Below, piece after piece: positions 1 through 64,000 of a DNA stretch of 64,000 nt. Location of the stretch: positions 434,001 through 498,000 of the forward strand of contig CAJFCJ010000006.1 of the NCBI GenBank assembly GCA_904063045.1, in the 5' to 3' direction. Numbering within the stretch: the stretch's first letter is position 1; the number at the start of each line of letters is the position of its first letter. The DNA comes from Dimorphilus gyrociliatus (taxonomy: Eukaryota; Animalia; Annelida). The notes beneath the pieces are model-generated. The model was not told the DNA's origin. It did no database searches and saw only the letters and a program-made list of their open reading frames with translations. Both the position numbers and the translations under genes were made by a program.

Positions 1-3000
1 TGAGCATTTTCCTCTTCTTCATCGTCGGAATCGTCATCGTCGACATCGTCCTCATCAGAATGATGTTCCTCCTCCTCTATCATGAATGAATCTGCTCCTG
101 TCTCACCGTCATTCTCGTGAACATTTTCATTGTTTCCTTCTAAAGTTTCTTCATGAGCATCCTCTTCCATTTCATCATCATTGTCTTCGTCATCATCTTC
201 ATCATTGTGATGACGAGGTGTGGAAGATGCAGAAATGATAACATCTCCGATAATTTCATTACCTTCAGGTTCATCTCCCACAACATCTTGTAATATATCT
301 TCAATGAGTTCTTCGAGTCCTTCAGCAGCTTCATTCTATAACAATATTATATATAGAAATATAAGTGACATATTCAATTTTGTCTTCGTTACCGTTTCTG
401 AAACATTCATGACAGTTCCATCTGTTGGATCAACTGCGAGCGTTGTATCGGGACCTTCTTCTTCGGCTGTCGGTTCAACATCCAACCTCGAGCTATCACC
501 TTCCTGAGGAATCGATTGATTTTCCTCTGTTGTGACTGCTAATTCGGTATTTGAACGTCTTGTTTTTGGCTTTTTTGAAGTTGCTGCAGTTGTCTGAGGC
601 TGATTAACAAGTCTAGTTAGCAATTCAAGTGGACGAAGTGCTTGATTTATCGTTGGAACCAAGTATCGTCCTGATAAATCTAAAGAATGAACTATTCTAG
701 CCAAATCGACAACAAGATTTTTCTTAACTAGTAGCTTCACTATATTAGACATTCCTCCCGTTTGCTTCTGATCGATGAAGAGGGACCGGCCTCCTCCGGG
801 TAAACTGCTACTCGGTGGTGGACAAGCATCAATAGCTGTATTTATAAGCGAACAAAGTGCCTGCATATTTTCATGCTTCGCTCGGCTCTCTGGCATAACA
901 ACGGCTTTTTGAAGACTAATTTTCAGTTCGTTTACTAAACAACTCTGAGCCTCAGGCACATGTGAACAGGAAGCAATACAGGCCACAAGAGTTCGTACAA
1001 GTGGATTACATTCCCGAATATTTGTTTTATCATTACTTGCACCTTCCACTGTTAGTAGTTCGTTCAGAGCATATGATAATACTGAACAGTCCTAAAAGCA
1101 AAATAAATTGTTTAAAATTCTTCTATTTATGTAGTACAAACTTTTCCTGAAGATTGATCAGTGACTAGATAAACGCATGGAGTATACGCTCTTACAATTT
1201 CAGCAATCAGGCATAGTAATGAACCTTTATTAAACATGTATTCAAACTTGCTGTCGTTTTCGATAGTTGAATCTTCAACATTCATTGGAGTTGCTAAAAT
1301 TAAAAGAAGTTATTTAAACAATAAAGGAAATATGATTGTACCTTCTGAGTTATTTTCAAGAAGCATTCTTTTCATAGTGAAGAATATATCTATGATAAAT
1401 TTGGAATCCGCTTTTGCAAGCTCATTTTTGTTTGGAAGAGGATTTTTCACCTCCAAGCATTGAGGCTGGTTGGTGGTATGTAATTTTGCCTCATCTTCTT
1501 CTAGAATATAAAAAATGATAGAGCTTTGTATAATTTTTAGGTTTTTTACCTTTACTTATCAATGGTAAAGCTATGCAGAGTAATTGCTGAGCAGTACGGT
1601 CGAATGCTTCTTCATTTCGAGCGCAAGCTGGGGCTAAACAACGTAATATGCAGTACATTTCTTTCTTAGGTATGCCTCCAAAGTCCATATTTTGAGATGA
1701 AGCAACAGCAGATTTTATAACTTTTTCCATCGTGTGCTTCATGAGAACTTCATCATGTTCCAAGACATGACGAATGATCAGTGTACTCATTGTTATGAAT
1801 CCTTGGAAAGGTGGTTTAACGGAACGAAGATTTAGCAGTAGCTTTACGCCATCTTCATTATAAAATTCCAAAGCATGATCTTTTTGACGTGTAACTCTCA
1901 AAATTAATCTTGTAACAGCATTTAATAATGACTCGTCAATATTATCACGTTTCCGTAAGATATGTAGCATTGCTCTAGATTCATAATTTCAATCAATCAA
2001 TAAGTTTACAGATTATTTAAATTACTTACTGTAAAACGAAGCTCATGGTAGAGGTTGATGACAAACTGCTAACAGCGTAGCTAACAGCCCTCTTTGTTTC
2101 TTCTGCACCTACAGCAGGAGGTACGGTGAGATCTGCACTGGCTGAAGTGACTGTAGATGCACTAGAAGGAGCGAGATTTTCTTTGAAATTTTTAACAACA
2201 TCCAATCCCTCAAGCGTTGCCGCATTAACAGTTGTATCTCCCGTTTCAATTAAGTTTTTCTTTTCAATAAGCTGGACTGGTCGTCGCTTACCAGTTTCTT
2301 CATTAATCTAAGATTTTTAAAATGAAATTTTGCCTTAAATTTAATAAGACTTACTTGAACCATATTTAATAAATCAATTTTGTAATTACGCCGGCTGGCC
2401 GTAAATTTAATAAAATCTCTCCCATCTTTGATTGCCTCGTCAATTTGTTTTGCAGTTCCTTCATTGAAACTACACCATTTATTAGATCTGTCATCTAACC
2501 ACTTCCACTCATATTTGTTTGTATTCTACAAATACAAATATACTTAAAATTAAGAGCTGAAGTGTATATATACTCACGAGAAGGGCTTCCAATTCAGAAT
2601 GTCTTTGAGAAGACACAGCTACTTTTTCATATAAATCAACAAGAACCAGAGCAGGAGTGATCCATCTGAAATACAAGAAAAGAGTTGCAGGATATATTTC
2701 CAAACAAAAATCTAAATGTTTACTTATTTAACGACTCAGGAATTATTGGTTGATTGAACTGGTCTTTACAAGTGAAAAGACATTTTGCAATATTTCCTAA
2801 TAGGTTTGTTCTCTCGATAACAACGGCTACTTGAGTACCTAAATCTTGAATTAGCAGGCACAACAGATGTAACCGAACAGCCAATTTACGTTGGATTTCT
2901 ATTTCATCTTTTTTGACTCCAGTTAAAGTATCAAGGCAGCGAGAGATGACATGAGCATTAATCTGTTTTAAAAATTATGTAACTTTTGCGAGATGAATAT

Positions 3001-6000
3001 TAGAACTTACATCATCACAAATTGTTTCTACAAGATATCTTGTCCAGTCTTGACCATTGCGCTTTGAAACTGTTACAAATATTTCACACACTTTGAAAGT
3101 ACAGTCGGGATAATCATCCACAGCTTTTATGCATCCTGGTATTAAAGCTTCAACAAATCTATCCAGATCTTCTGTACTGATAGGATCACAGGGAATCGGA
3201 AGGCTCTCCTTAATATCTATTTCATTTAGGCATTCAGCTTTTGAACTCTCTCTCTTAACCTCAGCTGCAGCCAAAGCGGCGGCAGCAGCTCCAGAAGAAA
3301 CAGAAGGCGCCCCTCCGACTCCTTCCATAGATAATTGTACAGCACGGCGCAGGTTCTCTTCCTCATCTGCCATATCGACATCTCCAACATCATCATCGGG
3401 TAAATCCATATGGGCCAGAATCCAATCAGTTGCTCCTTCTAAACTGTTTGTTTGTCGCAGAGCTCGTGCCACTAGTGCAGGTCTGAACCCCATATCTATA
3501 AGGAGGCTCATATGGGTTCGATTTGGAGATGTTGGTCTTGGAGCAGGAGACATTTCACCACTTTCTACATCCGTCAACCACTTAGAAACAGCCGCACTCG
3601 ACCCATCTTTATTTCCATCTTTTTTTCCGTCTTTGTTATGTTGTACATTATTCTCTGAAGATAAAATATGGCACAAAATAGATAGAGTTGCTTGACTTAA
3701 ACGTTCTCCGTATCCTTTAATGGGACACTTATTCCACAAATTGTTAGAAATCAGTGAGAATATCTCTTTTTGGAATCCCATCATAAAGGCAATATCATTA
3801 AACAAAGTTTTTGGTACTAATGTATGAATTGAAACAAGAAAAATTTTTGGATTAACTAGTCTTTCCGCTAGCAAGAGCCAAGAATCTAAAAATTCTCCAA
3901 CACCATCTGGAACACTGTTTTCATTTTTACTTTCGTTTTCTCCATATTCTAAAACCCACTTAAAAGCATCGACAAGCGCCTTCTGGCCTCCAGCTTGAAA
4001 AAATTTATACATCATCAAATGATATGCCTGTTTTTTCTCATCGAACAACATTGGCATAGTAAATCCAACCGAGCAGATGAGAAATGTTAATCTAAGACGT
4101 GGTAAATTTTCTAAATCAGGTGGTATCTTCCATGTCAGGCCTGCAGTAAGTAGTTGGGTCAACGTTGTCGCTATTGCTTTCGCTGCTTCAGTTGGAGCTG
4201 TCGGTGCTGGTGGATGTTGACGAGGTCTTACTCTTGAAGTTGTTCCAACGGCCATTTTAGAAAGCACTCCAAATAAGTCTGCCAGAGCTCGTCCCAGTCG
4301 AGATGTTACTGACAATAAGGGTTTTAAGAATTTTATTTTCGCTTGATTTTGGGCATGCTTTAAGAGCTTTTCGTTCTTTTGTTCGCCTTCGATTTCCATA
4401 GCCTGTGGAGGAGAATGATCGGCGGTGGATAAACTTTCCATCGCTCGAGAAACCCCATTCCCATCGCCTAAAGAAGAAGCTTCTCCAGTTCTTTTTAATT
4501 CTTTAACCATCACTTCAGTCAAAATATTCAGTTCTTGCCTCCCTGGAGCTGAATTTGGATAGTTGGTGTTCGATTCAGAACACAGCCCCAGCAAAACTGT
4601 ACTCTCCCAAACTAAAGCCAAATATAACTTACATAATGTTTGAACAATTTGATAATTTGGTGGAGAACCAAGGAGATTTAAATTTCTGTTACGAGCCTCT
4701 GCAATAGACTGCTTGCAAGTATTCATCATAGTGATAACATAAGCATGAACAGAAGTTAAACTGTGTAACATTGGAGATTTGTCTGGGTTTGTCAAGGCAT
4801 CGAAAGGATCGTCACTGGCAGCCAATTCTTGTACAAGTAGTGAAGTTCGGGGTTGCTCATTTACATTATGCATTCGTTCAAGCCTTTCGAGAACAGGTTG
4901 TATTCTAAGGCAACACGCGCTTAAAACGCATTGATTTCTTGAAAGAATCATTATGCTTTTGCATACAGTTGATGTCGCCTGGCATGCAGTAGAGAGAGGG
5001 AAATCAAGAGGCAAATTTCGCATATCAAAAATATTCATTAGGGGAACTAAACCATTTTGATTTAAGAATTCTTTACAATGATCATCAGTCGTATTGTTTG
5101 AAAGGATAGCATCAACAAATTTCATCTGAAAAGATTTAATTACTTAATCCAAAAAAAATTTTAGTTTTTAGGTTCAAGCTTACCACGTTGACAATGTAAT
5201 CTAAAAGTGGAATAGGTATCTGCCTTGCATCAGATACTTTAGATTTTGCCTCTACAGCTGGAGCAGTAGTTTCTGTGGAAGAAGATTCTTGCATTGCCAC
5301 TCGTTCAACATCATCTGTTTCATCATCTTCCTCATCATCGCGATCATCGTCTTCAGATGAACTCTCTTCATCTTCGGCAGTTCCTTGAGGTGGTGCAGTT
5401 GAACCAACATTCCCAGCAACATCCGTATTTCTCCGATCAGTTTCAGACATTACACCATCTGGAGTTGCACTGTGAGCAGCACCAATTGCAGCGGTTGAAG
5501 CAGTTGTCTGTGTCGAAAAATAATGATTAGTATTTATGAATAAACTATAATCCATCATACTAATAAGCCTGCAGCATGAGTAGTTGCTCCAACTTTTTGA
5601 CAGACATATGTCGGATCATTTCCTAGTTTGCACAATTGATTTAGTAATCTGATTATTGCTTTAGTTGCTTCTGTTCTTAAAGATGGTTGATGTCGCATCA
5701 ATTCATCCATAGCAGATCCTAGATTCGAAGCTGTATCTCTTGATCCCACTGAATCAGATGTTCTACGACGCTTCATTGCGGGCAGGTAGTAAGGTGACAG
5801 TAGAACTTTGAATAAACGTTTGAATGGCTGGCATTTAACAAATGCTTCCAGACCGCGTGTATTCAAGCAAAGTGCGCTGAAAACATTTGGTAGAGATGCA
5901 AGAACTTCCCTCGTTGCTGGTACATCCTTAATAAGTAAAGCATGTAAGACCACGTCTGTTAATCCACTATCTTGAAGAGAGGATAATAAAGAAGGTTCTT

Positions 6001-8605
6001 GGAAAACGTATACAGTAACAACATCCGTGGCTGTAAATAAAATGATCAAATATACGAACATCACAATAATTATACTAATACCTAATAAAAAGAGAGATGG
6101 CCCGTAGTAGTCAGCATTTGATATTAAGTGCCGCAGTGCACCCGGTAAAGCTCCCTCCATAACTAAATAAAGCTAATAAGTTAAAATTTAGCTGTGTGCG
6201 CAGACACTTACGATGTCGAATACTATCCGAAAATGAAACATCAGGTATGGCTTTTTTTATGAAATTCAGCATTGATTTTAACAGAGCTGAACGTTGAGGA
6301 TAGCATTGCCGACCTGAAAAATTTCTTTTAGTTTTGATTTGCATAGAATATGGTCAAAACCTTTGGGTTGAATTTTAGTTGTTAAAATGCTCTTTTGTAA
6401 ATCGTAGTAATCATTCTCCTCGGACGCCAGTTCGTCTACTTCCATAGCACCAGATCCTGATCCACTTTCTTCTGTTTTTTCAAAGGGAACAATCTCGTAA
6501 GACTGCTCTTCTCGACATATTTGAATTTCATGCTGGAGAAAATATATTCATAAGAAAAAATTCCTTTGAAAATAGTTCAGAAATTGTGATTGAACAACAT
6601 CAGATGGCCCCTGTGCACGCTCTAGAGCATCAGTTATCAGGAATAAAGAACAGCTCACCAGCTGTAATTCATCCAGCGTGCCCTCTCATCATGAAAATTT
6701 CAAAGTCCTACAGTAGTCTTTAACAAAATTTTTTATCATACCTGTAACCGGTCATTAAAAGCTTGAAGACCGGAGTGAGATGTAAAGGCAGACATATCCA
6801 TGTTTGTAATTAAATCGACAACTCGGACCGCTCTTGTCACATACTAGAAACAATGTATTGCTTCACAATTAATTTATAATATGAAAGAAATTCCTTACCA
6901 TAATATTTTCCTGATTTTCACTGAACCACTTTATGACTTTAATCAAAGATTCCATCATTCCACAAGAAACAAGAGAATCGCAGCCATTTTCGTAGCTGGC
7001 TAAGTGGTATAAAAAACTGAAAAGAGACGTGGCAAAAGTTTGAGGGAACGGCTTTCGTTCTGGATCTGTCATATTTTGAATGCAGTTCCGTACTAGAACT
7101 GGTAGAAATCCATGGTAGGATGATGCTCCAGTTGCTTCAATTATGTTGGTCAACCTGCTAACATCTTGAGTTATTAAATTTTAGGAGAATGCATATTATC
7201 ATACTTAGATGGAATGTCCAAATTAATGAAAGCCGTTAATGTTTTCAAGGCAGCTGCTTTTATTTCCATCATTGAATTACAGATTTCATCATCAGCCTTA
7301 AATGATAGTAAAGTTAGGATTGATACATGAAAATATTAATGAGATTTACTTCCAGTTGAAGAAGTTCAACTAACTCTTCAACCAAGCCATTGTAAAACAG
7401 TTTATTCTGGAAAGCAGAGAACATGTTTGCGTAAATCAGTATAGATATCGCCGCAAGTCGGGAGGCAACCAGTTGTAATCGAGCTGATCTTTGTAAAAAG
7501 TATCTTGCTAGTCTTAGTCTATTATAAACATGAAGCCGTTCACTCTCTGGAATACTGCTACGCGTAACTAAATCATCCATAATCTCTGCAGCACTCCTAG
7601 GATCGCTAGTCAGGTTCTCCTCGTGAACAACAATCATCAGCTTATTAAAGAAATATATAAACGATTATTTTTAATAATTTTATTTGAAGACCTACTTTAT
7701 CTGTTTCTTTTCCATCATCAACATAACATTCGCAATGTAATGTTGAGGCTCCCGTTGGAAAAGTAACTGACCCATCAGGTTTACAGCAATCTGCCAAACC
7801 AAATCCATTTTCTCGCCCTCCCCAACTCTATAATTAAGCATAGTTCTTTTAAACCAGAAATAATATTTTACTACGAACCTCGGCTAATAAGACTAAGCGC
7901 ATACATATTTGTTCTCGACTTCTTTCATTTAATCTTGCTATGAAGTTAGATCGTTTACTGAAAGAAATTGTTAATTACATACAGCGTAAATATTTTTTAA
8001 AAATAACTCACCTGAACACATAAAGTAGATTCAATACACAGAGAACTATGCTGAAGTTCGTGGATCCAAGAAGTACAAGTAGATGATCTAATGAATTATA
8101 AAGATGTCGAGTGAAACTATGCTCTACTAAATGAGCAGTAAAATTCAAAACTTCCAAGGTAAGTTCTCTTAGCTGAAATGAATATTGTCAATTTACATGT
8201 GTTTTTTTTTTAGCATACTAACTTTATCTTCCTCGGGACTATCAATTCTGATACAATATGAATTTTCTTGTTTAGATTGAACTGCTTTGTCAAGAATACT
8301 ATCAAAACGGTCTAGTACATTGGCCCAGAAATACAACTCACACTGCCAAATAGATTTAAGTTAAATTAGCTAAACAAAAACAAATTGCCTTACCTTTCCA
8401 TAAGACCAACTCTTAAGCTTACGGAGCTCGTCTACTAGTTCATCGTCCGAGCATTTTAATATGTCGTTTATTACTTGCTTACACTCAGGGGTCTATCGAA
8501 TGATTAATCTCAATTACACAATTCTACCTAATAAAAATATGGACAAAATATTTTACTTACAATTTCGTTAGAAGTGCGTTTGATTTTTGTTCTATCGATT
8601 TTCAT
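1..8605 (-). CDS. HUWE1: E3 ubiquitin ligase HUWE1, N-terminal part (ARM/DUF908-913, UBA, UIM, WWE, acidic region); multi-exon, 3' end lies beyond the left edge
   Basis: ATG at 8605 gives [15 protein letters not shown] (human MKVDRTKLKKTPTE). Next exons encode W(GGR)[13 protein letters not shown] ([31 protein letters not shown]), UIM ([13 protein letters not shown]) and WWE ([11 protein letters not shown]...[11 protein letters not shown]). ORF fragments 336-1049, 1491-1970, 2975-5125, 5555-6160, 6869-7153 and 7314-7637 are joined by short GT-AG introns. HECT domain is not in the window. Confidence 0.95.
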
Positions 8606-9410
8606 AATAGTATTTTAATTCTCAAATTTGCTTTAATGATAAATCTTCATTCTATTGAATTACGAAATTCCAACTTGAAGGTCTCATACCTGTTCAAAAG
8701 TCAAATTTTAGATAAAACAACATATTTGTGGGTAAATCTTTTTGTAAAAATCGTTTTAGTTTTTTATACAATCCTTTTACAACGTTGGAAAATATTAGGT
8801 TAAAACATGGGCTTGACGTAATCTTTTAACGAATAAATTGAACTAAACGAAAATTTAATGGTAATGTCTGATTGAATCAGACTGTCTTAATTCTATCACT
8901 ATTGTGCTCTCTAGCTCGATATATTACTTTATTCTTATTGAAAGATAAATAAAATTGCTTACTCTAAATTATAAATATTTTTATTGTTAAACAAAATATT
9001 AAAATTAAAAATCGAGTATACTCACGAATAACGCCATCTTTAGCGGAAAGATGCGGAATAGGATACTTCTGTTGTCTGAAATACAACCGTCAACTAAATA
9101 AGATGAATATTCATAAACGTTAGCCTGTGGTGATTGGCCAACGTGTCCACTAGATGGCTAAATATTATCCGGGTTATTTGTTTGGACGACTATGGCGGAT
9201 ACTGAATACAACAAATAGTTCTCTAAGTTCAATTTTTCTACTAACATTTAATTGAATTTCTCTGGATTCCTTTTATAAATTAATAAAAATTTTGTGGAAT
9301 ATATCAACCATTATTTTAAGCACCTACTTATGACATTTTGACGACTGAATTTAACGAAAATGCGGTAAAGGACACAAAAAAGCAGCCGATGTTGAAACGT
9401 GTTCTTAATT

Positions 9411-12400
9411 ATGTCAAGTTCTACAAGTGATGTAAACAAAAGACGTCGAATTCATCACGATTATAGAAGATTATCTTCCTCAGGATACGTTGACGATTAC
9501 ACATCCACTCAAAGAGATTTAAAGTATGCAATTGAAAGTAGCGAAATAAATCAATCTATGTCTACAACCACGGATATGTCTGATAATCAACAAAAACTGA
9601 GACAAAAGAAGGACTTTCCCAGCTCCTCAGTGAAAATGAATTCTCTGAATGCTTCAGGAAGACCTAAACATTGTACTGATATTTCTCGTCGAACTGAGCG
9701 TTTAAGGTATACCAACCGATTGGTCTCAGAAAAGCGAGAAAAGCCTGACCCTACCAATCGGGGTATTCAACAGAAAAACCTTGAAGAAGGTGTAAAAGGT
9801 GACCTGAAACTCTCGGAAAAAAATTCGCCGGTCTGCCATGATCAATTTTCAAACGAAACCCCCGAAAAATGTTCATCTTCAAAAATGAATCGCTCTCCTA
9901 TAGTTAAGGAAATGTCGAATGATATTTATCCAGAAACAGATAAAACATCTGAGATAAACTTGACTAAGAATAATGAACTAGGAGATTGTACAGAAAAAAA
10001 CCAGGAAGCATCAATGGAACTTCCTGAATCCATGGAAAAATCTTACAAATTATCTAGTCGTGATGCTACTATTGGCCATATCTTAACAACCTGTACGAAA
10101 GAAAAATTTATTGATAAAGTACACTTGACTGTTGCAACGTCCGCTGTTGGAGAATCTAATGTCCCTTCGAAAACACCAAATGATCAATTAGTTTCCCAAG
10201 AAAACGCTGAAAATAATAGCTCAATAAATATTTCAAAGGGGGCTACTGTTAAAAATGGTAAGATTGAATATATAAATGACCAAGATGCTGTATTAAAAGA
10301 AAATGGCAACGATAAATCAGCTGTTAACCCTAATGATAGCGAAAAACCTCATAAATCTGAAGAGAATACAAGTATTCAGAAAGAGGGAAAAATGAATACT
10401 TCATCACCCTTGATCAAAGTAGAAAATTCCAATTCGAAACCAGTTTTACATAAACAAGAGAAAAAAAATCCGGATATGTTTACTCTGATGCAATTATATA
10501 AGCCAAAGGAGGAGAAAAACATGATGGGGAAAAGTGAGACGAAAAATATTCCAAAGCTAAATATATTAAAAGATTCAATGTCTTTGATTTGTACTGACTT
10601 ACCGCAATCTCACAGATTAAAAAGCAAAGTAAATAAAGAAAAGGACACCACTCAGGACCAATCTATTTACTTGAACAAAGATGGGCAAGGAAAACACTCA
10701 AAATTTCTTACATCTAAGCAAGAATCATCATCAAAACTTAGTGACAGTGACGCAAAAAGAGAGAGACAAAAAGTAAAATCTACCTCTCCAAAATCAGGCA
10801 CTAATCATTCCCATAAAAGAAAAAGGGAAAAAGACCAAAATAGTTCTATGATAATAGAACAGGCTAATAATCAAGAGGAAAAAGAGGCAAAATTTGGAAA
10901 TTCCGCCTCAAACGACTGTAAACGAGTCTCAGAAAATCAGGAGAAACGGGACAAAGTCAGTATCTCGTCCAAAAAGAAACACAAGCAGAAACAACTCAAG
11001 GATCACTTATCAAATGTTACCATCAAAGATGTATCAGATAATGAATGTAAGAAAGTAAAAGTTGTGAAAGTATCCTCAAAGAAGAACAAATCATTAGACT
11101 CAGAGGAATCAAGCAAATTATCAGAAAAGAAGGAAATAAAGAAAAAGATGGGTCCTTTATCGAAGAAAGAAATGGAAAGTATCGAGAATAGTCCGACTTG
11201 CGCTGGGAATTCAATACCATTAAACAGAAATGATACATATGGTGATCCGGATAAAAAACCGGAATCAGAACAAAAACAATCCAGTAAAACTTCATTAACA
11301 CCTGCAAGAAAGCACTATAAAGAGCAGAGCCCAGTCAAAAAAATTCAATCAAATTCTGATAAAGTTGACTGCACACCAACTAATGAAATGAATAATAAAC
11401 CAATAGTGAAAAGTGAAAGCTTTAACATTGACAAAAATAAATATGCAGTCACTCTACCTGGAATCTCTTCTGTTGAGGCTGTACAAAGAAAAAGGAAAAT
11501 ACTAATAGAGAGTAGTGATTCTTATTTATCGTCAGATGATGATGAATTCTCTTCCAAACAAACTACGAATAAAATAGCAAAACAAAATAAGCCGAAAAAG
11601 AAAAAAAAGAAGTCAAAAGAAGAGCCAAAAAAACAAAGGTTTAACCCGGCTACTGTGCAAGCGGCCAAAATTGATCGTAAAGCTTTTTTGATGAGCAAAA
11701 CGTCGCTTCACAAAAAAATTTCATCTGATAAAGATCTTATACGGGTTGAGGTTAATCCGAATGGGGGAGCTTCGGTGCTACACGTTGAATCTGAAGATTT
11801 GCAGGATTTTTCGGACGAAAAAATGGAAGAGTTTGTGGATTTCTTTTTTAGAAAGTTATTTAACGAAACTGAACCAGGTGTTTGTGATCACGTGATGGGT
11901 ATAATTCACGGAGCTGCGGCCTATCTACCAGAACTAATCCATTACTTTGCCGATAATTTTGGATCCATGTACGTAAAAGTAGGTGTATTTGGGAGAAGCA
12001 GCGAATTGGAAACGACAACGATGGAGCAATATAGAGAGAATGTTTTGCGCAGCTACTCATATGGTACTCACCGAGCTGGAAATCTCGATCAAACGTCCCT
12101 CGTTGGCACTGTACATGAAGAAAGCGGGGCCTATTTCCCCCAATTTTTAGATGCTCTCGAAGCTGAACCTTTTCTGAGAGCTGTTATGCCCTGGGGTAGA
12201 TTATCGGCCCTAGAAGGTCTCGAACGAAATCGAAGTAATGATGGACCTATTTTATGGTCTAGACCTGGAGAACAAGTTGTTCCAACAGCCGAATTATGTA
12301 AATCCCCAATTAAGCAGCGAAGGAAAGGAGTAAATGAACTGAAAAATTTACACTACTTACCTCGCGCAACAGAACGACGGGAACAGCTGATTGAAGACCG

Positions 12401-12873
12401 CACTCGAGCTCATGCTGATCATGTGGGACAGGGACCAGATAGACACACTACTGCTGCTGTTGGGGTCCTGAAGGCGATACATGATTCACCCATTCAGCCC
12501 CCAACATACCAGAATAGAATCGTTAAAGACGTTGTCTGCTTTGACGCAAGCAATTTTATACAAGTTGTTAATGATTTGCAGCTGGACCTACATGAGCCGC
12601 CTGTATCCCAGGTAAAGATTATAAATTTTTTTATAATTACTGATAGTAAAGGAGTTTTTATTGCTCTTTTTGCAGTGTGTGACTTGGGTTGAAGATGCGA
12701 AATTAAACGAAATGAGACGAGCGGGCATCAAGTACGCACGCATATCACTGCGGGATAATGATATTTACTTTATCCCAAGAAATATTGTTCATCAGTTTAA
12801 AACAGTATGTTCAGTGACATCTCTAGCCTGGCATGTTCGACTAAAGGAATATTATCCTGAAAAAACTAAATAA
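9411..12873 (+). CDS. RSBN1: Round spermatid basic protein 1-like (RSBN1/RSBN1L, putative histone demethylase); 2 exons
   Basis: Long K/S/E-rich N-terminus, then conserved [39 protein letters not shown]|[44 protein letters not shown]. Intron 12612-12675 (GT-AG). First ATG at 9411; the ORF track used an upstream GTG. Confidence 0.92.
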
Positions 12874-13670
12874 TGTCCATATAAGAAGACCGATATTTTA
12901 TAGTTAATGAGGGTTATTGTACAGTACAAAAGATAAAAATAAACTGAAAGACAAATAATGCATATTTTACGAATCAAGAGATGAGAGTCCTTCGAGCTCC
13001 ATCTGTACTTTTCTCTTGAAGAAACTACTGCGAGTTGTTAATCACTATGAAAATTAGTTATTCAAATCGCGAATTGTCCAGTCTCGGTCGATTGAGTACT
13101 GATTAATTATTACTATTGGTAAGGTTTCACTAAGCATGTATGCTGCGTTTATTTTTTTACTTCATTCGGAATTCAAGACGAAACAGGCCATCGAGCAACT
13201 TGATCTTCTGTAAACCGACCGACTCGAGTGGCTATCGAAGGTGAAAAGTTTGCTTTTAAATCCCTGCATTATATACAGAGCAACGTGTAAATAAAGTTCA
13301 GATCTTCAGTTTTATCAGTTAATTTTTGCCTACATATTTTTTATACTGAGCCGACTCGTGCTCAGCCCTTCCCATTGACTAATTTCTGAGGCTGGGGCGT
13401 CCCAGTCGTTAAATATTTAAAATAGATCACATTATACACACATCATTTTATAATAAACCTTCGAATCTTTACTTTTCTAGTCAATTGTCTATGTACAATT
13501 TTTTTTGTAATTTATTAGTCTGCCTTATATTTTTATAGTCGGCATCCAATATGGCTTGACCTTGTTTACAGACAGTATAAACCCACCTCACAAGTTATTT
13601 TTTTTATCAAACGTCCTCTTTCTCTTATATAGGCATATTTACAAATACAATATGAGTCATTTTCTTCTGC

Positions 13671-14901
13671 TTAATTATTATAAGAGTAAGGAGGTTTGAG
13701 CATGGTCATTTCGCTTTCGTCGGCGCTGCAGGAGGCTATAGGTGGAGGGGGTGGAGGAGGTGGTGTTCTGCAGTAGGCTTCTAAGCGATCGTCTCCGAAA
13801 AACCTTATTTTACCGCAAAGCACTCTTCGGAAGGCTGTTCTGAATGTCGTGTTGTAGAAGGCATAGAGGAATGGATTCAGTGTGCTGTTTGGCAAGTATG
13901 TAATGAATAAATCATTAAAACATCGTATATACTTTAGCGCACCTGTTTACATATCCCAGCCATAAACAGAACAAATCCAAATCCATGTTCACTTTATTTC
14001 GTAACCACGGTTTGACAGAGAAAAGAAGAAAATAGGGCACCCAGCAGACTACAAAAGCTACCACTACGCATCCCAGAGTTATTGTGGCCTTTCTATCTGA
14101 GACAGCTCCTCTCTGGCTGTCGCGTTTAACGCTTCTTTTTCGACTTTGTCCAAAGCGAAGGAATAATTTTTTTTTCTTTTTAATTGTTGATGTATTTCCA
14201 TTTTTAACAACTGAATTAATTTGTTTCACTTGTGATTTGGCAATGGAATAGACTCTCGCATAAACTGCACACATGATGATGAGAGGAACAAAATAAGTAC
14301 CAATACTAATAAACATGGCGTAGGTTTTGTTACCCAGCTCGAAGATACAATTTTCAGGATTTTTTACATTTTGGACACAGCCGTTCTCCGTATTCCATCC
14401 TACGTGAATAGGTACATAAGCAAGAAGAAGTGACGACAACCAAATACTGGCTATGCAAATATAAACTCGTCTCTTTGTTACTAAAAACTCGTAGCGAAAA
14501 GGCCTAGTGACGGCCAAGTGACGGTCGAGAGATATTGCAAAGAGGTTAAGTATTGAGATGGTACACAACCAGACATCGTTGGAAATATATATATTGCAAA
14601 AAACACTTCCAAGAGGCCATTTAGCCCAGATTGTCGTTAAACTAGAAAAAGGAAGAACTAGTAATCCGAGCATAAGGTCTGTTGCGGCTAGAGAGAATAC
14701 AAATAGGTTTGTTGCCGTGTGAAGACGGCGTTGCGTGACGACGGTGACGCAAACGAGCAGATTACCGAGAACCGTAAGGAGAATGATGATGCCTAAAACG
14801 ATAATCAGCAGGACGGACGCCCATAAGGGACGCAATAGTTGATTTCCGTCATTCGACGCCGCTTCCGCCGTAGTATTATTAGCGGCCGTTGACGTCTCCA
14901 T
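13671..14901 (-). CDS. Class A aminergic GPCR, histamine H2 receptor-like; one short intron in TM7
   Basis: Seven hydrophobic segments: TM1 GNLLV, TM2 LAATDLMLGLLVLPFS, TM3 DVWLCTISILNLFAISLDRH, TM6 FVVCWVPYF, TM7 LWLGYVNS|TLNPFLYA, poly-Pro C-tail. ATG at 14901. Confidence 0.88.
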
Positions 14902-15278
14902 ATCAATCACATCATTCTCTTATCGATAGCAGGTGCCTGTATATACAAAAACTGAAGATAGTGATAATCAATCGTGAAATAAAACGTTTGTAGAATTGTG
15001 GATAAAAACTTGATGGGCAAAAATCTTGTAGATACAGTTTCCTTGCAATTTGCTATTTAAGAGCAAGACAATTTCCTTTTGCCGTTCCCTAAGGGATTTA
15101 CTACTCTATGATTGCATCAACGAGCAGCAAATCGAAAATTGTAGTTATATGTAGTATATTATACTACATCCGCACACGTAATACATAGCCTATCATAATA
15201 CTGTTAACACTGTAAGTATATATTTATTTTACAAATCTAATACATCCAGAGCACACAATTTATATAGGATATACACAG

Positions 15279-15412
15279 TATATATAGAAGTATATGTATA
15301 TATATATATATCCTGTATAGAAACTTGTGTTATACTAATATCTATATATACAATGAATATGAATATATTTATATACGTATATAAATAAACCAATATTATA
15401 TTTATAAGATTA

Positions 15413-15446
<34 letters not shown>

Positions 15447-15480
15447 TTGTATATATATATAGATATATATAGTTATATGT
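15279..15480. repeat. (TA)n microsatellite-rich block
   Basis: TA runs at about 15297-15311, 15415-15442 and 15450-15470. Confidence 0.9.
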
Positions 15481-17218
15481 ACTGTATTCTGACTAAATTG
15501 CCGATATATTTGCACATAATATAGGTGCCTTTGTTGTCTCTTATCGCTGCCGCTAATCACATCCTGATTTTCTTGACGCGTACAGAATGAAAAGCCTTAC
15601 AAATCCCAACTGCCGTCTTTTTCTAATTGCCGGCGTCTAGAGACGCGCAGATTAATCGACGAAACGCGATATATTTATCCAAATAACGAGAGGCATCCTG
15701 TCGGTCGATATGGCTATAGACTGTAATTTTCGCCCTAATTAAGCCTTGAAGCCTGCGTAAATATTACGTGAGGATATAACTGAATCATTTTTTTTCTATA
15801 CAGGTCATATATATATAACCTCCGTAGTCTATACGCACTTGCTATTTTCCGATCAAACACCCAGAACAAACGAAAGCATTTATATTTTGATTAAAAGTAA
15901 TCATAGGCAACAGATTAACTAGCCTGATCTTATTAAACACACTAAACATATACTACGCTCCTTAAAATACACTGATATATAACTCTATTTGATAAATAGG
16001 TCTATCGCGTAATTTTCAAAAAAAAGAAGAAATTTGCACGCATTTTAAGTTGATATTCAAAACGTTCGATTACTAAGGGTAATCTCACTTTTTACGGTTT
16101 CTGTTGTGGTGTTTTTATTACCTTTAGGATTCGTTCATGCGGCAGGTATATTTTTGCGGTCGTGCCGTGGGAAGTATAAAAAGAAAACACCCAACTGCTG
16201 TATACATATGTATACGTGTGTATTTTCGCTTAACTGGTTAAAAAGCCTCTTTTGTTCGAAACTCGTTAGACGTCGATAATTCGGACAAAAGCCTTATAGT
16301 TTGTCTAGCGCCAAATTATATTTTCAGGCCTACACACCTTATACATGTAGGTCTGTAAAAAATTATACATATATGACAGAAATCACGTCTGCTTTAATTA
16401 ATTGACGGTGATGGAGGTATAATGATACTCGGCTCGTCGTTTATACTCGCCTACAGCCCTGTATAACCCATATCGATTAATAGAGAGCTTTTTGTGTACC
16501 TTCCTAACCTTCGCCGTAGCTGTTTGACTTTGTTATATTTTCCTATATTCGACGCCTCCGCTATATATACCTATACACATCTGTAGCTATGCAACTTGCT
16601 TTCAGAATCGGATTATATAAAGGTACGGTATAAAGGGACTGTTTTAAAACTTAGGGCACAAAATTCAGCCTAAGCAACTAAATATAAATATTTTCAACAT
16701 GTTTGTGGATACATTGATGCATAGTATATAGTACAAGTGTAAGAATGACAAACTCACATAGACCTGTGCTTGTTTCATACCTTTCAGCTGCCTAATAAAT
16801 TACACAGGCAACTCGATAGGCCTACGCGGCCGGAATTCCGTAATCCGATCATAAAGGAGAAAAAATGAATCGAGAGTTCTGTTTGGCTTCTATACCGGTA
16901 TATGCGACGGTTGTTTGTCCGAACGACGCCCCGAATTGTTTGTATTTGCATACTAATAGGCCTAATCCCCTCCCTATTCTGTATACGTGGAGCAAAGGCG
17001 ACGACTGTTCCCGGGAGATCTAACGATCTTTTCTCTTTTATTTTTCCTTTCCCCCCTCTTTCTTTAAAAGTACCATTATTGTATATGTGCATACTAAATA
17101 TAATAAAAGTGTATATGATACGACACCAGCCTGCTCCGTACGTACATACGCTGGTAAATTCATCTGTCAATCATCAATCTACTTATCAAATCATCTGAGG
17201 CTTTTATTATATGTTATG

Positions 17219-17270
17219 TATATATATATATATATATATATATAAATTTATATACATATATATATATATA
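17219..17270. repeat. (TA)n microsatellite
   Basis: Direct reading of an interrupted TA run. Confidence 0.9.
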
Positions 17271-18053
17271 CTGTAGACATATAAGATTATATTTTTAAGT
17301 TGGAATTAAACGATTACGTTTAAAAATTTTCCCTTTATATTTTGAGTCTGTTGATGTATAAAAACGTATATAAATATAAAAATCAGAGTATAAATAGATA
17401 GACATTTTAAATATATTCAGGCGTATATATAGACTTAAATCCTGTTTATTGCGGAGCGGAAAACTATATTTATATGTAAAGAATTAGATGAAAGCGGACA
17501 AAAAAATCCTTCCTCTCTTGCCTTACGGCATTCCTTTAATAAATGCGATTAGCCTGTTTTCTTTTTCCGGAGCACAAATCAATCGATCACATAAAAAAGC
17601 ATAAGCCAAGGTGTGGAACGAGATGAACGAAATTTGAGCTTAAGCTCATTTGTAGTTGGTCGAGCGTTTGTTTGTCGTCTCTTTTGTTTTACTATGCGCA
17701 ATCACGTCGTACGGCGAAAAACGAAAACGGCAAGAAATAAAAGGAAGTTTTACAATAATGAACTCCACTTTTTCTTCTCCAATGGAACAGCCGCTCAACT
17801 TGGAGAGTTTAGTAATCGATTTCTACGTCAATCTCGTTCTAAAATTCCCTAAAAAAACTCACTCTCTCAGGCGTTACCGTATCGTTATTTGTTCAATTGG
17901 AGTACGCGCGTGTTTGTTATTTTTACTTCAAATAGATTAAACGGAAAAAGTTATCTCTAGTTTACTCAAAAGGATCAGATTTTACTTACCGTAGAGATAG
18001 TGTCTAATATTCCCGGTCGCTCGTCTTCTTTTCGACCAAATGTCGGCTCGCTC

Positions 18054-18084
18054 TCAAGTCACGTGACTTGATGTCAACCAATCA
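18054..18084. promoter_or_regulatory. 18-bp palindrome containing GTCACGTGAC (CLEAR/USF-type E-box) plus an adjacent CCAAT box
   Basis: TCAAGTCACGTGACTTGA is a perfect palindrome, followed by AACCAATCAG. It lies between divergent transcription units. Confidence 0.6.
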
Positions 18085-18385
18085 GCTTTTTACAAACAGG
18101 CCTAATAACGACGGCGGATTGTACATTTTTGTCTAGGCAAATTACTAATGGAATGCTTTATTGTCGGCTTACTTTTTCTATCGCCCGAGAGATTTTCATT
18201 AGTAGATGGTCTTATTTCTTTCCTGTTGACTAGCGAGTTGTAATTAATAACACGCCTATGAGTGCGCTACAGACCTATGATAAAAATTTTTTTGCGCCTA
18301 ATTAAACAGAAGCGCCATCTCTCGTGCGCAAATTGGCCCTTAGAAACGGTTGTTGACGTCACCGCTCAAACGGAAACTCTGGGAA

Positions 18386-18889
18386 ATGGCGTATGCTCCT
18401 GACTATAACACTGAGTACTCCGACAATTTCAGACTAAAAGCGGAAGAAAAGGGATTAAATAAAGAAGATATATTTCGTAGTCAACGAACGCGGCCACTCG
18501 AACAATGCAGCATTGAGCAACGCAATAACTTTGCAGGTTTCATTTCTAACAAGCACAAGTCGATTTTCCGCGACGAACCCAGCAAGGATGTCCTGAACAA
18601 ACCCTACGGACGTCGGTTGATGCATGATGAAACTCATCCGGATCTCATTTACGGATCACAATGGTCGAGTGAGTTGGCTGACCATAACGGATGTTACTCT
18701 TTTCCAACAACGACTAATTTACAAGCTGAACATCCATTTTACAAAAATCTTGAGTGGATGAAGGAAGGGGAAACCGGTAATTGGCCGACAAATGCTTGGA
18801 AGGAGTGGACTCAAATTAGTGAGTGTCCTAAGTACGACGGCTACAGCGATCAAGTCGAGTATAGCAAATACAAAACAAATGTTTACTAA
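18386..18889 (+). CDS. Single-exon orphan protein (167 aa), possible ciliary microtubule-inner-protein-like
   Basis: Open ORF from ATG 18386 with coding-like GC content. Y/W/N/D-rich hydrophilic sequence with a YNTEYSDNF motif. AATAAA just downstream. Confidence 0.7.
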   Translation: MAYAPDYNTEYSDNFRLKAEEKGLNKEDIFRSQRTRPLEQCSIEQRNNFAGFISNKHKSIFRDEPSKDVLNKPYGRRLMHDETHPDLIYGSQWSSELADHNGCYSFPTTTNLQAEHPFYKNLEWMKEGETGNWPTNAWKEWTQISECPKYDGYSDQVEYSKYKTNVY

Positions 18890-18971
18890 TATTCTGTGAA
18901 TTTGAGATAAAAATAAAATTAATTGGGACGGTTGTATTAATGACAGTCTCTTCGAATAATAAAGTTAGCAT

Positions 18972-21047
18972 TCACGAAGTATATTGTACTGTAACAGAAA
19001 AAGTTTCTTCTGTTTTATCATCTTCGTCATTAACAAATACTAAGATATTGACGACCCCTGTACTTCCTACCGGTATGAACCGTAAACCGATATTATATGT
19101 CTCCTGACTCATCAATTCTATACGTGTCTCCTTGAAGTGCAATAAATCCGGTCTGGAAGTGAGAATGTGAAAAGCCTTCTTTGACGAATACGGATTAGTA
19201 AACGCCAGTCGTTTGTTAACTGCTCTTCCGGTCGCTACTTTTACTTCGAAAGACTTTCCTACTTCAGGTGATTTACAATTGACACAAACGAGCCATGATT
19301 TGAAAAGCGTCCTACAGTCAACATCTACGACGTTTATATACATAAACCTAACTCCTGCAGAACTTCCTCTTACTCCGATCGCCAATTCATAAAGAGAATT
19401 GGCTGTTAACGTAAAAGGTTCTGAAGGTGAAACGGACATATGCATCGGATGACTGACGTAGGCCTTTACAAGTTTTGACGAATGACCTCCTTTTAATACG
19501 ACGTTAGTCCTCGTTGTTTGCCCTTCAATGCATGCAATATCAATCCTCTGCAAGGAATGAATCAGTACTTTCCAGATTTGAAGAGGATTTGCTAGGTGTT
19601 TTTCCGTATACAGCGCGAGATAAAATTTTTTTATCTGTGGCGCAGCTCCACAAGCCACTTTTATAGTTACGTCGTGAGGTTCACCAACTAAAACTGCTCT
19701 TGAATTTGCTATTACATTTGGATCGCTACACTTTACATAAATTTGTTGAGCTTGACCATTACCAACGATTGCTCCTGGTAAATGATTTAACGGAGGAAGT
19801 CTCAACGATTGACGAAAAAAACTGTGTTCCGGATGATGAAATCTGAATGTTTGATCAATTACATGTGGTAAGGGCTCTATTCTTAACTTTAAAACTGCTA
19901 CTGGATTTTTAGATTCCACAGTTCTACAATACACTTTTACTACTCTGCCTTCATCTTTGAATTTTTCTTTCTTAGCTGACGCCTTAAAAATATTTACGGC
20001 GCCTGTCGTTTGTACTGTATTATCAGCCTTAAAGGTGAGGAATTTAAAGGGCACGTTTACCCTTTCCTTAGGTCGCAAGTATATTTGTGGAATGCCTTCA
20101 TCTGACGAGCTAAATAAGCCTTCCTCTGTGGGGCTATCCAATAAGTCATTTATTACTTTAAGATATTTCCATTCTTGTGAATCGGTAACAAGTCGTAGTT
20201 CCGCGTCATCGCATTCGATTTCGACGGTATGGGCGGTATTATATGGATTACGTAATGAAAATTCAAAAAAAGAAGTTTTTCCAAACGAAGGATGAATTAC
20301 GTGCTCCGTTGTAATAGCAGCACTCAGTACATTTAATATACCATCTCTTTTAGAAGCAGTTCGGTAAGTATCGATTGTTTTCAGGTCTCGAGACCTCTCT
20401 TCCTTAACGGCTCTAAAGGATTCGACGATGGGCGGAACGTTTTCGTCGCTTTCTGTCTTCCTAACGGCTTGCATTCTAGACAGTTTCTTACGCCTCTCCG
20501 AACTAGTTTGATTACTATCATTCTCGGTATTATTCTTTTTTTTGAATGAGTTTAATACTTCTGCAAGCTCATTGTTTGCTTCAATCATGTGATATGCTCT
20601 AACAACTTTGTTGCATTTCACATCTGCGAAAGGAGAGATATTCTTTAGATTTAATTAATTTAACAACAATTCACAGGCTACAGACCCTGTTTATATTTGT
20701 TGAAGCTATGCAAACTACCACCTGCGAACTGCTTTCGGATGCTATCATCCGCTGAAATTATTGGCTTGGAGCAGACTATTTCAACTTGTTTATCTATAAA
20801 AAATAAATATTAACCCTATGAGCAACAAATATTTGTGTTTGAACCTTTTTTACAAACAACTTCTGACTTTATTCCAACATTAGCAGCTCGGAAATGCAAG
20901 CGTCCACGTAAAAGATTATTAACTTCAACTGGTTTAGTTGGTGACTCCTGAATTATTTCTTCATGTTCGGTGGCAACAACATCCAATTCAAAAGTTACTT
21001 GTACTGCAGGTCGTCCTTGACGACAAAGATGCTTTTCGCAATGATAA

Positions 21048-21079
<32 letters not shown>

Positions 21080-24000
21080 TTATGTACATAAGTGTACATT
21101 TATAAATTGACCAGGTTTAGAGCACTTACTTTTAACTCAACAGCTGCGGAGCCTATGAGGAGAAGGGAATCGCCATCCCAAGCGTCAATATGTAAAGTTT
21201 GACGTGATAAATAATCTAGGAATAACCTCTTTTCACCACTTTTCATATAAGCTGGATCTAAATCGTATTTCACTTCATATCCCGGTTGTCCTTGTGCAAT
21301 TCTGCCGCTTTTATCAATTTTTTTTAATATAAAAGGGGCAGTATGCATATTATTCGATAGATCACCCTCCAATTCGGCTAATGATAATCTCTCTGTGGTT
21401 ACTTGAGGAAAACGGTAAAATTGAAAGGTGAGAAAAATCGATGAAGGTGTCGGTTGCCCTCCAGTTAGTTCCAAGTTTTCCAATCTAGATAAAAGTATCG
21501 TAACAGCTTAAGATATCATAAGTTAATAAGTAAAGAAAAATATATATCTAACCTGGAAAATGCCAAAAATTGAAAGATAATCTGATTAGTTTGAAGTTTA
21601 TCCGCTTCTTCTTTATAAGGATCAAATTGTAATTCATCCATAGGATCAACTACCTCGGCTGAGCGGCCCTTGGAATCCTCGATGGCCGGAAATCCGGCAC
21701 TGTATAACTTAGAATAAGCAGCTCTTGATAAGCCTTGGCTATGTAACCGTAAAACAAACTTGTAGACAAGTCAGATAATCGTACCATGAAATTACTTACC
21801 TCCTAGGTCCTCCTCCGCTTGCGATTACAGGAGCGTGAAAAGGGGTAAAAGGTAGCTCGTGCATGATTTCTCCGCGCGTGCTCATATAGGGCTGCGTCAA
21901 TAAAGCGTCAAAATTCAATTGATTGTCAAATAAAAAAGGCACATATAAAAATTTCTACAGCACGTACTGATGTCGATGTAGCTCTCAACTGGGAAATCTC
22001 AAGGGGCAAATAGCCTTGTCCTACAGATTGGGGTCCGTAAGGAATAGCTGGACCAGTAGGGTATCCAGAAATCTGTTGCTGGTAAGCCTGCTGAGTCCCA
22101 GTTGGCGATGGAGTTAAGCCTAATGAAGGAATGTATGGCATGCCTTGTTCGTAACTTGTTCTGGCTGTGATCTGATCAGTTCTAAAAAGTCACAAGAGGA
22201 ATTCTCAAAATCATTTGGATATATTTATAAGATAAAAAGATTTTTCATAGAAAAGCAAAAAGATTATTAAAGCACCTGACAAAGGAATCGGGAGAATGAA
22301 CCGGAATTTCTGGCACTTCCCGACCGAAAGTCTTTGGTGTTCTAATTTAAGACAGACAGAAATCAGACACGTTATTACTTGAAAGGTGAAATGTATTAGT
22401 AAGCATGTATTTTAAATAATAAACCTGACGCTGGATGGATGCAACGGTGGCTTTGTCGATATCTCTTGCAAGCCACTTTCGTCTGAGTGAATACTAGTTG
22501 TATCTTGATAAGCGGATTTGAGCATTCCTATTCTATTTGATTCAACAACACCTGGAACCTGTAAAGAGGATGATCTTCCAGAATATTGATCATCGTCATA
22601 AAAGTGGAAATTAATGACGGAAGAGGAGGAAATACTGCCATGTGATCCAGTAACATCAGAGTCGGCTGTTAGCTGTTTGAAGATGAAACTTTGTTCTGGA
22701 TTAATTAGAGGACCGCCTTGAAGATATATGACATTCTCCACGCCATGTTGCTTACTGAATGGACACCAAGAACCCCATCTAACAGCAACATTGAACGTTG
22801 GTGATCTGACCATACTCATCTGAAAATATTTTACATAATAGAAACCAGAACATATATTTATATAAGTATATTAATAATCATCAGAAAATTAAAATGTATA
22901 AAAAGTTAGAGCTGTTCGGTAGGTTTGAAGCACAGATAGTAACTTACGTTCAAACTTTTACTTCCTTGTGGCATAAACTTGGGCTATAAAAGTTAAAACA
23001 AAAATCTTGAAAGTGTGTAAAATAACTAAGTGCAAGTCAAGCTATAAGTTACAACACGACATTGAAAATAATAGCACTAGTAACGTTACCCGTCTATTTT
23101 TATCTGTAATCGTAGGTTCACCAATTAAATATTCGATTACAAATACTATGGCGACCATTGGATCTTGCACAAGTCCGTCAATCTGGATTCGGCTTTTATG
23201 AATTAAAGCTGAGGCACCAGTTGCATTTTGTCTTTATAATCAAAATATCTTAAATGTAATTATGTGAAAGGTTATAATTAATTACAGTGATCCGGCACTT
23301 GAGGTTCTTCTGTGACTGAAGCTACCTCTCCTCATCGATCCAGATCTTTTTGATTGCTCCCCATCCAAATGTAATTGAACAATTTCCGGTTCCGAAATGA
23401 AAGTCCATCCATTGTGAACGCCAATCTAAATAATATATTAGAGAAAAATTCAACTAAAGGAACTCATTATCATGTAACAACCTTTAGGCGCCTTTCGATA
23501 ACACATATTCCACCTTCTTCTATTCCCGAGCGATTTTTGTTCCGTCTATCTTCTTTTAAATATTTGCACAACTCCTCTTCAAACTGATCGACTGAACAAC
23601 CAAAATTAACGTGAATTTTCTCGATAAAAGCTGGTTTTTTCTTTAACTTTTTTGGTAATCTTAAGTTGTCTCCTTTCAAGAAGTTTGCTTTATTATATAA
23701 ATAAGGATACTGATTGTTAAATACCTCCAGAATTTTCTACAATTCCAGGAATGCTGTCATTATTACTGACTATCGCATTTTCTGGTATTAAGTGTAGGAC
23801 TTTTTTTAATGTTTCATGAGTTCTTAGCTGAATATTGAGGACACAATTAGGGATAACTTCTATTTCTGAGGAATATAATTAAAATGAAATGATTAAGTTT
23901 AAAGTTCTTAAATTTTTCTCTTGAAACAGACCTTGTCTCTCCTGATTCAAGAAAAAGAGTGCTCTTGGAGAGCCATTGCATAATGGAATTCTATAATTGA

Positions 24001-24740
24001 AAAATGATGTAATTGTTTTAAGAATGCAAATGGTATTACTTGGAAAGGGGCGCGTTCTTCGTCTCAGACGAATCTGGGACATCTTCAAAAGAGAATAATT
24101 CAAACTTTCCCCAGCCGCAACTCTGTTCAACATTATTAAGAATAGCCGCAATTTCCACAACCAACAATATACCGGGATCGATGATTGAGGTATGGAAATA
24201 AACGTTCTGTGAAAAAGCGTAAATAATAAAAAGGAAATCAAACATCCTCCTTTAATTATATCGTACGTGATTGAAAACGACTCGTAAGCCGTCTTTTTCA
24301 ACTTTCGCATTAACAGTTGAGCTGGTAAAAGACTTTCCAAAAAATTGCTGATAAGACGAGTCATAAAGAAATAAACGAAGTTGAAAAGCTCTCGCTTCAG
24401 GCTGCTAGTAAAAAATGACTAAATAATTACATATAACGGCACTCAAAATATCGCTAACAAGTCTCGGTAGGCCTTCAACAGTTTTAATAAGTAAGTTGAA
24501 CGGGAAACTAGTATTTTTTACATTGGTTTTTATTAAATTTACATTAGGAGTAGTTGAGCTCTTTCTTAAAATCTTCTCAAAGGGAAGAGCGTCTTTGGAT
24601 GTCCATTTTGTCACACCAGTAATTACATCTGCATTAGTATTAACTTTAACTTGCTTCTTATCGACTTTTTTGACGTAGCCTAAATCAGAAAATATCCGCG
24701 AAGTATCTATAGGTAGAGGAGTAAACCATCCATTCTTCAT
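18972..24740 (-). CDS. NPHP4: Nephrocystin-4 (ciliary transition zone); many exons
   Basis: Motifs match NPHP4: VYFHTSIIDPGILLVVEI..SCGWG, LCNGSPRALF, VIERRLK|IGVHNGW, VRWGSWCP..LQGGPLINP, FLTFQFYRFPQVTTERL, FFEFSLRNPY, C-terminal VFVNDEDDKTEETF. ATG at 24740. Confidence 0.95.
21049..21079. repeat. (TA)n microsatellite in an NPHP4 intron
   Basis: Direct reading. Confidence 0.85.
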
Positions 24741-25122
24741 TGTTGAAAATTTAATGAAATATTCAGAATACTATTGATCGAGGCGTAAAAGCTAGAACCA
24801 GTCGATAAGACAGTGTAGTAAAATGGACTGCACGGCACAGAGAAATACAATACGATAATCAAATACAACACTGAATAAATTATAAATATATATGAATCTA
24901 TCAATAAAATGACTTTTCTTAGAAAATCTGTATTTATTATTTGAATTATTATTGAAAGGTTAATAAATCTTTACAATGAATCCCTCAAAACGTTAAAGGA
25001 TCTTCAAAAGCAGCTGAACTCCTCTCTTGCTACTTTATTTACTATGTATAGTGATCAATAAATCAACAGCAAAGTGATATATATTCAAAGTAGCTATTTT
25101 TATCATTATCAACAAACCGACA

Positions 25123-25135
25123 GTTGCCCAGTAAC
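25123..25135. promoter_or_regulatory. RFX X-box-like motif upstream of NPHP4
   Basis: GTTGCCCAGTAAC fits GTTRCC-N-RGYAAC, about 380 bp 5' of the NPHP4 ATG. Confidence 0.55.
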
Positions 25136-26675
25136 AACCTAAACCAACTAGAAGAAATTGATTGTTGATTACTTATTACTCTGCTACGACCAGACATTTA
25201 ATTATATGATTCGATATTACGTTACACGCAACCTGTGAAATACCATAAATCTCTAATTACTCTTGATGTTGTTGCCAAAAAAGAATTACAAAATTTTGTT
25301 GACTATAAGCTAAAGGCAATTTTTTATATATAAACTTCCGCTATATAGCATATATTTTACTACTCAGAAATAAATTAGAATGTGTATTATAGTTATTTTA
25401 GCCAAGTAACGAAAATTGCTAAGGAAATCAGGTTGTTTACTAAGCATTGTCTGCCATATGCTGTCGCTTCTATTACTTACAATTAGTAAATTAATAAGAC
25501 CTTTTAATGAATTGATGTTAATATAGTTGCAGAGGCGAAATCATGACTAATTTTAGTCATTATAGAGAAAGAAAACATTATTAAAGTACTATTAACATAA
25601 TCAATTATTTCAAAATAGAAACGTGCATTTGCATATTACTTTACGATTCAAGGTAAAATTTCAATTCATTAAAATAATGTGAGCTACTGCGCTCATATGG
25701 CACATACTGCCATCTGCATTTGATTGTTGATAAAAGAATTACTTTTTAATCTAAGATTCGATTGAATATCAAATATTTCAAGTTGATTGACATCAGCAGT
25801 ATTCAAAGCATTATTACATTCAAAGGAGTTAGTTATTTGTCATCCTTACAACTTAATTTGCATCGCGAACCGAACAATTTTCATAATAAATGAAAAAGTA
25901 TTGCTTAAGCTCTGTGCCTTTATATAAAAGATTAGAAGTTAACAATATTTAAACATGAAAATAAAAAACTCGAAAAAGTTTTAGATGATTGCTTAAAAAT
26001 ATCTTACGAAAACAATTTGTTTGTCTAATTTATGTCACTGATATTAATCTTTATAATAAAAACTACAGTAATTGAACCTTTTCAGGAATATTTTCACTTT
26101 TTTAAACGGATTATTAAAAAAGCCGTGCCGAGACATGTTATTTTCGTTTGAATCATATAATTCGTGCTCTTAGCTACGGAAGAAACAAATGATTTACCTG
26201 ACACTTTATTCCTTCAACACTTTTAATATAGACGCAAAATGCTGATGATTGCTTTGAAGGTGCATTCTGCCTATCAAAAGGTATTGGTAATACTTTTAAA
26301 GAACGTACAATATCACACCAGTCTCTCGGCCTCTTCATGACCCAAGAATTTAGAGTGGTTATAGATTGCATTTAACAGAGTACCCCTCTACGGTTCTCAC
26401 TAACTACCAATAGAGAAAAGTGTTTGTTATTTTTTCATCCGTCTTTTTTTTAATTATAGCTTAATAAAAGTTTAGTAACACAATATTTAACAGTTCATTA
26501 TACATTATTTGCTAAACTTTATTTATAATACAAACGATAATTCTAGAATGCTAAAACTTCAATAAATTCGGTATATTATTGTCACATGATGATTACATTT
26601 ACGTATACTATAGCATAACACATTTCTGTTATCAACAGAAGTATAAAAAGGAAGCTATTCAGAAAAGAATCTCAA

Positions 26676-29470
26676 ATGAGTTTTTTCAGCAAGCTTGTAA
26701 AAAATCGTTGGTGTCTCGCTTTCTTAAGATATTTTGTTAGATGGTTTACTTTATCCCACCAGGACCCAGCAGAGAATCTTATGTTGCAGAAAAGGGAAGA
26801 TGTAATAAAATAACCAATACATTTTCCTATATAATCCAGAATCTTCAAAAAATAGCAGCAAGGACTGATAATAATATAGACAAGTGAGTTTATAAATGAT
26901 CGGAGGAAATACTAAATTCTAAAATATTCTTTCAACAGCTGCGAATTGGCTAACGCACTGTGTTCAATTCTTGAATCTATTTTATTGCATCAGCATAGGG
27001 GAAATAATAAAGTTTGTTGCGTAATCAAACGTTTTACCTTATTTTGTTTTTATTTTTGAATTTTCCAGGCGCTTTGGGATTTCGTTTGCAAATACACACA
27101 TAAAGAGACAATTCAGGAATTGAAAACTGAAAAAGTTCTTACTTGTGAAATAGGATTATGCCGAGTAAGCTAACTGACTCAAACAAAAGTGTAGTCAATC
27201 CCTATTAATTTTAGGCTTGGGTTCGCTTAGCACTTAATCAGAATTTATTTGAAAGTTACCTTAAAGCAATAATAGCTGATTCTAAGTCGCTCGAGTAAGT
27301 CATATTTGGAAGGAATTCATCCAAGATATAGCTCCTTCACTTTTTACAGAAAATATTATAATAATACTGCTTTCTTACGGGATTTGGATCAATTATCAGT
27401 CGCTCAAATGCACATACAATATATAACATCATTAAAATTTTCTCTACCTATCGAAACCGGCTTAATAAATACTTGGCCTGAAACAACCTTAATTCTGGCT
27501 GGCTACGTTTCTGGCGACGTCGCACCCTCATTACTAGTTGGACCTGAATTTGGTTCGTGAATATTTTAAAAAACACCCTTTTAATATTGTGTTTTTTTTT
27601 AGAATCGCTTAGTGTAAATTCCTGTGATAATAGTCAACTTGTAGTAGAAGTTAGTAGGTCACGGTCGAAAAAACTAAGGAAATCAAAACCCATTAGTGCT
27701 TCTGGAGCCAGTTCCGAGGAGTGTAGTGTATCGAATGCTTCTTTTCAATCTTCCAGCTTAAGCTTTGAAACAGGTTTTCCTGTAAACAATGAGAGAAAAC
27801 AATTCCCTGTTGAAGATAATTCACCGCAAGTAGAAGTTGATTTAAATGAATCCAAGTCGAAATCGGATGAAACTCTAGAAACTGCAACATGTGACATTCC
27901 TTCAACGAAAAGTACAAACCCTTTTGATGAAATAGATGAAAAGTGCTTTCCCACATGTCCTTCGCAAGAAACAACCGTGTTTGACAAAGAACAATTTGAA
28001 GAAAAAGAATCTAAACAAGTTGTAGAAGTGATAAATTCCATGCAGGAATCTGAAGCGATAGCAATTAAGGAAACAGACAACATCCCAACAGAAGACAATT
28101 CAATCTATGATTTAGACTATTTGGTTGGAAATTCTTTAAATAGGCAATTAGATCGAATGGCATTTGTAAAAAAAGAAAAATCTTCAACCGATGATAACAC
28201 ATCCAAGGAGGAAATTGAAACATTCTTAACTCATGCAAGTTCCTGTAAGAAAAAGTTCATGTAAATAAATAAAATAACAATAATATTTTTACGACCAGCT
28301 ACCGAAATCATTGAAGCTACTGATCATAGAAATGAGTCTGATTTATCAAAGCGACATTCTGTCTTAGTTAGTTTTACATTTCTTTACTGTTCAATTGAAT
28401 ACATTTTTTGCAGTCTGAAAAGGGTTTTGAAGTTATAACTGTTGATGATGAAATCATTAATAATCAGGAAAGCTTTGATTATCAAGAAAGTTTACTTGAC
28501 CGCTTGTGCACAGAAAATGGCTTGGATGATCAAAAGTTTACCTGCAAAGGCTGCAATAGAAATATTGGACTCAGTTAGTTTATTCCCTTGAATTTATTTG
28601 TAAATTATTACATATAATTTTTTAGTTTATGGCGAACATAAAGTCTGTTGGTTTGACAAAGCATATTACTGCACGGAATGCCAAGGCGATGATGAGTATT
28701 ACATACCTTCGAGAATTCTATATAATTGGGATTTTAATAAATATCCAGGTATGAGATTAACAATTATTAATAATATTTTACAAAATATATTTATAAAAAT
28801 ATTTACACAAACATATAGTTTCAAAGAGAAATTTGCAATTCATTAAAATGATTGAACATGAAGGTGTCTTAGATATTCAAAAAAATAGTCCTTTTCTATA
28901 TGCAATATCTGATGGACTAAAAAATTTAAGAAAAACTAGACAAAGACTCTGCTTTTGCAAAGATTATTTATTGAATTGTAGTTTGTCTGTGAGAGAACAT
29001 TTTCGTAAAACGGCTTGTCCGAAAGAATATTACTACTGCCATGTGGACACTTACTCCTTATATGTAAGTTATATTTCGGCTAAATTGTTATCTAATTGGT
29101 ATCTCTCATGAAATCCTTACAGGATTTGCTAGCATTGGCTAAATCGGATGTTCTTGAAAGAGAAGTACATGATATGTACACATACGCTAAAAAACACATT
29201 TTTGAGTGTGTTTTATGTCGTCAAAAAGGATTTTATTGTGAGATATGCCGAAATAATGAAATTATCTTTCCGTTTGAATTAGAACGCGTAACAAAAGTAA
29301 ACGTTTGATTTTTATTTCTTATGGAAACTAACTTAATATCATTTTAGTGTAACACGTGTGGATCAATATTCCATAAAAATTGTAGAAATAATACTTCCCA
29401 TTGTCCTAAGTGCCAAAGGTTAGAGCAGAGAAGATCGAAAGAAGATGACTATGCCCTGGCACCACTATAA
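26676..29470 (+). CDS. PLEKHM1: PLEKHM1-like Rab7/HOPS adaptor (RUN domain + linker + Rubicon-homology domain); start uncertain (26676 or 26741)
   Basis: RUN: LCSILESILLH, EIGLCRAWVRLALNQNLFESYL, YYNNTAFLRD, INTWPETTLILAG. RH domain: QKFTCKGC, YCTECQ..IPSRILYNWDF, CVLCRQKGFYCEICRNNEIIFPF, CNTCGSIFHKNC..CPKCQR. Stop at 29468-29470. Confidence 0.88.
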
Positions 29471-30565
29471 ATGACGTTCAAATCTTAGTGTGGATACCTC
29501 TAATAAGCGATTCACAAATGATAAATAATATTCTTTTTAATTTGAATCTAAATTCATGAGTAAATAAATAGCATGTATTTTTTAAGCATAATAAATAGAG
29601 TAAAACTTTAAACACTTTAATACCTTAAAATGAACTTGTAAATGAAAACTTTTTTTTTTCGAGACAGAATTTTTAGAAACAGTGACAACACAAAGTAATT
29701 ACTTCGGATAACGAGTCTTTTATATTCACTCATCTCAGTAAAATACTTTGCTTAAGAGGTGGAAACTGCAAGAATCTTTATCACACACTCTGAAAATTTC
29801 ATAAAAATATTTACTTTTCCTATAAATATATTCATATGGAAGCACATTTAGAATAAAAGTAACCACCAGCATTTCCTGTTAGTGCCTAAGCTTTGACAAT
29901 AGTCTCTCTATTACAAAGGATGATAATTAATGGATATCTTTATTTAAAAAATTTTTACTCGAATCATATTTCCTGTTTAGGTTAACAATTATATATCTCA
30001 GAAACTGTATCTAAGAAATTTTTTTATTAAAAGCGATATCTGTCTAGAATATTAAGATACTTTTGTTAGATGGTTTATATGTTATAAAAACAGATTTTAG
30101 CGGATGCTTTGCTATTCTGCTTAGAATTTATTCAATAAGACTGTATTGAAGCAGTTAGAGACTGAAAATCTGAGACGCGGTGTCGACTTTTTTAAACCGT
30201 TTAGCTATTGCTAAATATCTTGGTCTAAACATTTAAAAGCAATTGTGTACCAATATGTACTAATATAAATCAATTTTGTTATTTCCAAATCAATTTTTAT
30301 GAATAGAAATATTCATATTATTTAGCTTTTTTTGAATGAGGTTTTATACTTCTTAGTAGTACTCCAATATGGAAATTGTATTTCACAAACGTTCTCTTTA
30401 CGTACTGAAGAAAAATATGATGTATCGAAATTTTTGATTTATAAACATGAAGTGCAGAACATATTAAAGGGAAAATTTGATTCTTACAGGAAAACACTCG
30501 ATAATAAATTAGTATGGCAAAAGACAACTTATACATGCTTTACAGTTTATCACACGTAAAAAATA

Positions 30566-32360
30566 TCATGCAGAACAATTATCTTCCTCCACTTTAACCA
30601 ATTGAATTTTTTGACCGGAGCCAGTTGATGTTAAGAAATTAGCCATTTGAGTGTGATATTCACTCGAGTCAATTTTAAGAATGTAAGGTATTATTGAATC
30701 TATCGAGACACTCCCTATTAATCCAGCAAAAAACAGTTCTTCAATGATTGAGGAGGAGAGAAGACGCAACGCAGGAAGGGCTAGAAGAAGATTCGCCTGT
30801 CTATCTATCCATATTTCAGAATAGGTTGACTGCAATAGCTCCCTCAATGAGTGCTGGAACGTTTTCTGCATTTGGCGTAGTTTGTTAGCTTCCGTTCCAT
30901 GAGCGTGATCTATCAATATTTTTTTATTTTAGGTTTGTTGACAATCTCATATTATATTTCTCATGAACTTACCCGGGCTGAAGATACATAAGGCTTTTAA
31001 ATGAGCGTATTCGGGAGCAGTAACAGCTAATCGCTTTAAATTCTCCATGATATCCCTTATCTGTTCAACAGTTTCTAGAACCAGGCTAGCCCTGTCTGCA
31101 ACTGATTTTTCTATTAAAAAAAAATATTTATACTAATTGCCAGTGTAACCAGAAGTTTTATTTACCCTTGGAGGAATTATTATTTATGTGATGGATAACG
31201 GCACTGAGGATCAAATTAAGGTTAATAACGTCTGCACATTGGGCCAGACCAAGAGCAAATATTTCTTTCCAACATTTTTTAACAGTTACAATTTGCATTC
31301 CTTCACTGAAAATAAAGAAGAAAAGTGTTTAGCTATATATATCGACTACAATTGATTTCTTTTATTTACTCTAGCATTTCAAAGGCAGATAACTTTTTGG
31401 TCCAGTGTAAAGTTAGGAATAAAAGTCTGGACGCAGTTTCGCAAATATAATGAACGTTTAGGTGAGAAGGCATTGGTGACGGTGTAGCTAACGAAAAGTC
31501 GTAATTAGCGTCAGTCATTAAGGCACCGTCTACATCTAGGCACTCTTCTTCCACGTTCAAGTCACGTGTTTGGTCCGGTTTACGATTTTTGTTCATAGAT
31601 ACCAATGAAGTAACGACATTTGCCAAAGTGCTTAAATCTGCATTGTTATGATCACTATTTGTCGTTTGACTAGAAGCTTGCTGCATGTCATTTAAAAGGA
31701 AAACACCACCATCTTCCGTCTGAACTAATCGTTCCGACAAATTGGACAAGAGACCTTCCGCCTTACCTTCCTGTGATGTTATTATTTATTAGGCTAATGA
31801 AGACGCTTTATGCAAAATTTAAAATACTACCGTATTTGGCAGATCCTTATTCAAAAATAGTCTATCTCCTATTGATTGACTGTTTGACATTTTCTCATCA
31901 ATATTGTAATTAGGCTTGCGTTCTTGTTGAACGGCTGAAAAAATTCATAAATTAGCAATTATAATCCTTCATAATGTTATCTTACATTCCGATCTCATTC
32001 CTGATGCGATGCATTTTTGTAAACGACAATATTGACACCTGTTTCTATAATGCTTTGTGATAGGACAATCCTTACTTCCTCTGCAAGCGTAGCCCAATTT
32101 TTTTCTTATAGAGCGTTTGAAAAATCCTTTGCAACCTTCGCAAGATAAAACTCCGTAATGTCTTCCCGATGCTCTATCTCCACAGACCACGCATTCTTCT
32201 AACTTGAATTTTGTATCAAGGGACCCTGGTTGTTGTTGCCCCTCTTCTCTTACTCGTACGATTCTTGCATTTGGAGATGTCTTTATTGATAGGAATTTAA
32301 TTTTTTTTTTTTATGAACACGCAGATGATATTTTACCTTCAAGCCCGTAGACGCAGCCAT
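30566..32360 (-). CDS. NR2C2: Nuclear receptor NR2C (TR2/TR4, Hr78 orthologue); multi-exon
   Basis: [46 protein letters not shown]; hinge [12 protein letters not shown]; [20 protein letters not shown] and [38 protein letters not shown] at 32360 (MAASTGLK|). Confidence 0.93.
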
Positions 32361-32700
32361 GTAAAGTTGATTACCACTGGCAAACTGCAAAGTCAGAAGA
32401 GAGGTTGCTTAGAGTCATAAAGTGGTTCTCAACATTATAATTTTACCATATTCGCTAAAGTAACGGGGAGGGTAATAGTTTGTACCGAACTACTGATATC
32501 TGGTTTGCTTTCGCCTGTCACTTGCATTATTCCTGCGACGATAAAGAAAATATTAAAAAAAGGCAACACAAAGAAATTGGTTTCATTTAATACCCTGAGG
32601 ACTCTGTTTAGGTGGTTATAAAAACGTCAACATTGATAGTAACATTCTAAATTGAACGGTTGTACTTATATGCTAAGCTATACAATGCTGTTCGTTATTC

Positions 32701-32954
32701 TGACCTACCACACCTGTATGCTAAAGGTCGTGACCTTTCTTTGTCAAAGGTCAAACGACGTTCGAGGACCGTATGCTCTTTCCGCTTGTTTATTTGTCGC
32801 GATCTCCTTGCTTCAAGCAATAATATTCATCATAGCTTTCTTGACGTAAGAGTTGTATTGATAAGTAAATTAAAAGCAAATTAGCCAAGGTAACAAAATG
32901 TTGCTTAGGAACAGCTTGTATAATGCCCTCTTGTGACCTTTTATCAAGGGGTCA
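32701..32954. promoter_or_regulatory. Cluster of nuclear-receptor AGGTCA half-sites plus an X-box upstream of NR2C
   Basis: TGACCT 32701; AAAGGTCGTGACCTTT 32723-32738; TTGTCA-A-AGGTCA 32741-32753; GTTGCTTAGGAAC 32900-32912; TGACCT-N9-GGGTCA 32934-32954. Confidence 0.6.
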
Positions 32955-34474
32955 TTGGGTTGCAATATCACTACCTAAATAATAATTAATAAATTTTTTT
33001 CCTCAAAAAAGATATATTTCTGAAGCAACGCTTAAAGGTACACATGCAAACATATATTTTCTAAATGTTGAAATCCGTGATTCTAAAGCCTTTTTAAAAA
33101 TACCTAAATTTGCCCTGGGTCAAAGCCCTAATATGAATAATATATGCAGCAAACCATGCAAGCGCACGCGATATGTAGCAATATTTACGGTATAATTTAC
33201 TAGTGGATAGTTCCTGTATTCACAATAAAGTATTGATTAGTGATGGTTACTCACGACAGATGTAACCGTTTAGTAATTTTTTCGAGGAAAGGATAAAAAT
33301 TGTTACAATAAATTTGCATATCTGTGAAATCATAATCTAAAGAGGCCGCACTAATCTAAGTCAAGAAAAAAGCTAACAGAAATATGAATAGAAAATAGCC
33401 TTTCTTATAATTATGCAAAAACTTAGGTGATATGCAGGTCGTGTCATGTCGCCATGTGTTGACGTCTTGAGAAAAACCCTATCTCTCCTTACGTGCAAGT
33501 AACTCAACATTTTTAATCAATGGCTGTAACTTTCATAGACATGAATACAATATCACTTTACTTCTTAATAACAAGCAGAACAGTAGAGTTAGAGAACCCT
33601 TCTGTTTTCGCTTCCTTCATAAGGATTCACTACAAAAAAATTTTACGTCTAAATGATTTGTCGAACGTCAATCGTTGGCAAAATAAGTTAAAATACATAA
33701 AGATCTACTAGAAACAATATCATTATTTGAAAAATACTTACTCCCTCACTCCTATTTTAACGAAATTCGTTACTTGTTGGCAAGAAAGGTCAGAGTTCGT
33801 GACATACTCTGTGTGTCGACACTCCCAGTTTAGAGAAAATATTTTGTCTATCTAAACTAGTGACATCTATCTTTTAATCAGAATAGGTAACAAATATGTA
33901 CTGGCCAACAAGATATATTAATTTTTTCGACATTTATGTGAAGTACTCAATAGAAATATTCTCTTATAAATATTCTACCCCGAATATTGTTTGATAGCCA
34001 AATACATACTCTTTAAATATTTATTTTTGAAAAATCAACCGTCAGGATCGCTAGTTATAAAAGATTAGGTTTGTTCATCATATAAGTTGCTCGGTCATCA
34101 GATTTGATGGTGATTGGTTAATAACTTGACACGCTCATTAGAATACTCAGACTTTTCATACATTTAATTTGATTATAAATTGTTGAGCTATGGAACAAAT
34201 ATATATGCTCAAACAATGAATTGACGAAATTTGTAATGATGAATGCATACAACAATTTATCAAACAGATGTCACTAATAGTTGTCAAAAATAGCTTTCAT
34301 AAGATTGTAGCTATTTTACCTACAAATAAAGTAATTTTGCAAATTTATTGTAATCAATCGCATATTACTTTAGCAAAAAAAAAACACCACAACATCTAGC
34401 CTATTGTTTTACTGAGTTAAAAAAATGATATTATCCGGATGGAATATAAGCATGCCAACTATTCCTTACGATGA

Positions 34475-34514
34475 AATAATATAATAATAATAATAATAAT
34501 AATAGTAATAATAA
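34475..34514. repeat. (AAT)n microsatellite downstream of UBE2H
   Basis: About 10 tandem AAT units. Confidence 0.85.
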
Positions 34515-34883
34515 TTATTATAAAGAAAAAAATAAAGTAATCATTATAACAATGATATAAAACTACAATTTTGACTACATCATACAAGTTTATCCATTTT
34601 TCATTAAAACACCCAAATTGAAGACGAAATAAACGACGTTTTGTGCAGATGCATAATATGATTCATGTAAGCTTAGTCACCATACATACTATTACACTTA
34701 AACATTCGTACGGTAATTAAAAAATGTATCTGCGTAATACAGTCACAAAGAAGCAGGTAGCTATAGTGCATACGAACTACGAGAATAACGCGAATTTGAT
34801 GAGGAGCTACACAACCTAAGCGACTGTTAACAGTTCGAAAAGGCGGATATGCATGAGGGATGGAAAGGAAAGCTAATGTGGCG

Positions 34884-35675
34884 TCAGAGTTCCATATCTG
34901 CAGCTTCGTCTTCGGAAAAATCTGAGAGCGATGATTCGCTTGATGTCTGCATTTCTTCCTGCTCTCGCAGTGCTTCTTCAGTTGCATACTTTCGAACGTA
35001 AGCTAAGAAAAAATCATTGAGAAAAGTGGCCAAAATTTTATTTCAGACATACTCTCAACTTTTTTCTTGTAATCTTGCGGCTTGTGCAGGAACATTGCGG
35101 CAGCATCGCCATTCAAAGGGTCGATGGGGTTTGGATACGAAAGAAGCTGAGGTAGGAACGATTCGAAGATGTTGCACAAATCTATTGTCAAAGTGAACAA
35201 CAATTTAGTTTCAGAAAAATTTACAAAATATTACCGTATAAAGCAGTCCATGCTTGATTGATTACGTCCAAACAAACAGTTCCTGAAACTTCGTCAATAT
35301 TGGGATGAAATATGCGATTAACGAATCCGATAGATGGCGATTTAAAAGGATATTTATCAGGTAGGTCAACTCGAACCTTCCAAACGCCTCCCTCATACGG
35401 TGCTATTTATAAATAAATGTGATGACAAATAATTTCAAAATGAGCTACACTTACTGTCTGTTGGTCCGTAAAATTTGACGACAAATTCGTTCAAACCACT
35501 AAGAATGGTCACTTCGTGCTTGCTTTCAATTCTAAAATCAGTCAAGTTAAGGAGCGCTCTAATGTTAAAAAATATGCAGTGCACCGCTATCGATTCGTTT
35601 TACTAGGCCTATTGCGCATGAAATTAGCCTACGCCAAAGACATAAGTTTTTTAATTAACCTCTTAATAAGCTCAC

Positions 35676-35707
<32 letters not shown>

Positions 35708-36048
35708 CTGCTTTCACTATGATTTAAAAAGAGGACAAACAAGAACTATCCAGCATGAAACAGGTCAATCTAGTTCGTTGACTTTCTTTGACCCCGGATT
35801 TCCAGCAGCTGACGACCGTTTTAGGGTACAAAATCCGGAAGAACCATAATCTAAAAGATATATTACATTCAATATTCACTGAAAGGACTCTGAGTCCTTC
35901 GATTTTTACAGCTGTCGCAGAAATACCTCAAAATTTTCAACAGCTCATTTCGACCTGTATCACCATTATTCAAAAACGAGCGTTTAAAAGGATACAATTT
36001 GACAACGTCTGTATCAATTCGGCGCTTCCCCGGACTAGGTGAGGACAT
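34884..36048 (-). CDS. UBE2H: Ubiquitin-conjugating enzyme E2 H; 5 exons
   Basis: [18 protein letters not shown]|[77 protein letters not shown]|[46 protein letters not shown]. Confidence 0.97.
35532..35995 (-). other. U12-type (minor spliceosome) GT-AG intron, UBE2H intron 1
   Basis: 5' splice site GTATCCTTT at 35995; branch site TCCTTAAC at 35553-35546, 14 nt from the terminal AG; removal restores the frame KL|IESKH. Confidence 0.93.
35681..35707. repeat. (AT)n microsatellite inside the U12 intron
   Basis: About 13 AT units. Confidence 0.9.
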
Positions 36049-36120
36049 CTTACGACGCTTTCTTCTCTTTTTTTTCCTGATCAATCAAACAAGTTCTTCG
36101 TCTAACAGAGATAATAACAA

Positions 36121-36164
36121 CAATGGCGTTTGGTCACGTGATCCGCAGTAAATGATCACGTGAT
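36121..36164. promoter_or_regulatory. UBE2H promoter: YY1-like ATGGCG and two TCACGTGA E-boxes
   Basis: CAATGGCG 36121, GGTCACGTGATC 36132-36143, ATCACGTGAT 36155-36164; 75-115 bp upstream of the ATG. Confidence 0.6.
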
Positions 36165-36689
36165 AGAAAAATATTTCCCTTCTTGGCTTCTAGACTTATT
36201 TTCCGAATCGAAACTGATATAAAATAATCACTTTTATTTTATAATCACTAAATTGTATCATTTAAGGGAAAGACAATCCGAATTAGTCCTTAAACGTACA
36301 TAACGCAGGTCATGACCTGCTTATTTGCATGCAATCAGCTGTTTGCATGTAAACAAACGATATATGGTGTAGGTGATGTCAGTGATAGCCTGCATTTTAT
36401 TTATTTATTACATCTCTAACTTATTTAATTTATTCTCGTAAATTATAATTTTCTTACAATATTTGTCAATTCAAAGTATATTCTTAGCAGACACACATTA
36501 TCATATCGCCAAGAAATGAATGCGATACAAGCAGTATGTCAACTGTGGAAGACATTCTAGTTTTTTTTTAATTTAAGCAACAATTTTTGGTAATAAATTA
36601 TTATACAATTCGCAGACGAAAAATACCAACCAAACCAAATATTAAGAAATTTCTAGAATCTAAGCAAACAGAAAAATAAGCATTAGGAT

Positions 36690-38366
36690 TTAGGCTTCAT
36701 GATACAATTTTGTTGCAATAATTTCTCCAGTTGAAAGTGTTTGAGTACTGCTGTCAGTTGTCTTTTTTACCGAACAAATTGATGAACTTGAATTTGAAGC
36801 TGTTTCAGTTGTTGGTGGTCGGGATGTATAGGAGCACAAATCCAATCTTAATTCGTGTAAATCGGTCAATGAGCCATTAGACATAGTTCCATCAAAATCA
36901 TCAAGATTTTTATCTGATGATGAATCTGACGGTATTATGCTATTTATCTCGTCTTGAAATGAAAAAGGAGCTGATTCTTCGAACATAGCAGAGTTAGGAA
37001 GTGAAGTTGGGGCAACTTCATCTTCTTTCCATACGTGAGTGGCTCTCCATTTGGCTCGAGATGTCTTAGGTGCAAGAACAGCATTGAACCACAAAGTCTC
37101 TCCAATTTTGAACTCTGTTTGCATATCCTCTATCGCTTCCACCATTATGCTTTTATCAAAAAATACGTGCTCATGTTTGCCAAGATCAACTATACCCCAT
37201 AATTTTGCTACATGATAAATAATTCCGTTGCAGGCTGTCAGCACATTTTGCGCTGAATGAACAAGGCCACTTTTTGGTTTACTTCCTGTAATAATTACAT
37301 TAAGCTTGGCACTTTTTAAAAGTGTTACGCTTTGATCAGCTCGATCATAGTTGAAAACCGAAGAAAAAGATTCGAAAAAACTCTCCAAATCCTCTTTATT
37401 GGAACCCATAACATTTTTCATACTTTCGGGCACGCTGGTTGTAAGGGGGAGTAAGCTTTGTATAGGGACTGTGGTACCCGAGAAACGTTTCTCCAGTATA
37501 TCTTTAAGGAACATGACTGATTTATATTCAGTTGCAGTCATAGAGACCGGTACGTTTGTTTTTCTCTTTTGAGATAAGTCTGTTTTGTCATTAAGGGATT
37601 TAGTTCGTTTTATATTGGAGCGTGAGTTCAACTTTGAATGCCCATTGCTCAAATCCAAATTCCTAGCTGGTACCGCTGGGGTTGACAAAGAAGCGATGTC
37701 ATCTTTAAGAGCAACAAGCTCTCCTTGAACCTCGAAGATATGAGGATGTTTCAGTAACCATTTTCTGAAATCTAATTGCGGACCAACGATACCCCTAATT
37801 TCAGCATTTGCCTGACTTAAATGTCCAGCTAATGATTTTATATTGATCCATTTCTCTTCCTTCTTTGCTAGCCATGACTGAAAGTAATTTACAGCTAGCA
37901 TCTCAAGAGAAACGTCAGGCACAAGGCTTGCTCCAGCTCCTGGAACAACGTTTGAACCGGCTCTCGAACATGAGACGCCGTCATCCAAACTGGATTGAGT
38001 AGAAGGAGATGATGCCTCAAATAGAGATACAACATTTCCCTTAATAGTGAAAAGTGACGGATATTTTTCTAGAAAGCTCTTTAAACCTAGAAAACAAAAT
38101 AATGATGAATCTAAACACATATACTATAGATGGCGCTAATCAGCAATTATACCGGCTTCGTTTCCACCACAGGCAACTCGCATTTCTGCTGTAAAACTCT
38201 GTAAAATTGTGTATATTGTGTTGGTAGCTAGTATTATAATTTAAAATAACTGTACCCTGGAGTTAAATCGACCAGCGAGCTGCGAAATATTCAAGCTTCC
38301 ATTGCTGTTCATAAGTACTTCAAGAAAATAAAGCATCGCTTTATGACCTGCTTCCTCGGTTGACAT
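36690..38366 (-). CDS. Egalitarian-like protein: three winged-helix (LOTUS-like) repeats + OB-fold-like segment + C-terminal TQT motif, no exonuclease domain; 3 coding exons
   Basis: MSTEEAGHKAMLYFLEVL..SQLAGRFNSR|SFTAEMRVACGGNEA|GLKSFLEKYPSLFTIKGNVVSL resembles the Egl N-terminus. Repeats FRKWLLKHPHIFEVQG and LESFFESFSSVF; GIIYHVAKLWGIVDLG; ends DSSTQTLSTGEIIATKLYHEA. Confidence 0.75.
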
Positions 38367-39106
38367 TTTTTTTATTGTTTCCTTTTAACATTACAATTAA
38401 ATGTAATTAAACTACATAGTTTAAATAGTTAAAAAATATATTAAACATAATAGCTTTCTAACTCACCAGATATTAATAGAGATTTACTGAAAGACGGTTG
38501 ATTTCCTACTCTTGGGTATTGTTAAAAAGCCCAAGTTAGTGTCTAATAATAGTTAATGAGCGAGGAATCGAAATGAAGAAGATCCGATTAGCTCTTCTTC
38601 CTGAAACATCATCGTGAGCCATAAAGTTTGGGGTGATACAATATTATAACAAACTCCATAAATCCTATTGTCAGCTTAGTATATTTCATGGATACTTTAT
38701 ACATAAAATAAATTTATAAATCATCTTCATAAATTTTATTTTGTTAGCGATGTTTAGTGAGCTAAACGGCTTGATTGTAAAAGAAAAACTTAGCAAAGTG
38801 AAAGACGTAAAAAGTAATTTTTTGACCTTTAAAAAATTGGACAATGCTGATTAGAAAATGATCAAATAGAAAAAATATTATTGTCTTTTAAAATAATAAA
38901 AAAAAACCTCAAAAAATTGACGAAAGCGGAAAATTCCTGAGAAATAAGAATCAATTAAGGATGATTCTTCGGCTGAACCGACCACTGAACCTTACTTTTA
39001 TTTAAAAATTGTTTTCGGAGACGTAACAAATTAGTAAGAATTGTTATTTGATACTAGTAGAATTATCTCGTCTTTGCAAAAAAGTTATCGTTAATATAAA
39101 TTTTAA

Positions 39107-39118
39107 TGCGCATGCGCA
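39107..39118. promoter_or_regulatory. Perfect NRF1/Ewg-type palindrome in the Egl-like/USP divergent promoter
   Basis: TGCGCATGCGCA. Confidence 0.6.
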
Positions 39119-39566
39119 ACATACATACGCCATTTTTGTGTGCTGAGCTTGACAGGTTCCTTCAAATCGTGCCGGTATTAAAGAGTTTTTAAGGATTATC
39201 TGCTAATTTTATATCTATTAGTTAATTCAACGATATCCTATTATATTTATCAAACAAAATCTGCATTTAGGTCAGAAATCAGACGAGAATTGAAGTTAGT
39301 ATTAAACATTTCATTATTTGTGTTCTAAATCAAAACAAATTTCAAATGAATTACGTTCGATTTTTACTATAGCGTCATTAATTATATATAAAGGAAAATG
39401 TTATAATTGCAAAACTCATTGTAAAAATTGTAAAGTCTCTTGATCTGAAATTATTATAACAGGGGCAAACTCAAATTTGTTTGTTTTTTTTGTATGGATA
39501 TTCTCGATATTACTTAGTATAGCAAATAGTGACTTTAATAATTTTTCTTACAGTACAATTAAGAAA

Positions 39567-41726
39567 ATGGTTTTAGAGACCGCTCATGCGGTTCTGAGAC
39601 TACTGGGCTTTTGCTTCTTGGATTGGATATTTTTTATGCTCATTGACAATGCGGTTAAATTTAGTCTCCGGTATGTTCAAACATGTTGTTTTGCACAATT
39701 TCACTCGTATCATTTCTCTAGGAAAAATGTTTTTAGTCGAGAAGTTATTTGGGCTTCAGAATCAGTTGTGTTTGTAACTGTTGCATATAACTTGCAATAT
39801 TCTCACACATTTATGAGCCATACCCCATATCTTTTATATATTGCTGCTCTCATAGAATTTGGTATCACCTTATACTCTTCTAGGTTTTATGCTAGGTGAG
39901 ATATATTCTAAGTTTCATCCATTTTTAAGCTTATTGAATCTTAATTATCACTTTTAGAAATTTGTTATCTTTTATTGGAAATCGTTGGGAAGAATACGAA
40001 CAACACGAAGAAAGTAGAGAAAATCAACAGCGCTTATTTGAAGCAACAAGACATACTCAAACACTCAATCAGACATCAACAATTCAACGTTCAATAAGTT
40101 GTGCTGAAGTACCATTGGTGAACCAACAAAAATCTCAATATAGCTATTCACCAAAGACAAATTTTACAATGCAATCAGGATTTGATTTTTCAGTTCGTCG
40201 ACCTATTCAACAAAGTGAGCCATCTTTTCTTCCAGTAAGGAATCTACAAGAAAGTAATTTTCCACCTCCTGGCATATGTAATTCAGGCAACATGTGCTTC
40301 CTAAATAGCATTGTGCAAGTACTTGCACATACTCCTAAATTAGTTGAGAACTTAAGCCGAACTAACGACTCTGGATCAAACTTTTTGAAATCATTTAAGG
40401 ATGCATGCTTTCAATTGAGATATAACAGAAATGCTAAGAGTTATGTTGAGCTCAATCAGTTGAAAAACTTTATTCGGTGTAAGGACCCAAGCAAAGAATT
40501 TTTAAACTCAGATTCAATCCAACAAGAACAGCATGATGCCAGTGAACTTTTTCTCTGGCTTTTAGACTCTTTACATACTGATTTACTTTCAACTGACAAT
40601 ACACGTAAGCTTTTAATTCATTTGTATGATAATACTATTTTCAACTTATTCAGTTAATGGAGCTCTCTGTGGAAGACAACCTCAGAATTCTTTGGAGGCT
40701 TTAAAGTTTATTTATGGTGACATGACGGTGAAGGACATGGAGGAAGTTAGAGATACAAGTTACACAGAAATAGGCAAGTCAAGGAATATTGAGTCGGATG
40801 CATTTGTCGAAGCTGTTCAAAGATTATCTGACATTGAGTGGTTAGCTTACAAATCGAAGAACTGTACAGCAATTGACGAGCTATTTACGGGGCAGCAGTT
40901 ATTTATTTCCCAATGTGCCAAATGTTATAAGCCTTCAGTGAAGGTTGTATTCATTTGATTTTACTTCCTCAAAGTAACAACATTAACTTTACAGGTTCAA
41001 CCATTTAGGGTTTTAATGTTACCAGTCAGTGAATGCCAAATAAATCACATTAGCGGAGTTCTTCATTTGAATGACTGTTTTCAAAAGTTTGCGGCAAGCG
41101 AAAGCGTTCAAGATGCAGTTTCATGCAAATCATGCTTGAACACTACGCTCAACGGTGCAGATTTGATGGGAACATCAACACCAGTTTATCGGCGTAGACT
41201 ACCGACTGATGCATCGCCTATACTATCTTGGAATGACGAGAGAGTGCCAGCAGAAGAAGGTACAACTCCCTTTAAAACTTCTACACCGGTTAGAGGACTG
41301 TCATCATCAGACTATTTTTTAAGAGCCTATTTGCGACAACTCCCACCTTGCATTGCCATTCAGCTCCTACGGTATCGTTGTACAGAAGAACATATATGCA
41401 GAAAAATTGATACACCGATTAATATACCACTAAGGAATTTGAATTTAACAAAGCTACTTATTGGAAACTGCACAATTTCACCTAAAGTTGAAACAGTTTT
41501 TCCAAGTGCTATTGACTTATTATATGATTTGTATGCAGTTTGTGTTCATTTTGGTTCAAATTGCAGCAGTGGACACTATGTCACTTATGCTTTAGGTCCA
41601 GATGAACTGTGGTATAAATTTGATGATGACAAAGTGACTCGTATTACTGGAATGGACTATGAATTAACCAAGCGACAAATAAAGGAAAATGTTTATTTAC
41701 TTTTCTACAAACGCCGTATTTGTTGA
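39567..41726 (+). CDS. Ubiquitin-specific protease (USP2/8/21-like catalytic domain) with a hydrophobic multi-TM N-terminus; 5 exons
   Basis: Cys box GICNSGNMCFLNSIVQ, QHDASELFLWLLDSLH, His box YDLYAVCVHFGSNCSSGHYVTY..WYKFDD. The upstream hydrophobic ORF (39477-39899) splices in frame through intron 39896-39957 (FYAR|NLLSF). Confidence 0.88.
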
Positions 41727-41789
41727 ACAACTTGTTGCGATATTGTCGCATGATTTTGTTTATTTTTTTTGAATGAAATATAATTGGTG

Positions 41790-42724
41790 CTAGTGATAGG
41801 AGTTCGATTCGGTAGATTGGGTGAGATAAATTTCTAATGTAATTAGGCCAATAGAAAGAGTAAATAAAGCTTTTGACAGAAGTAAACTCCAAGATCCCAG
41901 ACTGAAACATTGTATCAAAATTCTGAAAATAAAAAGAAATTTCACATTTTGTTACTAAAAAAAGTATATAGCTTACTGTATAACTATAGGGCGATAAACA
42001 GACAAAAACAGAAAGCCTACTACAAGAGGTAAGAGTGCTTTATGTAAATAATAACGAGAATATAGCCAAACCAAAGTAGCAACAATCACGTTGTGTATCT
42101 GCAAGTATAAGCAAGTAACTATATAACAAATATATTCATATAAATGAATTTACCAAATTGATATTGCTCTCAAAGCTCATTTGCATGTACTTCCAGTCAA
42201 ATTCAACCCCTCTAGCTCCGACCCACAAAGGTATAAAGCGTGTAACAAGTAGCTCTGCTCCTGCCCATCCAAGACCAGCAACCAAAAATTTCATTTGACC
42301 TTTAGCAACTAATTTTGTCATTACCAAATGAAGACCAACTAAGTCAGCTATATCAATGGTGCATTTCATTAATTCCTAAGAGAAAATAGTAAAAATAGTA
42401 CGTATCTTCCATAAGCTTTAAATTATTTCAATACTCACGCCGACAAAGTCAAAAGATGAAGATGAATCGTATACGGGGAAAAATGTTGCTAATACGAGCA
42501 TTTTACACAATTGTGTAAACAAATAAGCTGCTCCTGCCTGAACACATTTCCAAAAAACGCTGTACTCTTGCCTGTATTAAAGATTACCACTTAAAATTGC
42601 ATTATATCGTTCAGTTGTCTCGTTGTATGACTGTTATTTATACTTACAGCCCGGATGTTCTGTATATTAGTACATAAGGAACGTACGACACAGCAACACA
42701 ATTTATAAAATGAAAAAAAGTCAT
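41790..42724 (-). CDS. TMEM147: Transmembrane protein 147 (BOS complex, ER multipass translocon)
   Basis: [99 protein letters not shown]; last exon [17 protein letters not shown]. Confidence 0.95.
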
Positions 42725-43064
42725 TTCTTTTCCAATTTAGGGTAATATAAGAAGTTGACTTTGGATCAACTGAAGATAATTAAAATATTCTCGAACTTGT
42801 ATTTTCGAAAATATAAAGTGGCTCCTTGGTTATGCGCTCTTTTCTTGCATATTTTGAGGAGAGGAAGCCAAAACCACACTACCTCAGTTTAACCCGAGAA
42901 TTTTTATGGATTGAGCGATGGCGGCAATGGCTGCGATGCATAATAATTTTACTGAGAATCATTTTTAAAAACTAATTTATATTGGAGTTTCGTAGAATCT
43001 TAGCGGAATGTTTAAATACTGCTGTTCTATCACTATTCTCCCTTGAACCGTATCATGCTCAGTG

Positions 43065-46000
43065 ATGAAAATAATAATTCTAATCATCTTTTTCTTTGCC
43101 TCTAATTCCCTTTACTTCAGATTTGTTCAAACAGGTAGTATAATAGTGAGGTACTGATGAAATTATTAATATTTTTTATTGTAGATACGAATGTTGAATC
43201 TTTTACAATCGAAGGCCAAGCAGATGCACATATTGGTGGTCCAAAGAATATTCTATTTTTTCAATGCAATCATTCCAAGCATGATTTCGTTTTGACTTCT
43301 AACAACGGATCAATTTTTCTTGCAACAGTTAATTCTACTCATGAAGGCGTTTATCAATGTTCATCATTAAATTGTAATGATTGCTTACAGTGGAATTTCA
43401 CATTGCACGTTGAAAGTACGTTTTTTATTTTTCATTACACTAGATATGTAAAATTTATTAGATATATCTTGGTAAAATATTCCTTTTTAGTTCAAATTCT
43501 ACTTTTAATAACTAAAAACTTTGATACATAATTGCACAACAGAAACAGGTACCAGGGAAACTAAAAAAACCACCCTAAATGATCCCATTACTACCAATAC
43601 TGTAACCACGTTAGCACCGACGTTAACTGTTGATATAATGGAAGATACTGAAGTTAAGGGATTTAAAATAACCAACAGAACTTTTAATTCCGTTCAAGTA
43701 CACTTTAAAATTACTGGCACTATTCCTCTTGGTAAAATATATTGTGAAAAAATTTGTGGTCTACAATGTCGAAACTTAACTCTTTGCAAAGTGAATCGTA
43801 CATCATCATCTGTAAGATTTTCGCAACAAGATTTAGCGATTATTCTTTGAATTTTTTTTCGTTTTATATATTTTCAGATATATAATATTCAAAATTTAAG
43901 AGAAGGTAATTCATATGAACTGAAAGGTATTTTAAACAATAGTGTCACATTGTATATTGGAAAAGTTACAACGCTTAAGAAACGTATGTATTAGAATTCT
44001 AAATGATTTAAACATTATAATTAGTATAAACATTTTCAGCCTCAATTAAAGTAACATCGATTTTTACCTCTAAATTTTGCTTTCAATCGGAAATAGAATG
44101 TGCTAAGTGTATTAAAATCTTATTGAAGAAAGCAAGAAGTAATGAATGGAAACGTTCATTTTATAATGGGAGGACTTTTTGTATAAATTATTTAGGTTAG
44201 TGTTTCTCCGAACTTCTAGACTGGAGAGTTTACTTTCTTTTATGATGTAATAGATTCCGAAGAAGAGTACGACATAAAAATTGACATATATTTCGGAGAG
44301 TACGGATTTCTTGAAGCGAAAAAGTATAAGTTAAAAACCAAAGCTGAAAGTATGTGTTCTGTGCATCTTTAATAGTGATTTGATTATTGATTCTTTTAGT
44401 ACCACCGTCTCCAAAGATTTTAGACCTCGAACTTAAAAAAAATGTTTTAACTTTGTGGATAGAAGTCGATAACTCAAAGAAAGTTGAAGAATTTTTCATA
44501 AAATTTCAAAATTGTCCGTCAGCCAAAGAAGTTAATTATACTACAAATGTGTCCGAATTAAAATTAAATAATACCCGATATCAGTTTATAACAAAGGTAC
44601 TTAAGTAATTAAAGGATATTCGAAAAGTTTTTATTTTACATTTGTGTCATAGCTTCCTGAAATAGGATGTAAAGTTTCTGTCAGTGCAGTAAGAAACTTC
44701 AATGGAAGTTCTCTTTATAGTCATTTTAAACATATTGATGATGCCATGCTGAAATATAGTAAGTGATTTAAATTTATGTTCTATCCTTAATAGAATTTTC
44801 ATTCTAGAAAACATTCGCCCACCGAAAGAAAAGAAATCAAATCAAACTGTTATAATAGCTGGCACACTACTTTCATTTTCCGCTATAGCAGCAGGAGCAA
44901 TATTTTTCTTTCTGTACAGGTAGAAAATTCCTCATTTCAAATAGATGGTTACTATCTAATTTTTCAGGCGATTTTTCCGACATCGTCAAAGATATGATTA
45001 CAATGGATTTTTTTTACAAAATGGACCATCCTCCATCGCAACAGTTGCCATAAATTTCAAATCAGAATTAACTAGTAAGTTTATGACATACATACTACTT
45101 TAATTTCGTACTATAATGTTACATAGAATTACCAGATAGTGATACCAAGCCAATACTTCTTGGGGATTGGGAAAATTATGTGCAGAAACTCCGCTCCGAT
45201 GGAGATGTTGGATTTTCATTGCAATACGCCGAGTTGGAAAAAGCAACTGCTCCAACCCACTTTCAAGCACATGCTTCCAATCTTTCTGAAAATCGTTTAA
45301 AGAATCGATATGTTAATATAGTTGCCTGTAAGTGATACTTAGGTTTAATAAACTTGACCTAGTTTGATCTTTATTCAGATGACAATACCAGAGTGATTCT
45401 TGGAACGAGTTCAAACCCCAAACATAACTATATCAATGCCAATTATGTTGATGTAAGCTATGGACAACATTAACTTTCCATTTACTGAGTTCTATTTAAT
45501 TGTAGGGTTATCATGCTGAAAAAGCTTACATAGCTGCACAAGGTCCGCTGCCAGCTACATTTGTTGACTTCTGGAGGATGATATGGCAAGAAAGATGTAC
45601 AGTTATTGTTGTTATAACAAACATGACTGAAAAAGGCAGAGTAAGTATTTATAATTCTAACAGTAGTTTTTCAAAAATTATTGCTATCAGAAAAAATGCG
45701 ATCAATATTGGCCATCGGAGGGTGAGGAAACATATGGTAATTTTACAGTAAAATTATTGTCAACTACTGAAAGAGCCTTCTTCACAATACGGGTATTTTC
45801 TATCAAGCAACATAAAGAATCTAAGGTAAATTCACTTTGTATATTAGAAATTATACATTCGAATCAATTCAAAATGACCTCAGGGAGATGATTCCGATCC
45901 TGAAGAAGAGCGAATGGTAGCTCATTATCATTTTACGGACTGGAAAGATCATAGCCGTCCTGCATATGCTTTGCCAGTCCTAAATTTTGTTAACAAAAGT

Positions 46001-47582
46001 GCTGCTGCTAACAGCGAAAATTCCGGACCTATAGTCGTTCATTGCAGGTATGCTTACGATGTTCAGGTTGTGATTTAATTCTAACACGCATTATAAAATT
46101 CAGTGCTGGAGTTGGAAGAACAGGAACGTATATAATGTTGGACTCTATGATGAGAGAAATTCGAGATAAGGGAACTGTATCTCTTTTGGCTTTTTTGTAT
46201 AGGATCCGTCAACAACGAAACGTTCTCGTACAAACAGAGGTCAGTCTATATTTGATTGTAACCTAGTATTTCAGTTAAGAACTTTTACAGGAACAATTTG
46301 TGTTCATTCATGATGCAATTGTCCAATTTATAAAAAGTGGAGGGGACACAGAAATAAAAGAGAGTGAATTGACAAGATACTGTTCTGAACTTGCTACAAT
46401 AAAATTACCTTCTGGCTCTGATGAAGAAGATGCAACAACTTCCCTTTTGTCATCATCAACATCAAGGTCTTCTACTTTAAAATCTCGGAGGGGCAATTGC
46501 CTGACTCCTCTTCATTTAGATGCCCAATTCGATGTAATTCTAATAATTTTATGTGAATCATTTTAAAGTCATAGCGAACAATTTTTCAGCTCATCACCTC
46601 TCATCAGCCAAAAGATTATATGTTCAGCGTGTCCTTAAACAAGGCTAATATTGGAAAAAATTTCTCACCAAAATTCTTACCTTGTAAGTAGCTGATCCCT
46701 CTTTCAACTATCAAATTTGCGTTACATAACATTAATATATATCACAGTAATAAACTCTCGAATAAAACTGCCTATGAAACCTGGAGAGGAAAATTCTGAT
46801 TATATTAATGCTTCTTATATGCCTGTATGTATATAATTTATGATAAATACTAGAAAATTTAGGAAAAATGTTCACAGGGCTTTTTTAAACGTCACGAGTT
46901 CATTTTAACTCAAGTTCCACTACCTCACACAACTGAACATTTTTGGATTATGGTTATAGATCATTCTGTCAAAGTTATGGTTAGACTAACTGGTGATGAA
47001 GAAGAGGATGGAGAGGCTTTTGAAAACTTTAAATGCGAAAAATTTAAAGTTGATATAGTAGAAGAATGTCATGAACTGAATTACGCAAAACGTATTTTTA
47101 GAATTCGTCTAATCGACGAGGATTTAGAAATGAAAACCACTTTAATTACCAGTAGTTATTGGCCTGAATCTTGTACGCCTATAACTACAACTTTTGAAGT
47201 TATTGATCTCATTAAAGAAAGCTACCAGGATGATTCCAGAGAATTAAGCATTATTATAGACAAATATGGTGGTAGAAGAGCTGGATTATTCTGTGCTTTG
47301 TCTGTTCTACAAGATCAGCTACGTCAGGAAGCTGTTGTTGACGTTTTGAGCTTAATGCAATTGTATCAATTAATTAGACCAGGCATACTACAATCACAGG
47401 TAGTGAAAGAGTGCACCTTTTGCAAAATTTAATTATTTTTGATATTTCAGATGGATTTACTATTTTTATATAAAGCTATTGAGAGTTTAAGCAGCGGTTA
47501 TAATCGCGATCGTGATTCAGGAATTGGAAATTGTCCAGATTCATCAAAGGCGGTCGACGACCATATTGGCAATGATAATTAA
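43065..47582 (+). CDS. Receptor-type protein tyrosine phosphatase, PTP99A/R5-like (signal peptide, Ig-like, Thr-rich, FN3 repeats, TM, tandem D1-D2)
   Basis: Signal [14 protein letters not shown]; Ig-like EGVYQCS; [25 protein letters not shown]; D1 [42 protein letters not shown]; D2 [12 protein letters not shown] typical of the PTP99A/PTPRG group. Confidence 0.9.
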
Positions 47583-47811
47583 ATTAGAAAATTTTTTACG
47601 TCGAAACATTATTTTCGTTTTCGCTTTTTTATATTGTAGACATATCTTTGTTGTTGTTATTATTTTACAATACTGCTTTATCTAATTTCTAGTTGCTTGT
47701 GTGATACGTCGTGAACGTCCTAAATGTTTTGAACACTGATGGTGCTCATTAGAAAATTCAATCAAATACAGCCACGAGTCATTCGTGTATTATTTCTAAA
47801 TTAGCTTTTTT

Positions 47812-49730
47812 TTACATATATTTTACAGGGAAAATGCTTAGCAATCGAAGTCCATGTAAGAAGATGTGTTGAAACGCTTTCATCAAATATAGTCTTGCTT
47901 GAATTAATGGTAGCAAATTTTCATGAGGATCCTGAATAAATTATGGTCAAATAGGTAATTTTGTAACAAAAACTTACTCTTAGAATTCTAATTCGCCCAT
48001 AATAAGAGCTAAAATCTTTTGCAAAATTAATAAGAAACTGACATAGCTGGAAAACGTAAATTTCACGTAATCGAAACACCTTACAATTATCTTCTTACCG
48101 TATGAATTTTAAAGTCTGCATTCGGCATTTCGGTAAATATACTTTCAAATGATACTTCCAGGTTATTGTGAAAACACGTTACATAATTAAATAGTAATCC
48201 CCATTCTTCCTGAAATTTTTCAATTATTATATAATTAAACTATACTCAAACTGATAAAAATAAAGGTGTTAACTTCGTCTGTAAGTAAAGAAAAATCTAT
48301 CTCTGATAGAGAAGGCAGGTTTGGATAAACTCCATCTTGTACAAGTTTATCAAATTGCTGAAATAGAGTTGAAAGACGAGCACAATTATAAAGAACAAAT
48401 TTTCCACTTTTTGAATTTAGGTCAGCTTTCGTCAGTTTAACCTATTTGAAAATGTAACGTAAGCACGCAAGAAAGTGTGATAAGTTTCTTTAATCGAATT
48501 TCTTACGATTTGAGAAGGCCTTGTCGATAAAAAATCAAACTTAAGTTGGCAAGTGGAAATATTGGTCAGCCATTCAGGATTATTTCCTTTACTGTTATAT
48601 TTTACTCCAAAAGCATCTTGAACTGCCTCAAATTTTCTTTCACAATACTGTTGCAAAGTAACACCATCCTCGGAATCAGTGATAATTACCTTTGCTACGC
48701 TTAAATTTTTTACCTATGTGGGTTATGGATCTTATAAGACTAAAATTTCATGTCATAAATTATGATATTTACAATTAATTTAGGTTTTTCTGACAGTAGC
48801 ATCCTCACAAGGATATTTAATTTTTGACATTTAAATTCATTTACTTGAGAACTTACGAAGATCAAGGAATTCTCTTTCAGAGAACACAATAAACATCTAT
48901 CCTTAATTATAATACGTAGATATGACAGTAGTTGGGCAAGTTCTTCATCTAAAATTTTAGAAACTTATATTATGAAAACATGACCTAGATAGATTTATAC
49001 CATCTAAAATTGTTAAATTTTTAGAAAAGTATGAAGAAATTTTATTTTCCTCAGCAAAAGTCTTTATATCAAGGTAACTTTTTTCTGAAATATAGTATTT
49101 GTTTTTCCTAATATTTTTTTTCAAGATCTCCATTGAGCACTCCTGTTTACACACTAAGCATTTTTTTGATAAGTCATTTCTGTACTGTGGTGCGTCAAGT
49201 AGAGGACAGAGATATCCCTGATTGGAGCTGATATAACTTGTTTTTGAGCTGCCAAATAAATTGTATTGAATTGTATGAAAAATTATATATCACCGGACTT
49301 ACTTAAAATAATTAAGAATTTCACATATATATTGAGCTGTCAAGGAGACTCTTGCTCTTTGAAATTGACAAGTATCTTGGGAGAAGTCATAGATGATGTA
49401 ACCACACTTTTCAAAGCTATCGATTCTTTGATCAGAAGATATAATATTAGTTATGGCATACTGAAAAACTCTTTTGCGGTTAAGATAAACACATAAGTCA
49501 TCCTCTCTCATACATTTGATGAAATTAATAATGTCATCAGCCGAAGCTGCCTCTGATTCAAAATCCAATTTAGGTTTAACAAAAGAGGAAGGTATGAAAA
49601 AGTCACCCAATGTAAATTTATTGGTACGTCTACAAAGAATCTTTCTAAATTCTTTAATATCCTTAATATAGTCTTTTACATATTGATGAACACTTAATGT
49701 TAAAGTTTTAAGAAGATTTTGGTCTTCCAT
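47812..49730 (-). CDS. DALRD3: DALR anticodon-binding domain-containing protein 3
   Basis: QLKFDFLST, FVLYNCARLSTLFQQFDKLVQDGVYPNLPSLSEIDFSLLTDE|EEWGLLFNY, LCQFLINFAKDFSSYYGRIRILR, LIQARLYLMKAFQHIFLHGLRLLSIFPVKYM*. Confidence 0.88.
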
Positions 49731-50639
49731 GCTATGTTTTCAATGGTCAAGGTAACAGGAAGTTATCACGGCGGGCCCCCGTTCTTCATATTTTGAGGTT
49801 ATTTTATAGAAGCAAACTAAAACAATTATGCGTTAAAGAGATATTTAACAATTATTTAATTGTTTAGCAAATTACAATTACCACAGCAGATTCTCATTTA
49901 ATGTATATTTTATTTAATACATAATACATAAAACCTGAATAACTATCAATTATATTTTTTAATTCCATTGGGTAAACTATTTCTGTAAGTACAATAATTA
50001 TTTTACAATAAATTATAAAGTATAAGAGATGTAAGAATGATATAGATGAAAAAATACGAAACTAGGACATAATTTTTTAAAAGGAATAAGTTTCCGATTT
50101 TGAACATGTAACCAGTTTTCGACCTCATTCACTGCACATGCGTACCTTACTTAGCTCAGATTTAACCGGAGGTAAAGTTATCTTTTGACATAAATAAGTG
50201 ATTCAATTATCTTGTTCCTTCCATTTAACAATATAAAATACTGAAAATTATTTTTAGTAATATACAATGCTTCAATAGTCAGTAAATGCTTTAATATGCT
50301 TACTTGAAGTCAACTTACGTCAATTTGAAATGTATTATTGCATTGTTGAAAGTTTGCCGAGTCGAAGCAGAACAAAATCTGTCTACATTTCAGATATATG
50401 TTTCCATACTAATAGAAGCTTAAGCATATGAGAACTGAAAAATTAAAAGTCGTCAAGAACCTTTTTCTTATGTCATTTTGTCTAACTTGAACACCTTACT
50501 TTAATAATTTACTGAATACTTGAATTAATTCTTTGATAGATTACGTGCAAAAGAAAACACTTCTGAAAAATACTGAACCAGCTCTTTCGTTCTGCCAAAA
50601 ATATTTAAATTTCAAAAAAAAAGTGAGGTGATACAGTGA

Positions 50640-52608
50640 ATGATGTCTATGCAGTTGGTTCAAGCAAGAAATTCTCCTGTTCAGAAAAAGCCATCAGGTG
50701 CTGTAACATTACGACCGCAAATTCAAATAGTCACTGTAGCTGGAAATGGTATCATTCGTAATGCCATAACAACTCCTTCTAGAATTTTGGCTCCTAGAAC
50801 CACAACTCAAATTGCTCCGGTTCGAATAGCACCTCAAACTAGGGTCCAATCGCCTGGACAAATAGTTCTACCTCAGGGTATTCGTCAGAATGCAGTCATT
50901 ATGAAAAGTGATCAAGGTCAATGGGTCTTATTACAGAGTCAAACAGCTCAAAGGACAAATGCTACAACTGTACAGGTTTGTAATATTCAAAGTTTCCTTG
51001 AAAACGCCAAATTGAAACCATTAACTCCTCAAAAATAGCCTAGTTCAATGATTACATCTTCAATACCTGCAAGATCTCATCTTCCTGCAAGGACCATTGC
51101 AAATCGGGTATAGATAATTTAATATATAATATTTCATTACTACTGTCTATTATTTATTGGCTAATGATTTTCAATAATTTATTTTGTAGCCTCTTACAAC
51201 GTTGGTAAGACCAGCTCAGCAATCGGTTGGTAAATGAGTTGATTTTGTTAAGTGCAACTACTTATAATACTTTTCAGATTTCACATACTCAACAAGAGAA
51301 TACAAAAAAATGCAAAAATTTCTTACAAACTCTTCTTAAATTAGCTTCTAATCAACCTCAGTCTACGATAAACAACGTCCGTCGGTTAATTCAAAATCTA
51401 ATAGATAACGTTATGAAACCAGAAGAATTTACACGACTGCTTCAAAATGAATTAAAATCGTCACCTCAACCATATTTGGTGCCTTTTTTAAACAAATCTT
51501 TACCACTTTTGAGGAATGCTATGTTGCATCAAGGTTTGGTTATTGAAGGAATTAAACCCCCAAAGACTGTTTCAACGGTTCAGACGATTCAGGCACCGTC
51601 AACACCGAAAATTATTAAACAAAACGTTAGCATCGGTAATATAGAAAAAGTATCAACTTTATCAACAATAACAAAACCAATACCATCGCCGGTGACGGCT
51701 GTTAGTCCGATAAAAATAAAGAATAAGTATGAGTCGTCTAAGTATGTACACAATATTTTGATTTCGAAAATGAATGTCACTGATTGAATATTGTTTTGTT
51801 AGAGATGATGACGAATTCAACGACGTAGCAACAATGGGAGGCGTAAATCTGACGGAAGAATCTCAGAATTTAGCTTCAGTTAAAGATTTCGGAACAGTTT
51901 TGAGAACTTACAAGGATGAATTATTATTATCAACAACACCCTTAGAATCTCTGTTGAGTAGAGAAATGTTAGAAAATGGTTTAGATATCGAACAAGACAA
52001 AACGAGTATTGTCAAAGCTATATCTGATGCCTGCCAACTACGCCTCACTCAGTTAATGGAAAAGCTAATTGTTTTATCAGAGCATCGAATGGAATTGTAC
52101 AAAGGCCGGCGTGATTTTGAACTAACGTCTGACGTTAGGTCTCAGCTAAGATTCATTGAAGAAGTAGACAAGGTCGAGAAAAAACGAGTTGATGAAGCAG
52201 AGAAAGAACAGATGATGAGAGTTGCAAAGAGCCGCTCAAAAAATGAAGATCCAGAACAAGCAAAATTAAAACAAAAAGCAAAAGAATTCCAACAGTGGCA
52301 AGCAGAAGAATTACGACAAAAAGAAGCCAATGAAACAGCTCTTGCTGCTATAGGGTCAAGAAAAAGAAGATTAGAAGGTGAAAAAAATAATGAATTAAAC
52401 TCCCCCGCCAATTCGAATCATGCAGGAATCCAAAATTTGGTTGGTACTTCTATGAATATTTTTCTGATTCTATAAAACACTCAATAAACTGTTTTATTAG
52501 GCTAAAGGTCGTCGAAAGCGAATCACAATTAAAGAAGTTCTTCATATTATGGAAAATGATAAATATCTTGCGAAGTCGAAATTAGCATACGAAATGGCAT
52601 TAAAGTAA
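50640..52608 (+). CDS. TAF4: TFIID subunit TAF4 (Q-rich N-terminus, TAFH, histone fold, C-terminal conserved region)
   Basis: TAFH KKCKNFLQTLLKLAS..EEFTRLLQNELKSSPQPYLVPFLNKSLPLLR; DDDEFNDVATMGGVNLTEES; RSKNEDPEQAKLKQKAKE; ANETALAAIGSRKRR; RITIKEVLHIMEND. Confidence 0.95.
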
Positions 52609-53163
52609 ATTCATTGGCTACACTGTGATATGTTTGTGCATATGTTTCTTTTAAGGAAAAGATTTTTATATATAAAAGTTGATTTCTAATTATTTTTTCG
52701 TTTATTTAAAAGCTTGGAAAGGGAAATTAATCACCGCATGTAAATTTTTTCATGGAAAACAATAGGAATCTTGTTAACTGTATAGTTTTTAAAACATATT
52801 CTTTAATAATCTGATTCAAATTATTTTTGAAGCAAAATACAAATGTTCCATCACATCTCACTTTCGAAAAGATTAGTTATTAAGTGTCAGGAAATCCCAG
52901 TCTTCAATATCTGAAATTGCTGGAACTTCGGCCTGGCGATTAATTTAGCTTGTTGCATGAATGAAACCCAGGTTCTGAGGCGGGTATGTCTAAACTTCCA
53001 TTTTTGAGAATAAAAACGAGCGACAACCAGGGAAGTAGTTGAACTATACCAAACTTTGTTGCCTTTGAGTTTTGAGACTAACATTATCAAATGACATCAT
53101 CTCAAAAAGTTATATACAGTACATCCAAGAGTAATTATTAAAGAACTTCACTCATTTAAAAAA

Positions 53164-53271
53164 ATGACGTCATAAATATTATATAGTAGCAAATGTTCAT
53201 AAAATAACTAATTGTTGCACTAATAGCTGTTATTAAAACCCATCAGATGGCGTTGAATTGCATAGCCACGT
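53164..53271. promoter_or_regulatory. SAR1-like promoter: CRE, YY1-like and GCCACGT motifs
   Basis: ATGACGTCAT 53164-53173, CAGATGGCG 53244-53252, GCCACGT 53265-53271. Confidence 0.5.
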
Positions 53272-53375
53272 TGTGAGATTGACATTGGTGAAACCATGTT
53301 GTTAAAATTTCATAATAAAATTTGCTCGAAAAAAATGAAAAACAGTCACTTTTTGAAAGAACACCTTAACTTAAC

Positions 53376-54613
53376 ATGCTTTCTTGGTTCCGAGAATTTC
53401 TCTCAAAATGGCTTAGTTAGTACTATTTTAAATAAATTATTTTTTTTATTTTTCGCAATTTATTAGCCAACTATTTTCGCGATCAAAAGAAAACTTTTGT
53501 AATAATTGGTTTAGACTACGCTGGTAAGACTACTCTGACAGGGAAAATAAAGACTGGGAGAATGATTGCTGCAAATCCAAGTCTCCGACCTAGTAAGTAA
53601 ATACCTAATAATTCGTAATATAATGTTCATCTTGAAACTCACAATGAGCTAAAGGCTTGTATTTTTTCTGGCCACTTATTAAATTTCGTGAACTAGTTTC
53701 AAACTGTTTTTAAGGATCATATTCAATGTGCAATTACACAGCTGCGCACTAATTTTCTCCCAGAGTTATTTTTCGTAGATTCTCTCGGTTTCAGTAATTA
53801 ATCATTTATATTTTCGGAGTGACTTTCAGGAACAAACCAAGTATGCAATAAATTGTATAATCATAAACAGTATAAAAGACTGTTTCTCATGTAATACTAT
53901 AGATGTTACATATACTGAGAATAGAAAAAATGTACATATAGTGCAGATAGTAGATTATTGTTCACTTTTATTATTTTTTTAAATCTGTACAAAATATATC
54001 TTTACAAATAGACTTAGAGGAGCTGCGACTTGGGCAATTGACATTTACCGTGTATGATCTTGGAGGACACAAGCTAGGTTTAACTTAAAATTAAACCATT
54101 TTCTGTTACTTAAAATGTTTCTTACAGTTCGAAGGGTTTGGAGGGAATACTGTTATGCCGCGGATGGTATAATATTTGTTTTGGATGCCGCTGATAAAGA
54201 GCGCATGAATGAAGCAAAAAGCGAACTACATGTAAGTATAATAAAAAGCATTTTAGTTAAGCGAATTTGTAGTGCTTTTAAGTGAAGTTTAATCATCTAA
54301 ATTACATTTCAGAATATACTAAATGATGAGGAATTTTCCACTATTCCAATTTTAATTCTTGGTAATAAAATAGATATTGTGGATGCTATGGGACGCGAAG
54401 AACTAATCGGTTGTTTGAATATATACAAAAATATATTCCAGGAGGTAATTAATATTTCCATCAGAGAAAATAAATAATAACTTATTTTCTAAAAATGCAT
54501 GACTTTAGGGAGAAAAAGGCGTGTCCAGACCAATTGAAATCTTTTCTTGCAGTACAAAGTTAGATCAGGGTTACGGAGCGGGTATTCGATGGCTTGCTAA
54601 ACAAGTGACATAA
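53376..54613 (+). CDS. SAR1: SAR1-family small GTPase, divergent; 6 exons (missed by the ORF track)
   Basis: [14 protein letters not shown]|[30 protein letters not shown]|[22 protein letters not shown]|[24 protein letters not shown]|..[39 protein letters not shown]. Confidence 0.88.
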
Positions 54614-55384
54614 TCGAGAAAACTAAAAACCAGATGTCACTCTAAAAGTCTGGATCAGTACTCCTTGCTATGAATGAATCTTCTGATTAAAAAATTTTAC
54701 ACTAACCTCTTTGCAAAAGCATTTTTTTTAAAACCGTGTCAAGGTCAATACATAAAAAACACAACAACCATTTGTTGAAATGTTGTAAATTTGGGTTAAG
54801 TAAAGATTCATCCGGCAACATCTATTACGGAAAATGTAAGTCGATTCATTTCACAAAGTTAATGTCAGAACTTCTGAAATCGTACATTGAGATTACGTAA
54901 TATCGTGAGATCCTGCGCATGTCTCGAGCGAAATCTCGCTGTTCGATGACCTACTAATTTCTGAGCATGAAAAAGTGCGTAGAATATTTAGAGAACAGCA
55001 CATTTTTTAAAAGTTTCTGCTACAATATTACTTTTTTTAAGCATTCATGCCAATTTTATTTCAAAATAGCGTTAATTATATTATTACGTCTTACTAAGCT
55101 TAAACAAGTAGTACTCAAGCCAATCGCGTTGCTGATTGAATGCTTTGCTTTCTATTTTAAAGTAAAAATATTAGAATATTATAAGTTTCTACAAAAAACT
55201 GTTGCGGAAAATCGATATGATATTTTATGATTGCATGTCTTTATTGTACGCTGGTTGAAGTTAAATTAAGAAAAGCCTTGTTTAATTACTAATCTAGAAA
55301 CAGGCTAGACTGTGTCAAATTTGACATATTCTGTTGATTATATGTTGTGTTGTGACTCAAACATAATTTTAAAAATTTAAAACC

Positions 55385-56527
55385 ATGTTGATACTTCAAA
55401 TCGTGCTATGGTCATTACTATTTCAATTTCTATCATCATCGTGCAAAATGAACGATAATTTTTCACTGGTGTGTAATGTTACTTCTTCTGTGGAAAATGT
55501 TATAAATTACTTAAAAGTATCACAAACAAAACATCTTAAATATATCAGCCTCGTTTGCTCGAAAATACTAAAAAAAGTTCAATATTTACCAGCTTCTTAT
55601 TTTGGAGATGTCGAATGTATTAAATTAGATGGTTGCTCTTACTTTATAAGATTCAAAGGTTCGTTGATTAGTTCTGTTTTAAGACGTTTTGTTGTTAGGG
55701 ATAACGGTTTCTACAAACTCCCTCCTGTGTGCCTTATACATTCATTTGATGTTACCATATCATATGTAATTACGGAATGGAGGATAATTGATATCGGGAG
55801 TATACCTCCTTTAGAAAATTGTAGGAAAAACTACAATTCTTCTGTTGTGTATATTATACTTGTCGAAGAACCAGGGCATATAAAGATGAAGAGATATATT
55901 GTTTGGACAAAACCTATACCTCAAAATAGTCATATAAAATCCTTAAAAATCATTGGAAACCATGTTATTAGTAGATTTTATAAAAACTTCGGAAATAAGG
56001 TCTCATCTCAACTAGAGAAAGTTTCTGAAGCTCTCGAAATATCTGGAGCTCAGTGTGATTGTCAAGATTCTTGGATTTTATCCATAATGATTCAAAAGAA
56101 TCTAAAAGCAAGCTTCAAAGCCTCTCTCAATTGTCGACGAAATACAAAGAAATTTACAACTAGAAAAGATATTACAGAATATCTCTACAATCTAGAACAG
56201 AAATTAAATGAAAAGTGCAGTATTATAAATTTGATGATTACGTCAACTTCAAAAATACCCTATAATAGTCTGTTTATTATCATTCTTGCTGTTACCTGTG
56301 GAACTATTTCTCTTGTTCTTTTCATTATATGTCTTACCTCTGTTATTGTAAATATTTTATCTCAAACCAGACAACTCTCGGTATTATATAATTTAAGACA
56401 CAGTACACCATTGGAGTCTAATACCATATTAATAGCACAACGACCAGAATCGCCCAATCAAACCAACTCATTTTCACCTGCTGCAGTCAGAGATGTTAAC
56501 TCAAATATCCATTCACTGTCTTCATAA
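55385..56527 (+). CDS. Intronless orphan type-I membrane protein (signal peptide, Cys-containing ectodomain with LRRCT-like CDC..W, TM, short tail)
   Basis: 380-aa ORF in AT-rich DNA; N-terminal hydrophobic signal; GAQCDCQDSWIL; TM LFIIILAVTCGTISLVLFIICLTSVIVNIL. Confidence 0.75.
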   Translation: MLILQIVLWSLLFQFLSSSCKMNDNFSLVCNVTSSVENVINYLKVSQTKHLKYISLVCSKILKKVQYLPASYFGDVECIKLDGCSYFIRFKGSLISSVLRRFVVRDNGFYKLPPVCLIHSFDVTISYVITEWRIIDIGSIPPLENCRKNYNSSVVYIILVEEPGHIKMKRYIVWTKPIPQNSHIKSLKIIGNHVISRFYKNFGNKVSSQLEKVSEALEISGAQCDCQDSWILSIMIQKNLKASFKASLNCRRNTKKFTTRKDITEYLYNLEQKLNEKCSIINLMITSTSKIPYNSLFIIILAVTCGTISLVLFIICLTSVIVNILSQTRQLSVLYNLRHSTPLESNTILIAQRPESPNQTNSFSPAAVRDVNSNIHSLSS

Positions 56528-58987
56528 ATTGGCTATATAATTGATGTATTCTTGAAACATATTGTTCTTTAGATTAAGATAAAACTACCGCTAAAGTGTC
56601 AATTCTTCTTGAAATTAGGCAGTCTTACATAATAAACAAGTATTTTTTTAATGCTTAAAAAGTGCGATCTCTTTGATTAAACTTTCAATCGGTTTTTTGC
56701 TATGTCTAATACAAAGAGTGTCACGTAGAGTAACAATGTTATACTATATCCCTAACGACTGGAATCTAAAACGGAGATATTGTAACATACGCCTGATTAA
56801 TTGATTGAGTGAAAATGATGAAGTCTTGCAATATGTTAATTTTGTTTCTTGAATCATTGATTTTCCAAGAAACTATATCATATTTCTTCAACAAAATTTA
56901 CTCTCAACAATAGTGTTAATATATCTCTTCTCCGTTATTTCTTTTCTTTTGTTGAGAAATTATCGATACCCAGTGCATGGTCACTCTGATAGTTGAACTG
57001 TTTACGAAAAGAAGAGAATCTTCATATTTCAAATGACTGTTATAAACAGCATCTTCAAAGGTAATAAGATACGTGTCAAACAAGAAAGTATAGAGACCTG
57101 CATATAATTACAATGGACATTGTAGTATTATGGGCGAGGCTGCCTCCATTCGGTGAACACCATTATTGTTAATTTGCCTGTCAGAGTGAGATATGAAGTC
57201 GATTTTTGGCATATTACCTACTGTTTTATTTTCTAAAAAATTCCACATATTAATTAATTAAAAAATTAAAGAGAAGAAAACATAAAGAGAGAAAAACAAC
57301 CTCTCCTATAAAAAAAATATTTTTGCTAATGTAATTATCAACATTAGGTTATAGAGTAAATTTAAATCACTTGATTAAGAAAATACTTTTGTAGTTTATA
57401 TTTAGACAAGGTTGATGAAATTCTCTTTTATCTGGATATATTTCCTAATCTTATTTAATCGAAATTAGGTGATAGTGTGTTGATACGTTGCTAATAATTC
57501 GCTAGAAAGGTGCTTTGGACAATCATGTATTAATTATTTTCGTTAGAAAATCATAGGTTCATTCATATTCGTATTCCAATAATTTAAAACGTTTTATTTT
57601 ATGAAGTTGGATTTTTGGAATATTTCGCTGTGATAATTAGCTTTAGCGTTCATTGTGTGTCTTAAATATTCTTGGCGCCCTTTTCAATGTAGTCATAAAT
57701 CTATTAAAGTTAACATCCCGGACACAATTCCTCAAAGCGTAACAAAACTGAAACATAAATTTGTCTAATTTATAATCTTTTTTTAAGTTGATAGTATATT
57801 TGAAGGTCAGATCAGGATGTTAAATGGGTGTGTTCTTTACACCTTATCGTAATTAATTTAAACAAATTTTTTGTCCTGAATGAAATTATAATCAAGTTTG
57901 TTCAGGATGTTTTTTTTATGTTTTCTATTCTGATTGAGGATCTGTGAGCTTTTAGGTAACGCACAAAGCATATTGAAAATTCTTTTGAAAATATTGTAGT
58001 TTAATAATTAGCCATTGCATAATGTATTCATTTCCTTCTAATTTGTATAATATTTCTGAAAGAATCGTACTTTTTCATTAAGAGCAAAATATATTATTAG
58101 CTTGGCTCTAAAAAGAATATGCTTCTAAATATCTAGGAAGTATTACTGTTCCATCAAAGAGATTCCAAGAAGCTGAGGGGATGACGCTTTGAGAAGGTGT
58201 CAATTCTTTCTTAGTTTTCTTTACACTGTTACTTTAGTACGTACCAAGCTTTGTTTTGTGCATTGTCTATAAAAGTCTGTCTTTTAATTTCTCATATGTA
58301 GACCTCCGCAAGTTTTTATATAATTTTTTGCTACTATGTCTCTTACATAACTTCTATACAAAAAATTTTTCTAACAATCTATTTTTTTTTATCAAAACAT
58401 AAATACGACAATTATTTCTGCCAAGGCAAAAATTTGATTTAAATTCTATGCGTAACTCCCTCTATTGGCCTGTTAGTAACTGGTGCATTTCAATTTGTCA
58501 AATGCGTCTATAGATTTTGTATATTATGCTGCGCGCTTGTAATGTATGAGACTGAATTTTTTTACGGTCTCTGCATACGATTCTGTTGACATTTGTAAGC
58601 TGTGCTTTGGATTATATTCACTAGAAGAAAATGTTAATGACAAACTGATACACGCTTGTTTCTTGTCTAGACGGTAAGCGTCGTTAACTTCTTACAGATG
58701 CCTACTCTAGTTTACTAAATCAATAAGAAGAATTTTTGTAAAATATTTTACATACTTTCTTTCTATGGCTTGTATCAAAAATATCTAGCTTTAAAAATCT
58801 TATTCAGGCTATAATAGCCTGAATAAAGAGTCCAGTTTATAAAAGTTGTATCAGTACGTTCAGTTTGGAATATCTAGACGCGATTGTTTAAGTGATAGGA
58901 AAATATTTAAATTAACAAGAACTACTCATTCCTTTTCAGGACTATATTTTACTCGTTTGTATTAGCGTGTTTCAAAGCAGAATGTAA

Positions 58988-59973
58988 AAACTGGGTCATC
59001 TATGTAATCGATTACCTACTTTTATAAGGAAAACTTACCAGCAGTTACACAACAGGCCTGATTGTCGTGTTGCGTTGTAGAACACATTAAACCTGTTTTA
59101 TCTCTTGACTATAAACAAGTTGACATTATTATGTTGGACACCGTTCTGTTACATCGTATATTGATATAATTCAAAGCTTATTCATAGAAATAAAAAAAAT
59201 CGAGGTATAGTTTATGAATAATAAATTTTCAATATATTTTTTAATGAGATGTAGTCATTGAGCCAGTTATGTTAAATTGTGTAACCTGTAAACTCAAGAT
59301 CGTACATACTGTACTATCATATAGGTTATCTAATAACCTTATTATGTTCTGTTTTTCGTTATTCAATATGTTTCTTAACCCTTGTAGTTATATAGTAGCG
59401 AAGAGTGTATTGTTTATTTGAACGTACTTTTAATGATTCGTATTAAGCTATTTTTTCGACTTAGGTCAAAGTATTATTCCTCCTATTTATAAAAATTACG
59501 TAAGTTGAAGCGCCTTTATTTAGAACTAAGATTTACAATACAAAACATATGCCCAGTGTTTTCAATAAAAGACATGCGAATTGTTACAAAGTCGAACAGG
59601 AGTCACAAATATTTTATACAATTTTCATTTGCGAAAGTAACTAAGCGATGAGTGAATTACGAGAATATTCCTATATGAGGTACGTTCTAGGCGCAGAAAA
59701 TGTTGATCTAAGGAAGTGTCATTGTAAATTTATATTACAAAGCAATTATTTGTTTACAAGCGATTACTGTCATCTAATTGGGACGCGGCAATTATTAAGT
59801 GCTTTATTTACAGTCCTAAAATCATAAATCATCTATAATTGAACATAATTTAAGAATATAATAAATTTATCTTTTTTAATCAGAGCCAACAAAATAACAA
59901 TAATATAATATTAGCCAATCAATATCAGTTGTAACCGGAATGCTAAAGTGAAGTAGAGATTAGGATTACGTAA
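58988..59973 (+). promoter_or_regulatory. RORE and D-box motifs upstream of the NR1 receptor
   Basis: AAACTGGGTCA 58988-58998; ACTTAGGTCA 59459-59468; TTACGTAA 59496-59503 and 59966-59973. Confidence 0.45.
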
Positions 59974-60416
59974 TCAATAAGTGATGCTGTTTATTTTTTC
60001 TTTGTATATATGCGTATAAATGCGTATATTCGCTTTTAGAGACTGTTGAAAGCAGTTAGAGTAAAAAAGCCTATTTTCTTGCAGAATTTAGCAGAAAAAT
60101 CACTGAAACTCTGACAAAATTAACACAGGTAAGCAAAATATAAAAAAATTATCTTATTTAGTTAGTTATCTGTCTATCTGGCTATCTCTAAACAGATTTA
60201 GATACAATCTAATATATCTAATTTAGCGAATAACACAGTATTTTGTATAATACTGCATAACAAATTTTACCTAACTGGTAACAAGGCAATCAATAAAATA
60301 GATAAAGAAAGATCCTTCCGACATGATTTTCTGTGTTTTTTACGAATTAGGTTTCTCTAAAATTCAATATAATAGCCAACATACTAATTCAAATGCTTAA
60401 AATTTTCAGATTTGAC

Positions 60417-62396
60417 ATGATGCAGTCAACGGCCATGGCAATGACATCGGGAAGTTCAAAGCCGAAAGGTCCCACCTGTAAAGTGTGCAATGATGAAGCA
60501 AGTGGCTTTCATTATGGTGTTGATAGTTGTGAAGGCTGCAAGGGCTTCTTTAGACGCTGTATTACTCAGGGAATGACCCATCGGTGTTCAAATGATGAAA
60601 AATGCGAAATCACCCCATTCAGCCGCAATAGCTGTCAGTACTGCCGCCTAAAGAAGTGCTTTGCAGTTGGTATGTCTAGAGAGGCATCAAGATTAGGACG
60701 TCGGCCGAAAAAACTGAAAGAACCAAGTGGTGGTATGAGAGTAGTGCCTGCTAGTCAATTATCTCCGGTGACCTCTATTGTTCCAACGCAACCTATCAAA
60801 TCGCCTATTTTATCTATTCCACCTAACTCTAACGTAAGTGGTGATATACAGAGAATGGTGCCTTCTGCAAGAGCCCGTCAAAATGCCATACATGCTCCTT
60901 ATTCTCATTCTAATTGTCTTACACCACCACAAGTTTCAAGTAGCGGTAGAGTTATAGATCAACTGCAGCAAGAAATGGCACGGTTACATAGATCTCAATC
61001 GCATACTATCAATCCACGAGAATTTTCTGGCGAGAATATGTTTTTTAATCATCACTTGGAAACTGACAGCGAAACTGGATATAGCTCGTACGGTGGAGGC
61101 GATAGTACTCCATCAAGCGCTAATAGCAACTCACCTTCTATGGCCAATAATCAGATCAATGATCCATCTGCCGTTGGTGATCAATCGTTACAAGTGAGCG
61201 ATAAGGAATTTCTAATAATTATGACAGCCATGAAAGAGGAGGCTCCCTCTGAAGACTATGTTCCTCGGACAAATCCTATTACAGAAGACACAATACAGAA
61301 TTTCCTGGCCGAAGCTCGATCTCCCCCAATGGAGGAGGATCGCATAGCCGTCATTGATCGTATTATTGCTGATATAAAAGAAGCTCAGCTTCAGACTTGT
61401 CGATATACTACTGCTAAAGTACTTGAAGGTTTAAGAAAGTATGAGCAAGCTCATGCTCATGAACCGGCCGGTGCCTCCACTCATCAAATAAAGCTAGAAC
61501 AGGACAGTACTGGATTCTCTCAAGTAACATTAAAAAATAAATATTTTCTTAAACTATTTTAATTAGGTTTTCATTTGTACAGTTTAATCCCAGTGAAATA
61601 CCTCTACCTTGTATGAAAGCCTGGAAGAAATTTGTTGAAAACATGGTTCCAGCTATTGAAAGAGTTGTTCATTTCTGTAAATTTCTTCCTGGATTTAAGG
61701 ATCTTTGTCAACAAGATCAAATTAAATTGATAAAACAAGGATCATTCGAAGTAGTTATGATTCGATATTTACCTCTAGTTGATCATAACAGTGAATTGAT
61801 GTTTGATCCAGATATGGATTATAAAATAACCAGGTGAGTGTTAGAATAATTTTTAAATAGCTATAACAATTTTTTTTCGCAGACAAGTGATACGAAAAAT
61901 GCCCATGGGAACTCTAATGGAAAAGATGTTTGATTTTGCTAAGATATGGAACCCTTTGAATTTAGATGATGCTGAAATGGGTTTAATCTCTGCAATTCTT
62001 ATGGTCAATCCTTGTAAATATTTTCTATATCAATATACATCCGTTTTAATTAATTAGTTGTTCTAATTTTTCTTTATTAGATCGCATAGATGTTGTTAAT
62101 CGTAAACAAGTGCATCGACTGCAAGGTGTCTATTTACAGAGTTTATACAAATATCTGCTAACTTTTAGACCAAGTTTGTAATTAAAGCTTTCACAAAATA
62201 CTTAAATCTTAAATCGTCTTTTGAAATAGATACCTACGAAAATCAGCTAGAAGCGATGGTTCGAACAATTCCAGATTTATCCAGCATAAATGAGCACCAT
62301 GCGAAGTCATTGAACAGTATGATGCCAGGTGCGAATATGTCACAAAATTTACCTGACCTGCATACAGAAGTTTACCAATCGAAGGATTTTTGTTAA
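60417..62396 (+). CDS. Nuclear receptor, NR1 subfamily (NR1D/E/F-related, possibly the invertebrate NR1CDEF clade); 5 coding exons
   Basis: [61 protein letters not shown]; [48 protein letters not shown]; ends [24 protein letters not shown]. Acceptor at 60409, so the ORF-track ATG at 60393 is intronic. Confidence 0.9.
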
Positions 62397-63403
62397 ATTT
62401 TTATTGTATATTGAGATTCATGTGCCATTTTTTTCCTATATCTATACATGCCATGTTTCGGAAATTTCTGGGCAAACCTGCATGACATTTGTCCGGTGAA
62501 TGTGCTTAAAAACAACTGTTTCATTGTTATCTCTAAGATGTTTACGCTTATCTTTTCACTGCTAGAACACATTTTGGCTAATTTTTTATGAGCGTTCATA
62601 AATATTTTGACAACAGATGACGCTAGCGCGAAGACAAAGATTATCAAAGTTTTTTTTGTAGTTGTATATTTTTTTGTAGGGTATATTAATCAGCGAAAAA
62701 TGCCATTTTTAAATATGTACTAAAATTATAAATTAAGCTTGTTTGAATACGTTAAATTGAATACTTGTATACATCTTTGTACGTATATGTGTATACAAAA
62801 ATATTTAATCAAATGTGCCATGCTGTGCCTTTTTTAACGTTGTGGATATGAAAAGAACTAATACATAAAATTTATCTAACTTACCTAAATTTTCTCTAAG
62901 AGTCTTCAGGCTTTTAGATATCGTTTTGTGTCTTAAAGATGAGGCCTAGTTACTTCTGGCCTTTTGGCCACGTCAAACTTCTCAGTAGTAGGCCTAACTT
63001 CTTCAAGCCCGATTCAGTTGAAAAGCAAAAATTGATTAGGAACATAGCTCATTAGCATAGTTAGCAGTATATCGAGTTGCGTTGAATGGCTAGTTTGCAT
63101 AATTGATTATATGCTAATTTACCGCGTGAACAGTGAACAGTGACGTATTTTTTGGCATAAAAGCTACGAATTCTTGTCACTTGCTCATTAAAGGTTTCGA
63201 TTACAAGCGAGCAATTATATATTTTTTGAGGTAGGTAAATTGTCCTCTTAAGTTTTACTTGTTTTTTTCCATTATATAACAAGAGATTCCAGAGTATTAA
63301 AAAGTATTATATTAAAATTTGTTTTAAAATCTCTCAGATATTCCCAAGATACTTTTTGGAAGCAATTCAGGGTTTCGTATCATCAATTTCGTTATTAACA
63401 GAA

Positions 63404-64000
63404 ATGGATTATCTACCACTTTGGTCAAGTTTGGAGCTAGAGAAGAGCACTCTCTCTAGCATTAATTCATGTGGAGAGGAAACGGACAATTCTAGTCTTC
63501 CAGAATCACCAACAACTTCAGATATATTCGACTTGGATACGGATTCTTTGATAAAAAGTTTGTTTGAAGAAGGAGATGATATGAAATGTGACGATATTAA
63601 AACCGAACCTGATGAAATTGACAACTGTAATTCAGTTGGCGAGGACTTTGTTGTTCTAGGCGTAGACATAAAAAATTTGTTGCATGTTGAGCCTTTTACA
63701 ACAGATGTGAGCGCCTTTACTCCAGATCCGATTGCTTGTCATCAACAACCCCAGTATCATACTACATCGTATCAAATGTATCACAACCATGAGCCACTAA
63801 TTCAGAGTTATTATCCACCACCATCAGTTGCTCCTCAACCTCAACCTCCTCTACCCCCGCCGCCTCCTCCTCCTGCTCCTCCTCAACAGCAGCAGCAAGA
63901 CTTAATCCAATATCACAGCCCAATCAAGAATACAGACGATAAAGTTCACCCATGCCCTTACATTGGTTGTGGAAGAGTTTACAGTAAATCGTCTCACTTG
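63404..64000 (+). CDS. Kruppel-like factor (KLF), partial; first C2H2 finger truncated by the window edge
   Basis: ORF open from ATG 63404 to the end. Acidic N-terminus, IKTEP SUMO consensus, P/Q-rich stretch, then HPCPYIGCGRVYSKSSHL. Confidence 0.88.
   Translation, partial: MDYLPLWSSLELEKSTLSSINSCGEETDNSSLPESPTTSDIFDLDTDSLIKSLFEEGDDMKCDDIKTEPDEIDNCNSVGEDFVVLGVDIKNLLHVEPFTTDVSAFTPDPIACHQQPQYHTTSYQMYHNHEPLIQSYYPPPSVAPQPQPPLPPPPPPPAPPQQQQQDLIQYHSPIKNTDDKVHPCPYIGCGRVYSKSSHL

Follow-up and report, generated by a model that had tools for sequence, protein, structure and literature searches.

The closest described systems are Drosophila Egalitarian (Egl) with C. elegans EGAL-1, and the Egal-like proteins of spiralians. 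In the Egl-BicD-RNA structures, the domain ED1 engages BicD CC3 and, by way of helix 2 (His31, Cys35), the lower RNA helix. The upper RNA helix is bound by the partner chain's ED2, with base contacts (Gly124, Ser127, Gln128). The ExoHD-XAD module closes the RNA pocket, and ED3 was unseen (PMC13186709). Deletion of the XAD severely reduces RNA binding by Egl and point mutations in the RNA interface of the ExoHD impair it; the text of that paper lists no ED1 residues touching BicD (PMC13186709). Cys35 is the site of egl4e (C35Y). Dlc dimerises Egl, and the egl2pt double substitution (S965K and S969R) abolishes both Dlc binding and Egl dimerisation, which a leucine zipper rescues (10.1101/550277). 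A 2012 review regarded Egl-based mRNA transport as likely confined to arthropods and nematodes (PMC3361156).

The spiralian proteins were described in 2025, when planarian dd_8302 was named egalitarian-like-1 (egal-1) (PMC12579938, Development). Its N-terminal domain consists of three modules common to Egl. These are accompanied by a central region of 67-71 aa with more than 50% identity among spiralians (molluscs, annelids, brachiopods) and a C-terminal dynein-light-chain motif; there is no exonuclease active site. RNAi of planarian egal-1 leads to ectopic posterior notum expression, and microtubule poisons give the same result. The study names no fold for the central region, and its text does not contain "cold shock", "OB-fold" or "barrel" (PMC12579938).

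Here we describe a gene of this kind from the annelid Dimorphilus gyrociliatus. It lies in a 64-kb stretch of genomic DNA, referred to below as the window. A sequence-only reading of the window had proposed an Egl paralogue that lacks the exonuclease domain and retains the dynein light-chain motif.

Gene structure

The gene occupies positions 36690-38366 of the minus strand and has three exons encoding 517 aa; the sequence-only reading had given exactly this coding span. Splice combinations were scored by a local script, which yielded one canonical GT-AG solution. Its translation matched the Dimorphilus database protein DgyrCDS4267 (P0001) at 100%. Two open reading frames of the locus, one of 476 codons (36690..38120, minus strand) and one of 41 codons (38241..38366, minus strand), both matched the Pfam family PF23713, "Egalitarian winged helix domain". 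Exons, introns and protein features are listed in Table 1. A pseudogene was ruled out by the intact frame.

The neighbours are seemingly unrelated. They are nuclear-receptor ligand-binding-domain exons at 30566-31749 on the minus strand and a UCH-type deubiquitinase at 39962-41726 on the plus strand.

Table 1 Features of the Egal-like gene and its product (window positions, all on the minus strand).
Feature	Residues or codons	Positions	Strand	Basis or remark
Exon 1	codons 1-37	38256..38366	-	start ATG 38366-38364; first half of ED1; GT-AG model equals P0001
Intron 1		38199-38255	-	57 nt, GT-AG
Exon 2	codons 38-52 and first base of codon 53	38153..38198	-	46 nt
Intron 2		38087-38152	-	66 nt, GT-AG
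Exon 3	remaining CDS	36690..38086	-	stop TAA 36690-36692
ED1	8-75	38019..38345	-	spans both introns; best WH_Egal stretch 8-74; pLDDT >90
ED1 helix-2 motif ISQLAGRFN		38262-38288	-	within ED1
ED2, second winged helix	111-180	37704..37913	-	alignments to Egl, family alignment, pLDDT >90
ED2 invariant AGHLSQ	139-144	37812-37829	-	family alignment
ED3, third winged helix	233-308	37320..37547	-	third WH_Egal stretch; pLDDT >90; aligns to scorpion Egl ED3
Predicted S1/cold-shock-type OB barrel	316-406	37026..37298	-	AF2, Foldseek, VIA-align, family conservation
Disordered S/T-rich linker	416-497	36753..36998	-	pLDDT <50 (AF2), sequence
C-terminal block DSSTQTLSTGEIIATKLYHE, putative LC8/Dlc-binding strand	497-516	36696..36755	-	alignment to Egl, family conservation

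Three Egl-type winged-helix domains

Pfam PF23713 (WH_Egal) matched three stretches of the protein (E=3.2e-51). An AlphaFold2 (AF2) model was built from an alignment of 19 family sequences. In the model, all three winged helices had pLDDT values above 90, and the segments between them (residues 78-108 and 184-229) were disordered. When the whole model was searched against the PDB with Foldseek, the top matches were the Egl chains of 9rvy, 9rw3 and 9rw7 (E about 1e-11), which are 2026 cryo-EM entries of Egl-BicD-RNA (Egl series 9RVY-9RWB). The three Egl-type winged helices of the sequence-only reading are thus borne out by family profile, predicted fold and structural match.

ED1 aligned to residues 7-77 of Egl and is the best conserved part of the protein relative to Egl, with about 37% identity to Egl ED1 by hand count on the alignment. 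The residues at the positions of Egl His31 and Cys35 are S28 and G32. This difference follows the type of protein (the OB and EXO types are defined below). Proteins of the OB type carry ISQLAGRFG, whereas 38/38 of the EXO type carry [LI]HDLSC[QL]FG. The H...C pair occurs in all 38 EXO-type proteins and in 0 OB-type proteins, which have Ser/Gly throughout. Because Ser/Gly goes with the OB domain and His/Cys with the exonuclease domain, the RNA-reading residues of ED1 co-vary with the exchange of these two domains.

ED2 behaves differently. Its G140, S143 and Q144 align with Gly124, Ser127 and Gln128 of Egl and are invariant in the family. Of the OB-type proteins, 150/173 read LAGHLSQ here, and of the EXO-type proteins 40/44 read LLGHRSQ; OB-type proteins and Egl have G-H-x-S-Q in common. 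Dimorphilus has about 31-35 residues between ED1 and ED2; in Egl this linker is about 20 residues long, in flukes about 290.

The domains of Egl are LOTUS-like winged helices according to PMC13186709, a likeness to the LOTUS/OST-HTH domain proteins (Oskar, TDRD5/7, MARF1). Unlike these, the Dimorphilus protein gave no OST-HTH Pfam match at E<=0.1-1 and has no Tudor or helicase-binding context.

The central region is predicted to be an OB barrel

Residues 316-406 were modelled as a five-stranded beta barrel with pLDDT above 90, also when folded alone. In the Foldseek search with the whole model, the Egl chains were followed by the S1-like domain of DBC1 (8ez6, TM 0.76) and the cold-shock domain (CSD) of YB-1 (TM 0.70). 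A VIA-align comparison of the barrel with 48,161 PDB representatives gave S1/CSD-type OB domains for 48 of the 50 best matches (Z 8.9-6.3), including PNPase S1, Rrp4, bS1, NusA, aIF2-alpha, Lin28 and Unr; the remaining two were superantigens. The domain is 53-70% identical to that of 18 relatives, with 31 invariant columns among the 19 sequences.

Pfam gave no match for residues 310-412 of the protein, including the canonical CSD (PF00313) and S1 (PF00575) families, and a PDB sequence-profile search with the OB domain found nothing significant. In the relatives, the best Pfam matches of the barrel were DUF7930 (E=0.0086) and S1-like (E=0.022), neither of which is significant. As these profile searches were non-significant, the class assignment rests on predicted structure. 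On that basis, the OB-fold-like segment noticed in the sequence-only reading is well supported by the model, and the "central region" of spiralian Egal-like proteins is predicted to have an S1/CSD OB fold, which is a new assignment.

Among the ESM Atlas neighbours of the OB domain is a nematode "Lin-66-like winged helix" cluster (PF26288 together with PF23713; TM 0.63-0.64). The OB domain is matched equally well by bacterial S1 domains, and therefore the link to LIN-66 is at the level of the fold only. LIN-66 resembles the Dimorphilus protein in combining a CSD-type barrel with Egal-related winged helices, a likeness that is structural only. However, its CSD is reported to span residues 101-171, where the structured region (101-376 in isoform C) begins, and does not follow three winged helices. 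LIN-66 has been reported to be without homologues outside nematodes.

This likeness underlies the main rival to a role in transport. The Dimorphilus protein would then be a cytoplasmic RNA regulator of the LIN-66/cold-shock kind, acting on translation, stability or granules, with LC8 serving as a dimerisation hub only and without BicD-dynein transport. An OB domain of the RNA-binding S1/CSD class would suit such a role, and PF26288 (WHD_lin-66) is precomputed on several family members, not including P0001. In LIN-66, the CSD is required both to control translation together with eIF3g and for heterochronic timing, and LC8 is mainly a dimeriser even for Egl (10.1101/550277). We nevertheless consider this explanation somewhat unlikely, as the domain that binds BicD in Egl, ED1, is the best conserved part of the protein, microtubule depolymerisation copies the planarian egal-1 phenotype (PMC12579938), and the resemblance to LIN-66 is equalled by bacterial S1 domains.

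The C-terminal block is homologous to the Dlc-binding site of Egl

The barrel is followed by an S/T-rich linker, which had been recognised from the sequence and was disordered in the model (pLDDT <50). Most other family members have a "DAAPSGAGVVPVWNF ... SMVAERYYM" block in this region, which the Dimorphilus protein lacks. The linker leads to a C-terminal Egl-type dynein-light-chain motif, TQTLSTGEIIATKLYHE, which matched the C-terminal (CT) HMM. Residues 498-515 were modelled as a hairpin with moderate confidence.

The TQT motif comprises the 12 residues D497-I508, DSSTQTLSTGEI, encoded at 36720-36755. The Dlc-type motif of the sequence-only reading is therefore present and homologous, while the interval assigned to it (36738-36755) covers only DSSTQT. 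In a phmmer alignment, residues 440-463 of the exon-3 open reading frame (residues 492-515 of P0001) aligned to residues 957-980 of Egl, and T500-Q501-T502-L503-S504 corresponded to S965-Q966-T967-L968-S969. T500 and S504 thus occupy the positions of the egl2pt sites S965 and S969. Q501, T502, T505, A510 and T511 are invariant in the 19 family members, the block is identical to that of scorpion Egl at 10/16 positions, and an HMM of the spiralian block recovered the C-termini of arthropod Egl fragments (E 1e-4 to 1e-8). The invariant residues, the alignment to Egl 957-980 and the arthropod HMM matches together argue for a homologous site under conservation, as opposed to a TQT that arose by chance. 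CQT predominates in the family at this site, and Dimorphilus has TQT.

Overall, the AlphaFold mapping gave four folded domains, a linker and a C-terminal hairpin, in agreement with the domain order that had been read from the sequence.

The exonuclease domain is absent

No Pfam match to the 3'-5' exonuclease family (PF01612) was found in P0001, a phmmer comparison with the Egl ExoHD as query gave no match in the protein, and tblastn detected no ExoHD across the whole 64-kb window. The absence of the exonuclease domain, as the sequence-only reading had it, is confirmed at these three levels. In the 19-member alignment, the N- and C-termini of the protein coincide with the conserved ends of the family, so that further exons have no place there. 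An exonuclease domain encoded by additional exons was ruled out by these conserved ends and by the negative tblastn search of the window. The ExoHD and XAD module of Egl has no counterpart in the Dimorphilus protein, and the OB barrel is found in its place.

An annotation artefact or a decaying gene, i.e. an egl truncated by loss of its exonuclease exons in the compact Dimorphilus genome, could be suspected from the size of the protein, which is the shortest full-length member of the family (517 aa), and from the missing mid-linker block. We regard this as extremely improbable. The frame is uninterrupted and the splice sites are canonical, conservation covers the four folded domains as well as the N- and C-terminus, and the exonuclease-less architecture was present in every spiralian relative examined.

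Molluscs have a stand-alone Egl-like exonuclease gene (P0375) with no ED and no CT block. Its exonuclease domain is 41% identical to the ExoHD of scorpion Egl.

Relatives and phylogeny

A word-based protein search, which leaves out longer proteins, returned about 190 relatives of about 550-650 aa with 34-48% identity over the full length. Their sources include annelids (Paralvinella, Ridgeia, Owenia), molluscs, nemerteans, Lingula and Macrostomum, and their database names include "Egal-1 winged helix domain-containing protein" and "egalitarian protein homolog". The alignment of 19 family members is co-linear with 80 invariant columns. The same Lingula, Owenia and Macrostomum proteins are contained in Table S3 of PMC12579938.

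The presence or absence of a full-length egl decides whether the gene is a paralogue; we therefore performed a profile search over 1.84 billion representatives, which gave 483 hits, and examined the best 150 of 483. Typing of the retrieved proteins with local HMMs revealed two clean architectures, ED1-ED2-ED3-OB-(mid block)-CT (OB type) and ED1-ED2-(ED3)-EXO-CT (EXO type). Among the hits listed, the named OB-type proteins were from spiralians (including Schistosoma, Calicophoron and Seison) plus Priapulus. The OB architecture extends across Spiralia, occurring in annelids, molluscs, nemerteans, a brachiopod, flatworms and Seison. The named EXO-type proteins among the hits listed (about 15) came only from arthropods (scorpion, pseudoscorpion, spider, mite, centipede, millipede, copepod, beetle, wasp and stick insect) and a tardigrade; 0 were spiralian.

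A maximum-likelihood tree of ED1+ED2 (unrooted) separated the OB-type and EXO-type proteins on one branch (100/99) and followed species relationships inside each type. Dimorphilus grouped with Ridgeia, Paralvinella and Owenia, with values of 93-97 at the annelid forks. As the tree is unrooted and consists of two clades, it accommodates both orthology and ancient paralogy with reciprocal loss and does not separate them.

Two outlying proteins were seen in these surveys. The protein of the ecdysozoan Priapulus has three EDs, three OB barrels and a C-terminal block with SQT; as a query in a homologue search, it returned only itself. With a sea-cucumber protein of OB?-WH-Exo layout, hhalign of the family or OB profile aligned only a 22-residue "GLLDLGRH" stretch (probability 3.6-24%). 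The Priapulus OB-type protein and the stand-alone ExoHD gene of molluscs keep an ancient paralogy possible.

Under the original proposal, the gene would be a true paralogue beside a full-length, exonuclease-bearing egl, acting either as an additional, minimal adaptor or by competing for BicD and LC8 in a dominant-negative way. The OB-type relative of Priapulus lies inside Ecdysozoa, and C. elegans has both EGAL-1 and LIN-66, a protein with a CSD and Egal-like winged helices, which means that both types may be old. The profile survey rests on the best 150 of 483 hits, and its scope for Dimorphilus is the database proteins. Against a paralogue, none of the about 15 named EXO-type proteins among the hits listed is spiralian, no second Dimorphilus protein was found among the best 120 hits of the word-based search, and within each type the branching agrees with the species tree. 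Moreover, PMC12579938 reported for planarians OB-type proteins only, with three paralogues, and regards them as sharing an ancestral gene with egl. A paralogue in this sense is, in our judgement, improbable, and no observation spoke for a dominant-negative modulator.

The gene is very probably the D. gyrociliatus orthologue of the spiralian Egalitarian-like family, which is the spiralian counterpart of Drosophila Egl and C. elegans EGAL-1. All four traits of the spiralian family were found, namely three winged-helix modules, the central region, the C-terminal motif and placement among annelids. Like Schmidtea mediterranea egal-1/2/3, the protein has, co-linearly, a three-module N-terminus, a central region and a dynein-light-chain motif. 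Compared with other spiralian Egal-like proteins it is shorter, its mid-linker block is missing and it has TQT for CQT. One copy was seen in Dimorphilus versus three in planarians (S. mediterranea egal-1/2/3).

The domain content given by the sequence-only reading is thus correct, and the gene is an ordinary member of a known family. Its standing as a paralogue was not upheld, because the OB architecture is standard across Spiralia, the phylogeny places Dimorphilus within the annelid part of the OB-type clade, and named EXO-type proteins among the hits listed were confined to arthropods and a tardigrade. Nor is it an undescribed transport component, since PMC12579938 had already described the family in 2025 with an RNAi phenotype. 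Modest additions are the OB-fold assignment (from the predicted structure), the RNA-reading residues (conserved in ED2, switched in ED1), the mid-linker block lost in Dimorphilus, the ExoHD gene that stands alone in molluscs and the priapulid multi-OB relative.

Comparison with Egl and proposed function

The Dimorphilus protein shares ED1-ED3 with Drosophila Egl and C. elegans EGAL-1; against scorpion Egl, the identity of this part is 28% over 290 aa (E=3e-28). It also keeps the ED2 G-H-x-S-Q and the C-terminal Dlc block including the egl2pt positions. In contrast to Egl, it has an OB barrel instead of ExoHD/XAD, Ser28/Gly32 for His31/Cys35 in ED1, and a longer linker between ED1 and ED2.

By analogy with Egl, LC8 would bind the TQT strand and dimerise the Dimorphilus protein, as Dlc does for Egl, and ED1 would dock on the coiled coil at the BicD C-terminus. 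The minor grooves of the RNA would be read by helix 2 in both ED1 and ED2, with ED2 keeping G-H-x-S-Q and ED1 using Ser/Gly. The OB barrel would take over the additional RNA contacts made in Egl by ExoHD-XAD, probably to single-stranded or loop RNA. Together these parts would form an adaptor that links RNA to dynein-driven transport along microtubules.

An RNA-dynein adaptor role is plausible for the Dimorphilus protein as judged from its conserved residues. We hold the mechanism itself, in which RNA, BicD and LC8 binding are inferred from homology, as tentative, with a chance slightly short of even. The combined explanation, a spiralian Egal-like orthologue acting as such an adaptor, appears to us reasonably likely. 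Several observations speak against the mechanism. ED1 is without the His31 and Cys35 that Egl uses to read bases, the OB barrel is not an obvious geometric substitute for ExoHD-XAD, and most family members have CQT and not TQT. With a longer ED1-ED2 linker, moreover, the short-linker logic that forces pairing in trans in Egl may not hold.

With the spiralian Egal-like family, part of the adaptor is shared beyond arthropods and nematodes, contrary to the view in PMC3361156. What protostomes have in common here is ED1-ED3, the base-reading residues of ED2 and the putative LC8 site. The second half of the RNA pocket appears to have been exchanged, being an OB barrel in one lineage and an exonuclease fold in the other.

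In spiralian embryos, many mRNAs are segregated on centrosomes in a microtubule-dependent manner, and a study of Crepidula mentions neither dynein nor BicD, Egl or any other adaptor (10.64898/2026.10.05.756875). The spiralian Egal-like family is an obvious candidate adaptor for this segregation. A bolder reading, which we think unlikely, is that the spiralian Egal-like proteins are genuine BicD/LC8-dependent adaptors whose OB barrel took the place of the ExoHD-XAD half of the pocket, with the ED1 residues switched in step. They would be the missing adaptor for centrosomal mRNA segregation in spiral cleavage, and LIN-66 would be a rearranged relative of the OB lineage. The Dimorphilus gene offers an annelid member of the family in a very compact genome.

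OB-type relatives beyond Spiralia

A protein of the ecdysozoan Priapulus caudatus (entries P0190 and P0276, 934 and 987 aa, respectively) contains three ED-like winged helices together with three spiralian-type OB barrels, and its C-terminal block is SQTVSTGD. Therefore, the OB-type design (ED-ED-ED-OB-CT) is not limited to Spiralia. The number of OB barrels was two to four in the relatives P0170, P0188, and P0228.

We compared the predicted structure of the OB domain with the ESM Atlas. The nearest neighbour was an arthropod cluster that carries no annotation and comprises proteins of 328 aa; it was superimposed on the predicted OB domain with a TM-score of 0.72 and an rmsd of 2.0 over 88 residues. 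A nematode "Lin-66-like winged helix" cluster (PF26288 and PF23713) was also among the top rows.

Exonuclease domains on separate proteins

Stand-alone Egl-like exonuclease proteins were found in molluscs (P0375, P0377, and P0381). The 3'-5' exonuclease domain of P0375 from Mytilus galloprovincialis (451 aa) was 41% identical to the exonuclease homology domain (ExoHD) of scorpion Egl (E=1e-44), and this protein contained neither the Egl winged helices nor the C-terminal LC8 block. The mollusc protein may represent the "missing" module carried on a separate gene, or may have given rise to an ecdysozoan fusion.

Echinoderm "exosome component 10-like" proteins were represented by P0388 of Apostichopus japonicus (474 aa) and by the Lytechinus protein listed in PMC12579938 (Table S3). 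On visual inspection, such proteins seem to carry an Egl-like exonuclease domain together with a winged helix and, at the N-terminus, a segment resembling a barrel. A GLLDLGRH stretch in that segment looks similar to WGIIDLGKHEH, with a weak hhalign match (probability of 24% at best).

Length variation and flanking genes

The Dimorphilus protein is the shortest full-length family member, in keeping with a compact genome. The mid-linker "DAAPSGAGVVPVWNF ..." block, present in most other family members, was missing from its residues 416-497 (columns ~690-775 of the family alignment A1). The trematode orthologues P0125, P0126, and P0127 reach ~1100-1200 aa; their ED1-ED2 and ED2-ED3 linkers span ~170-335 residues, whereas those elsewhere span ~20-35 and ~50-80 residues, respectively. 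ED1 was hardly detectable in the Schistosoma orthologue.

P0002 (433 aa, Logan assembly), a close relative with 89% identity, presumably comes from another Dimorphilus/Dinophilus sample. It begins downstream of ED1; either the gene call may be truncated, or the protein may be an isoform that lacks the BicD-binding domain.

Table. Positions in the window of the linker and the flanking genes.
Feature	Position	Strand	Pfam	E-value
Nuclear-hormone-receptor ligand-binding domain exons	30566-31749	-	PF00104	
Linker lacking the mid-linker block	36753-36998	-		
UCH-type deubiquitinase	39962-41726	+	PF00443	2.7e-22
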